A stretch of DNA of 64,000 nt from an uncultured Actinomycetes bacterium. Lineage in GTDB: Bacteria; Actinomycetota; UBA4738; HRBIN12. The number at the start of each line of letters is the position of its first letter. The first letter of the stretch is position 1. A program made the position numbers and the translations under genes. Under the pieces are notes generated by a model. The model searched no databases. It worked only from the letters and a program-made list of their open reading frames with translations, and was not told the origin of the DNA. This document shows, piece after piece, positions 1 to 64,000 of the stretch. The stretch spans positions 67,586-131,585 of the forward strand of contig CAZXFA010000001.1 in the NCBI GenBank assembly GCA_964640085.1, written 5' to 3'.

Positions 1-502
<502 letters not shown>

Positions 503-536
503 TCATTGGCGAGGAACACGCGCGTAGACTCGGCTC

Positions 537-791
537 GTGAGCGTGTGGCTGATCCTGACCGCCATCCTGATCGGTCTGGCGATCGCATGGCTGGGGATCA
601 CGGCCCTGCGTGCGGCCTCCGGTGTCGGGGCGCCTGCCGGGCGCTCGGGGGTCGAGGATGTGGAGGAGCTGGAGGTCTTCCTCGTGTGCCGGGAGTGCGG
701 GACCGAGTTCAGGCTCACGCGCCTCGGCGAGCTCCAGATCCCTCGCCACTGCGGCGAGCCGATGGAGATCGTCCGGGGGCCGACCGGTTGA
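537..791 (+). CDS. small membrane-anchored zinc-ribbon protein (hypothetical)
   Basis: GTG start. N-terminal TM helix LILTAILIGLAIAWLGITAL, then a CRECG...RHCGEP Cys/His knuckle pair. GC3-rich codon usage like the neighbouring genes. Confidence 0.4.
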   Translation: MSVWLILTAILIGLAIAWLGITALRAASGVGAPAGRSGVEDVEELEVFLVCRECGTEFRLTRLGELQIPRHCGEPMEIVRGPTG

Positions 792-891
792 CGGATGGCC
801 CGAGCGCAGCACAGCGCCGCCACCAGGGCTTTCACCGGTTCTCCACAGGTGTGGAGAACCGGTGTGGGAAATCACATCGGTGTGATCCCAG

Positions 892-1137
892 TCACCGCCA
901 CTGCGTGGCGGCGGCGAACCCCGCGGCGATCACGCCCAGGCCGATCCAGAGCCAGTGCTGCTGGGTGCCGCCCGGCGTGAGATCCATGTAATTCAGGACG
1001 ATCACCGTCACGCCGACGAGCATCAGCCCGAGGACCAGGAACCCGTACCAGCGGGGGCTCTCCTTGGGGCGCTTCTTCTGGGGTGGGGGTGCATAGGGCC
1101 GGGACGAGCGCTTCTGACGCTGACGGGACCTGGGCAT
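892..1137 (-). CDS. crgA: cell division protein CrgA
   Basis: 81 aa. Basic N-terminus MPRSRQRQKRSSRP, two TM helices (GFLVLGLMLVGVTVIVL and WLWIGLGVIAAGFAAA), C-terminal ...TQWR. This architecture and the N-terminal MP(K/R)S(K/R) signature match the actinobacterial CrgA/UPF0233 family. Confidence 0.7.
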   Translation of the reverse strand: MPRSRQRQKRSSRPYAPPPQKKRPKESPRWYGFLVLGLMLVGVTVIVLNYMDLTPGGTQQHWLWIGLGVIAAGFAAATQWR

Positions 1138-1146
1138 GCTCCGATG

Positions 1147-3432
1147 TTACCCGGGGAGCAACCGCAGGGACCGCAGGGCCGCCGCCTCGACCGCCGGTCG
1201 GGTGAGTGGCGCCGGCCGGAGCTCACCGCCGACCCACAGCGGAGCCTGGTCGTTCCAGTGATCGGAGGCGGGATCGCCCGACTGGCCGGTCGGGAGCACC
1301 GCCATCGTCCGATCCTGGTCGGACAGGTCGGCCACGGTCCGCCAGCTCGGGACGACCACCGCCTCGAACCCCTCCCGTCCGTCGAAGGCAGCCTGGAGCA
1401 CCGTCTGTTCGTCGCCCCCCAGCTCGTGCTCGGCCGCGACGAACACCTCGTCGAGCCCGGGCATCCGGGCGAGCGGGTGGGCGAAGCGGACGTGGTGCAG
1501 CGCCCCCCACCGCCACGCCGAGCGGTCTGGTCCCAGCCGTTCTTCGAGCCCGGCAAGGGCGTCGTCGAGCGCGTGGAGCAGCAGCTCGTCCCATGTGCGG
1601 AACGGTGACCACCCCGGCGGGTCGTCCTGCAGGAGGGTCGGGAGCGCGAGGCAAGTGAACGCCTCACGCCACACGAGGTATCGGTCGCGGATCTCAGGAT
1701 CGCCGAACAGCCTGGGGCCGATCGCCGAGAGCCAGGCTTGGTACAGGGCGGCGGGAAGCGAGCCGACCGCCAGATCGCCGTCCCAGCCCCGGAGCTCGCC
1801 GAGCGCCCACCGGCCTCCCTCGCTCTGGGGCTCGACCCGGATGAGCCGGGGCAGGAGCGCGCGTGCCGGCAGCGAGACGGTGTCGGTCTGGATGTGCGCC
1901 ATGTCCTCGGGCGTCAGGGCGTCCTCGGCCTCGAGCAGCTCCAGGATCCGCCGGGCGCGGAAGGCCGTGTGGAAGTCGCGCCCGATCAGGTAGGGATAGG
2001 AGGCCTCGTGCATCCGATGGTTCGCCGTGATCAGGTAGTCACGCTCGGGGTCCTTGGACCAGGGCAGCTCGTCGTACGGCACGAAGCCGTCCCAGTCGTG
2101 CGCGGAGTTCCAGCCCGGGACCGGAACCGTTCCATCGCCAGCCCGTCGGATCGGGTACCGACCGGTGCACTGGTACCCGATGGTCCCCTCCACGTCCGCG
2201 TAGACGATGTTCTGGCCCGGACAGGAGAGCCCTCGCAGGGCCTCCCGGAAGGCCTCGAAGCTGGAGGCTCGGACGACCTCGACCAGGGTCCAGGGCTCGA
2301 GCAGGCCGTCGGCCGCCGTCCAGCGCAGCGCGAACGTTCCTTCGAGCGAGGCGAACTCGCTCCCGGCGAGGTCGACCGCCACCGACTCCAGGATGGGTCC
2401 GTGTCGGGTCTCTCGCACCTCGAGCGGCACGGTTGAACCGCCGCGGACGCCGATCTCCTCGTGCCGGACGGCGAGCGGCTCCCACCGCCCGTCGCGCTCG
2501 GCGGCGGTCCCGTCGGCGCTCAACCGCTCGCGGTAGAGGTCCTGGACGTCGCCGCTCACGTTCGTGATCCCCCAGGCGTGGTGTGGCGTGCGGCCGATCA
2601 GGATCCCGGGCGAGAACGGGAAGGCAACCCCGCGAGCCTCGAAGTCCCCCGCACGGAGATGGAGCTCGTACCACGCGATGGGCTGCTGGGTCAGCAGGTG
2701 CGGGTCGTTGGCCAGCAGGGGCCGGCCGCTCGCGGTCCGCGACCCGGACACGACCCAGGCGTTCGAGCCCTGGCCACGGGCGCGGGGCAGCGCGTCCAGC
2801 AGCCGGCCGCCGAGCGCGCCTGCGGCGAGCTCTGGTGGATCGTCGGGGAGGGGTGGCAGGAGCGCCGACGTCGCTTCGGCACCAAGCCGGTCGGACAGGA
2901 GCCCCCGGAGGAGCTCGTGGTCCCAGTTGCCCGAGAGTCCCCAGGCCGCATAGGCGAATGCCGCGGCCCACCCATCGAGCTCGTCGGGCAGCTCGGGGGT
3001 CGCGGCGAGGATCGCGTACTCCACCGGCGGGGCCGGCATCGCGGCGATCCAGGCGTGGACGCCCGCCACGAACCGCGACGCCATGCCGAGGGATCGCTCG
3101 TGCCATCGTTCGACCTCCCGTGCTCCGATACGCCCGAAGCCCACGGTGCGCGCGAAGCGATCGGCCGGCAGGGTGAGGTCGCCGAACAGCTCCGAGAGCC
3201 GGCCGCTCGATGCCCGGAGGATCAGGTCGATCTGGAACAGGCGCTCCGAGGCGGTCACGAAGCCCTGGGCGAACCACAGGTCATCCAGCGAGGCCGCGGA
3301 CACGTACGGGATGCCCCAGCGGTCCCGGAGAACCTCCACGGGCGCGGCGAGTCCGGGAACCGCGAGCTCACCCTCGACGGGTGGGAGCGCCGCCGAAGCG
3401 GCCGCCAGCACCTCCTCGCCCCAGCCGCCCAC
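1147..3432 (-). CDS. penicillin amidase family acylase (S45 Ntn-hydrolase; candidate acyl-homoserine-lactone/penicillin acylase)
   Basis: Frame of track ORF 1147..3603. GSNAWVVSGSRTASGRPLLANDPHL carries the Ser-Asn nucleophile motif expected at the beta-subunit N-terminus of penicillin G acylase-type enzymes. Start placed at GTG 3432, because the R/G-rich extension to 3603 would run through the divergent fadD start. The exact start is uncertain. Confidence 0.8.
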   Translation of the reverse strand: MGGWGEEVLAAASAALPPVEGELAVPGLAAPVEVLRDRWGIPYVSAASLDDLWFAQGFVTASERLFQIDLILRASSGRLSELFGDLTLPADRFARTVGFGRIGAREVERWHERSLGMASRFVAGVHAWIAAMPAPPVEYAILAATPELPDELDGWAAAFAYAAWGLSGNWDHELLRGLLSDRLGAEATSALLPPLPDDPPELAAGALGGRLLDALPRARGQGSNAWVVSGSRTASGRPLLANDPHLLTQQPIAWYELHLRAGDFEARGVAFPFSPGILIGRTPHHAWGITNVSGDVQDLYRERLSADGTAAERDGRWEPLAVRHEEIGVRGGSTVPLEVRETRHGPILESVAVDLAGSEFASLEGTFALRWTAADGLLEPWTLVEVVRASSFEAFREALRGLSCPGQNIVYADVEGTIGYQCTGRYPIRRAGDGTVPVPGWNSAHDWDGFVPYDELPWSKDPERDYLITANHRMHEASYPYLIGRDFHTAFRARRILELLEAEDALTPEDMAHIQTDTVSLPARALLPRLIRVEPQSEGGRWALGELRGWDGDLAVGSLPAALYQAWLSAIGPRLFGDPEIRDRYLVWREAFTCLALPTLLQDDPPGWSPFRTWDELLLHALDDALAGLEERLGPDRSAWRWGALHHVRFAHPLARMPGLDEVFVAAEHELGGDEQTVLQAAFDGREGFEAVVVPSWRTVADLSDQDRTMAVLPTGQSGDPASDHWNDQAPLWVGGELRPAPLTRPAVEAAALRSLRLLPG

Positions 3433-3497
3433 GGCCGGCAGCCTACCGCGGAACCGGCTTGAGCCCGCGCCGTCCGGCCTGGGATGATGCCCCCGCC

Positions 3498-5225
3498 ATG
3501 ACCGAGCACCGGCCCTGGTTCGGGAGCTACCCGCCCGAGGTCTCGCGGACCCTCGAGCCGTACCCCGACATGTCGCTGTTCGGCCTCCTCGAGTCGTCCG
3601 CACGCAAGCACCCAGATGCCACGGCCATCCGATGGTTCGGCCGGACGATCCGGTTCGCGGACCTGCTGCGGGAGACCGAGCGGTGCTCGGCCGCCCTGGC
3701 CGGGCTGGGCGTGCGGCCCGGGGATCGGATTGCCCTGATCATGCCCAACTGTCCTCAGTACGTGATCGCGTACTACGCGGCGGCGCGCCTCGGCGCGGTC
3801 GCCGTAGGCAACAACCCCCTGTACACCAAGCGGGAGATGGAGCATCAGCTCCGCGACTACGGCCCGAAGGTCGTGATCGTGCTCGACCTGCTGTACCGGG
3901 ACTTCGCGAGCCTGTTCCCCTCGCTTGGGGTGGAGCACGTGGTTGTGGCCGGACTGCAGGAGTACATGCCGTTCCCGAAGAAGCAGCTCGCGCAGGCGCT
4001 CCGTTTCAAGAAGATGCAGCGTGAGCAGGGCAAGCCCTGGCCCCCGGTGCCCTCGGGCGCGCCCGTCCGGCGGTGGAAGACCTGGGTGCGCGGTGCGGGG
4101 CCCGTCCCGGTCGCGGCCCACGTGGACCCCGGCCGGGAGGCCGCGGCGTTCGTGTACACGGGTGGCACCACCGGCGTGAGCAAGGGGGCCATGATCTCCC
4201 ACCGCAACCTGGTGGCCAACGCGATGCAGGGCGCCGCGTACCTCGGGCTGCGCGAGGGGGAGGAGGGGTTGCTGGGGTCGCTCCCGTTCTTCCACTCCTT
4301 CGGCATGCTGGTGATGAATGTCGCGATCCTCGTCGCGGGGAAGCTGATCCCGATCCCGAACCCGCGGGACCTGCACCTGGTGTTGGAGGAGATCCACAAC
4401 GAGAAGCCGACCTTCGTCCCGGGCGTCCCCAGGCTGTTCACCTCCCTGAACGAATCGCCGCTGGTGGCCAAGTACGACCTGCGGTCGGTCCGGGCCTGCA
4501 TCTCGGGGGGGGCGCCGCTGCCCACGGCCGTGGCCACGCGGTTCGCGGAGATCACGGGTGGCGCCACCCTGGTCGAGGGCTACGGGCTCACCGAGGCCTC
4601 GCCCGTCACCCATGCGAACCCGCTCCACGGGGAGCGCCGCGCGGGCTCGATCGGGCTGCCTGTCCCCGACACCGACTGCAAGATCGTCGACCTGGAGAAT
4701 CCCGACCGCCAGGTGGGGCCGGGCGAGCGGGGGGAGCTGTGCATCCGCGGTCCCCAGGTGATGCTCGGCTACTGGAACCGCCCCGAGGAGACCGCGCGGA
4801 CGGTCATCAACGGATGGCTCCACACGGGGGACGTCGCCGTTATGGACCCCGACGGGTACTTTCGGATCGTGGATCGCCTGAAGGAGCTCGTCATCGTGTC
4901 CGGGTTCAACGTGTATCCGAACGAGGTCGAGGAGGCCCTGTACCACCATCCGAAGATCTCCAAGGCCGCGGTGATCGGGGTCCCGGACGAGCGGACGGGA
5001 GAGGCGGTGAAAGCCTTCATCGTCCTGAAGGAGGGCGAGACGGCCACGGCGGAAGAGATCATGCAATGGGTCCGCGACCCCTCGAACGGCCTCACCGGCT
5101 ACCGGGTGCCTAAGCTGATCGAGTTCCGGGAGTCGTTGCCCGAGACGATGATCGGCAAGGTCCTGCGCCGGGTGCTGATGGAGGAGGAGCGCCGGAAGGC
5201 GGCGGCGGGCACCTCCTCCCCGTGA
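3498..5225 (+). CDS. fadD: long-chain-fatty-acid--CoA ligase (AMP-dependent synthetase/ligase)
   Basis: MTEHRPWFGSYPPEV... from ATG 3498, in the frame of track ORF 3210..5225. AMP-binding signature VYTGGTTGVSKGAMISHRNL, then GYGLTEASPV and a C-terminal lysine loop (MIGKVLRRVL). 576 aa. Confidence 0.9.
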   Translation: MTEHRPWFGSYPPEVSRTLEPYPDMSLFGLLESSARKHPDATAIRWFGRTIRFADLLRETERCSAALAGLGVRPGDRIALIMPNCPQYVIAYYAAARLGAVAVGNNPLYTKREMEHQLRDYGPKVVIVLDLLYRDFASLFPSLGVEHVVVAGLQEYMPFPKKQLAQALRFKKMQREQGKPWPPVPSGAPVRRWKTWVRGAGPVPVAAHVDPGREAAAFVYTGGTTGVSKGAMISHRNLVANAMQGAAYLGLREGEEGLLGSLPFFHSFGMLVMNVAILVAGKLIPIPNPRDLHLVLEEIHNEKPTFVPGVPRLFTSLNESPLVAKYDLRSVRACISGGAPLPTAVATRFAEITGGATLVEGYGLTEASPVTHANPLHGERRAGSIGLPVPDTDCKIVDLENPDRQVGPGERGELCIRGPQVMLGYWNRPEETARTVINGWLHTGDVAVMDPDGYFRIVDRLKELVIVSGFNVYPNEVEEALYHHPKISKAAVIGVPDERTGEAVKAFIVLKEGETATAEEIMQWVRDPSNGLTGYRVPKLIEFRESLPETMIGKVLRRVLMEEERRKAAAGTSSP

Positions 5226-5764
5226 GCCCACTGCCCGCCGACCTCGGGGACGGCGCGATCCTCCGCCGCCTGCGGATGGACGACATCCAGGCGCTCTGGG
5301 GAGCCGTCGAGTCCGAGCGCGCGCGCGTCGGTGCCTGGATGCCCTGGGTCGAGGTGACACGCACGATCGAGGAGGAGCGCGGCTGGCTCGAACGCGTGGT
5401 CGCGGACGAGCGTGGTCTCGAGGGATGTGGGGTGTTCCTGGGCGAGGAGTATCTCGGTGGGGTGGGGCTCATGCCGGACGCGTGGGGCATCGTCGGGGAG
5501 ATCGGGTACTGGATCCGCTCCGACTTCGAGGGGCGGGGGTTCGTGACGCGGGCGGTCCGTGCGCTCATCGACATCGGGTTCGGGGAGCTTCGCCTGCACC
5601 GCATCGTGATCCGTGCCGGGGTGGACAACGCCCGGAGCCGGGCGATCCCCGAACGCCTCGGGTTCTCGCGGGAGGGGATCGCCCGCGAGGAGGGGCGCGG
5701 CTCGGGCGGCTTCTACGACCTCGTGGTGTACGGGCTCTTGGAGAAGGAGTGGCCTCGCGCGTGA
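5222..5764 (+). CDS. GNAT family N-acetyltransferase (RimJ/RimL-like)
   Basis: GTG start overlaps the fadD stop (GTGA). Acetyl-CoA-binding region IGYWIRSDFEGRGFVTRAVRALIDIGF. 180 aa. Confidence 0.75.
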   Translation: MSPLPADLGDGAILRRLRMDDIQALWGAVESERARVGAWMPWVEVTRTIEEERGWLERVVADERGLEGCGVFLGEEYLGGVGLMPDAWGIVGEIGYWIRSDFEGRGFVTRAVRALIDIGFGELRLHRIVIRAGVDNARSRAIPERLGFSREGIAREEGRGSGGFYDLVVYGLLEKEWPRA

Positions 5765-6471
5765 TCGGGGCCGTGATCTTCGACCTGTTCGGGACGCTCG
5801 TCCACGAGTTCCCTCGCGCGGACTGGGAGGCCTGGCTCGAGGTGAGCGCGGCCGCGATGGAGGCCGACCCGGAACGGTTCCGGCGAGCCTGGGAGGCCAC
5901 GGCGGTCGAACGCCAGACGGGCGGGCTGGGGGACATCGAGGAGAACCTGCGGACGGTGGCCGCCCGGGCGGGTGCCTGGCCGACCGGTTCCCAGATCGCG
6001 GAGGCGCTGGAGGCTCGCGCCGCCCTGTACCGGAAGTGGTTCGTCCCCCGGCCCGGCGCCGGTGAGGTGTTGGCGGAGCTCCGCCGCCGTCCGGTGCCCA
6101 CCGCGTTGATCAGCATGTGCGCCCCCGACACCCCGCCGCTGTGGCTGGCCTCGCCGCTTGCCGGGAGCGTCGATGTCGAGGTCTTCTCCTCCGAGGTCGG
6201 CCTGCGCAAGCCCGATCCGGCGATCTACCACCTGGCGTGCGAGCGGCTGCGCGTCGAGCCTGCGGACTGCCTGTACGTCGGGGACGGGAGCTACGGTGAG
6301 CTCACCGGCGCGGCCGCGGTCGGGATGCGAGCGGTGCTGCTCCGGGACCCGGCGGAGGCGGAGACCCCAGCGCTGCGCCCGCACCCGGATCCCTGGGAGG
6401 GGGAGCGGATCGAGCATCTGCGCGAGGTGCTCGCGATCCTGGACGAAGGGGACGCGGCGCGCATGGCCTGA
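5761..6471 (+). CDS. HAD-superfamily hydrolase (haloacid dehalogenase-like phosphatase)
   Basis: GTG 5761 overlaps the GNAT stop (GTGA). N-terminal motif I VIFDLFGTLV, later ...LYVGDGSYGELTGA (motif IV). In the frame of track ORF 5425..6471. Confidence 0.75.
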   Translation: MIGAVIFDLFGTLVHEFPRADWEAWLEVSAAAMEADPERFRRAWEATAVERQTGGLGDIEENLRTVAARAGAWPTGSQIAEALEARAALYRKWFVPRPGAGEVLAELRRRPVPTALISMCAPDTPPLWLASPLAGSVDVEVFSSEVGLRKPDPAIYHLACERLRVEPADCLYVGDGSYGELTGAAAVGMRAVLLRDPAEAETPALRPHPDPWEGERIEHLREVLAILDEGDAARMA

Positions 6472-6485
6472 CGGCCTTCTACCCG

Positions 6486-7346
6486 TTACGGAAGGACGTC
6501 CACTGCTCGCGCGGCCTCCAGCGCTCGCTCATGCTCGTCCCCGGCGAGCCCGCGGAGGGGGGCACGGACATCAGGCCCTACGGGAACGCCGCGGGCGCGG
6601 AGGATGGCCTTCAGGGCGGCGAGGAACGGCACCGCGCCGAGCAGACGGCGGAGGGTCACCACGTGCTCGTGGGCCTCCTCGCTCCGCCGGTGCACGAGAT
6701 CGGTCACGATCTCGGGGAACGCGGTGGCCAGAGCGCTCACCGTCCCGACCGCACCGTGCTCGAACCCCTCCAGGGTGAGCGGCTCCGAACCCACGAACAG
6801 ATCCAGGCCCTCGACCAGGTATGGCTCGACCGCGCTCCACGGCGTGTCGGAGACCTTCATCCCGACCAGGTTCGGGGACGCCTCGTGGAGGCGCCCGACG
6901 ACCTCGACCGGGATCGGGTACCCCGAACGGCCGGCGAACTCGTAGACGTAGAACGGCAGGGGATCGGCGGCGGCCGCCGCGGAACGCAGATGCACGAACA
7001 GCTCCTCGGCGTCGAGCGGGAAGTAGGGGGGAGCGATCACCGCGACCGCGTCGGCGCCGACCTCCCTCGCGTGGGCCGCGAGGGCCATCGTGGCGGCGGT
7101 GGTCTGCGCTCCGGCGTGAACGGCGATCGCGAACCCGTCCGGGCGGCTCGCCATGTACGCGTCCACCACTCGCCGGCGCTCGTCCACCGAGAGCAGGATC
7201 CCCTCACCGGTCGTGCCGCAGGCCAGCACGCCCTGGATGCCGCCGTCGGCCAAGAAGCGCGCGAGGGGGCCGATCGCCGCCTCGTCGATGGCCTCGCCAC
7301 CCTCGGCGAGCGGTGTCACCGCCGCGGCGATCGCGCCCTTCAGCAC
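6486..7346 (-). CDS. dihydrodipicolinate synthase family protein (DapA-like class I aldolase)
   Basis: GTTGEG motif and Schiff-base lysine context VGMKVSDTP. Start placed at GTG 7346, one nt after the PfpI-like stop. The track's ATG 7403 would overlap the upstream gene by 56 nt. Confidence 0.75.
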   Translation of the reverse strand: MLKGAIAAAVTPLAEGGEAIDEAAIGPLARFLADGGIQGVLACGTTGEGILLSVDERRRVVDAYMASRPDGFAIAVHAGAQTTAATMALAAHAREVGADAVAVIAPPYFPLDAEELFVHLRSAAAAADPLPFYVYEFAGRSGYPIPVEVVGRLHEASPNLVGMKVSDTPWSAVEPYLVEGLDLFVGSEPLTLEGFEHGAVGTVSALATAFPEIVTDLVHRRSEEAHEHVVTLRRLLGAVPFLAALKAILRARGVPVGPDVRAPLRGLAGDEHERALEAARAVDVLP

Positions 7347-7347
7347 C

Positions 7348-7881
7348 TCAGCCCCGTCCGCCGACCGCGTCGACCAGCTCGCGACAGAAGTCGGGGATGT
7401 CATCCACGACTCGGCCCCAGACCAGGTTCCCGTCGCGGAACGCCGGCTCGTCCACCCAGGTCGCGCCGGCGTTCACCAGGTCGTCCCGGATCCCGAGGCT
7501 GCCGGTGGCGCGTGACCCCTCCACGATCCCCGCCGAGATCCCGACGAGGCCGGCGTGACAGATGAGCCCCACCACCTTCCCCTGGTCGTGGATCTTCCGG
7601 ACCAGGTCGGTCACGGCCGCGGACCGGCGGAGCTTGTCCGGAGCCCAGCCACCGGGGACGACGAGCGCGTCGAACGCGTCGGGCGCCACGTCCCGCGCCG
7701 AGACGTCGGTCTCGGCCTCGAGGCCGTGCTTGCCGCGGCACCGCTTCCCGGCCTCGGTCCCCACGATCGCGACCTCCGCGCCCTCCTCGCGCAGCCGCAT
7801 CACCGTCACCCAGAACTCGAGGTCCTCGAACCCCTCCTCGAGCAGCACGGCGACGCGGCGTTCCCTGAGGCGCTGTTCCAC
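7348..7881 (-). CDS. DJ-1/PfpI family protein
   Basis: Nucleophile-elbow GLICHAGLV with the conserved Cys-His. 177 aa. Confidence 0.8.
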   Translation of the reverse strand: MEQRLRERRVAVLLEEGFEDLEFWVTVMRLREEGAEVAIVGTEAGKRCRGKHGLEAETDVSARDVAPDAFDALVVPGGWAPDKLRRSAAVTDLVRKIHDQGKVVGLICHAGLVGISAGIVEGSRATGSLGIRDDLVNAGATWVDEPAFRDGNLVWGRVVDDIPDFCRELVDAVGGRG

Positions 7882-8110
7882 CGACCCACCTCCGGCTCAC
7901 GACTCTAGCAAGACCGGTTCGTCTCCCGGTGGGTGAGGGAACAGCTCTCGCGGGAGGGACCCGGTCGCCAGGGTGAAGGGGAACCCCCCGGGCGTCTTGG
8001 GCCCGAACGGTCGCTTCTCCGTGATCTTCGACGACGCTCGGTCGAGGCGCTGGCCTGACCGCTCTCCGGGAGTTGGGTTTGGCTTCGGCCTGGCGGGGTA
8101 GGCGACCGGT

Positions 8111-8377
8111 ATGGACCTAGAGACCGGCGAGGGTCTGAAGTGCCCCGTTTGTGGCGAAGGCGTGCTGTCCGACGTCGCCTACGCGAACCGCGTGATGAGC
8201 AGCTTCGCCCCGCACCAGGATGCGGACGCTCGCGAGGTCCGCCGGTATTCCTGCGGCCACGAGTGGGTCGGCGCCGCCCTCGGGACGGTGGCGTCCGAGG
8301 AAGTCACCGTGGAGCGCCGCGCTTCGGAGGACACGGTGGAGCCGGTCGACGGCGAGGACGCCGAAGGCCACGGCTGA
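8111..8377 (+). CDS. small zinc-ribbon protein (hypothetical)
   Basis: CPVCGEG ... SCGHEW (two Cys/His knuckles); acidic C-terminal tail. Confidence 0.4.
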   Translation: MDLETGEGLKCPVCGEGVLSDVAYANRVMSSFAPHQDADAREVRRYSCGHEWVGAALGTVASEEVTVERRASEDTVEPVDGEDAEGHG

Positions 8378-8383
8378 CCACCG

Positions 8384-9259
8384 TCAGGGGACGATCTTCG
8401 AGATCGGCAGCTCGAGGATGTCGGTGGCGCCCTTCGCCTTGAGCAGCGGGATCAGCAGGTTGACCTGCGACTTGTCCACCACGGTCTCCACCGCGTGCCC
8501 CCCCTCCTGGAGCGAGGACACGGTGGGCGACTTCATCGCCGGGAGCACCTCGAGCACCGGGGCCAGGTCCGCGGCCGCGACGTTCAGCTTGATCAGCACC
8601 TGCCCCTCGGCCCGGAGGGCTCCGAGGAGCAGGGTGACGACGTCGTCCATCGCCGCGCGTACGTCCGGGTCGGAGGCCGTCTCCCGGTTGGCGATCAGGA
8701 CCGGCTCGGAGGTCATCAGGGTCTCGATGATCTTCATCCCGTGCGCCCGGAGCGTGCTGCCCGTCTCCGTGACATCCACGATCGCGTCGACGATCTCGGG
8801 CACCTTGGCCTCGGTAGCCCCGAAGGACCACACGACGTGGACGTCGATCCCTAGCTCATCGAAGTAACGCTGGGTGAGGCGCTCGAACTCGGTCGAGATC
8901 CTGGATCCGGGCGGCATCTCATTGGCGCCGTTCGCCGGGTGGTCGGTCGGGACGGCCAGGACGACCCTGGTGCCGTGCCCGGTGCCGCTCTTGGCGTACG
9001 CCAGCGACGTGAGGATCTCGATGTCGGCACCGGTCTCCGCCAGCCAGTCCTGCCCGGTGATGCCGATGTCGAAGAGGCCGTCCTGGACGTAGACCGGGAT
9101 CTCCTGCGGGCGCAGGAGCGAGACCCGTTCGATCCGGTCGTCGTCGATCCGTCCGTGGTAGTCGCGCTCGGAGCTGCGGATGACGCGCAGGTCGGCGTCC
9201 TCGAACAGGCGCAGGGTCTGCTCCTCGAGCGAGCCTTTCGGGATGACGAGCTTCAGCAT
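8384..9259 (-). CDS. hisG: ATP phosphoribosyltransferase (long form with C-terminal regulatory domain)
   Basis: MLKLVIPKGSLEEQTLRLF... from the internal ATG 9259 of track ORF 8384..9292. Catalytic-core motifs and a C-terminal HisG_C regulatory domain are present. Confidence 0.9.
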   Translation of the reverse strand: MLKLVIPKGSLEEQTLRLFEDADLRVIRSSERDYHGRIDDDRIERVSLLRPQEIPVYVQDGLFDIGITGQDWLAETGADIEILTSLAYAKSGTGHGTRVVLAVPTDHPANGANEMPPGSRISTEFERLTQRYFDELGIDVHVVWSFGATEAKVPEIVDAIVDVTETGSTLRAHGMKIIETLMTSEPVLIANRETASDPDVRAAMDDVVTLLLGALRAEGQVLIKLNVAAADLAPVLEVLPAMKSPTVSSLQEGGHAVETVVDKSQVNLLIPLLKAKGATDILELPISKIVP

Positions 9260-9468
9260 GGGCGGCGAGTGTAGCCGGTCACGGATGGACACCGGGTGGG
9301 CCAGGGGCGATAGCCGGGTCCCTCCCCCTCCCGGACGCGGTGATCGCCGACTTCCTGGTGGCGCCCACGCCTCGATGCGTTCCGACCGGATGCCGAGCCG
9401 GGGTCGTGGCTTCTACCGGGCGTACTTCCGGCGGCTGGAAGTCGTCGCCCCCTCCCGGTCCTGACGCG

Positions 9469-9798
9469 TCACCGCGTGACGGCTCGGAAGAAGCAGGACC
9501 GCGCGCCGGTGTGGCAGGCGGCACCCACCTGGTGCACGCGGACGAGCAGCACGTCGCCGTCGCAGTCGACCCGGATCTCCTCGACGTGCTGCACGTGCCC
9601 GCTCGTGTCGCCCTTGCGCCACAGCTCGCGGCGGGAGCGGCTCCAGAACACGGTGCGCCCCTCCTCGAGCGTTCGCCGCACGGACTCCTCGTTCATCCAC
9701 GCGACCATGAGGACGTCGCCGCCCTCCGCTTCCTGGACTACCGCCGGGATCAGGCCCCGGTCGTCGAATCGCAGCTCGTCGATCTCGACGCGCTCCAT
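9469..9798 (-). CDS. hisI: phosphoribosyl-AMP cyclohydrolase
   Basis: [40 protein letters not shown]...[10 protein letters not shown]. Start at ATG 9798 (the track ORF extends further upstream from a GTG). 110 aa, HisI only; there is no fused HisE domain. Confidence 0.9.
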
Positions 9799-9930
9799 CA
9801 AGCACCTCTTCGAGTGTGAGGCTCGTTCAGCTCGACCTTCCCGCCGTCCGGATCCGGCACGGGGCCCCGGGCGGCCCGGGGCATGTCCTCGAGGTCGCTG
9901 CACACGCGCGTATCGGTCGGCTTCGCGTGG

Positions 9931-10695
9931 TCACGTGAGCCTCACCGGGAGCCCTCGCTGGACGAGGTACCGCTTCACGTCGGCGATCGTGAGCTGTCCG
10001 AAGTGGAACCGGGACGCGGCGAGGGCGGCGTCCGCTCCCCCCTCGGTGAGAGCCTCGGCGAAATGCTCGACGTGGCCCGCTCCGCCGCTCGCGACGACCG
10101 GAACCCCGACGGCTTGACCGACCGCCCGGAGGAGCTCGACGTCGTAGCCCTCCCCGGTCCCGTCCTGGTCCATCGACGTGAGCAAGACCTCGCCCGCGCC
10201 TCGGCGGGCCGTGGCCTCTGCCGCCCACCCCACGGCCTCCCGACCGGTCGGCGTCCGTCCGGCATCGACGAACACCTCCCACCCGCCGTCCCGGCGCTTG
10301 GCGTCGATCGCGATCACCATGCACTGGGTCCCGAACCGGTCGGCGCAGCGCTCGAGCAGCTCCGGGTCGCGGACGGCCGCGCTGTTGACCGCCACCTTGT
10401 CCGCGCCGGCCCGCAGCAACGTCCGGACGTCCTCCTGGCTCCGCACACCGCCGCCCACGGTGAGTGGGATGAACACCTGTTCGGCCGTCCCGGCGATCAC
10501 GTCGAGCGTGGCCTCCCGACCCTCGACGGTGGCGGCGATGTCGAGGAACACCAGCTCGTCCGCCCCCTCCGCGTCGTAGCGCGACGCGAGCTCGACCGGG
10601 TCCCCCGCGTCCACCAGGTCGACGAACCGGGTCCCCTTCACGACCCGCCCGGCGTCGACGTCCAGGCACGGGATCACCCGCTTGGCCAGCGTCAT
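9931..10695 (-). CDS. hisF: imidazole glycerol phosphate synthase, cyclase subunit
   Basis: [25 protein letters not shown]...; full-length HisF TIM-barrel signature. Confidence 0.95.
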
Positions 10696-11393
10696 CCCGT
10701 CACCACCTCCGCGAGCACGAGCGTCCCCGCGTGGATGGCCCTGCCCACCACCACGGCTTCGAGCGAGAGCCTGGACAGCGTGCGGACGTCCTCCGCCGTC
10801 CGAACCCCACCGCTCGCGATCACAGGACGGTCGGTGAGCTCGAGCACGCGCCGGTACAGCTCGAGGTCGGGTCCCTCGAGCGTGCCGTCACGCGCGATCG
10901 ACGTCACCAGGTACCTGGGCGCCCCACCCTCCTCGAGCGAGGCGAGGGCCTCCTCGAGCCTCGGTCCCTCCTCCCGCCAGCCGTGGGTCCGGAGGCGGCC
11001 GTCGCGGACGTCGAGCGCCACCACGATCCGAGGCTCGAACCGCCGCACGGCCTCCGCCACCAGGTGGCGATCGGTCGCGGCGGCGGTCCCGAGGATCGCC
11101 CGGGCGGCGCCGTCGGTGAGCGCGTCGTCGATCGCGGCCACCGTCCGGAGGCCACCGCCGACCTGCACCGGGACGGCCAGGCTCCGACAGATCTCCTTCA
11201 CGACGTCGCGGTTCGACCCCTCTCCGGCCGCGGCATCCAGATCCACGACGTGGAGCCACCGGGCGCCCTCGGCCTCGAACCGCCGGGCGACCGCAACCGG
11301 ATCCTCCCCGACGACCGTCTCGGCCGACAGGTCCCCGCGGACCAGCCGAACGCAGCGCCCGGCTCGAAGGTCGATCGCCGGGATCACGATCAC
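10692..11393 (-). CDS. hisA: phosphoribosylformimino-5-aminoimidazole carboxamide ribotide isomerase (HisA; in actinobacteria often the bifunctional PriA)
   Basis: [21 protein letters not shown]... from GTG 11393, 16 nt downstream of the hisH stop with a purine-rich spacer. ATGA overlap with hisF. Confidence 0.9.
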
Positions 11394-11409
11394 GTGCCGA
11401 CCTCGCCCT

Positions 11410-12015
11410 TCACGCCCCGGCCTCCAGTACGAAGGCCTCGTACAGCTGGAGCCCTGGCTCACCCGACTTCTCAGGGTGGAACTGGGTGGCGAACAGGGTG
11501 TCGCGCGCGACGGCCGCGGCGAACGGGCGGCCGTGTTCGGTCACGCCCACCGTGGTGTGGGCGTGCACGTCGGGTGCGAACGAGTGGACGAAGTAGAAGC
11601 GGGTCCCCGTGGGGACGTCGCGGACGTAGGGATGACGCTCGGTCCACCGGACGACGTTCCACCCCATGTGCGGCACCTTCACCCGCGACGGGAACCGGCG
11701 GGACCGGCCCTCGAAGAGGCCGAGCCCGGGCGTGGCGTCCTCCTCGCTGCCGTCGAAGAGCACCTGCATGCCCACGCAGACGGCGAACACGGGTCGCCCG
11801 CTCGTGACGAACCCACGGATCGCGTCGTCGAGACGGCGCTCGACCAGGTTCCGCATGCACGCGCCGAAGTGCCCGACGCCCGGCACCACGAGCCCGTTGG
11901 CGGCGAGCGCCCGCTCCGCGTCATCGGTGACGTCGGGCTTGCCGCCCACGTGCTCGACCGCGCGGGCGACGCTCCGGAGGTTCCCCATCCCGTAGTCCAA
12001 GATCGCGATCGTCAC
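11410..12015 (-). CDS. hisH: imidazole glycerol phosphate synthase, glutamine amidotransferase subunit
   Basis: MTIAILDYGMGNLRSVARAVEHVG...; catalytic triad context AVCVGMQ ... FHPEKS. Confidence 0.95.
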   Translation of the reverse strand: MTIAILDYGMGNLRSVARAVEHVGGKPDVTDDAERALAANGLVVPGVGHFGACMRNLVERRLDDAIRGFVTSGRPVFAVCVGMQVLFDGSEEDATPGLGLFEGRSRRFPSRVKVPHMGWNVVRWTERHPYVRDVPTGTRFYFVHSFAPDVHAHTTVGVTEHGRPFAAAVARDTLFATQFHPEKSGEPGLQLYEAFVLEAGA

Positions 12016-12593
12016 AGCGTGCCCTTGGTGCTCGGGATGCCCTCACCCACCACGCTGACCGCGTCGCGGAGGCACGTCGCGAGCGCCTTGAACTCGGCCT
12101 CGACCACGTGATGCGGCGATCGGCCGCTCACCCGGCGCACGTGGAGGGTCATCTCGGCCGCGGTCGCGAACGCGCGCAGGAAGTCCTCCGTCAGGCCGGT
12201 GTCGTACGTGCCGATCGTTTCGGCCGGGACGTCCACCTCGTGTACCACGAACGGCCGGCCCGACAGATCGAGCGCCACCTCGACGGCCGCCTCGTCCAGC
12301 GGAACCGTGATCGAGGCGAACCGCCGGGTCCCCGCCTTGTGGCCGAGCGCCTGGTGCAGCGCCTGGCCCAGGGCGAGCCCCACGTCCTCGACCGTGTGGT
12401 GGCCGTCGACCTCGAGGTCGCCCTTCGCCACCAGGGAGAGGTCGAACCCGGCGTGGACGCCGAGCTGCTGGAGCATGTGGTCGAAGAACGGCAGACCGGT
12501 GTCCGCGCTCGCCGTGCCCGAGCCGTCGACCTCCAGCTCGACCCGGACGTCGGTCTCTTTCGTGACGCGCTCGACCACCGACGAACGGCTCAT
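12012..12593 (-). CDS. hisB: imidazoleglycerol-phosphate dehydratase
   Basis: ...TKETDVRVELEVDGSG...FFDHMLQQL...HHTVEDVGLALGQAL...; metal-binding His motifs of IGPD. Confidence 0.95.
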   Translation of the reverse strand: MSRSSVVERVTKETDVRVELEVDGSGTASADTGLPFFDHMLQQLGVHAGFDLSLVAKGDLEVDGHHTVEDVGLALGQALHQALGHKAGTRRFASITVPLDEAAVEVALDLSGRPFVVHEVDVPAETIGTYDTGLTEDFLRAFATAAEMTLHVRRVSGRSPHHVVEAEFKALATCLRDAVSVVGEGIPSTKGTL

Positions 12594-13639
12594 GCGAGGA
12601 CCTCCTCCAAGGCGGACAGGAACCCGTCGACCTCCTCCGAGGTGCCGGCCGTGACGCGCAGGCAGCCGGGCACCTGTTCGGAGAAGTCACGGACGAGGAC
12701 GCCGCGATCGAGCAGGCCGCGCCAGACGGCGGCGGCATCCCCCGGGGGACGGAACAGGACGAAGTTGGCGTCCGAGGGGAACGCTTCGACCTCGAGACGG
12801 GGCAGCTCCCCTAGGATCCGGTCGCGCTGCGCGCGGACCGCATCCAGGATCGCGAGCGCCTCCTCCCGGTGGTCGAGCGCGACCAGGCCGGCGGCCTGCG
12901 TGAGCGCGCTGATGTGGTAGGGGAGCCGGACGCGACGAAGATCCTCGATCGCTTCTGGGTCGCCGAGGCAGTAGCCGATCCTCGCGCCGGCCAGGGCGAA
13001 TGCCTTCGAGAAGGTGCGGACGATCACGACGTTCGGGGTCGCCGCGAGGAGCGAGATGGCGCTGCGACCCCCGAACTCGAGGTAGGCCTCGTCCACCACG
13101 ACGAGCGCGTCGCCTGGTGCCGCGAGCTCGCCCACGACTTCGATCGGCTGCGAATTGCCGGTCGGGTTGTTCGGCGAGCAGACGAAGATCACGTGCGGCT
13201 CGAGTTCGATCGCTCGCTCGACGTGCTCCGAGCCGATCATCCAGGGCGGGTCGAGATGCACGGACGCGACCTCGCCGTGCGTAGCCCACGTGAGGCGCGG
13301 GTGCAGCGCATATGTCGGCTCGAACAGAGCGGCGCACCGGCCCGGCCCGCCGTAGGCCTGGAGCAGCTGCTGGATCACCTCGTTCGAGCCGTTCGCGACC
13401 CACGTCCCCTCGACGACGTGGTCGTTCAGGGCCGCCAGGCGCGAGCGCAGCTCGACGGCCTCGCGGTCCGGGTACCGGTGCAAGGTCTGTGCGCGGACGG
13501 CCTCGGCGAGGTCGTCGCGGAACCCATCCGGCAATGGGTACGGGCACTCGTTCGTGTTCAGGCGGATCGGGACGTCGAGCTGGGGGGCCTGGTACGGCTC
13601 GACGTCACGGAGCCCGGGGCGCGGGAGCGCGGGGCTCAC
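12590..13639 (-). CDS. hisC: histidinol-phosphate aminotransferase
   Basis: ...LNTNECPYPLP...; PLP-lysine context VRTFSKAFALAGARIGY. 349 aa. Confidence 0.95.
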   Translation of the reverse strand: MSPALPRPGLRDVEPYQAPQLDVPIRLNTNECPYPLPDGFRDDLAEAVRAQTLHRYPDREAVELRSRLAALNDHVVEGTWVANGSNEVIQQLLQAYGGPGRCAALFEPTYALHPRLTWATHGEVASVHLDPPWMIGSEHVERAIELEPHVIFVCSPNNPTGNSQPIEVVGELAAPGDALVVVDEAYLEFGGRSAISLLAATPNVVIVRTFSKAFALAGARIGYCLGDPEAIEDLRRVRLPYHISALTQAAGLVALDHREEALAILDAVRAQRDRILGELPRLEVEAFPSDANFVLFRPPGDAAAVWRGLLDRGVLVRDFSEQVPGCLRVTAGTSEEVDGFLSALEEVLA

Positions 13640-14925
13640 GGTCGGCGTCCCCCATCTTCGGCGCGGACCTCGACGGCGCGGGCGTGGCCCGGTAAGCCCT
13701 CGCTGCGGGCGAGCTCCGCGATCTCCGGCGCGAGGGCGACGGCCGCGTCGGGGGAGATCTCGACCACCGACATCACCTTCACGAAGTCGCTCGCGCGAAG
13801 GCCGCTCGCGAACCGTGCGGTTCCGGCCGTCGGAAGCACGTGGTTCGAGGCCACGCCGTAGTCACCGAACGGCACGGGCGTGTGGGCTCCGAGGAAGATC
13901 GCACCGGCGTTCCGTACGCCGTTGGCGAACACCTCCTCCGAGCTCACCGCGAGCTGGAGGTGCTCGGGGGCCAGGTCGTTCACGACCTCGACCGCGTGCT
14001 TCCGGTCGACGACGAGCACGGCGCGGGCGCCCTCGAGCGCGCTCACGACGATCTCGCGTCGCGCGGCCCGGAGGACCTCCATCTGCAGGTAGCGCTGGAC
14101 CTCGCGCACCAGTTCCTCGTCGTGGCTCACGAGCGTCGCGACCGCATCCGGGTCGTGCTCCGCTTGCGCGATCAGGTCGACCGCGAGCCACCGCGGATCG
14201 GCGTCGGGATCGGCGACCAGCACCAGCTCCGTCGGTCCGGCGAGCCCGTCGATCCCGATCACGCCGGCGAGCTGGCGCTTGGCCTCGGTGACGTACACGT
14301 TGCCGGGCCCCACGACCTTGTCCACGGCCGGCACCGAGCCGGTACCGTAGGCCATCGCGGCCACGGCCTGCGCGCCGCCGACCTTCACCACGCGCGTGGC
14401 GCCGGCCGCCCGCGCCGCGTACAGGACCTCTGGGTGGATCGAGCCGTCCTGCCGTGGCGGCGTGCAGACCACGATCTCCTCGACGCCAGCCACGGTCGCC
14501 GGTGTCACGGTCATGGCGATCGAGCTCGGGTAGACGGCGCGGCCCCCGGGGACGTAGCAGCCGACCGCGCGGATCGGGCGGACCCGCTCGCCGAACCGCA
14601 CGCCTCCTCTCTCGTCCTGCCACTCGATCGGAAGCTGGCGGCGGTGCAGGTCCGCCACGCGCGCGATCAGCGCGTCGACGCCCCGGCGGAGCCCATCCGG
14701 CACGCCGTCGATCGCAGCGGCGAACTCGTCGGGCGAGACGACCACCCCACGGTCGCGCAGGTCGGCCCCGTCGAACCGCAAGGTCAGGTCGAGCAGCGCG
14801 TCGTCCCCCTCCTGGCGGACGCGCGCGAGGATGCCGCGGACGGTATCGGAGACGTGGGGGTCGATCTCGAGGTGCCGGGGCTCGAGCCGCTCCCTCCGCT
14901 CCCGGAGGTCGAGGATCTCGAGCAC
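13636..14925 (-). CDS. hisD: histidinol dehydrogenase
   Basis: ...GAQAVAAMAYGT...IDGLAGPTELVLVAD...AQAEHDPDA...; GTG start. 429 aa. Confidence 0.95.
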   Translation of the reverse strand: MLEILDLRERRERLEPRHLEIDPHVSDTVRGILARVRQEGDDALLDLTLRFDGADLRDRGVVVSPDEFAAAIDGVPDGLRRGVDALIARVADLHRRQLPIEWQDERGGVRFGERVRPIRAVGCYVPGGRAVYPSSIAMTVTPATVAGVEEIVVCTPPRQDGSIHPEVLYAARAAGATRVVKVGGAQAVAAMAYGTGSVPAVDKVVGPGNVYVTEAKRQLAGVIGIDGLAGPTELVLVADPDADPRWLAVDLIAQAEHDPDAVATLVSHDEELVREVQRYLQMEVLRAARREIVVSALEGARAVLVVDRKHAVEVVNDLAPEHLQLAVSSEEVFANGVRNAGAIFLGAHTPVPFGDYGVASNHVLPTAGTARFASGLRASDFVKVMSVVEISPDAAVALAPEIAELARSEGLPGHARAVEVRAEDGGRRP

Positions 14926-15078
14926 CTAGTGCTCCTCGAGGGCCTCGTGATGCGCCGGGGCGGCCGCGCGCTCGGCGTGGCGGTCGCGGACGAACAGGAT
15001 CCAGCCGCTCGCGGACACGAACGCCGCGGCGGCGATCAGCAGCCCGAGGGCCAGCAGGAACGTCGCTTGACGGTCCAT
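14926..15078 (-). CDS. small upstream ORF (50 aa): TM helix plus His-containing tail; its stop abuts the hisD start
   Basis: ATG 15078 to TAG 14926, immediately followed by the hisD GTG. Product MDRQATFLLALGLLIAAAAFVSASGWILFVRDRHAERAAAPAHHEALEEH. Speculative: it could be a translationally coupled leader-like ORF or a chance ORF. Confidence 0.3.
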   Translation of the reverse strand: MDRQATFLLALGLLIAAAAFVSASGWILFVRDRHAERAAAPAHHEALEEH

Positions 15079-15128
15079 GGGGACCGACAGGGTACCCGAA
15101 GTCCCTGGTCGCGAGCGAGCGTCGGGAC

Positions 15129-16745
15129 TCAGCCGGGCCTTACGGCCCGACGCCGGGCCTCGGCTCGGCGCTCGGCCTCGAGGCGCTCGAGATCCACGTC
15201 GCTGACGTCGACGTGCGTCATCGCGCCGGCGATCGCGCGGTGTCCGGCGACCTCGGCGATCAGCCGGTGCATCTCGTGCGCCACGCGCCGGTACGTCGGA
15301 TGGCCCTGGGGGGAGCTCCGGAGCTCGATCAGGTGCATCGCCTCGCGCGCGTTCATCTGCATCACGAAGCGGATCCTGTAGGCCATCGAGACCGCGTACT
15401 GCGCGACTTCCTTGCTCGCGGCCGCGAACAGCGTCTCCCACGTCTGCGCCGAGTCCTCCATGATGCCGTGCCACGCGTCCTCGAACCCCGAGTCGACGAT
15501 CTCGGCCGGCGTCTCGTAACCGTGCATCGGCGACAGGCGCTGCCATTCGAGCGTGAGCGGGCGGTGGCGCTGGAGGTCGCGGAACGCCCCGTAGTCGCAG
15601 AGGACGTCGAACCGGTAGTCGGTGCGCTCGAACGCCCGACCAGGCTTGTGGCGCCGGTTGCTCCGGTCGCCGACGTACGCGCGGAGCACGTCCGTCCGCT
15701 CGCCGTGGCTCATCCCGCGGGCGAGCTCCCGGCACCGCGCGTCGGGCAGGTCCGTCGCCGCGTACAGGGCCGCCGCGACGACCTTCTCCTCCCCCTCGGG
15801 GTCGAAGTCGGTGAGCGTGACGAGCTCGGTCGGGCCGGGGGCGACGTCCTCCGTGTACCTCGCCGCCGCCCCGAGCGTGCGCTCGCGCGCGTCCTCCAGG
15901 TAGCGGGACCAGGCGATCCCTCGATCGGGGAGGTCCACGCGCCTGAGGAACGCCGGGATCACCTTGCGGAGCTCCGTGAGCATCAGGTCCGCGTACCCCC
16001 GCACCTCGGCCAGCGGATGCGCGCGCATCCGCAGGAGCATCTGCTCGTAGCTCTGCCCCGTCGCGTACACGCCGAGGTTCGAACGCGTGCCGGCCGGGAG
16101 CAGCACGCGCAGCGTGTCGCAGGTCTTGGCCGTGATCGTCGAGCGGTAGATGGTATCCGAGTCGTTCGGGTCCTTCGGGAAGCGCTGCCGGAACAGGTCG
16201 GCCACCGGCTCGAACATCCGGCCGTATGCCCGGAACATCTGGTCTGCGAAGGTCCCGTAGCGCTCGAGGGCCGGCGTGCCCTCGAGCTCGGGCGGGACCG
16301 TGAGGCGCCAGCGGCCGCCCGGCCGGTCGTCGTAGCGCATGTACCGGGTGGACTGCTCGAGGTAGGCCGCCAGCCGCCCCCATTCGATGGTCTTGGCGAG
16401 GAGCTGCGAGGCCTGCTCGCACGCGAGGTGGACCCCGCCGAGCTGGGCAACGGAGTCGTCGCCGTACTCGAAGAACACGTTGTCGTAGAGCTTCTCGGCG
16501 CGCTGCACGCCGACCTCGCTCGTCGCCCCCTCCGACTCCACGTCCTCGGCGAACTCGTCCAGGAAGAGCCGGCGGAGCGACTTGGTGGTCCGTGAGTACC
16601 GCGCGAACAGCGCCCCCTTGACGACCTCGGGCAGGTTCACCAAGGCGAACACGGGCCCGTCAAGGTTGGTGAAGTGGGGCGCGAGCCGGGCGCGCTCCTC
16701 GTCCGTGAAGTCCTCGTGGACGAACCAGAGGCCCGCGTCAGCCAT
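15129..16745 (-). CDS. flavin-dependent thymidylate synthase (ThyX/Thy1)-like protein, double-length (538 aa, apparently tandem ThyX domains)
   Basis: The C-terminal half carries the ThyX signatures QRHRPLTLEWQRLSP (RHR-x-S-like) and MQMNAREAMHLIELRSSPQGHPTYRRVAHEM (NAR...LR...H...E of ThyX). The N-terminal half is more diverged. The ATG 16745 overlaps the pknB stop by 8 nt. Confidence 0.5.
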   Translation of the reverse strand: MADAGLWFVHEDFTDEERARLAPHFTNLDGPVFALVNLPEVVKGALFARYSRTTKSLRRLFLDEFAEDVESEGATSEVGVQRAEKLYDNVFFEYGDDSVAQLGGVHLACEQASQLLAKTIEWGRLAAYLEQSTRYMRYDDRPGGRWRLTVPPELEGTPALERYGTFADQMFRAYGRMFEPVADLFRQRFPKDPNDSDTIYRSTITAKTCDTLRVLLPAGTRSNLGVYATGQSYEQMLLRMRAHPLAEVRGYADLMLTELRKVIPAFLRRVDLPDRGIAWSRYLEDARERTLGAAARYTEDVAPGPTELVTLTDFDPEGEEKVVAAALYAATDLPDARCRELARGMSHGERTDVLRAYVGDRSNRRHKPGRAFERTDYRFDVLCDYGAFRDLQRHRPLTLEWQRLSPMHGYETPAEIVDSGFEDAWHGIMEDSAQTWETLFAAASKEVAQYAVSMAYRIRFVMQMNAREAMHLIELRSSPQGHPTYRRVAHEMHRLIAEVAGHRAIAGAMTHVDVSDVDLERLEAERRAEARRRAVRPG

Positions 16746-18465
16746 CGTCCCCGGTGGGCCCGGTCGGTCCCGTCGGCCCGGTGGGCGCCGGTTCCTCCCC
16801 CGCGTACAGGGTCACGGTGGAGCCGGCCGGGACATCGGTCCCTGGCGCCGGATCCTGCGCCGCCACCTTGTTGCCCAGCGGGCAGAGCGGGTTGACGGGT
16901 CTGGTCTCGCTCGAGATCACCGGGTTCAAGCCTTCCTTCCGGACCTGGTTCTGCGCGGCGTTGAAGCTGAGGCAGGTTACGTTGGGGACCTCGACCGCGC
17001 CCGCGCCGGTGGACACGATGATCGTCACCTCCGACCCGAAGTCCGCTGACGTGCCCGCGGGCGGGTCCGTTCCGATCACGTCCCCCTCGTCGATCTCGTC
17101 GTTCGACTGGTCCTCGAAGCCGGCGACCACGAACCCGAGCGCTTCGAGCTCGGCTTGCGCCTGGTCGGGGGAGAGGTTCTCCACCGAAGGGATCGTCACG
17201 GAATCCGGCGCCACCAGCACGGTGAGCGTGACCTCCGTGCCCGCCTCGACCTCCTCGTCCGGCGCCGGGTCCTGGTCCACGACGGTGTTGGGGATCTCGT
17301 TCTCCGGCTCCACGATCTCCTGCTCGACGATCTCGTCGGCGACGATCAGGCCCTCCTCCTCGAGGGTCGTGCGGGCCCGGTTGAGGCGCTCGCCGATCAC
17401 GTTCGGGACCAGGACCACCTCCGGGCCGGTCGGCCCGGGCTCGTCCTCGAGCAAGCCCGTCGCCAGGAACCACAGGACGCCACCCAGGATCCCCAGGATC
17501 AGCAGGGTCACCAGGACCGGGATCCACCAGCGGCCGCGCTCCGGCTCTGGCTCGTACGAGGGCGGGAGGACCTCGGTGCGCGTGGCCGGCGCCGGGCGCT
17601 CGAGCACCTGGGTCGCGCCCGTCGCGGGCAGGACCGGCGTGGCCTCCACCGGCAGGCCCCGGCGCACCCGCTCGAGGTCGGCGCGCAACTCCTCGGCCGA
17701 GCCGTACCGGTTGTCCGGGTTCTTCGACAGCGCCCGGAGGATCACCGCGTCCAGGTCGGGCGAGACGTCGGGGTTCAGCTGCGAGGGGGAGAGCGGCTGC
17801 TCGAGCACCTGCTTGGAGGCCACGGTGACCGGCGAGTCGCCGAGGAACGGCGGGCGTCCCGTCACCATCTCGTAGAGGACGCAGCCGAGCGAGTAGAGAT
17901 CGGACCGCGCGTCGACCGGCTGCCCCTGCGCCTGCTCGGGCGAGAGGTACGAGGCCGTTCCCAGCACGGCGACGGTCTGTTCCACCGTCTCGGTCGCCGA
18001 GGTCATCCGCGCGATCCCGAAGTCGGTCACCTTCACCTCGCCGCGCGCGTTCAGCATGATGTTGCCGGGCTTGATGTCGCGGTGGATCACGCCCTGCGCG
18101 TGGGCGGCTCCCAGCGCCCGGCACACGTGCTCGGAGATGTCGATCGCGCGATCGGGCATGATCCGTCCGCCGCCGGTCAGGTACTCGGCGAGGGTCTTGC
18201 CCTCGACGAACTCCATCACGATGTAATGGACCCCGTCGTCCGATCCGGTATCGAATACCGAGACGATCGTCGGATTGCTGATGCTCGCGGCGGCCTGCGC
18301 CTCGCGCCTGAACCGCGACACGAACCCCGCATCCTCGGCGAACTGCGGGGCGAGCACCTTGATTGCGACGCTGCGGCCGAGCACCGTGTCGGTGCCCTGG
18401 AACACCTTGGCCATCCCGCCCCGGCCGAGCTCGCGCTCGACGCGGTAGCGACCCCCCAGCATCAC
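16738..18465 (-). CDS. pknB: Ser/Thr protein kinase with PASTA repeats
   Basis: Hanks kinase motifs GRGGMAKV...AIK, HRDIKPGNIM, DFGIA, SPEQ. TM helix, then extracellular repeated PASTA-like modules. C-terminal tail ...PTGPTGPTGPTGDDG. Confidence 0.9.
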   Translation of the reverse strand: MMLGGRYRVERELGRGGMAKVFQGTDTVLGRSVAIKVLAPQFAEDAGFVSRFRREAQAAASISNPTIVSVFDTGSDDGVHYIVMEFVEGKTLAEYLTGGGRIMPDRAIDISEHVCRALGAAHAQGVIHRDIKPGNIMLNARGEVKVTDFGIARMTSATETVEQTVAVLGTASYLSPEQAQGQPVDARSDLYSLGCVLYEMVTGRPPFLGDSPVTVASKQVLEQPLSPSQLNPDVSPDLDAVILRALSKNPDNRYGSAEELRADLERVRRGLPVEATPVLPATGATQVLERPAPATRTEVLPPSYEPEPERGRWWIPVLVTLLILGILGGVLWFLATGLLEDEPGPTGPEVVLVPNVIGERLNRARTTLEEEGLIVADEIVEQEIVEPENEIPNTVVDQDPAPDEEVEAGTEVTLTVLVAPDSVTIPSVENLSPDQAQAELEALGFVVAGFEDQSNDEIDEGDVIGTDPPAGTSADFGSEVTIIVSTGAGAVEVPNVTCLSFNAAQNQVRKEGLNPVISSETRPVNPLCPLGNKVAAQDPAPGTDVPAGSTVTLYAGEEPAPTGPTGPTGPTGDDG

Positions 18466-18497
18466 GGGCTGATCGATCTCGAGATCCTCCTCCGTCG

Positions 18498-19991
18498 TCA
18501 GGTGCCCAGGGCGGCCTCCAGGACCGCCCGCGCGATCGGTGCGGCCACCTGCCCCCCCGTCGCTTCGCTGCCAAGGCTACCGCCATCGAGCACGATCACG
18601 GCGACGGCGATCACCGGAGCCGGCGCCGGCGCGAAGCTCACGAACCACGCGTGGGGGTCCGCTCCCTCGCCGTGTTGGGCGGTTCCGGTCTTGCCGGCGA
18701 CCTGCACGCCTGAGATCCGGGCGGCCGTCCCGGTTCCGTTGTCGACGACCTCGACCATCATCCGCGTGAGCGCCTCGGCGTTCGTCGGCGAGAGGGGCGT
18801 GGAGAACTCCTCCGGTTCGAACTCGGCGATCACCCGGCCCGTGGGGTCGCGCATCTCGGTGACCAGGCGCGGTCGCATCTGCACGCCGCCGTTGCCGATC
18901 GCCGCCGCGACGAGCGCCATCTGGAGCGGGTTCGCGGCCACGTCCTGCTGCCCGATCGCCGAGAGCGCGATCGCTGGCGTCCGCTGCTCGAAGGTCTCGG
19001 GGGCCGGGAACACGCCCGAGACCCACGGGATGTCGAACGGCACCAGGTCCTGGCCCGGTTCCTCGGTGAAGCCGAACAGCCGGGCCTGCTGCGCGAGCGC
19101 GTCGGCCCCGAGCTCCAGCCCGATCTCGCCGAACGTGACGTTGCAGCTCACGCGGAGCGCGACGGCGAGCGTGATCTGGCTCGCGCCGCCGACGCAATGT
19201 GCGCCGCCGAAGTTCTCGAGCGTCTCGGTCGTGAGCGGCAGCTCGAGCTCGCGAGGGTTCGGCCAGGTGGACTCGGGGCCGAACCCGTTCTCGAGCGCTG
19301 CGGCAGCCGTGACGATCTTGAACGTCGAGCCCGGAGGGAACAGCTCGTCGCTCGCCCGAGAGACGAGCGGCTTGTCGGGGTCCGCGTTCAGCTCCTCCCA
19401 CGTCGGGCGGACCACCTGCGGATCGTGTGAGGAGAGCGGGCTCGGGTCGTACGTCGGCTCGGCCACCAGCGCGAGGACGTCACCGGTCGACGGGTCGACG
19501 GCCGCGATCGCGACGTCGCCCGGCTCGGCCGCCGCGGCTTCCTCGGCGGCGGCCTGTAGATCGGGGTCGATCGTGGTGACGATCGTGGCGCCCTGCTTGT
19601 CGCGGCCGAGGACGAGATCGGTGAGCGTCTGCGGGAGGAGCTCGGCCGCATCGCCGGCCAGGTAGTCGTTGTAGGCCGCCTCGAGCTCGGTCCGGCCGAA
19701 GACGAAGGAGTAGAAGCCGGTGATGTGCGCGTACCGCGGCCCCTGCGGGTACCGGCGCTGGTACCGGAGCTCGCCGGCGCTGCGACGGCTCGAGGCCAGC
19801 ACGGTGGTCCCGTCGCGGGCCAGGATGCTGCCGCGGTCCACCTCGTACTCGGCGATCAGCTGACGTTTCGCGTTGGCGGGGTCGTTCGCGATCCGATCGG
19901 CGGCGAAGACCTGGAGGTAGTTGATCTGCGTGAACAGCGCGAGGAACAGGATCAGCAGCGCGGCGCCGAGGCGACGGATCTGGCGGTCCAC
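18498..19991 (-). CDS. pbpA: class B penicillin-binding protein (transpeptidase)
   Basis: N-terminal TM, then STFK, SCN and KTGT motifs. 497 aa. Confidence 0.9.
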   Translation of the reverse strand: MDRQIRRLGAALLILFLALFTQINYLQVFAADRIANDPANAKRQLIAEYEVDRGSILARDGTTVLASSRRSAGELRYQRRYPQGPRYAHITGFYSFVFGRTELEAAYNDYLAGDAAELLPQTLTDLVLGRDKQGATIVTTIDPDLQAAAEEAAAAEPGDVAIAAVDPSTGDVLALVAEPTYDPSPLSSHDPQVVRPTWEELNADPDKPLVSRASDELFPPGSTFKIVTAAAALENGFGPESTWPNPRELELPLTTETLENFGGAHCVGGASQITLAVALRVSCNVTFGEIGLELGADALAQQARLFGFTEEPGQDLVPFDIPWVSGVFPAPETFEQRTPAIALSAIGQQDVAANPLQMALVAAAIGNGGVQMRPRLVTEMRDPTGRVIAEFEPEEFSTPLSPTNAEALTRMMVEVVDNGTGTAARISGVQVAGKTGTAQHGEGADPHAWFVSFAPAPAPVIAVAVIVLDGGSLGSEATGGQVAAPIARAVLEAALGT

Positions 19992-19992
19992 C

Positions 19993-21312
19993 TCAGCCCA
20001 CCCCCCGCACCTCGACCGGGCCGGAGGAGAGCCGGACGAGGAGCGCGAGTAGGACGAAGTTGGAGACCAGGCTCGAGCCGCCGTACGACATGAACGGGAG
20101 CGTCACGCCCGTGAGGGGGATGAGCCGGGTGACGCCTCCCACGATCACGAACGCCTGGAGGGCGACGATCGTGGCGAGCCCCGTCGCGAGCAGCGCCCCG
20201 AACCCGTCGGTCGGGGCGAGCGCGCGTCCGATCCGCAGCCCCTTGCCGATCAGCACCACGAACAGGAGCAGCACCGCGGTGGTGCCGAGCAGTCCGAGCT
20301 CCTCCCCGATCGCCGCGAAGATGAAGTCCGTCGGGGCGAACGGGATCAGGCCCGGCGAGCCCTGCCCCAGCCCCGTCCCGACCAGCCCGCCCGTCGCCAT
20401 CGCGAACTGCGCCTGCGCGAGCTGGCCGTAGCCCTGCTCGAAGACGTTCGCGGGATCGAGGGCGTTCAGCCAGACGTCCACCCGGAGCTGCACGTGGTCG
20501 AAGAGCGCCCACCCCGCGTACGCCCCGGCGGCGAACAGGAGAAGCCCGATCACGAGGTAAGCGGCTCTGCCGGTCGCCACCCAGATCATCACCACGAAGA
20601 TCCCGAAGTAGAGGAGCGAGGCGCCGAGGTCGCGCTGGAAGAACAGGATCGCGAGCGAGGCGCCCCAGGCGAGCAGCACGGGCCCGAGGTGCTTGGCCGA
20701 CGGGAGCCGGAGGGGGCCGAGGCGGGTGGTGGCGACCCGGAGCAGCTCGCGCTTCTGGTCCAGGTACGAGGCCAGGAAGACGACGATGAGCACCTTCCCG
20801 ATCTCGGCGGGCTGGAACCCGAGGGGACCGATCTCGACCCACAGGCGGGCCCCGTTGATCGTCTGCCCGATGCCGGGGACCATCGGCAGGAGCAGCAGCA
20901 CGAGGCCGAGCAGCCCGATCGTGTAGGTGTAGGCGTCGAGCATCCGGTGGTCGCGCACCACGACCAGGGTGGCGGCGAACGCGAACAGTCCCACCACGAT
21001 CCACGTTGCCTGCTCGGCGGCCAGGCCGCCCGAGAGGCGGAAGATCATCGCGAAGCCCAGCCCCACCAGGACCCCCGCGGTCGGGAACAGCGCGGGGTCC
21101 GCGTTCGGCGCGAACCGGCGGATCACAACCAGCGCGGCGAGGTACCCGAGCGTGAAGATGGTGGCGTACAGGCCGAACGTGGCCGGCAGCCGATCACGCT
21201 TGCCGTACCCCGCGATCACGTAGGCCCCGACGGCTAGGATCAGCGCGAGAACCGTGAACGCGATCGCGGGCAGCAGCGGAGCCCGGTCGGTACGGGCGGC
21301 GGTCCGGCTCAC
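19993..21312 (-). CDS. rodA: SEDS-family peptidoglycan glycosyltransferase (FtsW/RodA)
   Basis: Polytopic membrane protein with ...LPFMSYGGSSL... near the C-terminus. One-nt gap to pbpA, 4-nt overlap with pstP. Confidence 0.9.
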   Translation of the reverse strand: MSRTAARTDRAPLLPAIAFTVLALILAVGAYVIAGYGKRDRLPATFGLYATIFTLGYLAALVVIRRFAPNADPALFPTAGVLVGLGFAMIFRLSGGLAAEQATWIVVGLFAFAATLVVVRDHRMLDAYTYTIGLLGLVLLLLPMVPGIGQTINGARLWVEIGPLGFQPAEIGKVLIVVFLASYLDQKRELLRVATTRLGPLRLPSAKHLGPVLLAWGASLAILFFQRDLGASLLYFGIFVVMIWVATGRAAYLVIGLLLFAAGAYAGWALFDHVQLRVDVWLNALDPANVFEQGYGQLAQAQFAMATGGLVGTGLGQGSPGLIPFAPTDFIFAAIGEELGLLGTTAVLLLFVVLIGKGLRIGRALAPTDGFGALLATGLATIVALQAFVIVGGVTRLIPLTGVTLPFMSYGGSSLVSNFVLLALLVRLSSGPVEVRGVG

Positions 21313-22436
21313 GAGCCTCCCGCCGCGGCGCGGGCCACGTCAACCCTGATGCGCTCCACGATCTCCTCGGCATCCTGTCGGTCGGCGGCGGTGATGCCCT
21401 CGTCCAGGTCGCGGTAGATCTCCAGGGCCATCGCCTCCTCCGCGTCGACCGGCGTCTCGACCACGACCGAGTGCAGCTCGATGCCGGCGACCTCGGCCGG
21501 CACCCCGCGGAAGATCGCGACCTGCCCGTCGGACACGCCCACGTACCACTGCGAATCGAGGAACAGCCGCACCCCGACGAGCCCCACCAGGATGGTCGCG
21601 ACCACGATCCCGACGGTGATCGCCAGCCGGATGCGGTTGCGGGCTCGGGCGGGCGGCCGCGGCACGGCCCCCGGCTCCGGGGGCGTCGGGGGTGCCCACC
21701 CAACCGTGGTCGCGGTCGATGGCGGGTCGTCCCCCGTGCTCTCCTCGAGGTCCAGGATCACCACCGTGATGTTGTCCACGCCGCCGGCCGCGTTCGCCTC
21801 GTTCACGAGACGATCGGCCGCCTCCTGGGGATCGGCGATCTGCCCCAGGATGTCCCGGATCCTCGCCTCCGGGAGCATGCCCGTCAGGCCGTCCGTGCAC
21901 AAGAGCAGCCGGTCGCCTCCACCTACCTCGACGACCGCCTCGTCCACGCGGACGGCCGGGTCGACCCCCAGCGCGCGCGTCAGGATGCTCCGGTGCGGAT
22001 GCGTCTCCGCCTCCGTCTCGGTGATCTCGCCTTCCTCCACCATCCGATGCACGAGCGTGTGATCCTCTGTGAGCCGTCGGAGACGTGCGCCTCGGAACAG
22101 GTAGGCCCTGGAGTCACCGACGTGGGCCACGCGGACGTGAGTCCCCTCGAACAGCGCGGCGGTGAGGGTGGTGCCCATGCCGGCGACCTCGCGGTCGAGC
22201 TGCGAGCGCTCGAACACCGCACGGTTGGCCCGCTCCACCTGCTCAGCGAGCGTCCCTGTGCGTTCCTCGAACAGGCGCTGGATCGTCTCGAGCGCTACGC
22301 GTGAGGCGACCTCGCCCCCACGGTGGCCACCCATCCCGTCCGCCACGGCGAACAGGGGCTCCTCCACCAGGAGGGAGTCCTCGTTCCCCTCCCGCACCCG
22401 TCCGATGTCGGAGGTCGCGCCGATCCGGATCCTCAC
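21309..22436 (-). CDS. pstP: PP2C-family Ser/Thr phosphatase
   Basis: ...ATSDIGRVREGNEDS...VADGMGGH...; C-terminal TM and extracellular tail. Confidence 0.9.
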   Translation of the reverse strand: MRIRIGATSDIGRVREGNEDSLLVEEPLFAVADGMGGHRGGEVASRVALETIQRLFEERTGTLAEQVERANRAVFERSQLDREVAGMGTTLTAALFEGTHVRVAHVGDSRAYLFRGARLRRLTEDHTLVHRMVEEGEITETEAETHPHRSILTRALGVDPAVRVDEAVVEVGGGDRLLLCTDGLTGMLPEARIRDILGQIADPQEAADRLVNEANAAGGVDNITVVILDLEESTGDDPPSTATTVGWAPPTPPEPGAVPRPPARARNRIRLAITVGIVVATILVGLVGVRLFLDSQWYVGVSDGQVAIFRGVPAEVAGIELHSVVVETPVDAEEAMALEIYRDLDEGITAADRQDAEEIVERIRVDVARAAAGGS

Positions 22437-22888
22437 CGGCGGAGCTCCAGCAGGGTCTTTCCCACGCGCACGACGTCGCCCGCGTGCACCTCGACGGGCG
22501 AGGCGACCCGTCGGTCGTTCAGGAACGTTCCGTTCGTCGAGCCCATGTCCTCCACGAACCAGCCCCCGTCTCGTCCGACCAGGCGCGCGTGCACCTGGGA
22601 GACGTACGTGTCGGAGAGGCGGATCGTGCAGGACGCGCCCCGGCCGATCTCGACCGATCCGGAAAGGCGGACCGAACGCGGCGGATGTCCGTCGGGCTCG
22701 TGCACCAGGACCTGCGTCGGAGGCTTGCCCTTGGAGGGGGCGGCCGCGGCGGCCGAACGCCCTGTTGCCCGCTCCGCTCGGCGCCGACCGACCACGTCGA
22801 CCGCGACCGAGCGCACCGCGCGGAAGACGAAGAAGTACAGGAGGACCAGCAACGCGTACTTGAGGACCGAGAGCGCGAACGGAGACAC
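22433..22888 (-). CDS. fhaB: FHA-domain protein FhaB/FipA-like
   Basis: N-terminal TM helix, C-terminal FHA domain (...GRGASCTIRLSDTYVSQVHARL...STNGTFLNDRRV...). Confidence 0.85.
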   Translation of the reverse strand: MSPFALSVLKYALLVLLYFFVFRAVRSVAVDVVGRRRAERATGRSAAAAAPSKGKPPTQVLVHEPDGHPPRSVRLSGSVEIGRGASCTIRLSDTYVSQVHARLVGRDGGWFVEDMGSTNGTFLNDRRVASPVEVHAGDVVRVGKTLLELRR

Positions 22889-22889
22889 C

Positions 22890-23576
22890 TCAACCCCTCC
22901 GGAACTCGAGCAGGGTCTCGCCGATCGTGATCCGGTCGCCGTCGTCCAGGATCCGCTCCTGCACCGCCTCGTCGTTCACGAGGGTGCCGTTGGTCGATCC
23001 GAGGTCGGTGAGGACGTACTCGCCGTCCGCGTGTCGGATCCGGGCGTGCTGACGCGAGGCGCCGGGATCGCTTACCACGATGTCGCACTCGGGCAGGCGG
23101 CCGAGGGTGATCGGGCCCGTGCCCAGTCGGAACGTCCGTGCGTCGCCCTCGCGCTCGTACAGCGTCAGGCTCGCGGCCTCAGAAGGCTGCGGCGCGAGCT
23201 CCTCCTCCCCCTCGACGAAGGAGGCCTCGCAGGTGAAACGCCCTTTCGACAGGTCCTGGTCGATCAGGAGCTCGACCTCCGGCGGCCCGACCAGGCCCCA
23301 GCCGCGCTCGGTCGCGGTCTCGCGGACCACGCGCTTGAGCTCCGCCGCCAACGCGTGCTCGGCCTGCTCGAACCGTTGCCCGTCGTGCTCGGAGACCGAC
23401 AGCACGTACCGGTTCGGCGCCCAGACCTCCCGGACGCCCACCGTCCGGTTCGCCTCCATCTCGCGCATCACGCGCTTGGCGAGCTCGACCGGTTGCAGGC
23501 CGGACCGGAACGTGGTCGCGAAGAAGCCCTCGACCAGGTTCCCGAGGCGGCGCTCGAAGTCACGGAGGATCGGCAC
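22890..23576 (-). CDS. fhaA: FHA-domain protein FhaA-like (DUF3662 + FHA)
   Basis: N-terminal DUF3662-like region (MPILRDFERRLGNLVEGFF...) and C-terminal FHA (...GRLPECDIVVSDPGASRQHARI...STNGTLVN...). Confidence 0.85.
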   Translation of the reverse strand: MPILRDFERRLGNLVEGFFATTFRSGLQPVELAKRVMREMEANRTVGVREVWAPNRYVLSVSEHDGQRFEQAEHALAAELKRVVRETATERGWGLVGPPEVELLIDQDLSKGRFTCEASFVEGEEELAPQPSEAASLTLYEREGDARTFRLGTGPITLGRLPECDIVVSDPGASRQHARIRHADGEYVLTDLGSTNGTLVNDEAVQERILDDGDRITIGETLLEFRRG

Positions 23577-23692
23577 GTCGAGATGCGTTCGCGCAGCTAG
23601 CAGCCGTCGTTGCCGCTATCCTACCGGTCCGCCGTGCCTCGCACGCGCCTGGCGGGTCGGCCGGGAGGCGCTGCTACGATGTGTGACCCCAC

Positions 23693-23779
<87 letters not shown>

Positions 23780-23801
23780 CGCAGCCATTCCACCCGATCG
23801 A

Positions 23802-23859
23802 CCGATCGCGCTGGAGCGTGTCGCGCCCCCGCGAGCATCGCGAGCCCCAGCGCGATCGG
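23802..23859. terminator. long hairpin (13-bp perfect inverted repeat CCGATCGCGCTGG / CCAGCGCGATCGG, 32-nt loop) between the convergent tRNA-Leu and nirK 3' ends
   Basis: Perfect inverted repeat read directly from the sequence. There is no U-tract, so if it acts as a terminator it would be a bidirectional, I-shaped type. Confidence 0.35.
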
Positions 23860-23890
23860 GAGCAGGATCTGCGTGCCGTCGTCGGGATCG

Positions 23891-25276
23891 CTAGTGGGCG
23901 GTGCCCGGCAGCACGGTGATCGTGCCCTCCATGCCCGCCTCCCGGTGTCCCGGGATCGAGCAGTAGAAGGTGTACGTGCCCGGGATGGCTTCGAACGTCC
24001 CCTCCACGGTCTCGTTCGCGCCCATCACCAGCTGGACATCGAGCTCATCGATCGTGAAGTCGTGCTCGAACGCGTCCTGGTTGGCGATCGCGAGCGTGAC
24101 CTCCCCCTCGGCGACCTCCAGGTCGCCGGGCGAGAACCCCGTGATCGTGGCATCGACCGACACCGGCCCCTCCTGCGCGCCGCCGTCGTCCGATCCGCCC
24201 TCGACCACCGCAGGGGTGGCGCCGTACCGGAGCACACCCGCGGTGAACGGATCACCGAACACCGGGTAGGTCGCCGGGGCGGCCTGCGCATCCGCCGCCA
24301 CCTGGAGCACGCCCACCGCGCCGAGCCCCGTGTACGCGAACGAATGCGTGACGAACGGGTACAGCCCCTCGTCGGGGATCCTGAGCTCGAACATCGTGCC
24401 TCCGCCCGGCGGGACGTTGTAGGTCTGGACTCCGTTCAGGGCGTTGGTCGGGTTCCCGTCCGCGTAGACGTGGTCGAACAGCGCGCCGATCACGTGGAAC
24501 GCGTTCGTGAGGGTCGGGCCCGCGTTCATCACCCAGATCCGGATCAGCTCGTTCGGGCGCGCCTGGAGGGGTGCGTCCAGGTACCGGTTCGCCATCCCGT
24601 CGAACACGACGTGCGTCGGATCGGCGGCCTCCATCTTGGCCACATCACCCGTGTACAGGGCGTCGGGTCCCGGCTCGTCGCTGGCGTAGAACTCGCTCGA
24701 CGTGAGCACGAACTCCCGGGCCGGCTCCAGGCCCTCGGGCTCGACGATGATCGCCCCGTACATGCCGTTCGCGATGTGATGCAGCACGGGGGGGACCCCG
24801 CAGTGGTACATGAACACGCCGGGGAACCTCGCGACCCAGTCGAACGTGAGCGTCTCGCCGGGGGCCACGGGCTGGTAGTTCACGTTCCACGGCGTCTGGG
24901 CCGCGTGGAAGTCGATCGAATGCGACAGGCCGAGACCCGACTCGTTCGTGAGGGTGAAGCGGACCGTGTCTCCGAGCTTCACCCGGATCACCGGACCCGG
25001 GGCCGTCCCGTTGAACGTCCACACCTGGTAGTCGACGCCATCGGCCAGGGTCTGGGTCGTCTCCCCGGCCACCAGATCGACCTCGACGATGTTCCCCGTC
25101 CCCTCGCCTTCCAGCCGGAAGGCCTCGGCGACGTCGGGAACCTCTGGGCTGGTGGTAGCTCCCTCGTCGCCACCCCGGGCGATCGGTCGAACCCAGGTCA
25201 GCCCCACGATCAGCAGCGCGACCTGGATCATCGCTCCCACCGCAAGCACCCTGCGCATCGTCCCCACCCTTTCCAT
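23891..25276 (-). CDS. nirK: copper-containing nitrite reductase with a C-terminal cupredoxin extension (three-domain NirK)
   Basis: N-terminal signal/TM segment. SHSIDFHAAQ and MYHCGVPPVLHHIANGMYGAIIVEP carry the type-1/type-2 Cu ligand pattern of NirK. The C-terminal ~100 aa (...YTFYCSIPGHREAGMEGTITV) is a plastocyanin/azurin-like Cys-His-Met domain. An alternative start lies at ATG 25258. Confidence 0.85.
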   Translation of the reverse strand: MERVGTMRRVLAVGAMIQVALLIVGLTWVRPIARGGDEGATTSPEVPDVAEAFRLEGEGTGNIVEVDLVAGETTQTLADGVDYQVWTFNGTAPGPVIRVKLGDTVRFTLTNESGLGLSHSIDFHAAQTPWNVNYQPVAPGETLTFDWVARFPGVFMYHCGVPPVLHHIANGMYGAIIVEPEGLEPAREFVLTSSEFYASDEPGPDALYTGDVAKMEAADPTHVVFDGMANRYLDAPLQARPNELIRIWVMNAGPTLTNAFHVIGALFDHVYADGNPTNALNGVQTYNVPPGGGTMFELRIPDEGLYPFVTHSFAYTGLGAVGVLQVAADAQAAPATYPVFGDPFTAGVLRYGATPAVVEGGSDDGGAQEGPVSVDATITGFSPGDLEVAEGEVTLAIANQDAFEHDFTIDELDVQLVMGANETVEGTFEAIPGTYTFYCSIPGHREAGMEGTITVLPGTAH

Positions 25277-25555
25277 AAGTTCGGCACTAAACGTTCGGGT
25301 TAGTCTGGCCGGGTTGGCAGGTGCGGCAAGGGGCCGGAGGTCCCGGTCGCACAGGGCCGACCGGCCTTGGTGCGTTCGTCAGGGCCGACGGGGTTCGAAG
25401 CGGCGGAGGAGATCGGACGGGTTGGGGCGGACGGGCCGACGGAGGAGAGGTGCGCCGGCCCGTCCGCGTCGCCCTCCCGGTGGGGCAGGAGGTAGAAATG
25501 TACAGTAATCTACTCAACGTCAGGTGGCAAGCCCAACGTAGGGTAGACTCCCCTC
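25277..25555. promoter_or_regulatory. divergent nirK / nsrR control region with an AT-rich inverted-repeat element (GTAGAAATGTACAGTAATCTAC, 25492..25513)
   Basis: 279-nt intergenic region between divergent starts. An unusually AT-rich 25-30 nt island in a 72% GC background, with GTAGA...TCTAC arms and a central TGTACA, sits ~40 nt upstream of the nsrR GTG. A second AT-richer patch (TTCGGCACTAAACGTTCGGGTTAGTCT) abuts the nirK start. Confidence 0.4.
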
Positions 25556-26053
25556 GTGGACCTGACCCTCACCCGCCGGGGCGACTACGTGGTCCGAGCG
25601 GCGATCAGCCTCGCGGCCGCCTGGGACGGGAACGGCGCCTACCGGAAGATCCGGGAGATCGCCGGCGAGATGCGCCTGCCTCCGAGCTACACGCCGCAGC
25701 TCCTCGGCGTGCTGGCCAAGGCCAGGCTGGCCGAGGCCAAGGCGGGTCGGGACGGCGGGTACCGGCTGACCCGGCATCCCGACGAGATCTCCCTCCTGCA
25801 GGTGATCGAGGCGGCTGAAGGGGACCTGGTCTCCAGGCGCTGTCCCCTCCGGGGCGGCCCCTGCCGGTGGGACGACGTGTGCGCCCTCCACCCCACCTGG
25901 AGCAAGGCCTCCGAGGCGATCCGCGCGACCCTGGCCGGAACCTCGTTGCTGGAGGTCGCGCGGGTCGATCGCCACCTCGGGGAGGGTGGGAAGATCCCCC
26001 TGCCGCCGGCCGGGCACCGGCGAACCCCCCACCGCCACCGCCCCCGTCGCTGA
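25556..26053 (+). CDS. nsrR: Rrf2-family transcriptional regulator, NsrR-like (three-Cys [Fe-S] ligand motif)
   Basis: N-terminal Rrf2 wHTH (...LTRRGDYVVRAAISLA...), then CPLRGGPCRWDDVC, matching the C-x5-6-C-x5-C cluster-ligand spacing of NsrR/IscR-type regulators. Divergent to nirK. Confidence 0.8.
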   Translation: MDLTLTRRGDYVVRAAISLAAAWDGNGAYRKIREIAGEMRLPPSYTPQLLGVLAKARLAEAKAGRDGGYRLTRHPDEISLLQVIEAAEGDLVSRRCPLRGGPCRWDDVCALHPTWSKASEAIRATLAGTSLLEVARVDRHLGEGGKIPLPPAGHRRTPHRHRPRR

Positions 26054-26150
26054 TCGGGGCGGTCAGGCCGAACGGCACCTCCCGGCCGGGGCGTCCGGCC
26101 CTCTCCTCCCGCCCCCGACGGCGGTACCAAGGGACGAGGAGGCGAGACGG

Positions 26151-26420
26151 ATGGCTGGATGGCAGGGCTTCCAGCAGTGCCCGGGCTGTGGCCTGGACCT
26201 GCTCACGGGTGAGGGGGTCCGGGGGTGCGCCTGGGGCGACTGCCCCTACCTCCCGGACGATCTGCGCATGACCTGTGACTACTGCATGTTCAACTTCCTC
26301 ACGATGGAGGGCAATCCTCCCTGCGACGCCCCGATGACCTGCGATCACGCGAAGGAGCCGCTGGCGCACGTGGAGAACCTGCGTCGGTGGGCGGCCGAGC
26401 AGGGTCGCGTAGTCCCCTAG
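26151..26420 (+). CDS. small Cys-rich protein (89 aa, 9 Cys; hypothetical metal/redox protein)
   Basis: ATG 26151, preceded by GAGGAGG at -14..-8. Product MAGWQGFQQCPGCGLDLLTGEGVRGCAWGDCPYLPDDLRMTCDYCMFNFLTMEGNPPCDAPMTCDH.... In the frame of track ORF 25986..26420. Same strand as nsrR, 97 nt downstream. Confidence 0.5.
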   Translation: MAGWQGFQQCPGCGLDLLTGEGVRGCAWGDCPYLPDDLRMTCDYCMFNFLTMEGNPPCDAPMTCDHAKEPLAHVENLRRWAAEQGRVVP

Positions 26421-26449
26421 GGGTCGAGCGGGGGGACGCGTTCGCGGGA

Positions 26450-27259
26450 TCAGCCCGCCTCGCTCGGATCCGATGGCTCCGACGCGCCTCCGAGGAGCCG
26501 CAGGTCGGGTAGCTCGAGCGGATCGCCCGGACGGGAGCTGGGAGCGACCTCCTGTCCGACGAGCAGGCGGAGGAGGTCCGGGAGATCCACCCGACGTCTC
26601 CCCGTGCCGTACCCGACGGCCTCCAGCCGCATCGTCGGCAGCTCCCCGAAGCCCTCGACGGTCGCGGCCAGGATCGCCGCGCCGGTCGCGGTGGTGAGCT
26701 CGGCGGCCACCCCGCGCGAGAACAGGGGGGCGCCGCGCAGGAGCTCCAGGACGGTCGGGGAGGGGATCGGCATCGCCCCGTGCTCGGTCCGCGCCAGCCC
26801 GAGACCCGTCGGCACCGCGGAGGAGAACACCCGGTCCACACCCAACGTCGTCAAGCCGATGGCGGTGCCGACGACCGCCACGACGGCGTCGACGCCGGCG
26901 GCCGCCGGGAAGGTCACGGCCTCCAGCTCGCGACGATGGACGCGGGCTTCCGCCTCCGCCAGGCGTCGGAAGATGCGGTGCGCTAGCAGCAGCGCGTCCT
27001 CGGGGAGGTCCCCCGCGTCCAGCAACGCCCGCACGCTCCGGTAGGTCCTGATCACGCCCACCGCCGAGGTGCGCACATCGACCAGGGTGGCGCGGATCCC
27101 CTGCTCCTCGACCCCGGTCACGTCGAGCTCGAACGGGCCGAGCGGGAGCGAGGACAGATGGGTCCGGATCGTGTCGGGGTCCGCGCCGACATCGATCAGG
27201 GCCGCGAGCGCGGTGTCGCCGGTGATGCCGGCGATGCAGTCGAAGTAGGCCACGCGCAT
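26450..27259 (-). CDS. LarC N-terminal-domain (DUF111/LarC1)-like protein, 269 aa, lacking the LarC2 C-terminal domain
   Basis: MRVAYFDCIAGITGDTALAALIDVGAD... matches the LarC/DUF111 N-terminal signature (M.ILY.DCFSGISGDM.LGAL.D.G). The protein ends in an acidic Pro-rich tail after ~270 aa. The track ORF 26450..27829 extends upstream but overlaps a better-supported plus-strand gene. Confidence 0.55.
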   Translation of the reverse strand: MRVAYFDCIAGITGDTALAALIDVGADPDTIRTHLSSLPLGPFELDVTGVEEQGIRATLVDVRTSAVGVIRTYRSVRALLDAGDLPEDALLLAHRIFRRLAEAEARVHRRELEAVTFPAAAGVDAVVAVVGTAIGLTTLGVDRVFSSAVPTGLGLARTEHGAMPIPSPTVLELLRGAPLFSRGVAAELTTATGAAILAATVEGFGELPTMRLEAVGYGTGRRRVDLPDLLRLLVGQEVAPSSRPGDPLELPDLRLLGGASEPSDPSEAG

Positions 27260-27373
27260 CCGGCAGGCCTCACCCGCGGTTCGTTCGACCGCGCGGTGCT
27301 CGATCGTATATATACTTCCGCCCTCTCGGGAAGCTGCCGGCCGGCGACCCTCGAATCGACGCCTGGGGACCGG
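27260..27373. promoter_or_regulatory. divergent intergenic region with a TATATATA element (27306..27313)
   Basis: 114-nt spacer between the divergent LarC1-like and DUF4446-like starts. It contains the only (TA)4 run in the vicinity (GATCGTATATATACTTCC), plausibly a -10-like element. Confidence 0.3.
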
Positions 27374-27868
27374 ATGACCTTCTCCATCGAAGCGCTCAGC
27401 CTGCTGGTCCTCGCCGCGCTCGGCCTCGGCGCCCTCGCGCTGATCCTGTCGGCGCTCTCGCAGGGACGACGTCGCAGCGAGCAGCGCGGACCGATCCAGA
27501 TGGACGACGTGCTCCGCGGCGTCCTGGAGGGACACGCCCGACAGATCCAGCGGCTGGAGTCGGCTGTGAGGTCGCTGAACTCGACCGCGCGCCGACAGGA
27601 GGCGCTGATCCACGGCGCGGTGCGTCGCGTCGGGTTGGTCCGCTACGACGCGTTCGAGGACGTAGGAGGACGCCTCTCCTTCTCCTGCGCCCTGCTCGAC
27701 GACCACGGGAGCGGGGTCGTGCTGACCTCGATCAATGGACGGCAGGACACGCGCGTGTACGCGAAACCGATCGGCGAGGGGAAGAGCCGCTACAACCTCT
27801 CGGTCGAGGAGGAGGAAGCGATCCGGCAAGCGCTCGCGGGACCCCGGGAGGCGGTGACCGCCACGTGA
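27374..27868 (+). CDS. DUF4446-like membrane-anchored protein (hypothetical)
   Basis: ATG 27374, in the frame of track ORF 27158..27868. N-terminal TM helix (LSLLVLAALGLGALALILSAL), then a ~120-aa conserved-looking domain (...IHGAVRRVGLVRYDAFEDVGGRLSFSCALLDDHGSGVVLTSINGRQDTRVYAKPI...). Confidence 0.5.
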   Translation: MTFSIEALSLLVLAALGLGALALILSALSQGRRRSEQRGPIQMDDVLRGVLEGHARQIQRLESAVRSLNSTARRQEALIHGAVRRVGLVRYDAFEDVGGRLSFSCALLDDHGSGVVLTSINGRQDTRVYAKPIGEGKSRYNLSVEEEEAIRQALAGPREAVTAT

Positions 27869-27930
27869 TCTGGCGACGGGAGGACCCGGATGCGCCCGGT
27901 GAGGGGCGCCAGGAGACGAGGGGGCGACGG

Positions 27931-28335
27931 ATGGCAGAGCAGAGCGGTGAGGTCACCATCGTCGGACAGGGAGCCAAGCTCGAGGGGACGGTGGTCTCGG
28001 CCGGCTCCCTCCGGATCGACGGCCAGGTGAAGGGACAGATCAACGCCGACGGCGACGTGATGCTCTCCCCGCAGAGCCAGGTCGAGGCCGACATCCGCGC
28101 GCAGAACGTCTCGGTGGCCGGGAGGTTCAACGGCTCGATCGTCGTCAAGGGGCGCGCCGAGATCGCCCGCGGGGGCCGCGTCGACGGCAACATCACGTCG
28201 AAGACGCTGGTCGTCGAGGAGGGCGCAGTCTTCCAGGGTCAGAGCATCATGGACCAGCAGAAGGCCCAGGCCCCCACGCCTCAGGCCGCCCAGGGCAAGG
28301 GCGAGGCGGCTCAGGCGCAGCAGGCCAAGGTCTAG
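27931..28335 (+). CDS. bactofilin family cytoskeletal protein
   Basis: MAEQSGEVTIVGQGAKLEGTVVSAGSLRIDGQVKGQINADGDVMLSPQSQVEADIRAQNVSVAGRFNGSIVVKGRAEIARGGRVDGNITSKTLVVEEGAVFQGQ shows the repetitive beta-helical bactofilin (DUF583) pattern. AGGAG lies 12-16 nt upstream of ATG 27931. Gln/Ala-rich C-terminal tail. Confidence 0.8.
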   Translation: MAEQSGEVTIVGQGAKLEGTVVSAGSLRIDGQVKGQINADGDVMLSPQSQVEADIRAQNVSVAGRFNGSIVVKGRAEIARGGRVDGNITSKTLVVEEGAVFQGQSIMDQQKAQAPTPQAAQGKGEAAQAQQAKV

Positions 28336-28338
28336 CCC

Positions 28339-29610
28339 GTGCTCGACGTCAGGGCGATCCGGGAGGATCCCGAGCCGTTCCGTCGCGGCCTGGCCCGGCG
28401 CGGCCTGGCCGACGCGGTCGACGAGATCCTGCGGCTGGACGAACGCCACCGCTCACTGACCGCGCGGGTCGAGGAGCGCCGCGCACAGCAGAACCGCGTC
28501 TCCAAGGAGATCGGTGGCGAGCAGGGCGACCGGAAGCAGGAGCTGATCGCCGAGGCGAGCAGGGTCTCCGCTGACCTGAAGGAGCTCGAGCCGGAGCTCG
28601 ACGAGGCCGAGCGGGAGCTGAACGGGCTGTTGGCCCGGACCCCGAACGTGCCGCACGACTCAGCGCCGGCCGGGTTCACCGACGAGGACGCGGTGGAGGT
28701 GCGCCGGCACGGGGAGCCGTCGACCTTCGACTTCGAGCCGCGGGACCATGTCGCCCTGGGCGAGCTCCTCGGCGTGCTCGACACCGAACGGGCGGCGCGC
28801 GCGAGCGGATCGCGGTTCGTGTACCTACTGGGGGACATCGTGCACGTCCAGTTCGCCTTGGTCCGCCACGCGCTCGAGATCCTGGCATCCAGGGGCTTCA
28901 CGCCGGTGATCCCGCCGGTGCTCGTGCGCGAGGAGGCGATGTACGGAACCGGGTTCCTCCCGACGGACGAGCCCAACCTCTACGTGACGACCGAGGATCA
29001 GCTCTACCTGGTGGGGACCTCCGAGGTCCCGCTGGCCTCGTTCCACATGGGCGAGATCGTGGAGGAGGCCGCGCTCCCGTTGCGCTACGCGGGGTACTCC
29101 ACGTGCTTCCGGCGCGAGGCCGGCACCTACGGCAAGGACATGGGCGGGATGTTCCGCGTGCACCAGTTCGACAAGGTGGAGATGTTCAGCTTCACGCGAC
29201 CCGAGGACTCGTGGGCGGAGCAAGAGTTGATGGTCTCCGTCGAGGAGGAGATCGTGCAGCGCCTGGACCTGCCCTACCGGGTGGTGAACATCGCCGCGGG
29301 CGAACTGGGCGGCGCGGCCGCGAAGAAGTACGACCTGGAGGTCTGGCTCCCCGGTCAAGGGCGCTACCGCGAGCTCACGTCCTGCTCGAACTGCACCGAC
29401 TACCAGGCTCGGCGCCTCCAGACGCGGGTCCGGCGATCCGACGGGACGATAGAGGCACTCCACACCCTCAACGGGACCGCGACGGCGGTCGGCCGCACCC
29501 TGATCGCTCTCATCGAGAACGGCCAGCGTGCGGACGGCTCGGTGGCGCTCCCGGCGGTGCTCCATCCATACCTGCCGGAGGCGCTCCGCGAGCTGCGCCC
29601 GCCGGGCTGA
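28339..29610 (+). CDS. serS: seryl-tRNA synthetase
   Basis: N-terminal coiled-coil arm, class II motifs (...FRREAGTYGKDMGGMFRVHQFDKVEMF..., ...GELGGAAAKKYDLEVWLPGQGRYRELTSCSNCTDYQARRL...). GTG start. 423 aa. Confidence 0.95.
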   Translation: MLDVRAIREDPEPFRRGLARRGLADAVDEILRLDERHRSLTARVEERRAQQNRVSKEIGGEQGDRKQELIAEASRVSADLKELEPELDEAERELNGLLARTPNVPHDSAPAGFTDEDAVEVRRHGEPSTFDFEPRDHVALGELLGVLDTERAARASGSRFVYLLGDIVHVQFALVRHALEILASRGFTPVIPPVLVREEAMYGTGFLPTDEPNLYVTTEDQLYLVGTSEVPLASFHMGEIVEEAALPLRYAGYSTCFRREAGTYGKDMGGMFRVHQFDKVEMFSFTRPEDSWAEQELMVSVEEEIVQRLDLPYRVVNIAAGELGGAAAKKYDLEVWLPGQGRYRELTSCSNCTDYQARRLQTRVRRSDGTIEALHTLNGTATAVGRTLIALIENGQRADGSVALPAVLHPYLPEALRELRPPG

Positions 29611-29664
29611 GCCCGGAGGCCGTTTCCGGGGCACGCTCGTCGCGTTCTGGCTGCCGCTGGCGGC

Positions 29665-31485
29665 CTACCGCCTGCGCGGGGCCGGCTCGGCCCGAACCCG
29701 GATCGCCAGGTCCCGGTATCGGCGCTCGAGCTCTTGGAGCTTGTGCTCGGCCGAACGCTGTCGGGTCACGTCGAGGGCGACCCCGTGCCAGAAGCGTGGC
29801 GTTCCGCCGGCGTCCCGGAGCAGCGTCGCCCGGCTGTGCAGCCACACGACGACGTCGTCCTCGCGGACGACGCGGAACTCCTCGTCGAACGGTTCCCCGG
29901 ACTCCTCGGCGCGGGCGTTGGCGGCCAGGACGCGTTCCCTGTCCTCCGGATGCAGCATCCGGCCGAAGTGCCCCGGATCCGCCATGAGCTCCTCGACCGT
30001 CAGACCGAAGATCCGCTCCACCTGAGGGCTCACGTACACGAACCGCGCCTGATCCGGCGCCTCACCGGGGACCTCGATGTAGGTCATCGCCGGGATCTGC
30101 TCGACCAGCGTCCGGTACAGGGTCTCGGCCTCTCGGATCCTGGTCTCGGCCTCCTTGCGCCCGGTGATATCCATCATCACGCCCTGGAACAGGTCCGGTC
30201 GGCCGTCCGCATCGCGGCTGAGCAGCACTGCCTCGTCGAGGACCCACACGATGCGACCGTCCTTGTGCAGGTACCGGAACTCCATCGAGAACGGTTCGCC
30301 GGTGGTCTCCGAGCGAAGGGCGGCGGCGATCACCGCCGTGCGGTCGTCTGGGTGCAGACGCGACATCCAGAAGTCGGGCGTCGCGTGCCACTCGTCGACG
30401 GTGTACCCGAGCATCCGCTCGATCCGCGGGCTCGTGTAGAAGCGCGACCGGTCGGGTGGGGGGGAGCATTCCCAGACGTAGGTCACGGCGGGGATCTGCT
30501 CCGCCAGGAGACGTGACCGGTGCTCGGCCTCGCGCAGCTCCGCCTCAGCGCGCCGCCGCTCGGCGATCTCGAGGGACATGAGCTCGTTGGCTTCCTCCAG
30601 GGCGGCCGCGCGTTCGACCACGCGCATCTCGAGCTCGTCGCGCGCGGTGCGCAGCTCGTCCTCGACGCGCTTGAGCTCGGTGATGTCGAGCTGGACGCCC
30701 AACCAGTGTTGTGGGCGACCGGCGTCGTCCCGGACGAGGGTCGCGACGTCCCGGAACCACACCGGCCGTCCGTCGCTCGCGATCAGCCGGTATTCACGCT
30801 TCCATGGCTCCCCGGTCTGGTTGTGACGATCGTGGGCGTCGAGCGTGAGCTCGCGGTCGTCGGGGTGCAGCAGCTCGGTCCAGATGTCGGGCTGGTCCAG
30901 CCACTCCTGTCTGGTATAGCCGAGGGTCCGCTCCACGTGCGGGCTCACGTACAGGGTTCGCCGGTCGTCGTCGGGCGCCACCATGTACACGACGGCCGGC
31001 ACGTTCTCCACCAGCAGCCGGTACCGGGTCTCGGATCCGCGGAGGGTCTCCTCGGTGAGCTTGGAGCCCGTGATATCGAAGACCACGCCCTGCCAGAAGA
31101 GCGGCTGTCCGTGCTCGTCCCGGAGCACGACCGCTCCGTCTCGGACCCAAACGACCGAGCCGTCCGGGCGCATGCACCGGTACTCGGACTCGAACCGATC
31201 CTGGCGCCCCATCGCCGCCGACCACTCCGCCATCACGCGGGCGTGGTCATCGGAGTGGATCGAGCGCGTCCACAGGTCGCGGTCGTGGAGGTACCGCGAG
31301 GGGGTGTGGCCCAGGATCGCCTCGACCTGCGGGCTCACGTAGAGCGTGCGCGAGCGGAGCTCGTTCGAGGCCACGTAGACGATCGCGGGGACCTGCTCGA
31401 CGAGGCTCCGATACAGCGCTCCGGACGCGTCCAGATGCCGCGGCGGCTCGGCCGCGCCGCGATCGCGGTGGTCGGGGGCCGACAT
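29665..31485 (-). CDS. multi-PAS sensor protein: four tandem PAS domains, no recognizable output domain
   Basis: Four ~125-aa repeats, each of the form ...YVSP(Q/H/R)VE..LG(Y/H)T..E(W/L).......W...(L/I)HP(D/E)DR........ ....GEP(F/W)..E(Y/F)R.......VW...... ......G.P..(W/F)(Q/H/L)GV..DIT..K. The repeats are also visible at DNA level with a ~450-nt period. Confidence 0.8.
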   Translation of the reverse strand: MSAPDHRDRGAAEPPRHLDASGALYRSLVEQVPAIVYVASNELRSRTLYVSPQVEAILGHTPSRYLHDRDLWTRSIHSDDHARVMAEWSAAMGRQDRFESEYRCMRPDGSVVWVRDGAVVLRDEHGQPLFWQGVVFDITGSKLTEETLRGSETRYRLLVENVPAVVYMVAPDDDRRTLYVSPHVERTLGYTRQEWLDQPDIWTELLHPDDRELTLDAHDRHNQTGEPWKREYRLIASDGRPVWFRDVATLVRDDAGRPQHWLGVQLDITELKRVEDELRTARDELEMRVVERAAALEEANELMSLEIAERRRAEAELREAEHRSRLLAEQIPAVTYVWECSPPPDRSRFYTSPRIERMLGYTVDEWHATPDFWMSRLHPDDRTAVIAAALRSETTGEPFSMEFRYLHKDGRIVWVLDEAVLLSRDADGRPDLFQGVMMDITGRKEAETRIREAETLYRTLVEQIPAMTYIEVPGEAPDQARFVYVSPQVERIFGLTVEELMADPGHFGRMLHPEDRERVLAANARAEESGEPFDEEFRVVREDDVVVWLHSRATLLRDAGGTPRFWHGVALDVTRQRSAEHKLQELERRYRDLAIRVRAEPAPRRR

Positions 31486-31559
31486 CGCCCCACATGGTGC
31501 CAGAAGGCCCGTGCCGGGGGAAGCGGGCGCGGAGGGCCGGCTGAGCTAGGCTCGCGGGC

Positions 31560-31649
31560 GGGAGGATGGCCGAGCGGACGAAGGCGGCGGTCTTGAAAAC
31601 CGCTAGTCCCGCAAGGGGCTCCTGGGTTCGAATCCCAGTCCTCCCGCCA
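31560..31649 (+). tRNA. tRNA-Ser (anticodon TGA), class II, CCA encoded
   Basis: Acceptor GGGAGGA/TCCTCCC (perfect 7 bp), D-arm GCCGAGCGG, anticodon stem GCGGT/ACCGC with loop CTTGAAA, long variable arm, T-arm CTGGG-TTCGAAT-CCCAG, discriminator G, then CCA. Confidence 0.85.
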
Positions 31650-31931
31650 TCCACCGAACGGCGCCCGATGGTGACCGGATCCGATCGCGGGATGCCTCAG
31701 CTCCCTGGTCGGGGAAGGAACGGGGTATGAGATCTCGCGCCCTGGGGATCCTCGGGCTGCTCGTCCTCGTCGGCGCGGCCGCCGACGCCGGTCGCGCCGC
31801 GGTTGGCTGCGTCGCCGCGGGCAACGGATACCCCGGCGGAGCCCGGTTCCGTCCTTTCCCAGGGGGACGAACCAGGAGATCGATCCGGATCGTCCGCGTC
31901 GCGCCGAGCTTGACCGAGGGCGTTCGCGCGG

Positions 31932-33419
31932 CTACCCAGTGGAGCGGTCGGCGCCCTTCGTCCCGGCGGCCCGACCGTCCGCGACGCGGCCGTCGGTGAT
32001 CCGGAGCACGCGATCGAGGCGGGGCTCGACCTCCTCGTTGTGCGTCGCGATCACGCAGCAGGTCCCCAGGGCGGCGGCCGCCCCGAAGGCATCCAGGATC
32101 CGTCGGGCCGAGCCCGCGTCCTGGTGCCCGGTGGGCTCGTCGGCGAGCAGGAGCGCCGGCCGGAGCACGAGGGCTCGCGCCACCGAGGCGCGCTGCTGCT
32201 CGCCGAGGGACGTCTCCCGCGGGTAGCGACGCTCCAGGTGCTCGATGCCCAGCGCGGCCAGGAGCTCGTCGACCCGATCGCTCCCCCGCTCGAGCCGTGC
32301 GGTCAACCGGAGCGGATACCCGACGTTCTCCCGCACCGTGAGCTCCTCGAGCATGCCGAGCTTCTGTGGGACCACGGCGACCTCGTGCCAGGCGGGGATC
32401 GACGAGCCCACACGCTCGAGCGTCCCGGCGTCGGGACGCTCCCAGCCCGCGAGGACGTTCAGGAGCGTGGTCTTGCCCGAGCCGGACCGGCCCACCAACC
32501 CCACCAGCTCCCCGGCGCGCAGCGAGAGCGACACGCGGTCCAGCGCGTGCACGGCTTCGTCGCCGCGGCGGTAGGACTTGGAGAGCCCGATTGCGGTCAC
32601 CACCGGCGTCGCCTCCGCCTCGACGTCAGCGACCGGTGGCGTGACTTGGGGTGCCCACCGGACGCCGCGGTCCGGCACGCCGCGCGGCGGGCGGGCCGCT
32701 CCCGGCTCGCCGGATCGGATGGGCGCTGCCCGTCCGCCGGGGCGCCTCCGCTGCACCCCGTGCTCGAGCTCGAGCGCCTCGTCGGCTCGACGCATCACCG
32801 CCGGGTCGTGCGTGGCGAGCACGAACGTCACGCCGCGGTCGACGAGCGCCCTGATCGTGTCCAGCACCAGCCGCGCCGACGCCGTGTCGAGCTCGGCGGT
32901 CGGCTCGTCGGCGACGATCGTCTCCGCTCCGCCCATCAGGACCTCGGCCATCGCGGCGCGCTGCTGCTCCCCGCCCGAGAGCTCGCCGGGGAGGTGGTCG
33001 ATCCGGTGGGCGATGCCGAGCGTCTCCAGGAGATCCTCCGGCGGGATCCGCGGTGGCCGATGGGTGATCCTGGCGGCCATCCGGAGGTGCTCCCCGACCG
33101 TGAGGTGTGGCAGGAAGTTGTCCGAGGGCCGCTGGAAGAGGTAGCCGACCACCGTGCGACGGAACCTCCGCAGATCTCGTCCCGAGGCTCGGTGCACCGG
33201 GGTCCCCCCGACGACCAGCGTGCCCTCGGTTGGCCGGTCCAGTCCCGCGAGCAACCGCAGCAGCGAGGACTTCCCGCTCCCCGAGGGCCCGATCACGGCG
33301 GTGAGGGCGCCGGCGGGGAGCTCGGCCGTGATGCCGGCCAGGGCCCGGACCTCGCTGGCGTCGGTGCGGTAGGTCTTCACGAGCCCGTCGGACCGGGCCG
33401 CGACGCCTTCAGTCCGCAA
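31932..33419 (-). CDS. ABC transporter ATP-binding protein with two tandem ABC domains (MacB/LolD-type ATPase duplicated)
   Basis: Two Walker A motifs (GPSGSGKSSLL, GRSGSGKTTLL), two signature motifs (LSGGEQQR, SLGEQQR), two Walker B motifs (IVADEPT, LLADEPTGHQD). Confidence 0.85.
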   Translation of the reverse strand: MRTEGVAARSDGLVKTYRTDASEVRALAGITAELPAGALTAVIGPSGSGKSSLLRLLAGLDRPTEGTLVVGGTPVHRASGRDLRRFRRTVVGYLFQRPSDNFLPHLTVGEHLRMAARITHRPPRIPPEDLLETLGIAHRIDHLPGELSGGEQQRAAMAEVLMGGAETIVADEPTAELDTASARLVLDTIRALVDRGVTFVLATHDPAVMRRADEALELEHGVQRRRPGGRAAPIRSGEPGAARPPRGVPDRGVRWAPQVTPPVADVEAEATPVVTAIGLSKSYRRGDEAVHALDRVSLSLRAGELVGLVGRSGSGKTTLLNVLAGWERPDAGTLERVGSSIPAWHEVAVVPQKLGMLEELTVRENVGYPLRLTARLERGSDRVDELLAALGIEHLERRYPRETSLGEQQRASVARALVLRPALLLADEPTGHQDAGSARRILDAFGAAAALGTCCVIATHNEEVEPRLDRVLRITDGRVADGRAAGTKGADRSTG

Positions 33420-36153
33420 GTCGCATCACCTCACCCAGGTCGGCACGACGCGCGCGCACCCCCGTGAGCCAACCGCCGACGAGCGTCGCCAGGGCGAGCG
33501 CCGGAGCGAGCCACGCGACGACCGAGAGCGGGAGGACGGTGAGGGGCGGGGGTGGGACCACCTCGAGCGGGTCGAGCAGCGGGATCGTCAGGCGCGCCGC
33601 GACCACCCCGAGGACGGCGCCCGCGACGTACGCGGCCGCCAGGAGCGCGCCGAGCTCGGCCGCGACCGCGCGCACGTGCCCGCGCCCGTCCATCCCCATC
33701 CTGAGCGACAGGCCGTAGGTGACGATCTGCGACCGCTGCCGTGCCTGCAGGTACATCAGGGTCGCCACGATGACCAGGAGCGCCGCCGCGAGGCCGAGAC
33801 CGTTCATCACCAGGAACGTGTCGATCACGGCCGAGATGTAGGGGATGTCCTTCACCTCGTCGGTCGTGAGCACCAGATCGGGGAGGTATGGGAGCGTCGC
33901 GAGCGCCTCGCGCGCGGCGTCGGGCGTGGCCCGGATCCAGAGCTCGGTCGTGGTGTCGGACGCGTCCAACGGGTTCGGGGTGCCTCCGAGGGCGGCCAAC
34001 AACCGCTGTTCGTCCGCGATCACCAGGGGGCGGAGCGACGACATCCCCGGGAAGGCCTCCGCGTGACCGACGACCGCGATCGGGATCGTCTGCGTGCCCA
34101 CCGTGATCGTCGAGGGATCCGGACCGTTCCACGCCGCCAGGATCACGCGGACCTCGGGGGTCCCGCCGCCGAGGAGCCGGCCGGTGAGCTCCTCCAGCGG
34201 GACCTCGGAGAACGAGGGGTCCCAGAAGGCGGCGTCTGCGAACGTCGCCGCATCGATGGTCAGCAGGTCGAAGGGCACGTCATCGCGGAAGGTTCCCGCC
34301 TGGAACGCCCGGCTCACACGCGTGAACGGCTCGCCGATCCGCTCGGGGACCACGTTCCCGTAGTCGATCCTGGCCTGCACAGCACTCCCGACGTACACGG
34401 CCGCCTTCGCATCGACCGTCGCCCGGACCGAACGCGTGAGGGCCTGCGCCTCGACGAACAGGCCGAGGCACAGCCCCGCGGCGGAGGTCACGAGGAGGGT
34501 CAGCCCGGCGGTACCTGCCAGCCGATGGATTGCGAGGAACGGGGCGGGTGACAGGCGGCCGCTCCGCCGCCGGAGCGCCACGAGCGCGAGCGTGAAGCCT
34601 CTGGCGACGATCGAGACGAACCCCGCGAGGAAGAGCACCGGGAACAACAGCAGGAGCGGGCTCGGACGCTTCGAGATCGAGGACGGATCCTCGAGCAGCG
34701 CTCCGCCCGAGCGGAGCCGATCGAGCACGACCAGCGCCAGGGCGGCGATCCCCAGCTCCCACGGAACGCGGGAGAGCACGCCCAGCCGCGCCCGATGGTG
34801 CTCGGAGTGTCGGAGGAAGGACACCGCCGCGACCAGCCCGTTCACGAGCACGGCGGCCAGGGCGGCGAGCGTACCGGCCAGGACGGCCTCCTGGAGGGCG
34901 CCGGCGTCGATCCTCCCCTCGGGTCCCAACGTGCGGACCACGACGAACGCGACGCCGAACCCGGTCACCGCACCGATGACCGCGGGCAGGAGCGATTCGA
35001 GCGCGGCCCGGGTGGCGATCGTTCCCGGGCCGGTCCCACGGGCGTTCAGCAGCGCGGCCTCGACCCGGCGCGCCGACATCGCGAACGCGCCCGCCGAGGC
35101 GACGACGACGAGCGCCACCAGCAGCCCGGCCACGCGGAGGAGCCCCGCCGGGCCCTCGACCGTGGTCATGCGACGTTGGACGTCGGTCGCGACGTCGTCG
35201 ATGCGGGTCGTGAACGTCGGATCGAACTGGGACCGACAGAAGCTCACGTAGCAGCTGTGGAACGCCTCGCCGGGCGCGGTCCCCGGCCGCGTTCGTTCGT
35301 TCAACCGGTCGGCGAGATCCGCGATCCCCCGGGCCTCCACCAGGGTCACGTCCCGCGCGAGTGGCGCCTGCCACGCATACCAGGCGCGGCCGATCCCGAG
35401 CTCGTCGGACATCTGGAGGAACTCGGCCCGCTCGACGATCAGGGGCTGGGGAGGCGGAGGACAGTTGCTGCAGTACAGCACCAGTTCGTCGTACCAGGGG
35501 TTCCAGTAGCCGGAGATCCTCCCTCGGTACAGGCCGCGGAAGACGCCCCGCACGGTCAGAGGCTCTGAGGCCTGCCGGTCGCTCGAGAGGACGATGCGGT
35601 CCCCCGGCGCGATGTCGAGCGCGTCGGCCACCAGGTCCGGCACCCACACGCCGCCCGAGCCCGAGCCGGCGACCACCTCGACGTGGGCGTCGACGCCCTC
35701 GCCCGTGAACAGCCGGATCTCCCGCGTGTTCCGGGGTGCGTCCGCCCGAGCGACGTGGAGCTGAGGTCCGAGGATCGACGCGACCGCCCGATCGAGCAGC
35801 GGGCTCGACCCGGTGAGGCGCCGGAACGCCTCGTCCGCCACCGTGACCGGCTCGCCGAGCCCGGTGCCGGACGGGGGCGGGAGGCTGTCCGACCGATGGG
35901 TCAGCCCGGCTCCGAAACGCGTGACGGTGGCGTCGGCGATGCGGCTCCGAACCAGGCCGCTCGCCGTCGCGGACAGGAACATCGGGTGGGCCGCCGCCGT
36001 AGCGGCGAGCAGGAGGGCCCCCACCGCGAGCGCGATCAGGAGCCCCGGATAGCGGAGCAGGATCAGCGGCGCGTGGGTCCACAGCGGGTTCGCGCCCCCC
36101 GTTCCGGTGGAAGCCTTCAGCCGGCCGTCCTTTCCGTCCTGCGTCCGAGCCAC
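33409..36153 (-). CDS. FtsX-family (MacB-like) ABC transporter permease, 914 aa
   Basis: Very long polytopic protein with two FtsX-like 4-TM modules separated by large extracytoplasmic domains. Overlaps the ATPase start by 11 nt. Confidence 0.75.
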   Translation of the reverse strand: MARTQDGKDGRLKASTGTGGANPLWTHAPLILLRYPGLLIALAVGALLLAATAAAHPMFLSATASGLVRSRIADATVTRFGAGLTHRSDSLPPPSGTGLGEPVTVADEAFRRLTGSSPLLDRAVASILGPQLHVARADAPRNTREIRLFTGEGVDAHVEVVAGSGSGGVWVPDLVADALDIAPGDRIVLSSDRQASEPLTVRGVFRGLYRGRISGYWNPWYDELVLYCSNCPPPPQPLIVERAEFLQMSDELGIGRAWYAWQAPLARDVTLVEARGIADLADRLNERTRPGTAPGEAFHSCYVSFCRSQFDPTFTTRIDDVATDVQRRMTTVEGPAGLLRVAGLLVALVVVASAGAFAMSARRVEAALLNARGTGPGTIATRAALESLLPAVIGAVTGFGVAFVVVRTLGPEGRIDAGALQEAVLAGTLAALAAVLVNGLVAAVSFLRHSEHHRARLGVLSRVPWELGIAALALVVLDRLRSGGALLEDPSSISKRPSPLLLLFPVLFLAGFVSIVARGFTLALVALRRRSGRLSPAPFLAIHRLAGTAGLTLLVTSAAGLCLGLFVEAQALTRSVRATVDAKAAVYVGSAVQARIDYGNVVPERIGEPFTRVSRAFQAGTFRDDVPFDLLTIDAATFADAAFWDPSFSEVPLEELTGRLLGGGTPEVRVILAAWNGPDPSTITVGTQTIPIAVVGHAEAFPGMSSLRPLVIADEQRLLAALGGTPNPLDASDTTTELWIRATPDAAREALATLPYLPDLVLTTDEVKDIPYISAVIDTFLVMNGLGLAAALLVIVATLMYLQARQRSQIVTYGLSLRMGMDGRGHVRAVAAELGALLAAAYVAGAVLGVVAARLTIPLLDPLEVVPPPPLTVLPLSVVAWLAPALALATLVGGWLTGVRARRADLGEVMRLAD

Positions 36154-36536
36154 TACTTTCTACGTCGCCGGCCGCTTCCCTCGCTCGCGATGACGTGCGC
36201 GAGTGGATTGAGCCCTGGCCAGGCGGCTCGACGCCGTCGGCGTCGATCGGTGACCTCTACCGGATCGACCGCTTCGCCGTCCCGCGAGGCCGACCTCTTG
36301 GCCTAGTCCGGACGATGGGTGCATCCGTAGGCCAACGGAGGTAGAGCACATCACCTGCCGTCCCCATACTGGATTCCGCCAGATGGGGCTACAGGAGGAG
36401 CGTTAGGGGACGAGCACGACACCGTCCGGGGGGCGCCGGATCGTCGAGTTGCGTCCCACGTCCTCGCGATCGGCCGAGGGCAGGTCGATCAGGTGCATCG
36501 CCCGCTACCGCAGATCGAGCCAGAAGGAGCGATGTG

Positions 36537-36779
36537 ATGCTTGGCAGGTTCACCGCGAACATCCGTGTTGGTTTCTCCTCGATCACCCGCCTGACCGCCG
36601 GGAAGGTGGCGGTCGGCGCGGTCGTCGCCGCCTCCCTCGTGACTCCCCAGGGATGGAGGCTGCTCGTCACCATCGCAGCCCTCGCTCTGCTGTTCGCCGC
36701 TGCTGGCGCGTTCCTGGGGATCGACCTCGAGGCGCAGAGGAAGGGGGCGAGGACGGATGTCTTCTCTGATCGGTCGTAG
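36537..36779 (+). CDS. small membrane protein (80 aa, two hydrophobic segments; hypothetical)
   Basis: AAGGAG lies 8 nt upstream of ATG 36537 (a GTG at 36534 is also in frame). Product ...GKVAVGAVVAASLVTPQGWRLLVTIAALALLFAAAGAFLGIDL.... Its stop overlaps the next gene's start region. Confidence 0.45.
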   Translation: MLGRFTANIRVGFSSITRLTAGKVAVGAVVAASLVTPQGWRLLVTIAALALLFAAAGAFLGIDLEAQRKGARTDVFSDRS

Positions 36780-37854
36780 GTTCCGTAGGCTCCGGGAGGA
36801 CGAGGGCGGCGCGGTCCTGCTGGTCGTCGCGCTCACTCTGGCGGCCCTGGTCGGGATGCTCGCCCTCGTGTTCGACCTGGGGTCGTTGGTGTCGACGCGC
36901 AGGACCGCGGTCAAGGCGGCGGATGCCGCGGCCTTGGCGGCAGCGCAGTCCTGTTTCGATGGGGACTCGGCCGGAGCGCCGGTCGTGGCCGAACGGATCG
37001 GCCTGGCCAACATGGAGGACTCCGGCACGAGCCTCTCGGGGACAACCTCCACGATCGTCGCGCAGGAAGGCTGTGGGACGAACAGGGACTACGGGTACGT
37101 GACCGTCAGGGTCTCCACCGATCAGGACCTGTACTTCTCCCCGATCTTCGGCATCGGCTCGCACGGCGTCGCCGCTGAGGCCACGGCGGCGTGGGGCATG
37201 GTGGTCGGGCCGCCCGTGCCGGTCATGGCCTCCATCGGCGGGCCGAATGAGTTCTCGTCGTGCGACACCCCCCAGTCCACCCCGGGCGGGACGTGCTACA
37301 TGCTGATGGACAACGACCAGAATGAAGGGGGTCAATTCGGATACCTGAGCCTGACGAACTGGTATCCGGTGGGGACCGACCCGCTGACGATGGACTGCAA
37401 CTCCGCGGGCGGCACCAACCTCATCCGCGATCAGATCGCCGGGGTCAACATGCCGAGCTACGTCTACGGTGCCCCTGCTTGGTCGTGCAAGGTGCCCGGC
37501 GAGAGCGCCCAGACCTGGCCGACCCTGTCGGGGCTGACTCGCTGGTTCCCGTTGACCAACCCGGCCGTGACCGAACCGTCCGGCAAGTTCTACTACGTGC
37601 AAGGCTTCGCGCAGGCCACGGTCGTCAGCGTCGAGCAGAAGAGCTGGAGCGACGTCGCCACCGATCCGGACAGCGGGGATGGGAGCGGCAACGAGGCTCC
37701 GCCCTCGATCGACACGACGCAGCAGACCTGCGGCAACGGCATCCTGGTCCCCCCGAATGGCAGCTACTCCTGCATCGGGCTGACGTGGCACACGTCCTTG
37801 ATGCCCACGCCCGGCGACACGGCGATCGCTGAGGGGGTGCACCTGATCGAGTAG
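36757..37854 (+). CDS. TadE/G-like N-terminal-domain (PF13400-like) secreted Cys-rich protein, 365 aa
   Basis: N-terminus ...RRLREDEGGAVLLVVALTLAALVGMLALVFDLGSLVSTRRTAVKAADAAALAAAQ matches the Flp-pilus-assembly TadE/G-like N-domain (TM plus the AADAAALA motif). The remainder has ~14 Cys in a Gly/Thr/Ser-rich context and no obvious vWA MIDAS. GAGGAAGGGGG upstream of ATG 36757. Confidence 0.55.
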   Translation: MSSLIGRRFRRLREDEGGAVLLVVALTLAALVGMLALVFDLGSLVSTRRTAVKAADAAALAAAQSCFDGDSAGAPVVAERIGLANMEDSGTSLSGTTSTIVAQEGCGTNRDYGYVTVRVSTDQDLYFSPIFGIGSHGVAAEATAAWGMVVGPPVPVMASIGGPNEFSSCDTPQSTPGGTCYMLMDNDQNEGGQFGYLSLTNWYPVGTDPLTMDCNSAGGTNLIRDQIAGVNMPSYVYGAPAWSCKVPGESAQTWPTLSGLTRWFPLTNPAVTEPSGKFYYVQGFAQATVVSVEQKSWSDVATDPDSGDGSGNEAPPSIDTTQQTCGNGILVPPNGSYSCIGLTWHTSLMPTPGDTAIAEGVHLIE

Positions 37855-37968
37855 GGTCAGCCAGGCGCCCGGTCAACGTCGTCCTGGCGAGACCGGCATC
37901 CTGCGGATGGCTCGTGACCTGAGGACCCGGCGGCGTTGGGGACACCGCCCGGCTGGACAGGAGGGACC

Positions 37969-38313
37969 ATGTCGAGATACTCACTCATCGAAGATGAGAA
38001 GGGGAACTACCGGTACGGGTACGAACGGTTCGAGGAGCAGGAGACGCCCCCCGAGCCCGACGACCAGAAGTCGACGCTGCGGGCGCTCATGCGCGACGCG
38101 GACGCGGCGGACAGGCGGATGACGCTGGACGAGTTGAAGGCGAGGATCACCGCCATCCTGCCGGGGGCCACCTTCGAGGTGGACGACCTCGGCCAGATCC
38201 TCATCCGCAGCAGCTTCCGGGTGCACATCGACTCCGAGGCGTTGGCGGAGATCCTGCGTCGGAAGGCGCGCGATCACGTTCCGCCCAAGAAGGGTCGGTT
38301 CCGGAGGAACTGA
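37969..38313 (+). CDS. hypothetical cytoplasmic protein, 114 aa (charged; noticeably lower-GC codon usage)
   Basis: AGGAGGGA lies 3-10 nt upstream of ATG 37969. Product MSRYSLIEDEKGNYRYGYERFEEQETPPEPDDQKSTLRAL...ITAILPGATFEVDDLGQILIRSSFRVHIDSEALAEILRRKARDHVPPKKGRFRRN. Local GC is ~52-60%, against >70% in the flanking genes. Confidence 0.45.
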   Translation: MSRYSLIEDEKGNYRYGYERFEEQETPPEPDDQKSTLRALMRDADAADRRMTLDELKARITAILPGATFEVDDLGQILIRSSFRVHIDSEALAEILRRKARDHVPPKKGRFRRN

Positions 38314-38368
38314 CCCTGCGGGCCGAACCGGACGAGAACGGCCGCGCTCGCGCGCGTCGTTCCCTTCC

Positions 38369-38983
38369 TCAGCTGCCGTGGGCCGAGTTGGCGCTCGCGT
38401 GCGCGGGCCCGTTGGCGTTGCCGTTACCCTGCGCTCCGGCCTGCCCGGGCGCCGCGTGCGAGTGTGGGCCACCTGGCTGCCCGTTCCCGTTGCCCGGCTT
38501 GCCGTCCGGCCACTTCGCCTCGAACTTCTCCCGCAGCCACAGCTCGTGCTGGTGGTGGCGGAGCCAGTTCTGGCCGAGGTGGGCGAGCGCGTTCCGCAGC
38601 CCGCGGTTCGCGTGATCCTCGCAGTTCGTGAGCACGGAGCGGATCCCCTGGACGCCGTGGCTCGTCTGGCCTCCGTCCAGCGCCTCGATCAGCGTGCCGA
38701 ACGCGTCCACGATGACCACGTCTGCCAGGTCCGCGTCGCCGAGCAGGTCGGCGCCGCACCTCTTGGCGAAGGCATCGAAGTACTGCCCGATGTCCGCCCC
38801 GTCCTCCGGATCGACCGTCTGCGGGACGAGCGGGTCGGTCGCCCCGGTGAGGGCCTCCTCCGCGCCCCATGGCGGCCCGGAGCTGGTGCGGGCGATAGCG
38901 GTGCCTACGCCGGCAAGCAGGAGTGCCGAGGCCGCCACCGCCACGACCCTACGACCGCGGTGGCGGGTGTGGGTCTCGCTCAT
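38369..38983 (-). CDS. secreted hypothetical protein with a Gly/Asn/Ala-rich C-terminal tail (204 aa)
   Basis: ATG 38983 (an internal Met of track ORF 38369..39619). Signal-peptide-like MSETHTRHRGRRVVAVAASALLLAGVGTAIA, mature domain with NCEDHANRG ... HHQHELWLREKF, and tail GNGNGQPGGPHSHAAPGQAGAQGNGNANGPAHASANSAHGS. The upstream 212 aa of the track ORF is low-complexity, off-frame-looking sequence. Confidence 0.5.
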   Translation of the reverse strand: MSETHTRHRGRRVVAVAASALLLAGVGTAIARTSSGPPWGAEEALTGATDPLVPQTVDPEDGADIGQYFDAFAKRCGADLLGDADLADVVIVDAFGTLIEALDGGQTSHGVQGIRSVLTNCEDHANRGLRNALAHLGQNWLRHHQHELWLREKFEAKWPDGKPGNGNGQPGGPHSHAAPGQAGAQGNGNANGPAHASANSAHGS

Positions 38984-39191
38984 GACGGCAAGTATGCTCG
39001 GCCGCGCCCGGTGGCGGAAGGACCCGTCCGGCCGTTTCGCCCGCTCTGGGCGGGGGACCGACCTTCGGCCGGGAAGGGTCCCTTGGGTGGTGCCACCCGG
39101 GGGAGGCGGGTCTCGGCCGTGCGGTTGCCTGACCGGGCAACCCGGCTTCGATGATGAGAGGGGCTCGGACAGGGCCCGTATCCTGGGCCTC

Positions 39192-40214
39192 GTGACCGAC
39201 CGCTTCCTGCGCGCGCTCCGGATCGAGCCCGTGGACCGCACCCCTGTCTGGTTCATGCGCCAGGCCGGGAGGTACCTGCCCGAGTACCGGGACCTGCGCG
39301 GCGAGCGTGACATCCTCGAGACCTGCCGCCACGCCGACCTCGCGGTCGAGATCTCGCTCCAGCCGCTCCGGAGGATGCCGCTCGACGCCGCGATCGTGTT
39401 CAGCGACATCATGGTGCCCCTGGCGGCGATCGGGATCCCCGTGCGGGTCGCGCCGGGGACCGGTCCGCTCGTGGACGCGCCGATCCTCGGACCGGCCGAC
39501 CTCGCCCGTCTCCGCCCGCTCGAGCCCGAGGCGGACGAGCCGGCGCTGCTCGAAACGATCCGTCTCCTGCGCAAGGAAGTCGATGTGCCGGTGATCGGAT
39601 TCTCGGGGGCCCCGTTCACGCTGGCGAGCTATCTCGTCGAGGGCGGCCCCTCCCGACATCACACGAGGACGAAGGGGCTGATGCACGGGCGACCGGAGGT
39701 ATGGGCCGGCCTGATGGAGGCGCTCGGGCAGATCGCTGTCGCCCACGCTCGCGCACAGATCGCGGCGGGGGCCCAGGCCGTACAGTTCTTCGACTCGTGG
39801 GTCGGAGCGCTCGACCCGGACGACTACGAGCGACACGTGCTGCCCTGGATGGCTCAGCTCCTGAACGGGATCGAGGCGCCGACGATTCACTTCGGCGTGG
39901 GGACCGGGGAGCTCCTTCCCCTGATGCGCCGGGCGGGCGGCGACGCGATCGGCGTGGATCACCGCGTGCCGCTGGACGCCGCGTGGGAGCGGGTCGGAGC
40001 CGACCGCGCGATCCAGGGCAACCTCGACCCGGCGGTGTGTACCGCGCCGTGGGACGCGGTGGAACGTAAGGCGGTTCGCGTGCTCGACCGCGCCGCCATG
40101 CGGGACGGGCATGTGTTCAACCTCGGCCACGGCGTCCCGCCCGACACCCCGGTGGGCAACCTGCAGCGCCTCGTAGTGCTGGTCCACGAGCGGACCGAGC
40201 GGACCCGGCCGTGA
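39192..40214 (+). CDS. hemE: uroporphyrinogen decarboxylase
   Basis: VTDRFLRALRIEPVDRTPVWFMRQAGRYLPEY... (UroD N-terminal signature) from GTG 39192, in the frame of track ORF 38628..40214. Confidence 0.9.
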   Translation: MTDRFLRALRIEPVDRTPVWFMRQAGRYLPEYRDLRGERDILETCRHADLAVEISLQPLRRMPLDAAIVFSDIMVPLAAIGIPVRVAPGTGPLVDAPILGPADLARLRPLEPEADEPALLETIRLLRKEVDVPVIGFSGAPFTLASYLVEGGPSRHHTRTKGLMHGRPEVWAGLMEALGQIAVAHARAQIAAGAQAVQFFDSWVGALDPDDYERHVLPWMAQLLNGIEAPTIHFGVGTGELLPLMRRAGGDAIGVDHRVPLDAAWERVGADRAIQGNLDPAVCTAPWDAVERKAVRVLDRAAMRDGHVFNLGHGVPPDTPVGNLQRLVVLVHERTERTRP

Positions 40215-41170
40215 CCCCGATCGGCGTGCTGGTGATGGCGTACGGGACCGCGAGCGGTCCCGACGACGTCGAGCGTTACTACACCGACGTCCGCGGCGGG
40301 CGGCCGCCGACCCCAGAGCACCTCATGGAGCTGAGAGAACGGTACGCGGCGATCGGGAACCGCTTCCCCCTCACGGAGATCACGCGGCAGCAGGCCGAAG
40401 GGGTCGTCCGCGAGCTCAACGCGGGTGCGGCCGATGAGGAGAGCTTCCGCTCGTACGTGGGGATGAAGCACTCGCCACCGTTCATCCCAGAGGCAGTGGA
40501 GCGGATGCGTGCCGACGGGATCGGGCGCGCGGTCGCGATCGTGATGGCTCCGCACTGGTCGGGGATGTCGGTCGAGACCTACCACGAGCGGGTGCGCCGC
40601 GCGGTCGGCGACGGTCCGCCCGCGTTCGCCTTCGTCCGGAGCTACCACGACCACCCGGCGTTCATCGGGTTCCTGGCCGCGCGCGTCGCCCACGCGCTCG
40701 CGACGCTCGGGCCCGCCGAGCGCGAGCGCGCCGCGGTGGTCTTCTCGGCGCATTCGCTGCCGGTCCGCGCGTTCGAGGATGGCTCGCTCCGCTGCAAGCA
40801 CTGCACCGCGTGCGAGGGCTCGTGCCGGTACGCGGACGGGCTGCGGGAGACGGCCGACCTGGTGGCGGCGGAGCTCAGCCTGCCGCACCATACGATCGCC
40901 TGGCAGAGCGCCGGGCGCACGACGGACCCGTGGTGGGGTCCGCCGATCGAGGACGTGGTGGTCGAGCTGGGGGAAGCCGGTCACCCGGCGGTGGTGGTGT
41001 GTTCGGCGGGGTTCGTCGCGGACCACCTCGAGACGCTGTACGACCTGGACGTCGAGCTGCGCGAGAAGGCGGAGGACGCGGGGATCCATCTCGTGCGGAC
41101 CGGGATGCCGAACGCCGACCCCGCGTTCGCGCGGGTCCTGGCCCAGGTCGTGCGAGAGCACCTGTCGTGA
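40211..41170 (+). CDS. hemH: ferrochelatase (in this lineage expected to be coproporphyrin ferrochelatase CpfC)
   Basis: GTG 40211 overlaps the hemE stop (GTGA). ...VLVMAYGTASGPDDVERYYTDVRGGRPP..., ...AHSLP..., ...CSAGFVADHLETLYDLD.... Carries an unusual internal Cys cluster CKHCTACEGSC after the AHSLP motif. Confidence 0.9.
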   Translation: MTPIGVLVMAYGTASGPDDVERYYTDVRGGRPPTPEHLMELRERYAAIGNRFPLTEITRQQAEGVVRELNAGAADEESFRSYVGMKHSPPFIPEAVERMRADGIGRAVAIVMAPHWSGMSVETYHERVRRAVGDGPPAFAFVRSYHDHPAFIGFLAARVAHALATLGPAERERAAVVFSAHSLPVRAFEDGSLRCKHCTACEGSCRYADGLRETADLVAAELSLPHHTIAWQSAGRTTDPWWGPPIEDVVVELGEAGHPAVVVCSAGFVADHLETLYDLDVELREKAEDAGIHLVRTGMPNADPAFARVLAQVVREHLS

Positions 41171-41223
41171 GCGCCGTCTCCCCGGTATCGTCGTCGGGCA
41201 CCGATCTGATCGGAGCACGTGCG

Positions 41224-41883
41224 ATGAGCGAGACGGTCTACGCCCTGTACCCCTGCTTCCGGGCGTCGAGCGGGTTCCGCGACCTGGACCCGGACGACGC
41301 GGCGCAGGAGGTCGAGAACCTGTTCAAGGCCTGGGAGGAGGTCTCGGTCCGCGGCATCTACTCGACGAAGGGGTTCCGGGCGGACACCGACCTGATGCTC
41401 TGGCTCGTGGGGCCGACGCCCGGCGCCCTCCAGGACGCCATGGTCGGGTTCGGTCGCACCCACGCCGGACGCGAGCTCGAGATCGTCTGGACGTTCATGG
41501 GTGTCGTCAAGCCGGCCGAGTTCACCGCCGACCACGCGCCGGCGTTCGTCAAGGGCGAGACGCCGCGGCGGTACCTGTGCGCCTACCCGTTCGTCCGCAC
41601 ACCCGACTGGTACCTGCTCCCGCCGGAGGAGCGGGCGGCGATGCTCCGCGAGCACGGCGAGATCGGGCGGGAGTTCCCCGACGTGCTGGCCAACACCACG
41701 AGCGCGTTCGGGCTGAACGACTGGGAGTGGATCCTGGCGTTCGAGGCGGACGAGCTCGACCGGATCGTGGACTGCATCCGCCGGCTGCGCGGGGCGGAGG
41801 CGCGCCGGTTCACGAAGGAGGAGGTCCCGTTCGTGACCGGGATCCGCAAGGACGTCCGCTCGGCCTTCGCCGATCTGATGTAG
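41224..41883 (+). CDS. hemQ: coproheme decarboxylase / hydrogen-peroxide-dependent heme synthase (HemQ/ChdC, chlorite-dismutase-like fold)
   Basis: MSETVYALYPCFRASSGFRDLDPDD...YSTKGFRADTDLMLWLVGP...; ATG 41224 in the frame of track ORF 40810..41883. 219 aa. Confidence 0.8.
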   Translation: MSETVYALYPCFRASSGFRDLDPDDAAQEVENLFKAWEEVSVRGIYSTKGFRADTDLMLWLVGPTPGALQDAMVGFGRTHAGRELEIVWTFMGVVKPAEFTADHAPAFVKGETPRRYLCAYPFVRTPDWYLLPPEERAAMLREHGEIGREFPDVLANTTSAFGLNDWEWILAFEADELDRIVDCIRRLRGAEARRFTKEEVPFVTGIRKDVRSAFADLM

Positions 41884-41948
41884 CCCTCGGCTCCGCGCCC
41901 GTTGGCGCGGGATAATGGGCGGCAGACCCGTGGACGGAGGGCCAGATC

Positions 41949-42086
41949 GTGTCCAAAGCGAAGGACAAGGGCGGCGAGAAGCACGTGAAGCGCGCCGCGC
42001 AGAAGTCCATCAAGGAGAAGCGGGCCGCCAAGAAGGCGAAGAAGCGGGCGTCCGCCTCGGCGTCGTCCAAGCTGATCGAGTCGTAG
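41949..42086 (+). CDS. small Lys-rich basic protein (45 aa; hypothetical)
   Basis: GTG 41949, preceded by GGACGGAGGG. Product VSKAKDKGGEKHVKRAAQKSIKEKRAAKKAKKRASASASSKLIES. Uses AAG/AAA codons, atypical for this GC content but forced by the Lys content. Not in the ORF track (too short). Confidence 0.35.
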   Translation: MSKAKDKGGEKHVKRAAQKSIKEKRAAKKAKKRASASASSKLIES

Positions 42087-42090
42087 CGGG

Positions 42091-43140
42091 GTGTTCGAGG
42101 ACCTGCTCCGTGGCTGGGACGGCGAGGTGGTCGCCGTCCGGCACGACGCGCCCACCGGCACGTGGATGTTCGTCTGCGTCGACTCGACCGCGCTCGGACC
42201 GGGGGCCGGCGGGACGCGCATGAAGGTGTACCCGACCCCGCACGACGGGCTGCGGGATGGCCTCCGCCTGGCGAGCGCGATGACCAGCAAGAACGCCGCG
42301 GCCGGTCTCCCGCTCGGCGGTGGCAAGGCGGTGCTGGCCGTGCCGTTGATCCCGGCCGGTGACACGCGCCGCGAGCTGTTGCTGCGGTACGGGGACCTGG
42401 TCGAGTCGCTCCACGGGACCTACTGGACGGCCTGCGACATGAACACGCGGCCGCGGGACATGGACGTGATCGGCGAGCGATGCCGTTCGGTTTTCGGCAA
42501 GAGCGTCGAGGGCGGCGGGTCCGGCTCCTCGGCGTTCTCAACCGCCGACGGCGTGTTCCACGGGATCAGGGCGGCGGTGGCCCACGCGTTCGGTTCCCCC
42601 TCGCTCGAGGGGCATTCGGTCCTGATCCAGGGCGTCGGAGCGGTCGGTCGACCGCTCGCCGGACATCTGGCGCGCGAGAGGGCCCGGCTGATCCTCACCG
42701 ACGTCGACGAGGTCCGGGCGAAGGAGGCGGCGGCCGAGCTCGGCGGCGAGGTCGTCCCGCCGGAGGAGGCCGTCGCGACGGAGTGCGACGTCTTCTCGCC
42801 CTGCGCCACCGGCGGTGTGCTCTCGGCCGGGACGATCCCGCGCCTGCGATGCCGCATCGTGGCGGGTGCCGCGAACAACCAGCTCGGCGAGCCCCAGGAT
42901 GCGGAGCGGCTCTACGAGCGCGGGATCCTGTACGCGCCGGACTACGTGGTCAACGCGGGCGGGATCATCCACCTCGCGTCGCTCGAGCTCCTCGGCGAGG
43001 ACGAGGCGGCGAAGGACGCGCGCGTGCGCGGGATCGCGGACACGCTCGGCCGCGTGTTCGAGATCGCGTCGGCCGAGGATATCTCGACCGGCGCCGCCGC
43101 CGACCGGATCGTCCGGGAACGGCTGGCAACGGGGAGGTGA
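42091..43140 (+). CDS. Glu/Leu/Phe/Val dehydrogenase family amino-acid dehydrogenase (Leu/Val/Phe-DH-like, 349 aa)
   Basis: Catalytic Gly-rich lysine motif LPLGGGKAVL; NAD(P) Rossmann GVGAVGRPLAGHL. GTG start. Confidence 0.85.
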   Translation: MFEDLLRGWDGEVVAVRHDAPTGTWMFVCVDSTALGPGAGGTRMKVYPTPHDGLRDGLRLASAMTSKNAAAGLPLGGGKAVLAVPLIPAGDTRRELLLRYGDLVESLHGTYWTACDMNTRPRDMDVIGERCRSVFGKSVEGGGSGSSAFSTADGVFHGIRAAVAHAFGSPSLEGHSVLIQGVGAVGRPLAGHLARERARLILTDVDEVRAKEAAAELGGEVVPPEEAVATECDVFSPCATGGVLSAGTIPRLRCRIVAGAANNQLGEPQDAERLYERGILYAPDYVVNAGGIIHLASLELLGEDEAAKDARVRGIADTLGRVFEIASAEDISTGAAADRIVRERLATGR

Positions 43141-43142
43141 CG

Positions 43143-43493
43143 ATGGCCCGCGACCTCGCCTCGATGGAGTGCGTGCCATGCAGGGGCGGCATCCCGCCGC
43201 TCACGCACGAGGAGATCCGGCCGTACCTCGCTGATCTCGGCAGCGAATGGCGGGTCGTCAACGATCACCACCTGGAGAAGGAGTTCCGGTTCAGGAACTT
43301 CCGGCAGGCGCTCGAGGCTACCAACCGGGTCGGCGAGCTCGCCGAGCAGGTCGGCCACCACCCGGACATCGAGCTCGCCTGGGGCCGGATGAAGGTCACG
43401 GTCTGGACCCACAAGATCGACGGACTGCACGAGGCCGACTTCGTGTTCGCGGCCAAGGCCGACCGGGTCCTAGCCGAGGACCCGGTCGGCTGA
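43143..43493 (+). CDS. pterin-4a-carbinolamine dehydratase (PCD/DCoH)
   Basis: ...EFRFRNFRQALEATNRVGELAEQVGHHPDIELAWGRMKVTVWTHK... contains the PCD signature (E-x3-HHP-x6-W-x9-TH). ATG 43143, 2 nt after the dehydrogenase stop. Confidence 0.85.
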   Translation: MARDLASMECVPCRGGIPPLTHEEIRPYLADLGSEWRVVNDHHLEKEFRFRNFRQALEATNRVGELAEQVGHHPDIELAWGRMKVTVWTHKIDGLHEADFVFAAKADRVLAEDPVG

Positions 43494-43502
43494 AGCTTCG
43501 TC

Positions 43503-44024
43503 TCAGACGCGCGCCTCGACGAGCCCGAGCTCGCGGAGCGTTCCCCAGGGGATCGCGTGGCAGTACGGCTCGTGCCCGTTCTTGTCGTAGTAGCGCTGGT
43601 GGTACTCCTCGGCCGGCCAGAAGCGCCCCGCCGGCTCGATCGACGTCGCGATCGGTCGGTCGAACCGCACCTGCGCACGCTCGCGCGAGGCCTCGGCGAT
43701 CGGGCGCTGCTCGTCCGAGTGCGTGAGGATCACGCTCCGGTACTGGTCGCCGACGTCCGGACCCTGCCGGTTCACCTGGGTCGGGTCGTGCATCGCCCAG
43801 AAGACCTCGAGCAGCTGCTCGTAGGTGACGACCGACGGATCGAACGTCACGCGGAGGACCTCGGCGTGGCCGGTGGTGTGCGAGCACACGTCGCGGTACG
43901 TGGGGTTGTCGGTGTGACCCCCCGCGTAGCCGACCTCGGTGTCGACGACCCCGGGGACGCGCTCGAACACGTGCTCGACGCCCCAGAAGCAGCCGGCCCC
44001 GAAGGTCGCGGTCTGGATGGACAT
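43503..44024 (-). CDS. msrA: peptide methionine sulfoxide reductase MsrA
   Basis: [26 protein letters not shown]... (GCFWG active site). Start at ATG 44024, ~11 nt downstream of GAGGAGGG; the track ORF extends further upstream. Confidence 0.9.
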
Positions 44025-44111
44025 ACGGGACATCCCTCCTCGGATGGGGTTCACCCCTCCAGTGTGCCGGAGGGGTCCCAACGTTGCACCCCGCCTCCGT
44101 ATCCTGGCCCC

Positions 44112-45491
44112 GTGCCGGAGGGGGTCGTGGTCGTCGGCGGAGGCGTCTCGGGTCTCACCACCGCGTACCGGCTGCTCGCCGACCATCGGCTGCAGGCCGA
44201 GGTCCTGGTCCTGGAGGCCGAGCTCGATCCGGGTGGCAAGCTCCGGACGGTCGGGGTCGGGGACCTCGAGCTCGAGGCGGGCCCGGACTCGTTCCTCGCG
44301 CGCAAGCCCGCCGCCGTCGAGCTCGCCCGGGAGCTCGGCCTGGGGAAGGACCTCGTGCCGTCCGCGGCCCGCGCGGCGCTCGTCTGGTCCGAGGGCCGGC
44401 TGCTACCGTTGCCCCGCGGCCCGCTCGGGATCTGGACCGATCTCCGCGAGCTCTGGACCTGGCCGGGGATGTCGCCGTGGGGGAAGCTCCGGGGGGCCGC
44501 CGACCTGATCCTGCCCCGTGAGCGCGGGACGGCGGACCGATCCATCGGCAGCCTGTCGCGGCGGCGGCTCGGCGGCGAGGCCACCGAAGCGCTCGTCGCG
44601 CCACTGCTCGGCGGGCTCTTCGCCGGCGACGTCGATCGCCTGGGGATCGCGGCCACGTTCCCCGAGCTCGCCGCCTGGGAGCGGGAGCACGGTGGGCTGA
44701 TCCGCGGTGCGCGGGCCGCCGCCCGCGCACAGGCCCTCGTGCCACGGGCGCCGATGTTCGTGCGCCTGCGCGGAGGCCTGCGCCGGCTGACCGACCGGCT
44801 CGCCGAGTCGATCGGCGGCGAGCGGGTCCGCCTCGGGATCCGGGTCGAGGAGGTCGCCCTGCGGGGCGGGGGTTTCGAGCTCCGGGCCGGCGGCCAGGCG
44901 TATGAGGCCGAGGTGGTCGTGTTCGCCGGTCCGGCGTTCGTCACGGCCGACCTCGTGGAGGCCTGGGCGCCCGAGGCGGCCCGTGATCTCCGAGCGATCC
45001 GCTACGTCTCGACGGCGGTCGTCGCGCTCGTCTACCCGCAGGGCACGGCCTCGGCGTTACCGGAGACGTCGGGGTTCGTGGTCCCTCGGGGACGGCTCTC
45101 GACGACCGCCTGCACGTTCGTCTCGCGCAAGTGGCCCGAGGCCGCGTTCGGCGATCGGGCGGTGCTCCGGTGCTTCGTCGGCGCCGATGGCTCCGAGGCC
45201 GCGCTCGACCGTCCGGATGAGGACCTGGTCGGGTTCGTGGCGCGGGAGCTCGCCGCCCTGCTCCCGCTCCCACCCGAACCCGCGGCCTCGGCGGTGGCCC
45301 GGTGGCCGCGCTCGATGCCCCAGTACGAGGTGGGGCATCTGGAGCGGGTGGCGGCCATCGAACGAGCGCTGCCGCCCGGGGCCTTCGTCGTCGGGCAGGC
45401 CTTCCGGGGGGTGGGGATCTCGGACTGCGTCCGCCGGGCGACCGAGGTCGCAGATCGGGTCGCTGCGGCCGTCCGCTCGGCTGGGTCCTGA
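44112..45491 (+). CDS. hemY: protoporphyrinogen/coproporphyrinogen III oxidase (HemY family; CgoX in the coproporphyrin-dependent pathway)
   Basis: FAD dinucleotide-binding N-terminus [17 protein letters not shown], ...[22 protein letters not shown].... GTG 44112, in the frame of track ORF 43557..45491. Confidence 0.85.
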
Positions 45492-45500
45492 CTCGGCCCG

Positions 45501-46775
45501 TCAGCCGGGGAAGGACGCCGCCGCCTCAGCGATCGCGTCGATCTCCTCGGCCCCGTGCGCGGCCCCGAGCGTCCACAGCTCGTAGCCCGAGGGCGGTAGC
45601 AGCACGCCACGTTCGAGCAGGTGGTGGAAGAACCGCGCGTACCGCTCGTGGTCGGCGGCACGGGCGTCTCCGAAGTCCCGGACCGGGCCATCGGCGAAGA
45701 ACACGCTGAGCATCGACTCGGCGCGGTTGATCGTCGCCGCGATCCCCGCCGCGTCGAAGGTCTCCTCCAGGCGCCACGCGAGCTCGGCCGCCATCGCCGC
45801 GAGCGCCGGGTACGGCTCGAGCGACCTCGCGAGGTCGAGCGCGGCGATCCCCGCCGCCACGGCGACCGGGTTCCCGCTCAGGGTTCCCGCCTGATACACG
45901 GGTCCAACCGGTGCCAGGTGCTCCATCAGGTCGCGGCGGCCGCCGAAGGCGGCGCACGGGAAGCCGCCGCCCATCACCTTCCCGAGCACGGTGAGATCGG
46001 GGGCGACCGCGTAGTGGCTCTGCGCGCCGCCGTATGCGACCCGGAACCCCGTGATCACCTCGTCGAACACGAGGAGCGCACCGGCTTCGGTGCAGACGGC
46101 CCGGAGCCCCTCGAGGAACCCGGGCTCGGGTGGGACCACCCCCATGTTGGCGGCCACGGGCTCGACGATCACCGCGGCGATCTCGTCCCCGCGCTCCGCG
46201 AAGAGCGCCCGGACCGCCTCCAGGTCGTTGTACGGCAGGGTGATCGTGTCGGCGGCGGCGCCCGGCGTCACCCCCGGCGAGCCCGGGATCCCGAGCGTCA
46301 CCACGCCGGACCCGGCGCCCTGGGCGAGCAGCCCGTCGGAGTGCCCGTGGTAGCAGCCGGCGAACTTCACGACCCGCTCCCGGCCGGTGGAACCGCGGGC
46401 CAGTCGGATCCCGCTCATCGCCGCCTCGGTCCCCGAGGAGACCAGCCGCACCATCTCGACGCCGGGCATCGCCTCGACGATCCTCTCGGCGAGCTCCACC
46501 TCGAGCTCGGTCGGGGTGCCGAACGACGTCCCGCGATCCATCGCCGCCCTGGCCGCCTCCACGATCTCGGGCCGCGCGTGTCCGAACAGCAGGGCCCCCC
46601 AGGACTGCACGAGGTCGACGTACCGGTTCCCGTCGGCGTCGAACACATACGCGCCCGCCCCGCGGTGAACGAACCGCGGGGTGCCGCCCACGGCCCCGAA
46701 CGCGCGGACTGGGGAATCGACCCCGCCCGGGATCACCGAGCGGGCGCGTTCGAACAGCTCCTCGGACCGTCCCAC
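45501..46775 (-). CDS. hemL: glutamate-1-semialdehyde 2,1-aminomutase
   Basis: ...[14 protein letters not shown]..., ...[13 protein letters not shown]..., PLP-lysine context [14 protein letters not shown]. Confidence 0.95.
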
Positions 46776-46788
46776 CGGACCTCCGAGC

Positions 46789-47931
46789 CTAACGGAGGGA
46801 CTCGATCACGAGGCCCGCGGCGCCACCGGCCAGGACGAGCCACAGCGAGTTCGGTCGCCACAGGATCAGCGCCGCGCCCGCCAGCAGCGCGAGCGCGGCG
46901 GTGGGGACGTCGACGATTGCCTCCAGGGCGATCCGCCAGGTCACCGCCGCCATCAGCGCGAGCGCGGCGACCGCCACCCCGTCGAGCAGCGCGCCGAGCC
47001 AGCGGGAGGCCCGCATCCTGGGGATCAGCGGGGCGGTGGCGGCCACGAAGACGAACGACGGGAGGAAGATCGCCGCGGTGGCCAGGAGAGCGGCGGGGAG
47101 CCCGAGGACCACGTACCCGACGAACGTCGCCGTGGTGAACAACGGGCCGGGCGTGAGCTGCCCGATCGCGACGGCATCGACGAGCTGTCGCTCGGTCAGC
47201 CAGCCGAGCCGCTCGACGAGGCCGGCACGCAGGAACGCGAGCAGCACGTAGCCGCTGCCGTACAGCACGGCACCGATCTTCAGGAACGTCAGGAACAGGC
47301 GCAGGAGCGCGGGCTCGGCGGCGGGCGCGGCCGCGAGCAGCGGGATCGACAGACCCCACGGCGCGATCGCCGACGACCCCAGGCGAGCGATCGATCCTGC
47401 GTTCCGCGTCAGCGCGACGAACAGCCCCGCGCCGAACAGCAGCACCAGCTCGTTCACGCCGAGGAACGACAGGACCAGGGAGACCAGGCCCACGGCCGCG
47501 AGGAGCGGACCTCGCACCGCCGTCCGCCCGAGCCTCCAGAGGGCCTGCACGACGATCGCGACGATCACCGGCCCTATCCCGTACAGGAGCGCCTGGCCCC
47601 CGGGGGTGGACCCGTACTCGACATACGCCCAGGCCAGCATGAGCACGATCAGACTCGCCGGCACGATGAAGGACGCACCGGCGAGGATGAGTCCCGCCGC
47701 TCCGGCGCGTCGGCGCCCGAGGTGGATCGCCAGCTCCGTGGAGTTCGGCCCGGGGATCAGGTTCACCGCCGCGATGAGGTCGAGGAGCTCCCGCTCGTGG
47801 ATCCAGCCGCGGCGGGTGACGACCTCATCGTGCATCATCGCCGTGTGGGCGGCCGGGCCCCCGAACGCGGTGAACCCCAGGCGGGTGAACAGGCGGGCCA
47901 CCTCGAGCAGGCGACCCCGCCGGCCGTTCAC
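46789..47931 (-). CDS. chrA: chromate-ion-transporter (ChrA) family membrane protein, two tandem ChrA domains
   Basis: Both halves carry the ChrA signature (...[19 protein letters not shown]... and ...[19 protein letters not shown]...[17 protein letters not shown]). 380 aa. Confidence 0.8.
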
Positions 47932-47947
47932 CCGTCGGGGACCAGCG

Positions 47948-48928
47948 TCAGACGGCGAGCCACTCGGCCGCGTCCTTCGCGTGGTACGTGAGGACGAGGT
48001 CGGCGCCCGCGCGCCGGATCGAGGTCAGGACCTCGAGGACCGCCTTGCGTTCGTCGAGCCAGCCGTTGCGGGCGGCGGCCTTGAGCATCGCGTACTCGCC
48101 CGAGACGTTGTAGGCAGCCATCGGGAACCGGGTCTCGTCCTTCGCTCTGTGGAGCACGTCGAGGTAGGGCAGGGCGGGCTTCACCATCACCACATCGGCG
48201 CCCTGCTCGATGTCGGCCCGGATCTCGCGGATCGCCTCGTCGGCGTTCGGCGGGTCCATCTGGTAGCCGGCGCGGTCGCCGAACCGCGGGGCGCACTCGG
48301 CCGCCTCGCGGAACGGACCGTAGAACGCCGAGGCGAACTTAGCCGCGTAGGCCATGATCCCCACCCGTTGGAACCCAGCGGCGTCGAGCGCCTCCCGGAT
48401 CGCCCCGACCTGGCCGTCCATCATCCCGCTCGGGCCGACCATGTGGGCGCCCGCCTCGGCCTGCGCCACCGCGATCCGCACGTAGCGCTCGAGCGTGGCG
48501 TCGTTGTCGACGTCCCCCTCGTCGTCGAGGACGCCGCAGTGGCCGTGGTCGGTGTACTCGTCCAGGCAGAGGTCGGCGATCAGGACGTGGTCGTCGCCGA
48601 GCTCCTCGCGGAGGAGGCGGAGCGCCCGCTGTGCGATGCCCTCGGGGCTCCACGCCTCCGAGCCCTCGGGGTCCTTCCGCTCGGGGACGCCGAAGAGCAT
48701 CAACGCGACCACGCCGCGGCTCGCGATGTCCACCGCCTCCTTCCGGAGGGACTCGAGCGTGTGCTGGAACTGGCCCGGCATCGCCTCGATCGCCACCGGC
48801 TCGGACACAGCCTCCTTCACGAAGAGCGGGGCGATCAGGTGGCGCGGGGCGGGCTCGGTCTCGCGCACGAGCGCGCGCAGTGCTGGGGTCCGGCGGAGCC
48901 TCCTCGGTCGCTGCGTCGGATACGGCAT
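47948..48928 (-). CDS. hemB: porphobilinogen synthase (delta-aminolevulinic acid dehydratase)
   Basis: MPYPTQRPRRLRRTPALRALV... from ATG 48928 (an internal Met of track ORF 47948..49222). Active-site lysines ...AYAAKFASAFYGPFR... and ...VVMVKPALPYLD.... Confidence 0.95.
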   Translation of the reverse strand: MPYPTQRPRRLRRTPALRALVRETEPAPRHLIAPLFVKEAVSEPVAIEAMPGQFQHTLESLRKEAVDIASRGVVALMLFGVPERKDPEGSEAWSPEGIAQRALRLLREELGDDHVLIADLCLDEYTDHGHCGVLDDEGDVDNDATLERYVRIAVAQAEAGAHMVGPSGMMDGQVGAIREALDAAGFQRVGIMAYAAKFASAFYGPFREAAECAPRFGDRAGYQMDPPNADEAIREIRADIEQGADVVMVKPALPYLDVLHRAKDETRFPMAAYNVSGEYAMLKAAARNGWLDERKAVLEVLTSIRRAGADLVLTYHAKDAAEWLAV

Positions 48929-49009
48929 GCGGCCTATGGTAGTTGGGGAGCGACCGTCGCGGCTGCCACGGATCCGAAGAGGAGGGACCACGTCGCGACC
49001 GAGGACCTG

Positions 49010-49285
49010 TTGGGCGGGTACGTCACGACCGAGCTCGGGATGGTCTCCGGGCGGCACCATCACGGCGGCCAGCAGACCCTGATCCACGTCATCAGCGGGT
49101 CGGTGCGGATGGCGTTCGGCACCCATCCCTCCGAAGTGGTCGAGGCTGGCCCGGCCGACTTCGTCTTCGTCGCCGAGCCGGAGGTGCACCGCGAGCGCGA
49201 TCCCGGCTCGGAGCCCGCGCACGTGATCGTCGTGCGGGGTGGGACGGGCGAGTCGGTGTTCGACGTGGAGGGTCCGGCCGACTAG
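49010..49285 (+). CDS. small cupin-domain protein (81-91 aa)
   Basis: In the frame of track ORF 47606..49285. G-x5-HxH...Q motif GRHHHGGQQTLIHVISG and second motif ...AGPADFVFVAEPEVHRE. GAGGAGGG at 48979..48986. Start is either TTG 49010 or ATG 49040; uncertain. Confidence 0.45.
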   Translation: MGGYVTTELGMVSGRHHHGGQQTLIHVISGSVRMAFGTHPSEVVEAGPADFVFVAEPEVHRERDPGSEPAHVIVVRGGTGESVFDVEGPAD

Positions 49286-50031
49286 GTTCGGACCAGGGCC
49301 CGCCGGACCGCCGCGACCACCCCGTCCATCGTGTGAGGGCGGGCGACCGCGGCGACGCGGAAGCCGCGGGCGCGCGCCTCCCTCGCCGTGACCGGGCCGA
49401 TGCAGATCACCTTCGGATCCTCTCTGATGCGGCCGAGCGCCCGGACGAACCCGCGGACCGTCGATGCGCTGGTGAAGGTGACCGCATCGACGTCACCGCG
49501 GCGGAGGGCCTCCCGGGCGTCCACGGGCAACGATCGAGCGAACCGCGTCCGGTAGGCGGTGACGCGCGTCGGTCGCCAGCCCTTGGCGGCCAACGCCTCC
49601 TCGAGCCCCTCGGGCGCGATGTCCGCCCTCGGACACAGCACCCGTCCGGACCCACGGGGGAACGCTCGGGCGAGCGCGGCGGTGGTGAACGTGCGCGGTA
49701 CCAGATCGGGATCGCGACCCGACCAGCGTCGGAACGCCTCGCGCGTCCCCTCGCCCACCACGGCGACCCGGGCGGGGAGCTCGCGGCGACCGAGCCGTTC
49801 GGCGAGGATCGCGATGGCCCTCGGGCTCGTGAGCGTCACCCAGGCGAACCCCCCCTGCGCGAGCTCGCCGATCGCGCGCGTGAGCGCCACGCTCCGGGAG
49901 GGGACGATCTCGATCGCCGGAGCCACGAGGACGCGGGCGCCGAGCCACCGGAGCGGCCGGGCGAGCTCCTCGGCCTCGTCGACGGGGCGGGTTACGAGCA
50001 CCGTCCGCCCCGACAGCGGCCTCGGGGTCAT
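49282..50031 (-). CDS. hemD: uroporphyrinogen-III synthase
   Basis: MTPRPLSGRTVLVTRP... from ATG 50031, overlapping the hemC stop (ATGA). 249 aa. Confidence 0.85.
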   Translation of the reverse strand: MTPRPLSGRTVLVTRPVDEAEELARPLRWLGARVLVAPAIEIVPSRSVALTRAIGELAQGGFAWVTLTSPRAIAILAERLGRRELPARVAVVGEGTREAFRRWSGRDPDLVPRTFTTAALARAFPRGSGRVLCPRADIAPEGLEEALAAKGWRPTRVTAYRTRFARSLPVDAREALRRGDVDAVTFTSASTVRGFVRALGRIREDPKVICIGPVTAREARARGFRVAAVARPHTMDGVVAAVRRALVRT

Positions 50032-50918
50032 CGCACCAGCGCCAGGATTTCGTCTGCGCCGGCGGCCCGAAGCTCCCGAGCGGCGACGTCGGCCGCCTCG
50101 GCCGGTGTCGGGGCCTCCACCGTGCACCGGGCCGTGCGCTCGCCGTCGGGCGAGAGGACGATCGCCGTCAACCGCACGCGGGCGTCGACGAGCTCGGCGA
50201 GGGCCCCGAACGGGAGGGCGCAGCCGCCCCCGAGCAGGGCCATCAGCGTGCGCTCCGCCTCGAGCGCGGTCCGGCTGGGTCCGTGGTCGAGCGCGGCCGC
50301 CGCCCCGAGCGTGCCTGCATCGTCTGCCCGGGCCTGGATTGCCAGGCACCCCTGGCCGGGGGCCGGAACCATCTCGGCCACCGACATGGGCGCCGCATGC
50401 TCCGGCACCACGCCCAGCCGGAGCAGCCCCGCCGCCGCGAGCACCAGCGCGTCGGTCTCGCCGTCCGTGAGCTTCCGGAGGCGCGTGTCCACGTTCCCCC
50501 GGAGGTCTCGCACGACCACGTCCGGGCGCCACCGGAGGACCTGCGCCCGGCGCCGCAGGGACGAGGTTCCCACCGCCTGGCCGGCCCGGAGCTCGCCGTC
50601 CGTCGTGATCAGCACGTCAAGTGGGGAGACCCGTTCGGGCACGGCCGCGAGCGAGAGATCCTCCTCGTCGGCGGCGGGCAGATCCTTGGCCGAATGGATC
50701 GCCAGGTCGACCTCGCCCCGGCGGAGCGCGTGCACGATCTCCGCGACGAACAGACCCTTCAGCCCCGCCGGACCGGTGGAGGCGCCGGCTCCGCGGTCGC
50801 CGGAGGTCTCGATCGGCACGAGCTCGGCTCGCAGACCAGCGGTCGCGAGCGCGTCGGCTACCTCCCGGGCCTGGGCGAGCGCCAGGCGGGAGCGCCGGGT
50901 CCCGATCCGGAGCGTCAC
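50028..50918 (-). CDS. hemC: hydroxymethylbilane synthase (porphobilinogen deaminase)
   Basis: VTLRIGTRRSRLALAQAREV... from GTG 50918, overlapping the hemA stop (GTGA). Cofactor-binding Cys in ...GGGCALPFG.... 296 aa. Confidence 0.9.
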   Translation of the reverse strand: MTLRIGTRRSRLALAQAREVADALATAGLRAELVPIETSGDRGAGASTGPAGLKGLFVAEIVHALRRGEVDLAIHSAKDLPAADEEDLSLAAVPERVSPLDVLITTDGELRAGQAVGTSSLRRRAQVLRWRPDVVVRDLRGNVDTRLRKLTDGETDALVLAAAGLLRLGVVPEHAAPMSVAEMVPAPGQGCLAIQARADDAGTLGAAAALDHGPSRTALEAERTLMALLGGGCALPFGALAELVDARVRLTAIVLSPDGERTARCTVEAPTPAEAADVAARELRAAGADEILALVR

Positions 50919-52180
50919 TCGGGCTCGAGCTCGAACAGCTCCGCGATGAGACGCGCGTGGGCGTCCTCGTCTCCGGGGCCCGAGAGCTCCTTCAGCCGGA
51001 CGATCGGATCGTGGAGGAGCTTGGCCACTACCCCCCGTGCGAGGGCGTGGACTGCCTCCCGCTCGTCGGGGGTGAGGTCGGCGAGCTGCGACCGGAAGCG
51101 CTCGAGCTCGGAGCCCACCACGGCGTCGCCCCGGCGTCGCAGGGCGTGGATCAGCGGGGCGAGCCGTTCGGAGCGTTTCCGCAGCACGAAGCGGTGCACC
51201 TCCTCGGCGACGATCCCGTGCGCCCGGGCGATGTCCTCGGCGGTCTCCGCCTCGTGGACCGCGACGGTCTCGCGCAGCCCCTCGATGTCGACCACGGCGA
51301 CCCCCGGCAGCTCGCGAGCGGCGGGGTCGACGTCGCGAGGCACGGCGAGGTCGAGGACGAACAACGGCCGGTCGCGTCCGCCGGAGCCCGAGGCCAGGAC
51401 CTCGGCGGAGATCACCAGCCCCGAGGCCCCGGTCGCGCTCACCACCAGGTCGGCCTGGGCGAGGGCGTCGGGCAGCTGTTCTAGGTGGCCGTGTTCCACC
51501 CCGGCGCGCTCGGCGAGGGCCCGAGCCCGCTCCAGCGAGCGGTTCAACACCCGGAGGGTGCCGACCCCGCGGTGCCGCAGGTGCTTCACGGCGAGCGCCG
51601 ACATCTGGCCAGCCCCGACGACCACCGCCGTCCGGCCCTCGAGGCCGCCCAGGCTCTCGGCGGCCAGGTCCGCCCCCGCCCGTACGAACGCGTCGGGCGC
51701 CGCGCCCACCGCGGTCTCGGCCCGGACCCGTCGCCCGGCCCGGGCGGCGGCGTGGAACAGCCCCGTGAGCGTGCGACCTGCCGTCCCCTCCGCCTGGGCC
51801 CGCCTCAGGGCCTCGCGGACCTGCGACTGGATCTGGGGCTCGCCCAACACCATCGAATCCAGCCCGCTCGCCACCGCGAACGCGTGCTCGGCTGCCTCCA
51901 GCTCGTAGTGCGAGTACAGGGGCTCGGCCAGTTCGTCGGGGTTCACCCCGCGGGTCTCGGACAGCAGGCGCTTCAACGCCTGGAACCCGGCGTGGTAGCT
52001 GGGGACGCTCGCGTAGACCTCGACGCGGTTGCAGGTGGACAGCACCACGGCCTCTTCGATCGCGGGATCGTCCGCGGCGCGCCGGAAGGCCTTGACCAGG
52101 TCGTCGTCGGAGAACGCGAGCCGGTCCAGGAGGTCGACCGTGGCGCGACGGTGCGAGACGCCGAGGGCGAGGATGGGCAT
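50915..52180 (-). CDS. hemA: glutamyl-tRNA reductase
   Basis: MPILALGVSHRRATV... from ATG 52180 (internal to track ORF 50915..52354). ...VVLSTCNRVEVY... (active-site Cys), NADPH Rossmann AVVVGAGQMSALAVKHL. Confidence 0.9.
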   Translation of the reverse strand: MPILALGVSHRRATVDLLDRLAFSDDDLVKAFRRAADDPAIEEAVVLSTCNRVEVYASVPSYHAGFQALKRLLSETRGVNPDELAEPLYSHYELEAAEHAFAVASGLDSMVLGEPQIQSQVREALRRAQAEGTAGRTLTGLFHAAARAGRRVRAETAVGAAPDAFVRAGADLAAESLGGLEGRTAVVVGAGQMSALAVKHLRHRGVGTLRVLNRSLERARALAERAGVEHGHLEQLPDALAQADLVVSATGASGLVISAEVLASGSGGRDRPLFVLDLAVPRDVDPAARELPGVAVVDIEGLRETVAVHEAETAEDIARAHGIVAEEVHRFVLRKRSERLAPLIHALRRRGDAVVGSELERFRSQLADLTPDEREAVHALARGVVAKLLHDPIVRLKELSGPGDEDAHARLIAELFELEPE

Positions 52181-52280
52181 GGTAGGGCCTGATTCTACGC
52201 ATCGACCCCTCGGTCGGGGGCGGGAGGGCTCGCGGTAGCATGCGCCCGGTCCCCACCGGAGGGGCCGGGGAGCCGGAGCG

Positions 52281-53378
52281 ATGGAACGAGGGAGGGCTCG
52301 TGATCTCGGGGTGGCGATCGGGACGTACCCCATCGGTCCCCGGAACGCGATCACGGACGTCGCGGGCGTCCGGGTGGGTCACGCCACGGTGGTCCGCGAT
52401 CCGTCGCCGGACGGGCGGGGCGCCGTCCGCACCGGCGTGACCGCGGTGTTCCCACACGACGGTCTCCCGTGGCTCGAACGCGTGTACGCCGGGACCCACG
52501 TGCTGAACGGCTACGGCGAGCTGATCGGGATCAACCAGATCCGGGAGTGGGGGCTCCTGCACTCGCCGGTCGTGATGACCAGCTCGCTCGCGATCGGCAA
52601 GGCCTACGACGCGACCGTCCGTTGGCGAACCGAGCGGCACGCGACGACCTCGCACGGTGGCGGCGACATGCCCGTGGTCACCGAGTGCGACGACTCGTTC
52701 CTGAACGACGTCACGACGTTCCCCCTGTCGGACGCCGACGTGTACGAGGCGCTGGATGCAGCGCGCGGCGGCGACGTGGCCGAGGGGTGCGTCGGCGCCG
52801 GTACCGGCATGCAGTGCATGGACTTCAAGGGTGGGATCGGCACCGCGTCTCGGATCGTGCCGGGCGGGTTCACGCTGGGCGCGCTGGTGCTGACGAACTT
52901 CGGCGAGCGGCGCGACCTGCGCATCGACGGCGTCCCGATCGGGCGGGAGATCGACGACCTGATGCCGGGCTCCCGCTCCGACGGCTCGTGCGTGGTGCTG
53001 GTGGCGACCGACGCGCCGCTGCTGCCCCACCATGCTCGCCGCCTCGCGGTGCGCGCGGGGCTCGGCCTGGCCCGAACGGGCTCCACGGCGCACGACGGCT
53101 CCGGCGAGCTCATGATCGCGTTCTCGACGGCCAACCGGATCCCGGTCGGGACCGAGGACGGCATCATCGACGTCCGCGCGATCCTCGACGGTTCCGCCGG
53201 GGAGCCGGAGCTGTTCGACCCCCTGTTCGCGGCGACCGTGGAGGCGGTCGAGGAGGCCGTGGTGAACGCCCTGTTCATCGCCGTCACGACGGTCGGCCGC
53301 GACGGGAACGTGCTCCACGCCCTCCCCCTCGACCGGACGCTCGAGCTCCTCGAGCGGCACGGTCGCCTCCCCCGCTAG
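52281..53378 (+). CDS. DmpA/OAT-like P1 (S58) family peptidase (L-aminopeptidase/D-esterase-like)
   Basis: ...MQCMDFKGGIGTASR... (the self-processing Gly-Ser nucleophile region of DmpA-family Ntn hydrolases). 365 aa. Confidence 0.8.
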   Translation: MERGRARDLGVAIGTYPIGPRNAITDVAGVRVGHATVVRDPSPDGRGAVRTGVTAVFPHDGLPWLERVYAGTHVLNGYGELIGINQIREWGLLHSPVVMTSSLAIGKAYDATVRWRTERHATTSHGGGDMPVVTECDDSFLNDVTTFPLSDADVYEALDAARGGDVAEGCVGAGTGMQCMDFKGGIGTASRIVPGGFTLGALVLTNFGERRDLRIDGVPIGREIDDLMPGSRSDGSCVVLVATDAPLLPHHARRLAVRAGLGLARTGSTAHDGSGELMIAFSTANRIPVGTEDGIIDVRAILDGSAGEPELFDPLFAATVEAVEEAVVNALFIAVTTVGRDGNVLHALPLDRTLELLERHGRLPR

Positions 53379-53464
53379 CGGCCCGAACGTCACGGGCCCC
53401 GCGGGCCGCTCGACCCCTTCCGAGACTCGCCCCGCGGGGCACGATGCGAACGGAAGGAGGCGCC

Positions 53465-54010
53465 ATGCACGGAGATGCGCTGCTCCACGAGATGGAGGCG
53501 CGGTTCGGCACGGTCGGAGGAGCGATGACCGCGAACGTGCTCACGCTCGATCCGGGGATGCGCGCGAGCGACGCCGCCCTCAGGCTCTCGAACGCCGGGG
53601 TGGCCGGCGCCCCGGTGGTGGAGGGTGGAGCGGTGGTGGGGATCGTCACGCTCCGCGACCTGCTCGAACGCGAAGGTCACATCGCGCCACAGACGAGCGG
53701 ACCCTTCCTGAGAGGGGAGCGGCACCTCGCCAACCTGAAGGTCGCCGAGGTGATGACGCGCGACGTGGTGACGATCCACCGCGACGAGACGCTGCTGCGC
53801 GCGGTCGACGTGATGGACGCGGTCGGCGTGAACCGGTTGCCGGTCGTGGACGAGGACGACCGCCCGATCGGGATCCTGGCCCGCGACGATGTGATCCGCG
53901 CGATCGCGCTCGCGATCCGGGAGCTGGGTCCGGTGGCTGTCACCCACCACGCTTCGGACGGGATCGGCCTGCAGGGGATCGGCCCGCTGCTCGCACCGCA
54001 CGTCAGCTGA
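53465..54010 (+). CDS. CBS-domain pair protein
   Basis: GGAAGGAGG lies 4 nt upstream of ATG 53465. Two CBS motifs (...VMTANVLTLDPGMRASDAALRL... and ...VMTRDVVTIHRDETLLRAVDVMDAVGVNRLPVVDEDDRPIGIL...). Confidence 0.8.
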   Translation: MHGDALLHEMEARFGTVGGAMTANVLTLDPGMRASDAALRLSNAGVAGAPVVEGGAVVGIVTLRDLLEREGHIAPQTSGPFLRGERHLANLKVAEVMTRDVVTIHRDETLLRAVDVMDAVGVNRLPVVDEDDRPIGILARDDVIRAIALAIRELGPVAVTHHASDGIGLQGIGPLLAPHVS

Positions 54011-54053
54011 GGCCGGTTGGGCCGGCCGACGGGCGTTCCGTAGAATCGGCCAC

Positions 54054-54143
54054 GGAGACGTGGCTGAGTGGCCGAAAGCAGCCGCCTGCTAAGCGGTTAG
54101 GGGGTGTTGAGCTCCCTCGCGCGTTCGAATCGCGCCGTCTCCG
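54054..54143 (+). tRNA. tRNA-Ser (anticodon GCT), class II
   Basis: Acceptor GGAGACG/CGTCTCC (perfect), anticodon stem GCCGC/GCGGT with loop CTGCTAA, long variable arm, T-arm GCGCG-TTCGAAT-CGCGC, discriminator G; CCA not encoded. Confidence 0.85.
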
Positions 54144-54221
54144 CTGGTAGAGCGTAGTTTCCACCGTCAGCGAGAGAGCCGCGTTTCTTGTCACTCTCGG
54201 CCCGGCGCAGTGTCCGGGCGT

Positions 54222-54917
54222 CTATCGGCAGGCACCCGTCGGCCTCGGAGCCGGATTCCGCTCGATCGCCACGTCCGGGTACAGGGTGCCCTGCCGGTCG
54301 GACGAGAAGATCGCCAGGTAGCCCGCACACCCCTCCGCCTGGTGGAAGACGCCGTCGCTGACTTCGGTTCGATCCTTCCAGGTGACCGCGCGCCAGCTGC
54401 AGAGGCCGGTCTTCCAGCAGACGTAGTCGTCGGTGCTCATGATGCGGACCGTCACGGGCACCGTGGCCCGGAACTTCAGGTGGTACGTGAACGTATCCGG
54501 CACCCCGCCCACGTACTCCCTGCCCGGAGTCAGCGGGCAGCCCTGTTCGGGCCCAGCGCCGCAGGAGTTCCAAAGCGGGAATCGCGGGTTGTCCAGACTC
54601 CCGACGGTCTCCTCGATCTGGTCCTGGAGCCGCTGGATCGAGTTCCGCAACGCGCGCCACCGACCAGCGAATCGCGCCGCCTCCTCGCTCTGATCCGCCA
54701 GCTCGCTCTTGAGGCGCTCGACCTCCATGACCGCCCTCTCGTGGAGCGGTTCCCACCGGCTCCGTTCGTCGCGGGCTCCGAGCCACATGCCGATGCTGAC
54801 GCCGCCGAGAAGCATCGCGATGGCGATGGCGCCGAAGGCGACGGCTCGTCCACGTCGGACCGGTCTCCTGGCCGGCTTCGGGGGTTCAGGGAGACGCGCT
54901 CCGAGCTGTTCTCCCAC
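54222..54917 (-). CDS. hypothetical single-pass membrane protein: short basic cytoplasmic N-terminus, TM, coiled coil, Cys-rich extracytoplasmic domain (231 aa)
   Basis: Product MGEQLGARLPEPPKPARRPVRRGR-AVAFGAIAIAMLLGGVSIGMWLG-...ERLKSELADQSEEAARFAGRWRALRNSIQRLQDQIEE...NSCGAGPEQGCPL...YVCWKTGLCSW...EGCAGY...TGAC. Lies between tRNA-Ser(GCT) and a partial duplicate of its 3' end. Confidence 0.5.
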   Translation of the reverse strand: MGEQLGARLPEPPKPARRPVRRGRAVAFGAIAIAMLLGGVSIGMWLGARDERSRWEPLHERAVMEVERLKSELADQSEEAARFAGRWRALRNSIQRLQDQIEETVGSLDNPRFPLWNSCGAGPEQGCPLTPGREYVGGVPDTFTYHLKFRATVPVTVRIMSTDDYVCWKTGLCSWRAVTWKDRTEVSDGVFHQAEGCAGYLAIFSSDRQGTLYPDVAIERNPAPRPTGACR

Positions 54918-55104
54918 GGGTAGACGCTAGCCTGAGAGCCCGGAGCTGTGAAGGCCGTGGCGGCAGCACGGAGGCGTCACGTGACCCCGGCGCGACCGGT
55001 CGCAACATGACCTCTCTGGGATCGGTGGTGTTGCCCTGACCTGCGGCGATGTCCGAACTCGCAGGCGGACGGCGTGCCCTGCCGTGCCGAGCCCGCAGGG
55101 TGCC

Positions 55105-55150
55105 GAGCTCCCTCGCGCGTTGGGATCGCGCCGTCTCTGCTGGTCGGCGT
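55105..55150 (+). repeat. direct repeat of the 3' ~35 nt of tRNA-Ser(GCT) plus ~10 nt downstream (copy 2; copy 1 = 54109..54155)
   Basis: 54109 GAGCTCCCTCGCGCGTTCGAATCGCGCCGTCTCCGCTGGTAGAGCGT versus 55105 GAGCTCCCTCGCGCGTTGGGATCGCGCCGTCTCTGCTGGTCGGCGT: 17/17, 13/13 and 6/6 identical blocks separated by 3-, 1- and 2-3-nt differences (about 40 of 46 positions identical). Confidence 0.7.
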
Positions 55151-55228
55151 GGTGCCCGCAGTGGGTGTGCATCGGAGCGGTCGATGGGTAAGGTGGAGGG
55201 GACCGCGACCGCGGAAGGAGGGAGCATC

Positions 55229-55525
55229 ATGCTCCAGATCACCGACACGGCCGCGTCCGCGTTCCGGGACATCCTGTCGAACGAGGACGTCCCGGGATCC
55301 GCCATCCGGCTCGCGCCGGAGACGCAGGCAGACGGGCGAGCGAGCATCTCGCTCCAAGCGATCGACCAGCCCGCTCCGACCGACGCACCTGCCGAGGCAT
55401 CGGGCGTGCAGGTCGTCGTGGCGCCCGAGCTCGCGGCCTCGCTGGACGATGCGATCCTCGATGCCAGGCCGAGCCAGCAGGGGACGGAGTTCTTCATCCG
55501 CCCTCAGGAACCGCAGGCGTCCTGA
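55229..55525 (+). CDS. HesB/IscA-fold (Fe-S biogenesis-like) domain protein lacking the conserved Cys ligands (98 aa)
   Basis: GGAAGGAGGG lies 6 nt upstream of ATG 55229. MLQITDTAASAFRDIL...GSAIRLAPE...ISLQAIDQPAPTDAPAEASGVQVVVAPELAASLDDAILD follows the I.LT..A...I...G.GLRL....VD..S...L.G..ID pattern of the IscA/HesB fold, but has no Cys. Confidence 0.5.
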   Translation: MLQITDTAASAFRDILSNEDVPGSAIRLAPETQADGRASISLQAIDQPAPTDAPAEASGVQVVVAPELAASLDDAILDARPSQQGTEFFIRPQEPQAS

Positions 55526-55627
55526 ACCCCGCGGGTGGGGCGGTCTCCGGCGCGCCCCGCCCGACCGGGTCCTGGGGCTCGCCCAGCGGCAGGACGGCGT
55601 CCGCCCCGCGGTACGATGTGAGGCCGA

Positions 55628-55700
55628 GCGCCGGTAGCTCAATGGATAGAGCATCTGACTACGGATCAGAAGGTTGGGGGTTCGACTCCCTCCCGGCGCG
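55628..55700 (+). tRNA. tRNA-Arg (anticodon ACG)
   Basis: Acceptor GCGCCGG/CCGGCGC (perfect), D-arm AGCTCAATGGATAGAGC, anticodon stem TCTGA/TCAGA with loop CTACGGA, T-arm GGGGG-TTCGACT-CCCTC, discriminator G. Confidence 0.85.
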
Positions 55701-55711
55701 CTAGGTTCTGT

Positions 55712-56170
55712 TCAATCCGCGCAGAACGTCTGCACCCGCGCGATCCCGAGCGGCGACGGGTCGAGGGCCCTGGCGAACCGGGTCGCCTCGCGGAAGCGCT
55801 CGAAGTAGACGGCGACCGTGGCCAGGTCCCCGCGGACCCCGAGCTGGGCCGCGGCTCCCTGGTCGCAGGCGATGCTGCCGGGGAAGGCCTCGATGCCGAG
55901 CTCGGCGAGCAGATCCACGGCCGCCTCGAGCTCGGGCGTGTCGAACGGCGCCACCGCCAGGTACACGCCGAAGTACGTTCCGCCGTGCTCGACGTCCGTC
56001 GTGATCGGCGAGGGGAGGGCGGTAGGCGTCGGGCTGGGCTCGGCCGACGGGACCGGGGACGCCGTGACCGAAGGGGTCGGGACCGGCGCGGGTGAGACCG
56101 CCTGGGGGTCGCCGTTGTCGCACGCGGAGACGAGGAGCCCCACCAGCGCCAGAGCGGGGAACCGTCGCAT
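55712..56170 (-). CDS. putative lipoprotein (signal peptide with lipobox LVSAC, Pro/Ser/Thr-rich linker, ~90-aa C-terminal domain)
   Basis: MRRFPALALVGLLVSACDNGD..., then SPAPVPTPSVTASPVPSAEPSPTPTALPSPITTD. The stop overlaps a 6-bp hairpin (GTTCTG...CAGAAC) just after tRNA-Arg. Confidence 0.55.
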   Translation of the reverse strand: MRRFPALALVGLLVSACDNGDPQAVSPAPVPTPSVTASPVPSAEPSPTPTALPSPITTDVEHGGTYFGVYLAVAPFDTPELEAAVDLLAELGIEAFPGSIACDQGAAAQLGVRGDLATVAVYFERFREATRFARALDPSPLGIARVQTFCAD

Positions 56171-56240
56171 GTCTCCATGCTGACCGATGGTCGGCGGTCT
56201 GTCTCCCCGCCGGCCGCGATCGCCGTGTGGCCGGCCGAGA

Positions 56241-58283
56241 TCAGGAGAACCGGATCTTCGTCACGAAGGCGTCCCGGTCGCCCGCGTTCTCGTGGTCCTC
56301 GAACGCGCCATGTGTCTCGCCACCGATGTAGGCGGCCGAGGTCCCTACGGTGAGCGCGTTCCCGGCGTCGAAGTCGTCGGTGCCGAACTGGACGGTCCAC
56401 GATTGCACGCCCTTGGCGTCGTACTGCAGCAGGAAGGCGTCGGTCTCCCCGAGCAGGATGGCGTCCGGGAGGGCGCCGTTGGTCGCTCCGGCCACCAGCA
56501 CGCCGGTCGACGTGATCCCCACGCCGGCGACGCGGTCGTCCCCCGCCGAGCCGAACTGCCGGGTCCAGACCTCGACCCCCTTCGGATCCAGCCGGCGGAG
56601 GAAGCCGTCGAACCCCCCGTGCCCGGTCGTGTCGGGGAACACCCCCGAGGTGGTCCCTCCCACGAAGGCCTTCCTCGGGCGGACGACGAGGCCACCGACG
56701 TGGTCGTCGCCGGCCGTCCCGAACCGGGTGGTCCGGCGCACCCTGCCGCTGCGCGAGAGCGTGCCGACGAACCCGTCGATGCCTCCGATCCCAGGGCCCC
56801 CGAACCTTCCGTCGGTCGTGCCCGCGACCCAGACCCGGCGTCCCTGGACCTCGACCCCGGTGATGCGTTCCGCGCCCCGGGCGCCGATCTGGCGGGTCCA
56901 GACCTCGGTTCCCGAACGAGTGAGCTTCCTCACGAAGGCGTCGAGCCCTCGGCTGCGGCCCGCGAGCCGTCCCCCGGTGGAGCCCGCGACGTACACGCCG
57001 GTGGCGTCGAGAGCGATGGCGAGCGCTTCGTCGTCGGCCCGCGTCCCGAACTGCATGGTCCAGCGTTCGTTCCCCCTCAGGTCGTACGCGCGGACGAACG
57101 CGTCGACCCTGCCCGTGGAGCGCTCGCCCCTCAGCGTGCGGTCTGTGGTCCCTGCCACATAGACGCCCGTCCGGTCGACGGCCACCGCGAGTGCCCGATC
57201 GACCCCCGTGGTTCCGAACTGCCGCGTCCAAAGCTCCCGACCGCGGGGGTCGTGGACGCGGACGAACGCGTCGGCCAGGCGATGCCAGTCCTGACCCGGC
57301 AGCTCCATGTTCGTCTGGCCGACCGCGTACACGCCCCCGGGCCCCGTGTCGAGCCCGAGCGTGAGGTCGTACCGCTGGGTCCCGAACTGGCGGGTCCAGT
57401 CGGGTGTCGGGGTGGGCTGCACGGCCCGGCAGCGGATGTCCGCGTTCAGACATTCGGACACGAGCTGGTCCAGGCGCGGCTGCTGCCACGTGTTCCAGAA
57501 GTCCGAGTGCATCGTGAAGTACGGGCCGCTCGAGAGCAGGAGCGCCGGGCCACCCGCTGGGCCGAGCGGGCTCATCACGCCGAGATGGATCCGCTGGCTG
57601 AGCCTGGGAAGGTGGTGCGGGAACGCGGCTGGGCACGAGGTGCCGATCGGGTACGCCACGTCCGAAGGCTCCAGTCCCACGCCGTTCCAGCAGCTCGGCA
57701 TGTCCACGATGGCGACGATCCCGTCCACGAAGTCGTACCGCTCCGCCCACTGGGTGCAGTCGTAGGGGGCGTCTTCGCGCGGGGTCTTCACGTTCTTGGT
57801 CTCGCCGCAGAACCAGCGCACGTGCGGGTTCCCGGTGGCCGAGGTGGCCGACGGGTTCCCACCGATCATCTTCAGCCCCGGTGGGATCGTCTCCACGTCG
57901 CGGCCCTCGAGGCCGAGGTAGTAGATGCGCATCACCGGCGGGGTGATCTGGCGGCCGTTGAGCGAGAAGACCGGTGCCCAGTACCCGGCGGTATCGCTCG
58001 GGACCCGGCACGTCGTGGAGCCGGCCAGCATCGAGTCCACGGTCGAGTGGGCGTCCACGGTGCTGTTGCCGAAGAAGTCGTGAAGGTGGGACGCGCCCGG
58101 CACGCCGGGGTGGACGATCGGATCGTCGGGCAGCGTGTGCGAGTGGCGGCAGCGGATCACGAACTGCCCGGGGGAGCCATCCGCGGCCGAAGCGGGCACC
58201 GCACCCGCGAGGGAGGCCAACAGGGCGATCGCGACGAAGGCCGTGACCATCGGCCGGATGGGCTGCGGGGGTCGGGTCCCCAT
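56241..58283 (-). CDS. secreted DUF1996-domain protein with C-terminal beta-propeller (SBBP-type) repeats, ~680 aa
   Basis: Start at ATG 58283 (internal to track ORF 56241..58505). Signal peptide ...MVTAFVAIALLASLAGAVPASAADG. DUF1996-like region ...CRHSHTLPDDPIVHPGVPGASHLHDFFGN.... Then 7-8 repeats of the form G.(R/D)(V/L)DAFV(R/K).....G.E.WT.QFG...(D/A)D......(V/I)...G.(Y/L)V(A/G)G.T. Confidence 0.65.
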   Translation of the reverse strand: MGTRPPQPIRPMVTAFVAIALLASLAGAVPASAADGSPGQFVIRCRHSHTLPDDPIVHPGVPGASHLHDFFGNSTVDAHSTVDSMLAGSTTCRVPSDTAGYWAPVFSLNGRQITPPVMRIYYLGLEGRDVETIPPGLKMIGGNPSATSATGNPHVRWFCGETKNVKTPREDAPYDCTQWAERYDFVDGIVAIVDMPSCWNGVGLEPSDVAYPIGTSCPAAFPHHLPRLSQRIHLGVMSPLGPAGGPALLLSSGPYFTMHSDFWNTWQQPRLDQLVSECLNADIRCRAVQPTPTPDWTRQFGTQRYDLTLGLDTGPGGVYAVGQTNMELPGQDWHRLADAFVRVHDPRGRELWTRQFGTTGVDRALAVAVDRTGVYVAGTTDRTLRGERSTGRVDAFVRAYDLRGNERWTMQFGTRADDEALAIALDATGVYVAGSTGGRLAGRSRGLDAFVRKLTRSGTEVWTRQIGARGAERITGVEVQGRRVWVAGTTDGRFGGPGIGGIDGFVGTLSRSGRVRRTTRFGTAGDDHVGGLVVRPRKAFVGGTTSGVFPDTTGHGGFDGFLRRLDPKGVEVWTRQFGSAGDDRVAGVGITSTGVLVAGATNGALPDAILLGETDAFLLQYDAKGVQSWTVQFGTDDFDAGNALTVGTSAAYIGGETHGAFEDHENAGDRDAFVTKIRFS

Positions 58284-58353
58284 GAGACGTCCGACGCTAC
58301 CACGGGCGCCAACCGGGGCTAGGATGGCGTCCCGCCTCGCGAGAGGAGCCGTC

Positions 58354-59325
58354 ATGCGCCACGTGAACCTGGGGCGGCACGGTGTGAAGGTCAGCCGGTT
58401 GTGCCTGGGAACGATGAACTTCGGCCCGGAGACGAGCGAGGAGGACTCGTTCGCGATCATGGACCGGGCGCTGGATGAGGGCATCAACTTCTTCGACACC
58501 GCCAACGTCTACGGGCGCTGGAAGGGTGTCGGGGCCACCGAGACGATCCTCGGGCACTGGTTCGCGAAGAGCGGCGGTCGCCGGGAGAAGGTGGTCCTGG
58601 CCACGAAGGTCTACAACAAGATGGGGGATTGGCCGAACGAGTTCCGTCTATCCGCGTACCACATCCGGCGCGCGTGCGAGGACTCCCTACAGAGGCTCCG
58701 GACCGACCACATCGACCTCTACCAGATGCATCACATCGACCGCCATGCCCCGTGGGACGAGGTGTGGCAGGCATTCGACACGCTCGTGCAGCAGGGGAAG
58801 ATCAGCTACGTCGGCTCCTCGAACTTCGCGGGCTGGCACATCGCGCAGGCGAACGAGACCGCACGGGAGCGGCACCGGCTCGGACTCGCGTCCGAGCAGT
58901 GTGAGTACAGCCTCGCCCAACGGATGGGCGAGCTCGAGGTCCTGCCCGCCTGCGAGGGCTACGGCATGGGCGTGATCCCCTACAGCCCGCTCGCCGGCGG
59001 CCTGCTGGGCGGGATCCTCGGGAAGACCGGCGGGCGGAGCCAGAGCGACGAGTGGGTGCAAGGGGAGCTCGCCGAGCGTCGGGACCAGGTCGAGGCGTTC
59101 GAGGCGCTCTGCCGCGAGCTGGGCGAGGCCCCCGCCGTGGTGGCCCATGCGTGGCTCCTGGCGAACCCGGTGGTGACGGCCCCGATCATCGGGCCGCGGA
59201 CGATCGAGCAGCTCGATGCTCCGCTCCGTTCGCTCGAGGTGGAGCTGGGCGAGGACGCCATGCGGCGCCTGGACGAGATCTTCCCCGGGCCAGGCGGCCC
59301 CGCTCCCGAAGCCTACGCCTGGTAG
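58354..59325 (+). CDS. aldo/keto reductase family oxidoreductase
   Basis: GAGAGGAG lies 5 nt upstream of ATG 58354. ...LCLGTMNFG..., ...DTANVYG..., catalytic tetrad context (D, Y, K, H), ...ISYVGSSNF.... 323 aa. Confidence 0.9.
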   Translation: MRHVNLGRHGVKVSRLCLGTMNFGPETSEEDSFAIMDRALDEGINFFDTANVYGRWKGVGATETILGHWFAKSGGRREKVVLATKVYNKMGDWPNEFRLSAYHIRRACEDSLQRLRTDHIDLYQMHHIDRHAPWDEVWQAFDTLVQQGKISYVGSSNFAGWHIAQANETARERHRLGLASEQCEYSLAQRMGELEVLPACEGYGMGVIPYSPLAGGLLGGILGKTGGRSQSDEWVQGELAERRDQVEAFEALCRELGEAPAVVAHAWLLANPVVTAPIIGPRTIEQLDAPLRSLEVELGEDAMRRLDEIFPGPGGPAPEAYAW

Positions 59326-59356
59326 GGATCTCGGTCGGCCGGTATATCGTTCGACC

Positions 59357-60298
59357 GTGGGCCGTGCCCGTTCGTTCCTGTTCGCGCTGCTCCTGATCGG
59401 GGCCGGGGTCCTCCTGCTGCTCCAGCAAGCGGAGGTGATCGCGGAGGACGTCAGCGTGTGGCCGATCATCCTGATGGGCGTCGGCGCCCTGTGGGTCCTC
59501 GAACGTCTGCTCCTGGGTGGCGGTGAGGGGTACGTGTTCCCGCTCGTGGTGTTCGCGATCGGACTGGCGTTCCTCCTCGAGGACCTGGACGTCGTCGACC
59601 CTGACGGGGTCCTGCTGCCGCTGGTGGTGATCGCGATCGGGCTCGGGTTGCTGCTCGGCGCCGCTCCCGCGCGGGGGCCGCGCTCGGAGCGGCGACAGGT
59701 GCCGCTCGAGGGGGCGAGCAGGGCACGCATCGAGGTGGACCACGGCGCAGGCCGGCTCCGGATCGGGTCGCACGTCGGCGGGGAGGACCTGGTGGAAGGG
59801 ACGTTCGTCGGAGGGGTGGACGTCCGCCGGCGGCGCGATGACGGGAGCGTCGACGTGCGGCTCTCGGCCAACCCGTGGCGGGCTGGGTTCCCGTGGGCGC
59901 GTGGCGGGGCCCTGGACTGGTCCCTCACCCTGTCGCGCAGCGTGCCGACCGAGCTCCACGTCAACACGGGCGCGAGCAACGCCGAGATCGACCTGAGCGA
60001 GAGCCACGTCGAGGAGCTCCGGCTCGAGACCGGGGCGAGCAAGACCGTCGTCACCGTTCCGGCCACGGGGAAGCCAACGGTCCGGATCCGGGGCGGCGCC
60101 GCCGAGATCAAGGTGGTCGTCCCGGCCAGGATGGCGGCCCGGATCCGGATCCAAGGGGCGCTCGCGGCCGTGTTCGTCGACCGGCACCGGTTCCCCGAGG
60201 CGGACGACCGCGAATACCGCTCCCCAGACCTGGAGGAGGCGGCCGATCGTGCCGACATCCAGGTCGACGCCGGCGCCGCGAAGGTCGAGGTCCTCTGA
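59357..60298 (+). CDS. membrane protein with C-terminal toastrack (DUF2154/DUF4097, LiaF-like) beta-helical domain
   Basis: GTG 59357, in the frame of track ORF 59216..60298. Four N-terminal TM helices, then a repetitive beta-solenoid (...ARIEVDHGAGRLRIGS..., ...VDVRLSANPW..., ...ELHVNTGASNAEIDLS..., ...LRLETGASKTVVTV..., ...VRIRGGAAEIKVVV...). Confidence 0.55.
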   Translation: MGRARSFLFALLLIGAGVLLLLQQAEVIAEDVSVWPIILMGVGALWVLERLLLGGGEGYVFPLVVFAIGLAFLLEDLDVVDPDGVLLPLVVIAIGLGLLLGAAPARGPRSERRQVPLEGASRARIEVDHGAGRLRIGSHVGGEDLVEGTFVGGVDVRRRRDDGSVDVRLSANPWRAGFPWARGGALDWSLTLSRSVPTELHVNTGASNAEIDLSESHVEELRLETGASKTVVTVPATGKPTVRIRGGAAEIKVVVPARMAARIRIQGALAAVFVDRHRFPEADDREYRSPDLEEAADRADIQVDAGAAKVEVL

Positions 60299-60302
60299 CG
60301 GA

Positions 60303-61634
60303 TCAGAGCACGCCGGCGGCGCGCAGGGCGGACTCACGCGCGCGCTCGGTGAGCCGACCGAGGCCCTCGGAGATCCGAGGCTCTGGCGGCTCGGGGTCCT
60401 CGATCCGACGGGCGTGCATCGGGATCCGCCCGAGGTCGCTGTGGAACAGCTCCCGAGCCGTGCCGAGCGTCCGATGGGGACCCGTGCGCCGGCCTTCCCG
60501 CATGACCGGGACGAGCAGCGGTTCGTGGTCGTCGGGCAGCGGCTCGTCCCGGAGGGCCAGCACGTCACCCTCCGCGCCGCGGAACACCTGCTTGCGTCCC
60601 GGGTACGTGTGCTTGTTCGGCGAGAGCTTGATCATCGGCCGGCCGTCGTACTCCACGAGCTTGTAGGCCGAGTCGAGGTAGGGGGCGTCGGCCGAGACTC
60701 CGATCCGGGTGCCCACTCCGAACGCATCGATCGGCGCTCCGGAGCGGACGAGCCGGTCGACCTCGAACTCGTCCAGGCCGCCGCTCGCGAAGATCCGGAC
60801 GCCGTCGTGGTCCGCCTCGTCCAAGATCGCCCGGCTCCGCCGGGCGAGCTCGGCCAGGTCGCCGCTGTCCAACCGGACCCCGAGGTTGCGCTCCAGCCCG
60901 AGCTCGCGGATCACGTCGATCGCGGTGCGGACGCCGTTCAGGGTGTCGTAGGTGTCCACCAGGAACGTCGTCTTGTCCGGGAAATCCTGCGCGAAGGTTC
61001 GGAACGCCTCGGCCTCGGTCGGGAACGACTCGATGTAGGAATGGGCCATCGTCCCCACCACCGGCAGCCCGAACCGGCGCCCGGCCTCCACGTTGCTCGT
61101 CGCCGCGAACCCCACGATCCACGTCACCCTTGCGACGTTCAGCGCGGCGTCGAGCCCCTGCGTGCGCCGCAGCGCGAAGTCCACCACGCTCCGCCCGTCG
61201 GCGGCCAGGACGCATCGGGCGGCCTTCGAGGCGATCGTGGTCTGGAAGGTGATCTGGTTCAGGAGGTACGGCTCCACGAGCTGCGCCACGGCGATCGGTG
61301 CGGTGAGCTCGAGCAGCGGCTCGTTCGCGTAGACGACCCGCCCCTCCGGCACCGCCCACACGTCGCCGTCGAACCGGAGCCGGGCGAAGGCCTCGAGCAC
61401 CTCGTCGTCGAACCCCAGCTCGCGGCCGAGGTGCTCGAGCTCGTTCTCGGTGAACCCGAACGTCTCGAGGAACGCCAGGCAAGGCTCCAGCCCCGCCGAG
61501 ACCAGGAACCCACGGTCCGGCGGAAGGGCCCGGACGAACAGGCTGAACGTGGCCTCCTGGCGCATGCCGCGCTGGAGGTAGCTCGCGGCCATGTTGAGCT
61601 CGTAGAGGTCGGTCAGCAGGGCGCTGGGCGGCAT
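60303..61634 (-). CDS. pncB: nicotinate phosphoribosyltransferase
   Basis: MPPSALLTDLYELNMAASYLQRGM... (NAPRTase N-terminal signature), ...GTMAHSYIESF..., ...RLDSGDL.... 443 aa. Confidence 0.9.
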   Translation of the reverse strand: MPPSALLTDLYELNMAASYLQRGMRQEATFSLFVRALPPDRGFLVSAGLEPCLAFLETFGFTENELEHLGRELGFDDEVLEAFARLRFDGDVWAVPEGRVVYANEPLLELTAPIAVAQLVEPYLLNQITFQTTIASKAARCVLAADGRSVVDFALRRTQGLDAALNVARVTWIVGFAATSNVEAGRRFGLPVVGTMAHSYIESFPTEAEAFRTFAQDFPDKTTFLVDTYDTLNGVRTAIDVIRELGLERNLGVRLDSGDLAELARRSRAILDEADHDGVRIFASGGLDEFEVDRLVRSGAPIDAFGVGTRIGVSADAPYLDSAYKLVEYDGRPMIKLSPNKHTYPGRKQVFRGAEGDVLALRDEPLPDDHEPLLVPVMREGRRTGPHRTLGTARELFHSDLGRIPMHARRIEDPEPPEPRISEGLGRLTERARESALRAAGVL

Positions 61635-61717
61635 CGGACCATAAGGCTACGCGACGGCGCTGGGCCGGACCCGCCTCCGGGGGTCGGAGGTCCCCCCGAC
61701 GGTGCGCCCTTCGCCAG

Positions 61718-62860
61718 GTGGGCGCGACCGTCACCTCCGCCAGCCTGGTGGCGGGAGGTGTGCTCGTGCGGTACCTGGACCGCCCGGGGATCGGCGCGCT
61801 GCTGCGCTCGCTCGTGGATGCGGGCTACGCGCTGATCGGACCGACCGTGCGTGAGGGGGCCATCGTCCTCGAGGAGATCGAAGGGATCGAGGACCTCCCG
61901 TCGGGGGTGGGCGAGGAGCAGGCGCCCGGTGCCTACCGGCTGACCGAGCGCAACGACGACCGACTCTTCGGCTGGGCGCACGGCCCCGATGCAGCCAAGC
62001 GTTTCCTGTTCCCTCCGCGCGAGCTCCTGGCGACCGTCCGCCGGAACGGCTCGATGACCGTGGTGCGCCCGGGGGAAGAGCGCCCGTACGCGGTCGTCGG
62101 CCTCCGGTCCTGCGACCTGCACGCGATCGCGGTGCAGGACCGGGTGTTTATGGACCTGGACCCCGCCTACCGGCGCCGGCGGGAGCGTGCCGTGTTCGTC
62201 GGCGTGAACTGCGCCGAGCCCGGTTCGACCTGCTTCTGCGCCTCGATGGGCACCGGCCCGCGATGCACGACCGGGTTCGACCTGGCGCTGACCGAGCTCG
62301 ACGAGGGGTTCGCGGTGGAGGCCGGGACGCCGAGGGGCGAGGAGCTCCTGTCGGCCGTCGAGAGCCGCGAGGCGACCCGAGCCGAGGTCGCCGCGGTCGA
62401 GCGGATCGTCGGGCGGGCGACCGCCCGGATGGGGCGGACGCTGGACACGTCCGACATGCCGGGGCTGCTGTACCGGAACCGGGAACACCCTCGTTGGGCC
62501 GCTGTCGCGGCCCGGTGCCTGGCCTGCGCGAACTGCACGAACGTGTGCCCCACGTGCTTCTGCCACGACGTCGTGGACGGCGTGAGCCTGTCGGGCGACG
62601 TGGCGACGCGGACCCGCGAGTGGGCCAGCTGCTTCGGCCAGGAGTACAGCTGGGCCGCGGGCGAGACGGTCCGGATGTCCCGGGACTCCCGTTACCGCCA
62701 GTGGCTGACCCACAAGTTCGCCTCTTGGATCGACCAGTACGGAACGTCCGGCTGCGTCGGCTGCGGACGCTGCATCACCTGGTGCCCGGTCGGCATCGAC
62801 GTGACCGAGGAGATCGTCGCGATCCGCGCGACCGACGGTGAGGTGGTGGAGGCGGGGTGA
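61718..62860 (+). CDS. Fe-S subunit of a group-3b-type [NiFe] hydrogenase (sulfhydrogenase beta / AsrA-like)
   Basis: Cys clusters CAEPGSTCFC and CLACANCTNVCPTCFC...CVGCGRCITWCP (ferredoxin-like 4Fe-4S motifs). The true start may be GTG 61766 (GGAGG 8 nt upstream) rather than 61718. Confidence 0.65.
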   Translation: MGATVTSASLVAGGVLVRYLDRPGIGALLRSLVDAGYALIGPTVREGAIVLEEIEGIEDLPSGVGEEQAPGAYRLTERNDDRLFGWAHGPDAAKRFLFPPRELLATVRRNGSMTVVRPGEERPYAVVGLRSCDLHAIAVQDRVFMDLDPAYRRRRERAVFVGVNCAEPGSTCFCASMGTGPRCTTGFDLALTELDEGFAVEAGTPRGEELLSAVESREATRAEVAAVERIVGRATARMGRTLDTSDMPGLLYRNREHPRWAAVAARCLACANCTNVCPTCFCHDVVDGVSLSGDVATRTREWASCFGQEYSWAAGETVRMSRDSRYRQWLTHKFASWIDQYGTSGCVGCGRCITWCPVGIDVTEEIVAIRATDGEVVEAG

Positions 62861-63729
62861 ACGCGAGCGTGACCGAGGTCCGTCGGACGCAGCCGGAGGG
62901 TGGCCCCACCCGCGTGGCCGTGATCCAGCGGGTCGTGCCCGAGACCCCGGAGTCGGCCACGTACTGGAGCACGTGGCGCGACGGCGACGGGGAGGGGTAC
63001 GCGTTCGAGGCGGGCCAGTTCAACATGATCTACGTCTACGGGGTCGGCGAGGTCGCGATCTCGATCTCGTCCGACCCGGCGCACCCGCAACGGCTCGGCC
63101 ACACGATCCGCTCGGTCGGCCGGGTGACGAACGTGATCAAGGACCTGAAGCCCGGGGACGAGATCGGGATCCGCGGTCCGTTCGGGACGCCCTGGCCGCT
63201 GCACGAGGCGGAGAGAGGCGACCTGGTCGTGGTCGCCGGTGGGGTGGGCGTCTGCCCCGTGCGCCCGGCGATCGAGACCGCGATGCGCCGACGGGACCGC
63301 TACCGACGTTTGATCCTGTTGCTCGGGGCGAGGACGCCGCGGCTCCTCCCGTACCAGGAGGAGCTCGACTGGTGGCTCGCCACGATGGAGCGCCTGGGGG
63401 TCGAGCTCCACCTGACGGTGGACGAGGCCGAGCCGGGCTGGCTCTACGGCGAGGGCGTCGTCACGACGCTGTTCCCGAAGGCGCAGATCGAGGCGGCGCG
63501 CACGACCGCGTTCATCTGCGGCCCCGAGATCATGATGCGCTTCGCCGGTGAAGGCCTGACCGAGCTCGGGGTACCGCGCGAGCGGATCTTCGTCTCGATG
63601 GAGCGGAACATGCAGTGCGGGATCCGGCTCTGCGGGCACTGCCAGCTGGGGCCCTACTTCGTGTGCGCCGACGGGCCCGTGTTCAGGTACGACCGGATCG
63701 CCGACCTCTTGGAGGTGCGCGAGCTGTGA
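62857..63729 (+). CDS. FAD/NAD(P)-binding + [2Fe-2S] subunit (sulfhydrogenase gamma / AsrB / PyrK-like)
   Basis: Ferredoxin-reductase-type FAD/NAD domains (...LVVVAGGVGVCPV...) and a C-terminal CGIRLCGHCQLGPYFVCADGP 2Fe-2S motif. 4-nt overlap with the upstream gene. Confidence 0.7.
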   Translation: MNASVTEVRRTQPEGGPTRVAVIQRVVPETPESATYWSTWRDGDGEGYAFEAGQFNMIYVYGVGEVAISISSDPAHPQRLGHTIRSVGRVTNVIKDLKPGDEIGIRGPFGTPWPLHEAERGDLVVVAGGVGVCPVRPAIETAMRRRDRYRRLILLLGARTPRLLPYQEELDWWLATMERLGVELHLTVDEAEPGWLYGEGVVTTLFPKAQIEAARTTAFICGPEIMMRFAGEGLTELGVPRERIFVSMERNMQCGIRLCGHCQLGPYFVCADGPVFRYDRIADLLEVREL

Positions 63730-64000
63730 TCGCCAGCCCGAAACGCGGACCGCGGGTCGCGGTGTTCAAGATGGCCTCCTGCGACGGGTGCCAGCTGCAG
63801 CTGCTGGACGCCGAGGAGGCCCTGCTCGAGCTGGCGGGGGCTATCCAGATCGTGAACTTCGCCGAGGCCTCGAGCCACATGGAGCCGGGGCCGTACGACG
63901 TGACGCTGGTCGAGGGGTCGGTCTCGACACCCGAGCAGGAGGAGCAGATCCGGCAGATCCGTGGGGACACGCGGTTCCTGATCACGATCGGCGCCTGCGC
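63726..64000 (+). CDS. [NiFe] hydrogenase small (delta) subunit, N-terminal part; gene runs off the window end
   Basis: VIASPKRGPRVAVFKMASCDGCQLQLLDAEEALLELAGAIQIVNFAEASS... has the CxGC proximal-cluster motif at the expected N-terminal position. 4-nt overlap with the upstream gene. Confidence 0.6.
   Translation, partial: MIASPKRGPRVAVFKMASCDGCQLQLLDAEEALLELAGAIQIVNFAEASSHMEPGPYDVTLVEGSVSTPEQEEQIRQIRGDTRFLITIGAC

Follow-up and report, generated by a model that had tools for sequence, protein, structure and literature searches.

Gene organisation at the end of the fhaA-pknB cluster

The stretch of DNA analysed here (64 kb, referred to as the window) contains a cluster of growth and division genes which runs, past its Ser/Thr kinase gene, into an open reading frame (ORF) for a ThyX-like protein. 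We named this gene thyX2. The features of the region are as follows.

15129..16745, minus strand: thyX2, the tandem ThyX gene, 538 aa plus stop with an ATG start (ORF list and translation)
16738..16745, minus strand: 8-nt overlap ATGGCTGA of the pknB stop (TGA) and the thyX2 start (ATG), read from the sequence
16738..18465, minus strand: pknB-type Ser/Thr kinase, 575 aa, Pkinase and three PASTA domains (Pfam)
18498-19991, minus strand: pbpA, class-B penicillin-binding protein, transpeptidase (Pfam)
19993-21312, minus strand: rodA/ftsW (Pfam)
21309-22436, minus strand: pstP, PP2C phosphatase (Pfam)
22433-22888, minus strand: fhaB, FHA protein (Pfam)
22890-23576, minus strand: fhaA, FhaA_N and FHA domains (Pfam)
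14926..15078, minus strand: ORF for a 50-aa single-helix membrane peptide, between thyX2 and hisD (ORF reading)
13636..14925, minus strand: hisD, first gene of the downstream his cluster (Pfam Histidinol_dh, 496 bits)

Pfam assigned the six ORFs of the cluster to fhaA, fhaB, pstP, rodA, pbpA and pknB, in this order and on one strand, and a tRNA-Leu(CAG) gene lies just past fhaA. No pknA is present in the cluster: the spacing between pbpA and pknB is 33 nt, and Pfam finds a single Pkinase ORF in it. The corresponding Mycobacterium cluster, fhaA-fhaB-pstP-rodA-pbpA-pknA-pknB, is located near oriC and adjoins a tRNA-Leu gene. The window has the same genes in the same order, with tRNA-Leu past fhaA, but differs in the absence of pknA and in that the cluster runs on into thyX2, the membrane peptide gene and the his genes.

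At the junction, pknB ends in ...GAC GAT GGC TGA and thyX2 begins with ATG GCT GAC, so that the TGA of pknB occupies 16738-16740 and the ATG of thyX2 16743-16745. No alternative start codon for thyX2 was found from the in-frame upstream stop to the conserved LWFV motif. An earlier note on this DNA had described a cluster with a single kinase and no pknA, running on into a 538-aa ThyX-like ORF whose ATG overlaps the pknB stop by 8 nt; the Pfam assignments and the direct reading of 16738..16745 bear this out in full. Downstream, hisD starts 203 nt past thyX2 and is followed by hisC (Pfam) and then by hisB and hisH, the last two recognised from their translations only. The membrane peptide ORF in between is conserved in at least 20 related loci, with identity of up to 86% (tblastn). 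Simple promoter and terminator scans around thyX2 found neither.

The thyX2 protein contains two ThyX domains

The whole protein matches the Pfam Thy1 family (PF02511) with 145.1 bits in two stretches, one in the N half (aa 77-265; 66.6 bits, E=3e-18) and one in the C half (aa 311-500; 82.5 bits, E=4e-23). Since both scores are far over the curated Thy1 cut-off of 24.8 bits, the N half is, on sequence grounds, a genuine second ThyX domain. The protein can be divided into the following parts.

15936..16673, minus strand: N-terminal Thy1 domain, about aa 25-270 (Pfam, 66.6 bits; profile A2 against Mtb ThyX)
15822..15929, minus strand: linker, a long helix (aa 273-298) and a loop to aa 308 (AlphaFold2 secondary structure)
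15222..15821, minus strand: C-terminal Thy1 domain, about aa 309-508 (Pfam, 82.5 bits; profile A2 against Tm ThyX)
15132..15221, minus strand: conserved C-terminal tail helix, aa 509-538, with LERLEAERRAE (alignments A1 and A2, and model)

The tail contains invariant columns in the shallow family alignment (A1) and an Arg, R521, conserved in at least 90% of the sequences of a diverse one (A2, 73 tandem-ThyX sequences with 33-56% identity to the query); residues 522-535 form a helix in the AlphaFold2 model.

BLASTP detected no significant similarity between the halves, and a comparison of the N-half and C-half profiles with hhalign gave E=1e-5, 82% probability and 12% identity. Since the halves resemble each other at the profile level only, the duplication is old. 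Known ThyX structures are also distant. A phmmer search of PDB sequences with the thyX2 protein gave no ThyX match, the A1 profile gave marginal matches only, and the diverse A2 profile was required to match the N half to Mycobacterium tuberculosis (Mtb) ThyX (2af6/3gwc; E=3e-15) and the C half to Thermotoga maritima (Tm) ThyX (E about 2e-6). The NCBIfam equivalog model for thyX (TIGR02170) gave 55.5 bits and did not reach its cut-off of 87.9.

An AlphaFold2 model built on A2 has the ThyX fold, with a pLDDT of 93.5 and a pTM of 0.92; an earlier model from 32 close homologues had a pLDDT of 54.9 and was discarded. Given the confidence of the A2-based model, the two domains pack in a defined manner, and the single chain is shown, as modelled, as two ThyX domains packed into a pseudo-dimer.

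Tandem ThyX proteins form a large and widespread family

A word-indexed protein search returned a protein 100% identical to the thyX2 product (P0001) and at least 8000 homologues. The best 120 of these have 531-557 aa, 73-100% identity and 95-100% coverage, and those that carry a name are called FAD-dependent thymidylate synthase or ThyX. In an exhaustive search of representatives clustered at 50% identity, 4612 clusters matched at E<=1e-3 and 1011 at E<=1e-30. The best 150 representatives, down to 33% identity, are mostly full-length two-domain proteins of about 500-580 aa, the rest being shorter and apparently partial or carrying extra domains; representatives down to 33% identity align colinearly over residues ~8-535. 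Counting a single genome for each species, relatives are encoded at 583 or more loci. The two-domain layout, with more than 1000 clusters at 50% identity, is thus a large, widespread and already annotated form of ThyX. The conservation of thyX2, with 74-89% identity in the top 120 hits at a length of about 535 aa, points to strong purifying selection.

As judged from protein names and record titles, the members come from uncultured Actinomycetota, Acidimicrobiia (Microthrix, Ilumatobacteraceae) and Rokubacteria, from Ca. Dormibacteria, from CPR bacteria (Woesebacteria) and from DPANN archaea (Woesearchaeota, Norongarragalinales). Ca. Dormibacteria is a lineage related to Chloroflexi.

The catalytic residues are split between the two halves

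We placed the known residues of Mtb and Tm ThyX on thyX2 through profile-sequence alignments, and counted the occupancy of each column over the 73 sequences of A2. The N half retains the substrate loop: E130 (70/73), S132 (72/73), R134 (71/73) and Y135 (69/73), encoded at nt 16341-16358 within the string E130-Q-S132-T-R134-Y135, correspond to Tm E86, S88, R90 and Y91. It also retains the equivalent of Tm R147, which is R213 (nt 16107-16109) and is present in 73/73 sequences. The RHR position, on the other hand, is occupied in this half by W122-G123-R124, the last Arg being kept in 71 of the 73 sequences while the first two columns hold R/D/W and G/S/A. G95-D96-D97-S98 aligns with Mtb G68-H69-F70-S71, the position of Tm R165 is taken by Q231 (Q in 48 and R in 21 of 73), and that of Tm R174 by R239 (R in 32 and K in 25).

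The C half displays the converse pattern. Its RHR, R393-H394-R395 (nt 15561-15569), is found in 72/73, 70/73 and 70/73 sequences; N465 and R467 stand at the positions of Tm N163 and R165 (R467 in 72/73), R476 (nt 15318-15320) corresponds to Tm R174 (72/73), and H482 is conserved. The Ser-Gly-Arg-Tyr loop (S88-Y91) is deleted, hhalign placing a 9-residue gap there, and the R147 position is taken by Q449, with Gln in most of the 73 sequences. The RHR-x7-S(-x-RY) motif is therefore found complete only across both halves, and in neither domain taken singly. The pattern, S-x-R-Y plus R147 in the N half and RHR plus R165 plus R174 in the C half, holds family-wide by the column counts in the 73 sequences, and also in fusion proteins (see below) and in members named for Dormibacteria and Woesebacteria. 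By these alignments neither half is complete and the halves complement each other, that is, the loss is complementary. We did not find such a residue split in a tandem ThyX described in the searchable literature.

These data revise what had been read from the sequence alone. The earlier note took the ORF for a tandem fusion of two ThyX domains, and the PF02511 model does find two (66.6 and 82.5 bits). It placed the ThyX signature blocks in the C half and took the N half for a diverged second copy; both halves are indeed Thy1 domains, and so diverged from each other that hhalign alone relates them, but the motifs are distributed over the two rather than concentrated in the C half. As to which half keeps RHR-x7-S, the alignment assigns RHR to the C half and S-x-R-Y to the N half. 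The suggestion that one half might be catalytically dead is contradicted by the retention of E86/S88/R90/Y91 and R147 equivalents in one and of RHR, R165 and R174 equivalents in the other.

A separate candidate for the N-half motif was FARYSR (aa 47-52), read as a degenerate RHR with an insertion of 70 residues after it. This was refuted when the profile was aligned to Mtb ThyX, which puts RHR at W122-G123-R124, and we infer that FARYSR belongs to the N-terminal strand-helix part of the fold.

A dimer could rebuild two composite active sites

Canonical ThyX is a protein of about 220-250 aa which forms a homotetramer with four identical sites, and has RHR-x7-S within one domain. Each site is located between three monomers (PMC6514825; also PMC3498832). 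According to a review of the Mtb and H. pylori structures, RHR and R199 of Mtb ThyX are provided by subunit A, S71 and R190 by subunit B, and R87, S105, R107 and Y108 by subunit C (PMC6514825). The first subunit contributes RHR and the uracil-binding Arg, the second a Ser and an Arg to FAD, and the third the Ser-x-Arg-Tyr loop.

Given these three-subunit sites and the observed split of residues, a dimer of the thyX2 protein would form a pseudo-tetramer in which two active sites are composite: two chains would mimic the canonical homotetramer, the C domain taking the first role (RHR and the Arg174-type residue) and the N domain the third (Ser-x-Arg-Tyr loop and the Arg147-type residue). From the residue pattern, sites would be complete only where a C domain in the first role meets an N domain in the third, which would give two composite sites per dimer instead of four. 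A D2-like dimer in which the C domains are related by the A-B axis or by the A-D axis would contain two complete sites, and the third D2-like arrangement would contain zero. The FAD-contacting role of the second subunit could be filled by the C domain or by the N domain, as both fit. Putting these data together, we consider it likely that thyX2 encodes a working, domain-duplicated FAD-dependent thymidylate synthase with composite sites, expressed as the last cistron coupled to pknB.

In one or the other arrangement, D96, D97, S98 and R124 of the N half and R370 of the C half would fall in an incomplete site, and such a site may keep or gain a role. A stronger version of this idea is that the second pair of sites is not dead but has taken on a new use, such as dedicated NAD(P)H binding or the binding of a regulatory nucleotide, and that the enzyme is tied to PknB/PstP signalling. 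Such a site would be formed by x-G-R124, R/K239 and the invariant G95-D96-D97-S98 loop of the N half together with a C half devoid of the substrate loop. If this were true, dTMP synthesis would be gated with cell-wall growth; we regard it as unlikely.

Linkage to pknB is restricted to one lineage

We searched 80 related loci with the neighbouring proteins of the window (tblastn). All 26 informative loci with an identity of at least 65% (L001-L021, L023, L032, L042, L043 and L072) have pknB immediately upstream of thyX2, while L022 has no upstream sequence; among the loci at 64% or less, 0 of 53 have it there. In the loci of this clade, pbpA, rodA, pstP and the fha genes follow farther upstream in the same order wherever the contig reaches. 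About 11 loci have a 4-nt ATGA or GTGA overlap at the junction and about seven a gap of 1-4 nt, and the two genes overlap by 8 nt in the window and by 11 nt in L042; taken together, about 19 of the 26 have either an overlap (4-11 nt) or such a short gap (1-4 nt). A longer gap of 31-84 nt separates the genes in six clade loci (L017, L019, L020, L021, L043 and L072). In at least five of these six, a -10-like box (TAGCAT, TAGGAT or TACCAT) precedes the start codon, in most of them by a few to about 10 nt, which hints at an own, possibly leaderless, thyX2 promoter in the long-gap loci.

Where pknB is lacking (53 loci), the genes before thyX2 include one for an M20-peptidase-like protein in 32 loci and one for a DSHCT helicase in 40, and those after it are DUF4193, NUDIX, GNAT and HAD genes. 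No dut, tmk or folate genes were found beside thyX2 in these loci, only unrelated housekeeping genes, and such a neighbourhood says nothing about the function of thyX2.

In the clade, thyX2 closes the fhaA-pknB operon of growth and division genes as its last cistron, translated by stop/start coupling to pknB, as the junctions show for this lineage; from that position, dTMP synthesis would probably be co-expressed with the cell-wall growth genes. The coupling to pknB is a stable trait of one actinobacterial lineage, absent from most of the family, and probably amounts to co-expression; it is not evidently mechanistic, and the adjacency seems to be a matter of where the gene sits in the operon and not of an obligate link in function. 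The earlier note had called the arrangement unusual. The tandem layout is common and annotated; the link with pknB is real but confined to one clade (26/26 versus 0/53).

The overlap could also reflect regulation, ThyX2 being a substrate or partner of PknB, PstP or the FHA proteins, so that the growth kinase gates the supply of dTMP. Adjacency in every informative clade locus, mostly with a stop-start overlap, is what this account would lead us to expect. Its absence in 53 of 53 more distant family members, which have unrelated housekeeping neighbours, argues against it, as do the six clade loci in which a 31-84 nt spacer with a TAGCAT or TAGGAT box suggests an own promoter. A literature search for a link between ThyX and PknB returned incidental co-mentions only. 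We find this account quite improbable. Regulation of this kind would be compatible with a thymidylate synthase function. The linkage to pknB matters only if growth signalling does regulate the supply of dTMP. A separate literature search, for ThyX in Acidimicrobiia, returned nothing relevant.

Both halves appear to serve a thymidylate synthase

Composite sites in a working thymidylate synthase, the reading we prefer, have to be weighed against a division of labour in which the C half is a complete catalytic ThyX and the N half a dead scaffold copy that keeps the oligomeric shape. The C half has the higher Thy1 score (82.5 versus 66.6 bits) and the textbook RHR, and is the only half detected by tblastn with Tm ThyX. 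Yet it lacks the Ser-Gly-Arg-Tyr loop (the 9-residue gap) and R147 (Q449), and those are exactly the residues that the N half keeps, in 69-73 of 73 sequences. A dead scaffold would not keep E130, S132, R134, Y135 and R213 nearly invariant down to 33% identity, and of the two halves it is the N half that matches Mtb ThyX better at the profile level (E=3e-15). A dead N half is thus very unlikely.

The proposed synthase would, by homology, use reduced FAD to carry the methylene group from CH2-H4folate to dUMP, giving dTMP. Fusion proteins in the family bear on this point. In three distant representatives (P0199, P0214 and P0228) an N-terminal thymidylate kinase domain precedes the same two Thy1 domains, and in a fourth (P0192) a dUTPase domain occupies that place; all four have the identical key-residue pattern. 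Since dUTPase makes dUMP, the substrate, and thymidylate kinase consumes dTMP, the product, these fusions place the tandem module in the dTMP pathway. In the 64-kb window we found neither thyA nor a second ThyX.

Besides the fusions, three further lines of evidence support a predicted role of tandem ThyX as a true thymidylate synthase: the residue classes that contact the FAD phosphate and dUMP are all present once per chain, the gene is housekeeping-like and under strong purifying selection, and a duplicated ThyX is, according to the literature, the only thymidylate synthase of a phylum. That the protein is instead an enzyme of the ThyX fold acting on another substrate (for example a hydroxymethylase or a UMP C5-methylase like PolB), or a pseudoenzyme that senses nucleotides and has been drawn into PknB signalling, is highly improbable in view of the presence, once per chain, of all the dUMP- and FAD-phosphate-contacting residues of Mtb and Tm ThyX, of relatives fused to the enzymes of the steps flanking dTMP synthesis, of the single-copy, housekeeping-like character of the family in many phyla, including its reported standing as sole thymidylate synthase in Chloroflexi (PMC3224940), and of the failure to find nucleoside-antibiotic genes nearby.

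Comparison with known ThyX proteins

The canonical enzymes (TM0449, Rv2754c and those of H. pylori and PBCV-1) are single-domain proteins, whereas thyX2 carries two domains in one 538-aa chain and its motif is divided, S-x-R-Y lying in the N-terminal and RHR in the C-terminal domain. PolB, the UMP/dUMP C5-methylase of polyoxin biosynthesis (PDB 4p5a), is also a single-domain protein, encoded in an antibiotic cluster, and matches the tandem-ThyX family profile marginally (E=0.035); thyX2 differs from it in having two domains and division and his genes as neighbours.

Two other ThyX proteins are closer in form. Chlamydia trachomatis ThyX, CT632, is an enzymatically active tandem protein of about 529 aa. 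It would resemble thyX2 in length and tandem form. The chlamydial enzyme is active in vitro (PMC3498832) and was too divergent for the first ThyX phylogenies (PMC6171736). In Chloroflexi except Dehalococcoides, the only thymidylate synthase is reported to be a domain-duplicated ThyX (Valas and Bourne 2009, PMC3224940), which as of 2009 "has not been characterized" (PMC3224940). It has, like thyX2, a duplicated domain in one protein, a likeness drawn from its description. Our searches found no biochemical or structural work on the thyX2 protein or on a verified close relative in the searchable literature, and no tandem ThyX structure in the PDB copy searched.

Thus, thyX2 is a member of a known, very large and annotated family of tandem ThyX proteins. 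What the present analysis adds is that the catalytic residues are split in a complementary way, from which two composite sites in each dimer are predicted, and that the gene has a clade-specific place at the end of the pknB operon, as its last cistron. As an antibiotic target, ThyX has been studied almost only in the form of a single-domain homotetramer, and tandem proteins are very common in uncultured Actinomycetota, in lineages related to Chloroflexi, in CPR bacteria and in DPANN archaea. The split offers a natural test of the number of ThyX sites, out of four, that the enzyme requires, and it would account for the low scores that these proteins get from standard ThyX equivalog models.

Taxonomic spread and domain fusions of tandem ThyX

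Full-length tandem ThyX proteins are found among the homologues of the window protein (the product of thyX2) under names from DPANN archaea, namely P0185/P0288 and P0156 (Woesearchaeota, Norongarragalinales), and therefore both prokaryotic domains contain duplicated ThyX. In four distant relatives, which are natural fusions, the tandem module follows another dTMP-pathway enzyme: P0199, P0214 and P0228 (about 764-781 aa) carry thymidylate kinase (PF02223) at the N-terminus, and P0192 (703 aa) carries dUTPase (PF00692) in this position. The key residues of all four are those of the window protein.

Genes flanking tandem thyX

Outside the pknB clade (loci with at least 65% identity), the gene has other neighbours. 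In loci with at most 64% identity, within L024-L080, its usual 5' neighbours are genes encoding an M20-peptidase-like protein and a helicase with a DSHCT domain, and it is followed on its 3' side by a DUF4193 gene and then NUDIX, GNAT and HAD genes.

In a sub-clade of six loci (L017, L019, L020, L021, L043 and L072), pknB and thyX2 are separated by 31-84 nt:

about nt 5900-6000 of L017, L019, L020, L021 and L072, and about nt 4500-4560 of L043: pknB-thyX2 spacer

At least five of the six spacers contain a TAGCAT, TAGGAT or TACCAT box 5' of the thyX2 start codon, mostly at a short distance of between a few and about ten nt. The box suggests a separate promoter for thyX2 in these loci, possibly a leaderless one.

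Downstream of thyX2 in the window, the following frame is absent from the ORF list:

14926-15078, minus strand: 50-aa ORF, sequence beginning MDRQATFLLALGLLIAAAAFVSASGWILFVRDRH

Its translation contains a single hydrophobic helix, and hisD starts directly at its stop codon. By tblastn it is kept in at least 20 related loci (identity up to 86%), placed immediately 5' of hisD or immediately 3' of thyX2. This ORF is probably a genuine gene for a small membrane protein.

Two features lie beyond fhaA:

23693-23779, plus strand: tRNA-Leu(CAG), just past fhaA and on the opposite strand
23891-25276, minus strand: 461-aa ORF

The position of the tRNA resembles that of leuT, which adjoins fhaA in mycobacteria, and suggests that the fhaA-pknB region of the window is the conserved origin-proximal division region. 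The translation of the 461-aa ORF, read by eye, has a C-terminal cupredoxin-like motif (YCSIPGHREAGMEG) and looks like a putative copper-containing nitrite reductase or multicopper protein.

Follow-up and report, generated by a model that had tools for sequence, protein, structure and literature searches.

An Rrf2-family regulator and a conserved candidate operator divergent from a three-domain copper nitrite reductase gene in uncultured soil Actinomycetota

Does the regulator gene that lies back to back with nirK in an uncultured soil actinomycete govern nitrite reduction, and which signal might it read? An earlier reading of the DNA, referred to here as the original prediction, saw an NO-stress module in which a three-domain NirK diverges from an NsrR-like regulator across a control region with an AT-rich palindrome. 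We analysed this locus in a 64-kb stretch of DNA (the window; features in Table 1), together with related loci. Our best reading of the sequences is that the regulator would represent a new Rrf2 subfamily, repressing itself and genes for nitrogen-oxide respiration as a functional analogue of NsrR. We consider it fairly probable that the locus forms a local respiratory control module, in which the Rrf2 protein acts via the palindrome as a repressor of both its own operon and nirK, the gene divergent from it. NO, and downstream of it N2O, leave soils via the copper nitrite reductase step, and the clade that carries the module is a large one of uncultured soil Actinomycetota, abundant in soil and sediment metagenomes and with no cultured member. 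A defined candidate operator and its putative regulator would therefore provide a testable handle on the timing of nirK expression.

Table 1. Features of the nirK-rrf2 locus (positions in the window)
Feature	Position	Strand	Remarks
tRNA-Leu(CAG)	23693..23779	+	ARAGORN; Rfam tRNA 51.9 bits
Perfect 13-bp-stem hairpin (23802-23814 with 23847-23859)	23802..23859		Between convergent tRNA-Leu and nirK
nirK, three-domain copper nitrite reductase	23891..25258	-	455 aa; Pfam and NCBIfam
Isolated half-site ACTAAACGT	25286..25294	+	28 nt upstream of nirK ATG
G+C-rich hairpin, purine-rich loop (GGAGGAGAGG)	25427..25467		Right boundary of nirK indel
Main candidate operator, 23-bp 11-1-11 palindrome ATGTACAGTAA-T-CTACTCAACGT	25498..25520		Conserved position, unique in window
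Possible second, degenerate site	25517..25539		Shares ACGT edge, 19-nt register; covers rrf2 -35 and spacer
-10-like hexamer TAGACT	25544..25549	+	6 nt before rrf2 GTG
rrf2, Rrf2-family regulator	25556..26053	+	165 aa; Pfam PF02082; invariant D10, C96, C103, C109, H112
Gene for 89-aa protein with eight conserved cysteines (CxxC, Cx4C, CxxC, Cx5C)	26151..26420	+	After rrf2 in close clade

The enzyme proved to be as first described, a NirK with copper ligands and an extra C-terminal cupredoxin, on the combined evidence of Pfam, invariant ligands and a full-length fold match to TsNirK of Thermus scotoductus (PDB 6hbe). A hydrophobic N-terminal anchor or signal is followed by the two-domain core (Cu-oxidase_3/_2) and then by a C-terminal type-1 copper cupredoxin (Copper-bind/Cupredoxin_1, residues 368-455). 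In an alignment of 56 homologues, the core provides type-1 copper ligands H113/C153/H161/M166, type-2 copper ligands H118/H152/H305 and the catalytic residues D116 and H255, and the C-terminal domain has its own type-1 set, H399/C433/H438/M443; all of these are invariant save D116 and M166, which are conserved in at least 90% of sequences. The set aligns with that of HdNiR from Hyphomicrobium denitrificans, as expected of a NirK. PDB searches matched copper nitrite reductases (3e-66), and an AlphaFold2 model (pLDDT 88) found its best fold match in TsNirK, over 453 columns. With 199.7 bits against the TIGR02376 equivalog model (cut-off 296.3), this NirK belongs to a divergent clade, the top PDB sequence and fold matches of which are all copper nitrite reductases. 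The fused domain is present in all of the best 120 of thousands of NirK matches in public data. The longest nirK reading frame spans 23891..25276 on the minus strand, and the ATG at 25258 is the start used in homologues and in public annotation. Hence the divergent spacing of 279 nt originally given is correct for the longest frame, but the gap is 297 nt when counted from the homologue-supported ATG.

The three-domain architecture is already known, having been solved in Thermus TsNirK, which has an identical domain order, core then C-terminal type-1 copper cupredoxin, and for which an electron path from T1CuC to T1CuN to T2Cu has been proposed. In the enzyme studied here, electrons would pass from the cupredoxin to the catalytic core. 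However, the two proteins are only 30% identical: the axial ligand of the proximal type-1 copper is Gln in TsNirK and Met166 here, the catalytic Asp, Asp116 here, is replaced by Ser in TsNirK, and the domain placement differs in the monomer model (rmsd approximately 18 Å). By sequence the top match is HdNiR (PDB 2dv6, 6tfd), at about 189 bits for the core and 38 bits for the cupredoxin. The C-terminal cupredoxin has its nearest sequence counterpart in the N-terminal one of the Hyphomicrobium enzyme, so that the domain order is permuted between the two.

Membership of the divergently encoded regulator in the Rrf2 superfamily is clear from PF02082 (92.6 bits, cut-off 30) and TIGR00738 (89 bits, cut-off 73.3), but its description as NsrR-like did not survive. 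The cysteine spacing, given originally as C-x6-C-x6-C, is C96-x6-C103-x5-C109 followed by H112, i.e. C-x6-C-x5-C-x2-H, and is invariant in 26 aligned homologues; the cysteines of ScNsrR from Streptomyces coelicolor (Cys93/99/105) are spaced x5-x5. All four residues align one-to-one with C92, C98, C104 and H107 of IscR, the regulator having one residue more between its first two cysteines. The full IscR ligand set is thus present, and so are the three cysteines characteristic of NsrR. In profile searches with the regulator family, the IscR proteins of E. coli and Thermincola potens were the highest-scoring characterized relatives (55/47 bits), RsrR of Streptomyces venezuelae, likewise an actinobacterial Rrf2 regulator, reached a similar 49 bits, and ScNsrR (5n07) gave 39 bits, level with CymR (2y75) and second-lowest among the distinct Rrf2 proteins matched. 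The regulator obtained 22.8 bits with the E. coli-type NsrR model NF008240 (cut-off 182), and with the IscR models it also stayed below equivalog level (TIGR02010, 58.7 bits versus 207; NF008110, 40.6 versus 275). The original prediction had itself proposed a profile check and listed a better alignment with IscR or RsrR as the first of two findings that would count against it; this better alignment is what we observed. Judged by its sequence, the regulator is not an NsrR.

It could nevertheless be argued that the protein is a true NsrR orthologue, which holds a [4Fe-4S] cluster by three cysteines and an aspartate and senses NO specifically. NsrR is linked with nirK in Nitrosomonas europaea and with aniA in Neisseria, and here, too, an Rrf2-family protein with potential cysteine ligands is encoded beside a copper nitrite reductase, as are these cysteine-liganded Fe-S repressors. 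Moreover, the invariant D10 falls at the position of Asp8, the fourth ligand of ScNsrR, which the partner subunit contributes, judged by alignment offsets, and a CPLRGG motif surrounds the cysteines. In addition, the ScNsrR operator consists of 23 bp, two 11-bp inverted repeats flanking one base, and this 11-1-11 layout, as well as a small local regulon, is shared between the ScNsrR-hmpA system and the module described here. However, the layout is all that the operators have in common: the NsrR consensus gATGyAT-N5-ATrCATc is unrelated to ACGTAGAGT-N5-ACTCAACGT, and the palindrome does not conform to it. Together with the low profile scores, the invariant histidine that corresponds to His107 of IscR and is missing from NsrR proteins, and the absence of hmp, a member of NsrR regulons, from the neighbourhood of rrf2 in approximately 110 loci, this makes NsrR orthology quite improbable.

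The three cysteines and the histidine would fit the binding of an Fe-S cluster. NsrR is not a nearer relative of the regulator than IscR or RsrR are, so homology gives no basis for deducing its signal. Position 10 is Asp here and Arg or His in IscR. The ligand set of the proposed subfamily appears to blend IscR and NsrR patterns. The ligands of RsrR are, according to a title, Cys, Glu and His, in contrast to the three cysteines plus histidine of the present regulator. RsrR also provides a precedent for caution, as it was first mistaken for NsrR and later found to be a different Rrf2 member (PMC5015018); to name an Rrf2 protein 'NsrR' because of its neighbouring genes and its three cysteines would be wrong at the family level.

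The AT-rich element in the shared control region is real: the island at 25492-25520 has an A+T content of 66%, against 71.6% G+C for the window as a whole, and contains a conserved dyad. This dyad is not the one first proposed. The GTAGA/TCTAC arms around TGTACA are complementary in this window only, and average 1.5 of 5 positions in 27 related loci, as expected by chance; we therefore rejected them as a functional dyad. The palindrome in Table 1, by comparison, has a mean of 7.2 complementary positions out of 11 across aligned sites, with the consensus ACGTAGAGTA-N3-TACTCAACGT and the family form ACGTAGAGTAg-n-nTACTCAACGT. The outer ACGT and the inner AGT/ACT are preserved, in contrast to the five central bases, which vary, and the palindrome begins 58-61 nt ahead of the rrf2 start codon in approximately 25 of 28 aligned species-level loci, whether nirK is present or not. 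Allowing up to three mismatches, ACGTNNAGTANNNTACTNNACGT has a single match in the window, at 25498-25520, compared with 0.01 expected, and neither the position weight matrix nor the pattern detected further copies elsewhere in these 64 kb. Within about 800 kb of related loci the palindrome is found almost exclusively adjoining rrf2. A metagenome scan with the strict pattern ACGTNGAGTANNNNACTNAACGT gave 22 matches, eight of which lie beside rrf2 and make up 8 of the 10 high-G+C exact matches; the other two of these ten represent one sequence, a perfect hairpin on an unrelated high-G+C contig, and the remaining 12, in low-G+C surroundings, were attributed to chance. This strict scan revealed no new target class, and no hmp or nor targets. 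From these patterns it seems likely that the palindrome is the binding site of the regulator, which would bind and repress there.

Two further elements may contribute to the operator. The degenerate site at 25517-25539 scores 8.8 bits here, and the same register gives 10-25 bits in L029, L030, L012, L036 and L046; in L049, three sites stand in tandem ahead of a NapH/NosR-like gene. The distal CAACGT or AAGGT of the second site is conserved. The half-site at 25286-25294 may be an auxiliary site: ACTNAACGT occurs twice in the 64 kb, both times in the nirK-rrf2 intergenic region (0.32 expected). Its function is uncertain because it is not conserved in L012.

To describe the gene neighbourhood we counted 44 species-level loci with Rrf2 identity of at least 49%. 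nirK adjoins rrf2 in 20 of them and is always divergent, a recurrence that upholds the proposed functional link between the two genes. It could be objected that the AT-rich element is mere shared promoter DNA, with back-to-back -10 and -35 elements, or a structural hairpin, and that the adjacency of nirK and rrf2 is inherited synteny of no regulatory meaning. Indeed, TANNNT hexamers occur on both strands of the element, and close loci have a common FhaA/tRNA-Leu/LarC synteny, so that part of the recurrence reflects common descent. However, the pairing persists where identity falls to 54-62% and the small protein is missing, with two different NirK subtypes, and in three loci without a nearby tRNA-Leu (L025, L030 and L057). 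The retained dyad with its fixed outer and inner bases is the pattern of a site for a dimeric winged-helix protein, and the motif travels with rrf2, for example to a position directly after the rrf2 stop codon and ahead of a nitrate-reductase-like operon. We consequently regard a purely promoter or structural origin as highly improbable.

In the other 24 of the 44 loci, rrf2 and the palindrome are kept without nirK, which indicates that nirK is neither the sole nor a necessary target. In four loci (L044, L045, L048 and L051) the motif lies directly upstream of an operon for a membrane anchor and a NasC-like, nitrate-reductase-like molybdoenzyme. This location and that before the NapH/NosR-like gene mean that a role in nitrogen-oxide respiration stands. 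The expectation that the motif would recur at NO-related genes was accordingly borne out for nitrogen-oxide genes in other lineages, but not elsewhere in the window. More distant relatives, at 47% identity, are divergent from a COX2-COX1 haem-copper oxidase operon and have a related palindrome. Such targets, the retention of rrf2 where nirK has been lost, the one-for-one ligand match with IscR and the top similarity to IscR and RsrR would all suit an IscR/RsrR-like sensor of redox, oxygen or Fe-S status that turns respiratory terminal enzymes on or off; nirK would be one target among several, and NO would not be read directly. On the other hand, the neighbours are nitrogen-oxide respiration genes and not those of Fe-S biogenesis, the called genes next to rrf2 including no isc or suf gene in any of the loci examined. 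Its operator is also unlike the type 1 and type 2 motifs of IscR, and the enrichment of nitrogen-oxide enzymes is equally compatible with NO or nitrite as the signal. A sensor of this kind is possible but unlikely.

The positions of the sites relative to the promoters are consistent with repression. A -10-like hexamer (TAGACT, TACACT or TAGAAT) is found at equal distance from rrf2 in nearly all loci, and its location 6 nt before the GTG suggests that the rrf2 mRNA is leaderless or nearly so. A scan for E. coli-type promoters and terminators returned no matches, and is uninformative because the DNA is G+C-rich. In most of the 20 loci that pair nirK with rrf2, the palindrome falls at the place where the nirK core promoter has to lie. 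Where the gap measures 61-130 nt, the palindrome starts 22-70 nt ahead of the nirK ATG, and a GGAGG ribosome-binding site precedes this ATG; the palindrome thus lies over the core promoter or early leader and does not occupy an activator position. On the nirK strand its left arm contains TACTCT or TACTGT, both -10-like hexamers. In this window, 240 nt and a hairpin separate the palindrome from the nirK ATG, compared with 22-70 nt in most relatives, so nirK control at this locus may depend on a long leader or on the half-site at 25286-25294.

In the mechanism that we favour, a dimeric, cluster-binding Rrf2 regulator would be made from a leaderless transcript together with the small eight-cysteine protein. 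It would bind the main palindrome, and probably also the weaker overlapping repeat that reaches its own -35 and spacer, and in its cluster-bound form would repress its own operon and the divergent nirK; autoregulation, proposed here, is also a property of NsrR systems. Modification of the cluster, whether it comes from nitric oxide or from a shift in redox state or oxygen, would take the regulator off the DNA and allow NirK to be made. The latter would be exported or membrane-anchored as a three-copper enzyme, its C-terminal cupredoxin handing electrons to the catalytic core for the conversion of nitrite to NO. A bolder and rather doubtful proposal is that the Rrf2 protein and the co-transcribed mini-protein constitute a previously undescribed two-protein metal or Fe-S sensor. 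It would govern which nitrogen-oxide reductases the clade uses for respiration, through a cluster for which Asp and His could each serve as fourth ligand. The small protein could then be a co-repressor, a cluster donor or a signal receiver, by analogy with the need of CymR for CysK.

The tRNA-Leu and the 13-bp-stem hairpin reported next to nirK were confirmed, the former by ARAGORN and Rfam and the latter as an inverted repeat. The 116-nt stretch 23780-23895 folds at -62.2 kcal/mol (z = -3.1 versus shuffles). The hairpin is terminator-like, without a U tract, and a simple terminator scan misses it because the T run is absent. The nirK-less loci L001 and L014 are homologous to the window up to 23778/23779, and nirK-less loci again from 25426-25431, the 3' end of the tRNA-Leu being the left boundary of a presence/absence polymorphism. 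Within the FhaA-tRNA-Leu group, rrf2 and the small gene form a fixed backbone and nirK alone varies. Of the suggested accessory insertion, the variability thus holds for nirK, a variable cassette at the tRNA-Leu 3' end, but the reading of the whole unit as an insertion is not supported. We rejected a mobile island, as there were no att-like repeats, integrase or compositional anomaly: no direct repeat of the tRNA 3' end occurs in 23650-25560, no recombinase was found among the neighbouring genes, and the codon-position G+C of nirK is like that of its neighbours. A 3' remnant of nirK in L101 favours loss through deletion over insertion. A 225-aa gene call that replaces nirK in L001 matches no family, lacks a coding-like codon bias and is unlikely to be a genuine gene. 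In 23400-26600, Rfam (E <= 1) detected the tRNA and no other known RNA. Relatives have the hairpin at 25427-25467 whether or not they carry nirK, and compensatory changes affect 6 of its 11 stem pairs across 15 loci.

The window, whose G+C content is 71.6%, had been predicted to hold a copper nitrite reductase gene (nirK) divergent from an Rrf2-family regulator gene (rrf2), next to a tRNA-Leu and a 13-bp-stem hairpin in otherwise housekeeping surroundings. All of these features were located, with both open reading frames in the predicted positions. The ATG at 25258 is the nirK start in homologues and in the public gene call, giving a protein of 455 residues. Genes for PBP, FtsW/RodA, PP2C, FHA and FhaA occupy one flank and those for LarC, DUF4446, bactofilin and SerRS the opposite flank. 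Upstream of the PknB/PBP/FtsW block, a histidine biosynthesis-like cluster lies at 9931-14925 on the minus strand, as judged from N-terminal sequences only.

Features of the nirK-rrf2 region in window coordinates
Feature	Position	Strand	Basis or remark
tRNA-Leu(CAG)	23693-23779		
Perfect 13-bp-stem hairpin	23802-23814 paired with 23847-23859		between convergent tRNA and nirK
nirK	23891-25276	minus	ORF extent
Half-site ACTNAACGT	25286-25294		
Conserved hairpin	25427-25467		loop GAGGAGAGGAG (CUCCUCUCCUC on opposite strand)
Palindrome (operator) ATGTACAGTAATCTACTCAACGT	25498-25520		alignment-derived 23-bp dyad
Weaker repeat	25517-25539		
rrf2	25556-26053	plus	ORF

The regulator clearly belongs to the Rrf2 family (PF02082, 92.6 bits) and fits no curated subfamily; every NCBIfam subfamily score is far under its cut-off (IscR, 58.7 bits; SUF regulator, 50.1; RirA, 44.6; CymR, 39.1; E. 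coli-type NsrR, 22.8). A profile built from 26 homologues also matched PDB entries (Thermincola IscR, 55 bits; RsrR, 49; E. coli IscR, 47; CymR, 42; Streptomyces coelicolor NsrR, ScNsrR, 39). The NsrR-like assignment in the original prediction is therefore not borne out, and the regulator likewise fails the IscR equivalog tests. Its invariant residues are D10, C96, C103, C109 and H112, so that the motif is C-x6-C-x5-C-x2-H rather than the proposed C-x6-C-x6-C. In the profile alignment, C96, C103, C109 and H112 fall exactly on C92, C98, C104 and H107 of E. coli IscR, in which His107 is the fourth ligand, published as not conserved in NsrR. Alignment offsets place D10 at the position of ScNsrR residue 8, the Asp8 that serves that protein's [4Fe-4S] cluster as fourth ligand (PMC5411485). 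Both candidate fourth ligands are thus retained. A new Rrf2 subfamily is the most fitting description of the regulator.

GTDB representative genomes supplied 80 species-level loci and metagenome assemblies further contexts, and the sequence ahead of rrf2 was aligned. A conserved dyad is indeed present in the shared control region, but not with the GTAGA/TCTAC arms first proposed, which are complementary in the window alone and elsewhere match at a mean of 1.5 of 5 bases, the chance level. The conserved dyad is an overlapping 23-bp element with the consensus ACGTAGAGTAg-n-nTACTCAACGT, almost fixed at its outer ACGT and inner AGT/ACT and free at the five central bases. In about 25 of the 28 aligned species-level loci, its 5' end is 58-61 nt ahead of the rrf2 start codon. 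The pattern has a single match in the 64 kb (0.01 expected), and a matrix scan of the window found no further position of at least 12 bits. The operator of ScNsrR has the same 11-1-11, 23-bp layout, whereas the NsrR consensus gATGyAT-N5-ATrCATc is unrelated in sequence. A weaker repeat follows in a 19-nt register, the terminal ACGT being common to both, and ends 5 nt ahead of a conserved −10-like TAGACT. Since this hexamer is only 6 nt ahead of the rrf2 GTG, the arrangement suggests that the rrf2 mRNA is leaderless, with the second repeat over its −35 and spacer region. Just upstream of the operator is a conserved G+C-rich hairpin with a likewise conserved purine-rich loop, kept in relatives with and without nirK, which shows covariation in 6 of 11 stem pairs and no Rfam match. 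It could terminate the tRNA-Leu transcript, represent a small RNA or, within a long nirK leader, act as an anti-Shine-Dalgarno element.

Among loci with Rrf2 identity of at least 49% and sufficient upstream sequence, nirK is directly upstream of rrf2 in 20 of 44 at species level, divergent every time with gaps of 61-175 nt; the pairing occurs in 0 of 32 more distant loci. It is kept at 54-62% Rrf2 identity in lineages without the small gene found downstream of rrf2, and involves two NirK subtypes, with about 70-78% (loci L012, L030 and L057, of the window's own subtype) and about 64% (L004, L010, L013, L016 and L022) identity to the window enzyme. That both subtypes fill the same slot beside equally related Rrf2 genes suggests that one nirK has been exchanged for another while the regulatory site stayed fixed. 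Where the gap is short, the palindrome begins 22-70 nt ahead of a nirK ATG with its own GGAGG ribosome-binding site, and therefore overlaps the core promoter or the early leader, a repressor position; in the nirK-strand reading, a TANNNT hexamer is present in its left arm. The window departs from this pattern, with 240 nt and a hairpin between palindrome and nirK ATG. The half-site has just one further copy in the 64 kb (0.32 expected), 28 nt ahead of this ATG and oriented as the right arm of the operator; this copy is not conserved in L012, the nearest nirK-bearing relative.

The whole unit had been considered a plausible accessory insertion. Presence of nirK does vary at the tRNA-Leu 3' end: in comparisons with nirK-less relatives, homology ends at 23778/9 and resumes at 25426-25431. 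In three 'empty' loci (L014, L033 and L035) the conserved hairpin, operator and rrf2 follow within about 50-130 nt of the tRNA, and in a locus with 90% Rrf2 identity (L001) the place of nirK is taken by 926 nt of unrelated DNA that is apparently non-coding. The homology breaks and empty loci thus identify nirK alone as the variable part. Against insertion of the unit, the FhaA-tRNA-Leu synteny group has rrf2 and the small gene as fixed members, and a search of the nirK locus revealed no att-like repeats, integrase or codon-composition anomaly. In the metagenomic locus L101 only the cupredoxin-coding 3' part of nirK is left (4126-4389), about 200 nt from the operator. This piece is a deletion remnant that has lost the catalytic core, and is direct evidence for loss as one route to the nirK-less state. 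Insertion is no more likely than repeated loss from an ancestral nirK-rrf2 pair.

NirK consists of two multicopper-oxidase domains and, as predicted, an extra C-terminal cupredoxin (Pfam Copper-bind/Cupredoxin_1, residues 368-455) with its own copper site (His399, Cys433, His438 and Met443). Alignment of 56 homologues identified the type-1 (H113, C153, H161, M166) and type-2 (H118, H152, H305) copper ligands and the catalytic residues Asp116 and His255, which are at least 90% conserved to invariant in this set and align with those of Hyphomicrobium NiR. The score of 199.7 bits is short of the TIGR02376 equivalog cut-off of 296.3, which indicates a divergent clade, yet all top sequence and fold matches are copper nitrite reductases. 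The fused domain is present in all of the best 120 matches in public data, and the architecture is already known. Thermus scotoductus TsNirK (6hbe), the top structural match to our model (453 columns), has the same order of two-domain core then C-terminal cupredoxin, and electrons in it are proposed to pass from T1CuC through T1CuN to T2Cu (PMC6400189); the solved Nitrosopumilus structure 9cck likewise carries a C-terminal cupredoxin. However, TsNirK has Gln and Ser in place of the axial Met and the catalytic Asp, both of them canonical, of the window enzyme, and the predicted third-domain placement is not superposable (rmsd about 18 Å, from a monomer prediction only). The nearest sequence match to the C-terminal cupredoxin is the N-terminal cupredoxin of Hyphomicrobium denitrificans NiR, unlike TsNirK.

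The finding is real and coherent, but every component is of a known kind. In the best-supported model, which we consider somewhat probable, an Rrf2 dimer carrying a cluster would bind the 23-bp palindrome and repress the divergent nirK together with the leaderless operon that encodes the regulator itself. Modification of the cluster, with NO, redox state or oxygen as candidate signals, would free Rrf2 from the DNA, and NirK would then reduce nitrite with electrons relayed via the tethered cupredoxin. The module would work like NsrR-nirK/aniA circuits, yet its regulator falls outside NsrR.

Recurrence of the motif upstream of hmp or nor genes had been named as a check. The window contains no second match, and the 22 matches to a strict pattern in public metagenomes revealed no hmp or nor target; 8 of the 10 high-G+C matches adjoin rrf2. 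On this distribution the regulon appears to be a small, local one with respiratory nitrogen-oxide enzymes at its centre. In one lineage (loci L044, L045, L048 and L051) the operator lies directly after the rrf2 stop codon and directly precedes an operon that encodes a membrane anchor and a molybdopterin enzyme resembling NasC (804 bits with the model for assimilatory nitrate reductase), with a GAF-HisKA_3 kinase gene upstream. The same operon flanks the rrf2 unit in L004, lengthened by Fe-S, Rieske and HPP (nitrite-transporter family) genes. In a MAG labelled Chloroflexota (L049, 5761-5821), three tandem operator copies in a 19-nt register, with ACGT edges common to neighbours, precede a gene for a NapH/NosR-like Fer4_5 membrane protein. 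Acidimicrobiia Rrf2 relatives of about 47% identity (L059, L060 and L065, about 4898-4942) are divergent from a COX2-COX1 haem-copper oxidase operon, and the intergenic region holds a related palindrome, ATCTATAGT-N5-ACTATAGGT. The NasC-like operons linked to this Rrf2 family (L004, 6889-12338; L045, 5465-8802; L048, 2414-4816) have an unusual content, comprising a TmcC/NarI-like membrane anchor, the NasC-like molybdopterin enzyme, a 4Fe-4S subunit, a Rieske protein, a 93-aa protein and an HPP protein.

Follow-up and report, generated by a model that had tools for sequence, protein, structure and literature searches.

A stand-alone LarC1 gene that probably outlived the in-place loss of its nickel-pincer operon in uncultured Actinomycetota

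How does a gene for only the N-terminal half of LarC come to stand by itself on a chromosome, and what can be said of the role of its product? The question is raised by a 64,000-nucleotide (64-kb) stretch of DNA, referred to as the window, in which a single short open reading frame matches the LarC1 domain. An earlier note on this DNA had offered two answers, a decaying gene or a stand-alone LarC1 with a different role. The gene and its two parts are as follows.

26450..27259, minus strand: LarC1-only gene, class S1 short form (open reading frame and translation; 269 codons plus stop)
26549..27259, minus strand: LarC1 domain, residues 1-237 (residue mapping to the mutagenesis of M. thermoacetica LarC; AlphaFold)
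26453..26548, minus strand: C-terminal tail, residues 238-269 (alignment of short and long forms; predicted disordered)

The gene is monocistronic. It runs on the minus strand from an ATG at 27259 to a stop codon at 26450-26452 and encodes 269 residues with the N-terminus MRVAYFDCIAGITGD; the range 26450-27373 of the earlier note comprises this coding sequence and the 114-nt spacer. Residues 4-237 match profile positions 1-237 of the 375 in the Pfam family PF01969 (Ni_insertion, E = 6e-69), and the NCBIfam model TIGR00299.2 (nickel_LarC1) gives 165.8 bits, its cut-off being 90. Alignment to the sole solved relative, full-length M. thermoacetica LarC (LarCMt, PDB 12bi), is gap-free and confined to residues 1-236 (E = 7.5e-47), and LarCMt residue numbers therefore apply directly to the window protein. 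The profile alignment, which had been proposed as a check, places the domain boundary at residue 237 and bears out the earlier description of a 269-aa LarC1-like product that has an acidic, proline-rich tail and no LarC2. That tail (238-269) comprises 32 residues and finishes in AG. AlphaFold models residues 1-237 with confidence (mean pLDDT 84 and pTM 0.82 for the protein) and predicts disorder for 245-269 (pLDDT < 50). The model contains seven helices plus β-strands, a predicted secondary-structure content consistent with the mixed α/β architecture reported for LarC1, a previously uncharacterized fold (PMC13510736). A Foldseek search of the model against a PDB library extending to April 2026, without the LarC cryo-EM entries, returned no match, which fits the published description of LarC1 as a new fold. 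The window protein is homologous to the LarC1 half of LarC, has neither LarC2 nor an intact catalytic set, and should not be classed as LarC.

The neighbours that bear on its history are listed below.

26154..26420, plus strand: convergent Cys-rich 88-aa open reading frame, no Pfam match, in an Rrf2/copper-oxidase block
27374..27868, plus strand: divergent DUF4446 gene (PF14584), a conserved synteny partner
27865..28335, plus strand: bactofilin gene (PF04519), a synteny marker
28339..29610, plus strand: seryl-tRNA synthetase (SerS) gene, a synteny marker (tblastn, 77% identity to the SerS of L004, a sister locus with full-length LarC)

As the earlier note had stated, no LarC2-encoding frame follows and the next gene converges: the 88-aa open reading frame at 26154-26420 (+) ends 29 nt from the LarC1 stop. 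The proposed search for LarC2 remnants, run as tblastn with 44 LarC2 domains against the window and the DNA downstream of every short homologue, gave no credible hit (best E 0.045, at scattered positions). The claim that larA, larB and larE are missing from the window holds as well, since tblastn of the 64-kb window for LarB found nothing and a Pfam scan of its 46 called open reading frames found no PF00731, PF09861 or LarE-type domain. The scanned frames comprise a histidine operon, ThyX, a PknB-PBP-FtsW-PP2C-FhaB-FhaA block, a copper oxidase and Rrf2, and further PAS and ABC proteins, Tad, haem biosynthesis and NAPRTase.

Beyond the window, LarB and LarC2 were not found across ~700 kb of short-form loci. 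None of the 120 best LarB matches, which reach only to ~65% identity, lies on a contig equal in length to a short-form contig (those compared include a 3.45-Mb chromosome of 3,450,992 nt and contigs of 2,770,170, 861,008 and 319,186 nt); large long-form control contigs are likewise missing from these matches, which makes the result weakly negative. Contigs of short-form length are also missing from the LarC2-domain matches listed, a comparison of limited power: with a 148-aa LarC2 query all matches listed measured at most 259 aa and full-length LarC was missing, so that the search appears biased towards query-like lengths and absence from such lists is to be read with care. A search of all locus flanks for larE through PP-loop (SGGxDS) frames found none in long or in short forms and is uninformative on larE. 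Two database proteins resembling a stand-alone LarC2 and lying on long contigs were examined and rejected as partners of short forms: each comes from another genome, where a full-length larC beside larB has been split by a frameshift. In these two long-read MAG contigs (L088:4562-6444 and L089:4530-6522) full-length larC lies in pieces, and in L088 SerS and DUF4446 are split too; the splits look like assembly indel errors rather than biology, and their pieces enter protein databases as 'stand-alone LarC2'.

Several other features of the window were noted. The convergent 88-aa frame (26154-26420) contains nine cysteines, has no Pfam match, begins MAGWQGFQQCPGCG and fills the place where LarC2 would be expected; counterparts of 89-93 aa lie beside Rrf2 in L001, L086 and L087. 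A NirK-like copper oxidase with a C-terminal cupredoxin domain (23891-25276) lies near it, as it does in L001, and the small protein, which belongs with this Rrf2/copper-oxidase unit rather than with lar, is possibly a metal-binding partner of it. The ThyX frame (15129-16745, minus strand) encodes 538 aa with two Thy1-matching stretches, the better at 311-500, and has similarly long counterparts (535-537 aa) in L004 and L087, as though ThyX had been duplicated or extended. Haem biosynthesis genes (hemE, hemH, an oxidase, hemL, hemB and hemA) form a cluster at 38-52 kb, where the uroporphyrinogen decarboxylase match (38628-40214, plus strand) covers only residues 190-521 of a 528-aa frame, reflecting either a miscalled start or an N-terminal extension. 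Four tRNA genes pass the Rfam gathering threshold on the plus strand (23693-23777, 31560-31646, 54054-54143 and 55628-55700), and no other Rfam RNA family was found in the window.

The surroundings of the gene proved informative about its origin. LarC is divergent from DUF4446-bactofilin-SerS (the SerS of homologous loci carrying PF02403/PF00587) in every one of the 85 fetched loci that extend far enough, and DUF4446 adjoins either LarC or LarB in each of them. LarB (PF00731, ~243-262 aa) lies between DUF4446 and LarC in 42 of 44 loci with full-length LarC, and neither LarB nor LarC2 is present in the 31 S1, 4 S2 and 2 aberrant loci (defined below) or in the window. Given this shared slot and synteny, the window gene is a positional orthologue of the full-length larC in the sister larB-larC operon. 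The divergent 114-nt spacer with TATATATA, the DUF4446 gene (27374-27868) and the bactofilin gene (27865-28335) are as the earlier note described them; its view that this is an odd neighbourhood for a nickel-pincer gene did not survive, the DUF4446-bactofilin-SerS side being the ancestral home of the clade's larB-larC operon. Judged by this synteny, the window's neighbours are inherited rather than new partners. At two further loci, L064 (~9834-10000) and L033 (~2082-2160), larB was lost independently while LarC is full length with its catalytic set intact. In L064 the LarB start survives and runs into an early TAG, in L033 larB is cleanly deleted, and both loci may represent early steps of the same kind of decay.

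How widespread is the short form? Among the best 120 homologue clusters (at 90% identity), 100 measure 249-308 aa, mostly 265-271, and the other 20 measure 395-396 aa at 62-69% identity; the short clusters, at least 100 in number, come from many metagenomes, and public records call some of them 'nickel chelatase' or 'nickel pincer cofactor biosynthesis protein LarC'. In species-representative genomes, a scan gave 80 loci, all but one or two of them titled as uncultured Actinomycetota/Actinomycetes or unclassified-bacterium MAGs. After duplicate removal, the loci fall into the following groups.

Long forms: 44 loci, the complete ones 394-412 aa, full-length LarC
S1 short forms: 31 loci, 266-274 aa, the window's group
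S2 short forms: 4 loci, 250-257 aa, with a shorter tail
Aberrant: 2 loci, of 297 aa (L040) and 996 aa (L031)
Cut by a contig end: 1 locus (L039)

The aberrant loci are L040:10001-10894, whose frameshift-like tail looks out-of-frame, and L031:8145-11135, a read-through. The open reading frame is intact, at nearly constant length, in 35 of 37 short-form species loci, and assemblies made independently from short and from long reads show the same short architecture. The window shares the S1 traits of a 266-274-aa length, a tail of the form EEPAsS.PS.PG.PeLrLV...AG, a relic of the larB start codon and a divergent DUF4446. Its nearest relatives are L086 (85% identity) and L087 (78%), which have the synteny and TFPAAAGVDAVVAVVG in common with it. 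A neighbour-joining tree built on the LarC1 domain places the short forms as one clade within the long forms, beside L004 and L027, with S1 (window included) recovered in 50 of 50 bootstraps and S1+S2 in 32 of 50. A single-gene SerS tree, used as a species-tree proxy, is poorly resolved and does not unite the short-form genomes in one clade, so that at the species level truncation may have happened once or several times; the shared junction and tail offer better evidence than the species-level tree for a common descent of S1, to judge by the alignments. Across the family, about two in three of the 150 best LarC representatives at 50% identity measure at least 360 aa, mostly ~390-410, some of the short ones possibly being cut by contig ends, and the short clade collapses at this level to roughly one representative. 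The earlier note had named, as grounds for abandoning its view, a common and complete DUF111 subfamily of this length, or a LarC2 fused in close relatives. Taken literally, proteins of this length are indeed common, making up 100 of the best 120 clusters, and in close relatives the locus does hold a LarC with LarC2 fused to it, but the short class, rather than being a complete subfamily, arose by truncation and has ceased to conserve the catalytic residues.

The 5' leader and the tail both retain traces of what was removed. We aligned the spacers of S1, S2 and long-form loci by anchoring them on a −10-like box, which in the window is the TATATATA of the earlier note.

27275..27292, minus strand: larB relic in the 5' leader, its first ~6 codons (GCG GTC GAA CGA ACC GCG), with the former GTG at 27290-27292
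27303..27315, minus strand: −10-like box, GTATATATACGAT in the window, consensus GTATACAAT in 70+ related loci

In long forms, the position of the relic, ~10 nt past the box, holds GTG GAC GAA CG., the LarB start (V D E R). S1 loci read GCG GTC GAA CGA ACC GCG at the same position, with the GTG still present in two of them, followed by 20-30 nt and then the LarC ATG; in S2 the relic is missing and the ATG directly follows the box. The box belongs to a longer conserved element (window 27303-27340, minus strand; spacers of L001-L087), (C)T(G/C)ACCTG..N~20..AGTATACAATC, common to more than 70 loci. The position of the larB GTG ~10 nt after TACAAT in long forms suggests a near-leaderless larB mRNA. 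A sigma-70/terminator scan and an Rfam search of the spacer gave nothing significant and did not call the −10-like box, whose promoter function we infer solely from its conservation. At the other end of the gene, the S1 tail has the consensus G.EEPAsSlPSvPG.PeLrLVpEp..dpgd-AG, with AG at the end in 28 of 31, and aligns to the linker and first LarC2 strand of the long forms, LRLV (LRLL in the window) against LVLET, stopping about a dozen residues later. On this alignment the window's tail, the most diverged of the S1 set, is the former LarC1-LarC2 linker with a remnant of the first LarC2 β-strand.

We then considered what the truncated protein has kept of the LarC active site. According to a 2026 cryo-EM and mutagenesis study of LarCMt, activity is nearly abolished by alanine at H108, H118 or H160 and markedly reduced in the variants D15A, R71A, E104A, E119A, D124A, D128A and E187A, LarC2 provides the CTP site for CMP-activation of the substrate, and deleting, shortening or replacing the LarC1-LarC2 linker leaves less than 10% of activity (PMC13510736). 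The window protein retains D7, C8, D15, R71, E104, H108, D124, H160, E187 and R231 and carries H118P, E119A, D128A and Y180F, so that seven of the ten residues required in LarCMt are kept and P118, A119 and A128 differ. At the species level the ten-residue set is fully intact in 42 of 44 long forms and in none of the 31 S1 loci; among protein clusters the corresponding figures are 19 of 20 long and 2 of 100 short. Substitutions at the catalytic positions of S1 are many and independent: E104 is replaced by D, G or A, H108 by Q or S, H118 by P or T, E119 by D, A, Q or a gap, D124 by E or G, and D128 by A, V, G, H or T. The positions invariant in long forms and variable in S1 cluster in the H108...FHEVGAxDxIxD segment, while D7, C8, R71, H160, E187 and R231 are invariant in S1 and H118 is kept in 29 of 31. 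Such a pattern is a signature of catalytic constraint lost in a protein whose fold would still be needed. The conservative changes (E to D, H to Q) and the retention of H118, H160, R71 and E187 in relatives are consistent with some members that might keep metal or ligand chemistry. The window protein itself, despite its annotation as LarC, probably no longer makes the nickel-pincer cofactor.

Measures of selection point to a gene under constraint. Median pairwise dN/dS over LarC1 codons (NG86, a crude estimate in a genome of 71.6% GC) was 0.21 for S1, 0.21 for S2 and 0.27 for long forms, and 0.33 for the S1 tail. In the trio of the window, L086 and L087, dS was 0.5-0.6 and dN/dS 0.15-0.23; because all three share TFPAAAGVDAVVAVVG, this low ratio implies that purifying selection persisted after H118P, E119A and D128A. 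By these estimates the short LarC1 gene is not decaying, and the fold, the FDCxxGxxGD motif, R71, H160, E187, R231 and the AG-ending disordered tail are, to judge from codon and residue conservation, still under purifying selection. The decay half of the earlier note's alternative does not agree with these values (dN/dS 0.15-0.27, frame intact in 35 of 37), and its other half, a stand-alone LarC1 with a different role, fits best.

We consider it fairly likely that the window gene is a larC positional orthologue that outlived the in-situ loss of its nickel-pincer operon and now encodes a stand-alone LarC1 pseudoenzyme with a non-catalytic role. The truncation, the adjacent larB loss, the erosion of the catalytic set and the ongoing purifying selection on which this reading builds are evident from the comparisons above. 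The ancestral state, as in sister lineages, is SerS-bactofilin-DUF4446 divergent from larB-larC (full length), transcribed from the conserved box. In the short-form lineage, one of uncultured soil Actinomycetota, the body of larB was deleted, leaving its first ~6 codons within a ~45-nt leader, and LarC was cut just past the first LarC2 β-strand. Lacking the CTP-binding LarC2, the product cannot support CMP-activation of the substrate, and the nickel-insertion residues have lost their special conservation (H118, E119 and D128 here; E104, H108, E119, D124 and D128 in relatives); from the missing LarC2 and these eroded residues together we infer that cyclometallase activity is gone. The conserved half-pocket may instead bind a small ligand or metal, or the conserved tail may bind a partner protein. 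We give roughly even chances to the more specific proposal that the LarC1 fold would have an autonomous, selectable function outside nickel-pincer cofactor biosynthesis, using the surviving half-pocket (D7/C8 motif, R71, H160, E187) and the tail for ligand or partner binding.

Other explanations have to be weighed against this one. A pseudogene in decay, that is, a remnant of the lar operon that erasure has yet to reach, would agree with the deletion of larB and LarC2, the eroding catalytic residues and the two disrupted or aberrant loci (L040 and L031). Such a gene is hard to square, however, with 35 of 37 intact frames of near-constant length whose stop is conserved after ...AG, with a dN/dS of 0.21 that is not above that of full-length LarC (0.15-0.23 in the window's sub-lineage, at dS 0.5-0.6), or with at least 100 clusters at 90% identity from many metagenomes, and we regard it as improbable. 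Could the break instead be an assembly or annotation artefact, a full-length larC interrupted by a sequencing frameshift? Broken genes of this kind do occur in long-read MAGs of the clade (L088 and L089), but here no LarC2-coding DNA lies past the stop in any frame, a convergent gene begins its territory 29 nt away, and independent short- and long-read assemblies agree on the architecture, which makes an error of this kind extremely implausible.

Two further explanations would preserve a catalytic role. LarC might be split and still working, LarC1 and LarC2 acting in trans, with larB and larE at other sites in the genome and the cofactor still made; L. plantarum has LarC1 and LarC2 in separate reading frames (PMC13510736), and most S1 members keep H118, H160, R71 and E187. 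This arrangement nevertheless seems unlikely: neither LarC2 nor LarB appears in the window, in ~700 kb of short-form loci or, among the homologues listed, on contigs of short-form length, the 'stand-alone LarC2' matches examined are frameshift-split full-length genes of other genomes, LarCMt with an altered linker is less than 10% active (PMC13510736), and the full catalytic set is found in none of the 31 S1 members, with H118, E119 and D128 gone from the window protein. We likewise give little weight to a CTP-independent insertase, in which LarC1 alone would put nickel or another metal into a nucleotide-bearing substrate such as an adenine-dinucleotide pincer precursor. The conversion of the AMP-bearing analogue P2TAD by LarCLp (Vucko et al. 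2024, as cited in PMC13510736), the existence of a nickel-pincer adenine dinucleotide cofactor (Desguin 2025, as cited in PMC13524815) and the continued conservation of the pocket residues D15, R71, H160 and E187 speak for it, but E104, H108, H118, E119, D124 and D128, the residues proposed for the pyridinium ring and nickel, are those now variable, and no larB or larE lies nearby to supply a pincer precursor.

The favoured reading, a non-catalytic LarC1 left behind by its operon, can be set beside known systems. Like LarC of M. thermoacetica (12bi) and L. plantarum, the window protein has FDCxxGxxGD, R71, E104, H108, D124, H160, E187 and R231; unlike them, it lacks the CTP-binding, hexamer-forming LarC2 and an adjacent larB, carries H118P, E119A and D128A, and belongs to a clade that has lost conservation of the catalytic set. 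With the sister full-length LarC (L004/P0100, 396 aa, LarB upstream) it shares the chromosomal slot, the divergent neighbours, the upstream box and 67-72% identity over LarC1, whereas LarB, LarC2 and an invariant catalytic set (42 of 44) belong to the sister forms only. A natural LarC1-only polypeptide of similar size is known from L. plantarum, where residues 1-271 are the product made without the programmed frameshift (PMC13510736). That polypeptide, rich in histidine (21 His), is made alongside full-length LarC by a complete lar operon, whereas the window gene has no LarC2 coding sequence at all and its product is not notably His-rich. The closest general class is that of pseudoenzymes, dead homologues of enzymes that persist as binding or scaffolding proteins, in which a fold stays under purifying selection while catalytic residues drift, an assignment made here by sequence evolution only. 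We found no description of a stand-alone LarC1 family in the searchable literature.

LarC is used as an anchor for predicting producers of the nickel-pincer cofactor (PMC13524815), and short-form proteins named LarC or nickel chelatase would be false positives in such predictions. The locus presents a clean, datable case of operon decay in which one domain was retained and the start codon of a deleted gene left a relic, and the S1 clade constitutes a natural variant set at E104, H108, H118, E119 and D128. A natural LarC1-only protein under purifying selection suggests that the LarC1 fold can act without LarC2, which bears on the division of labour between the two domains.
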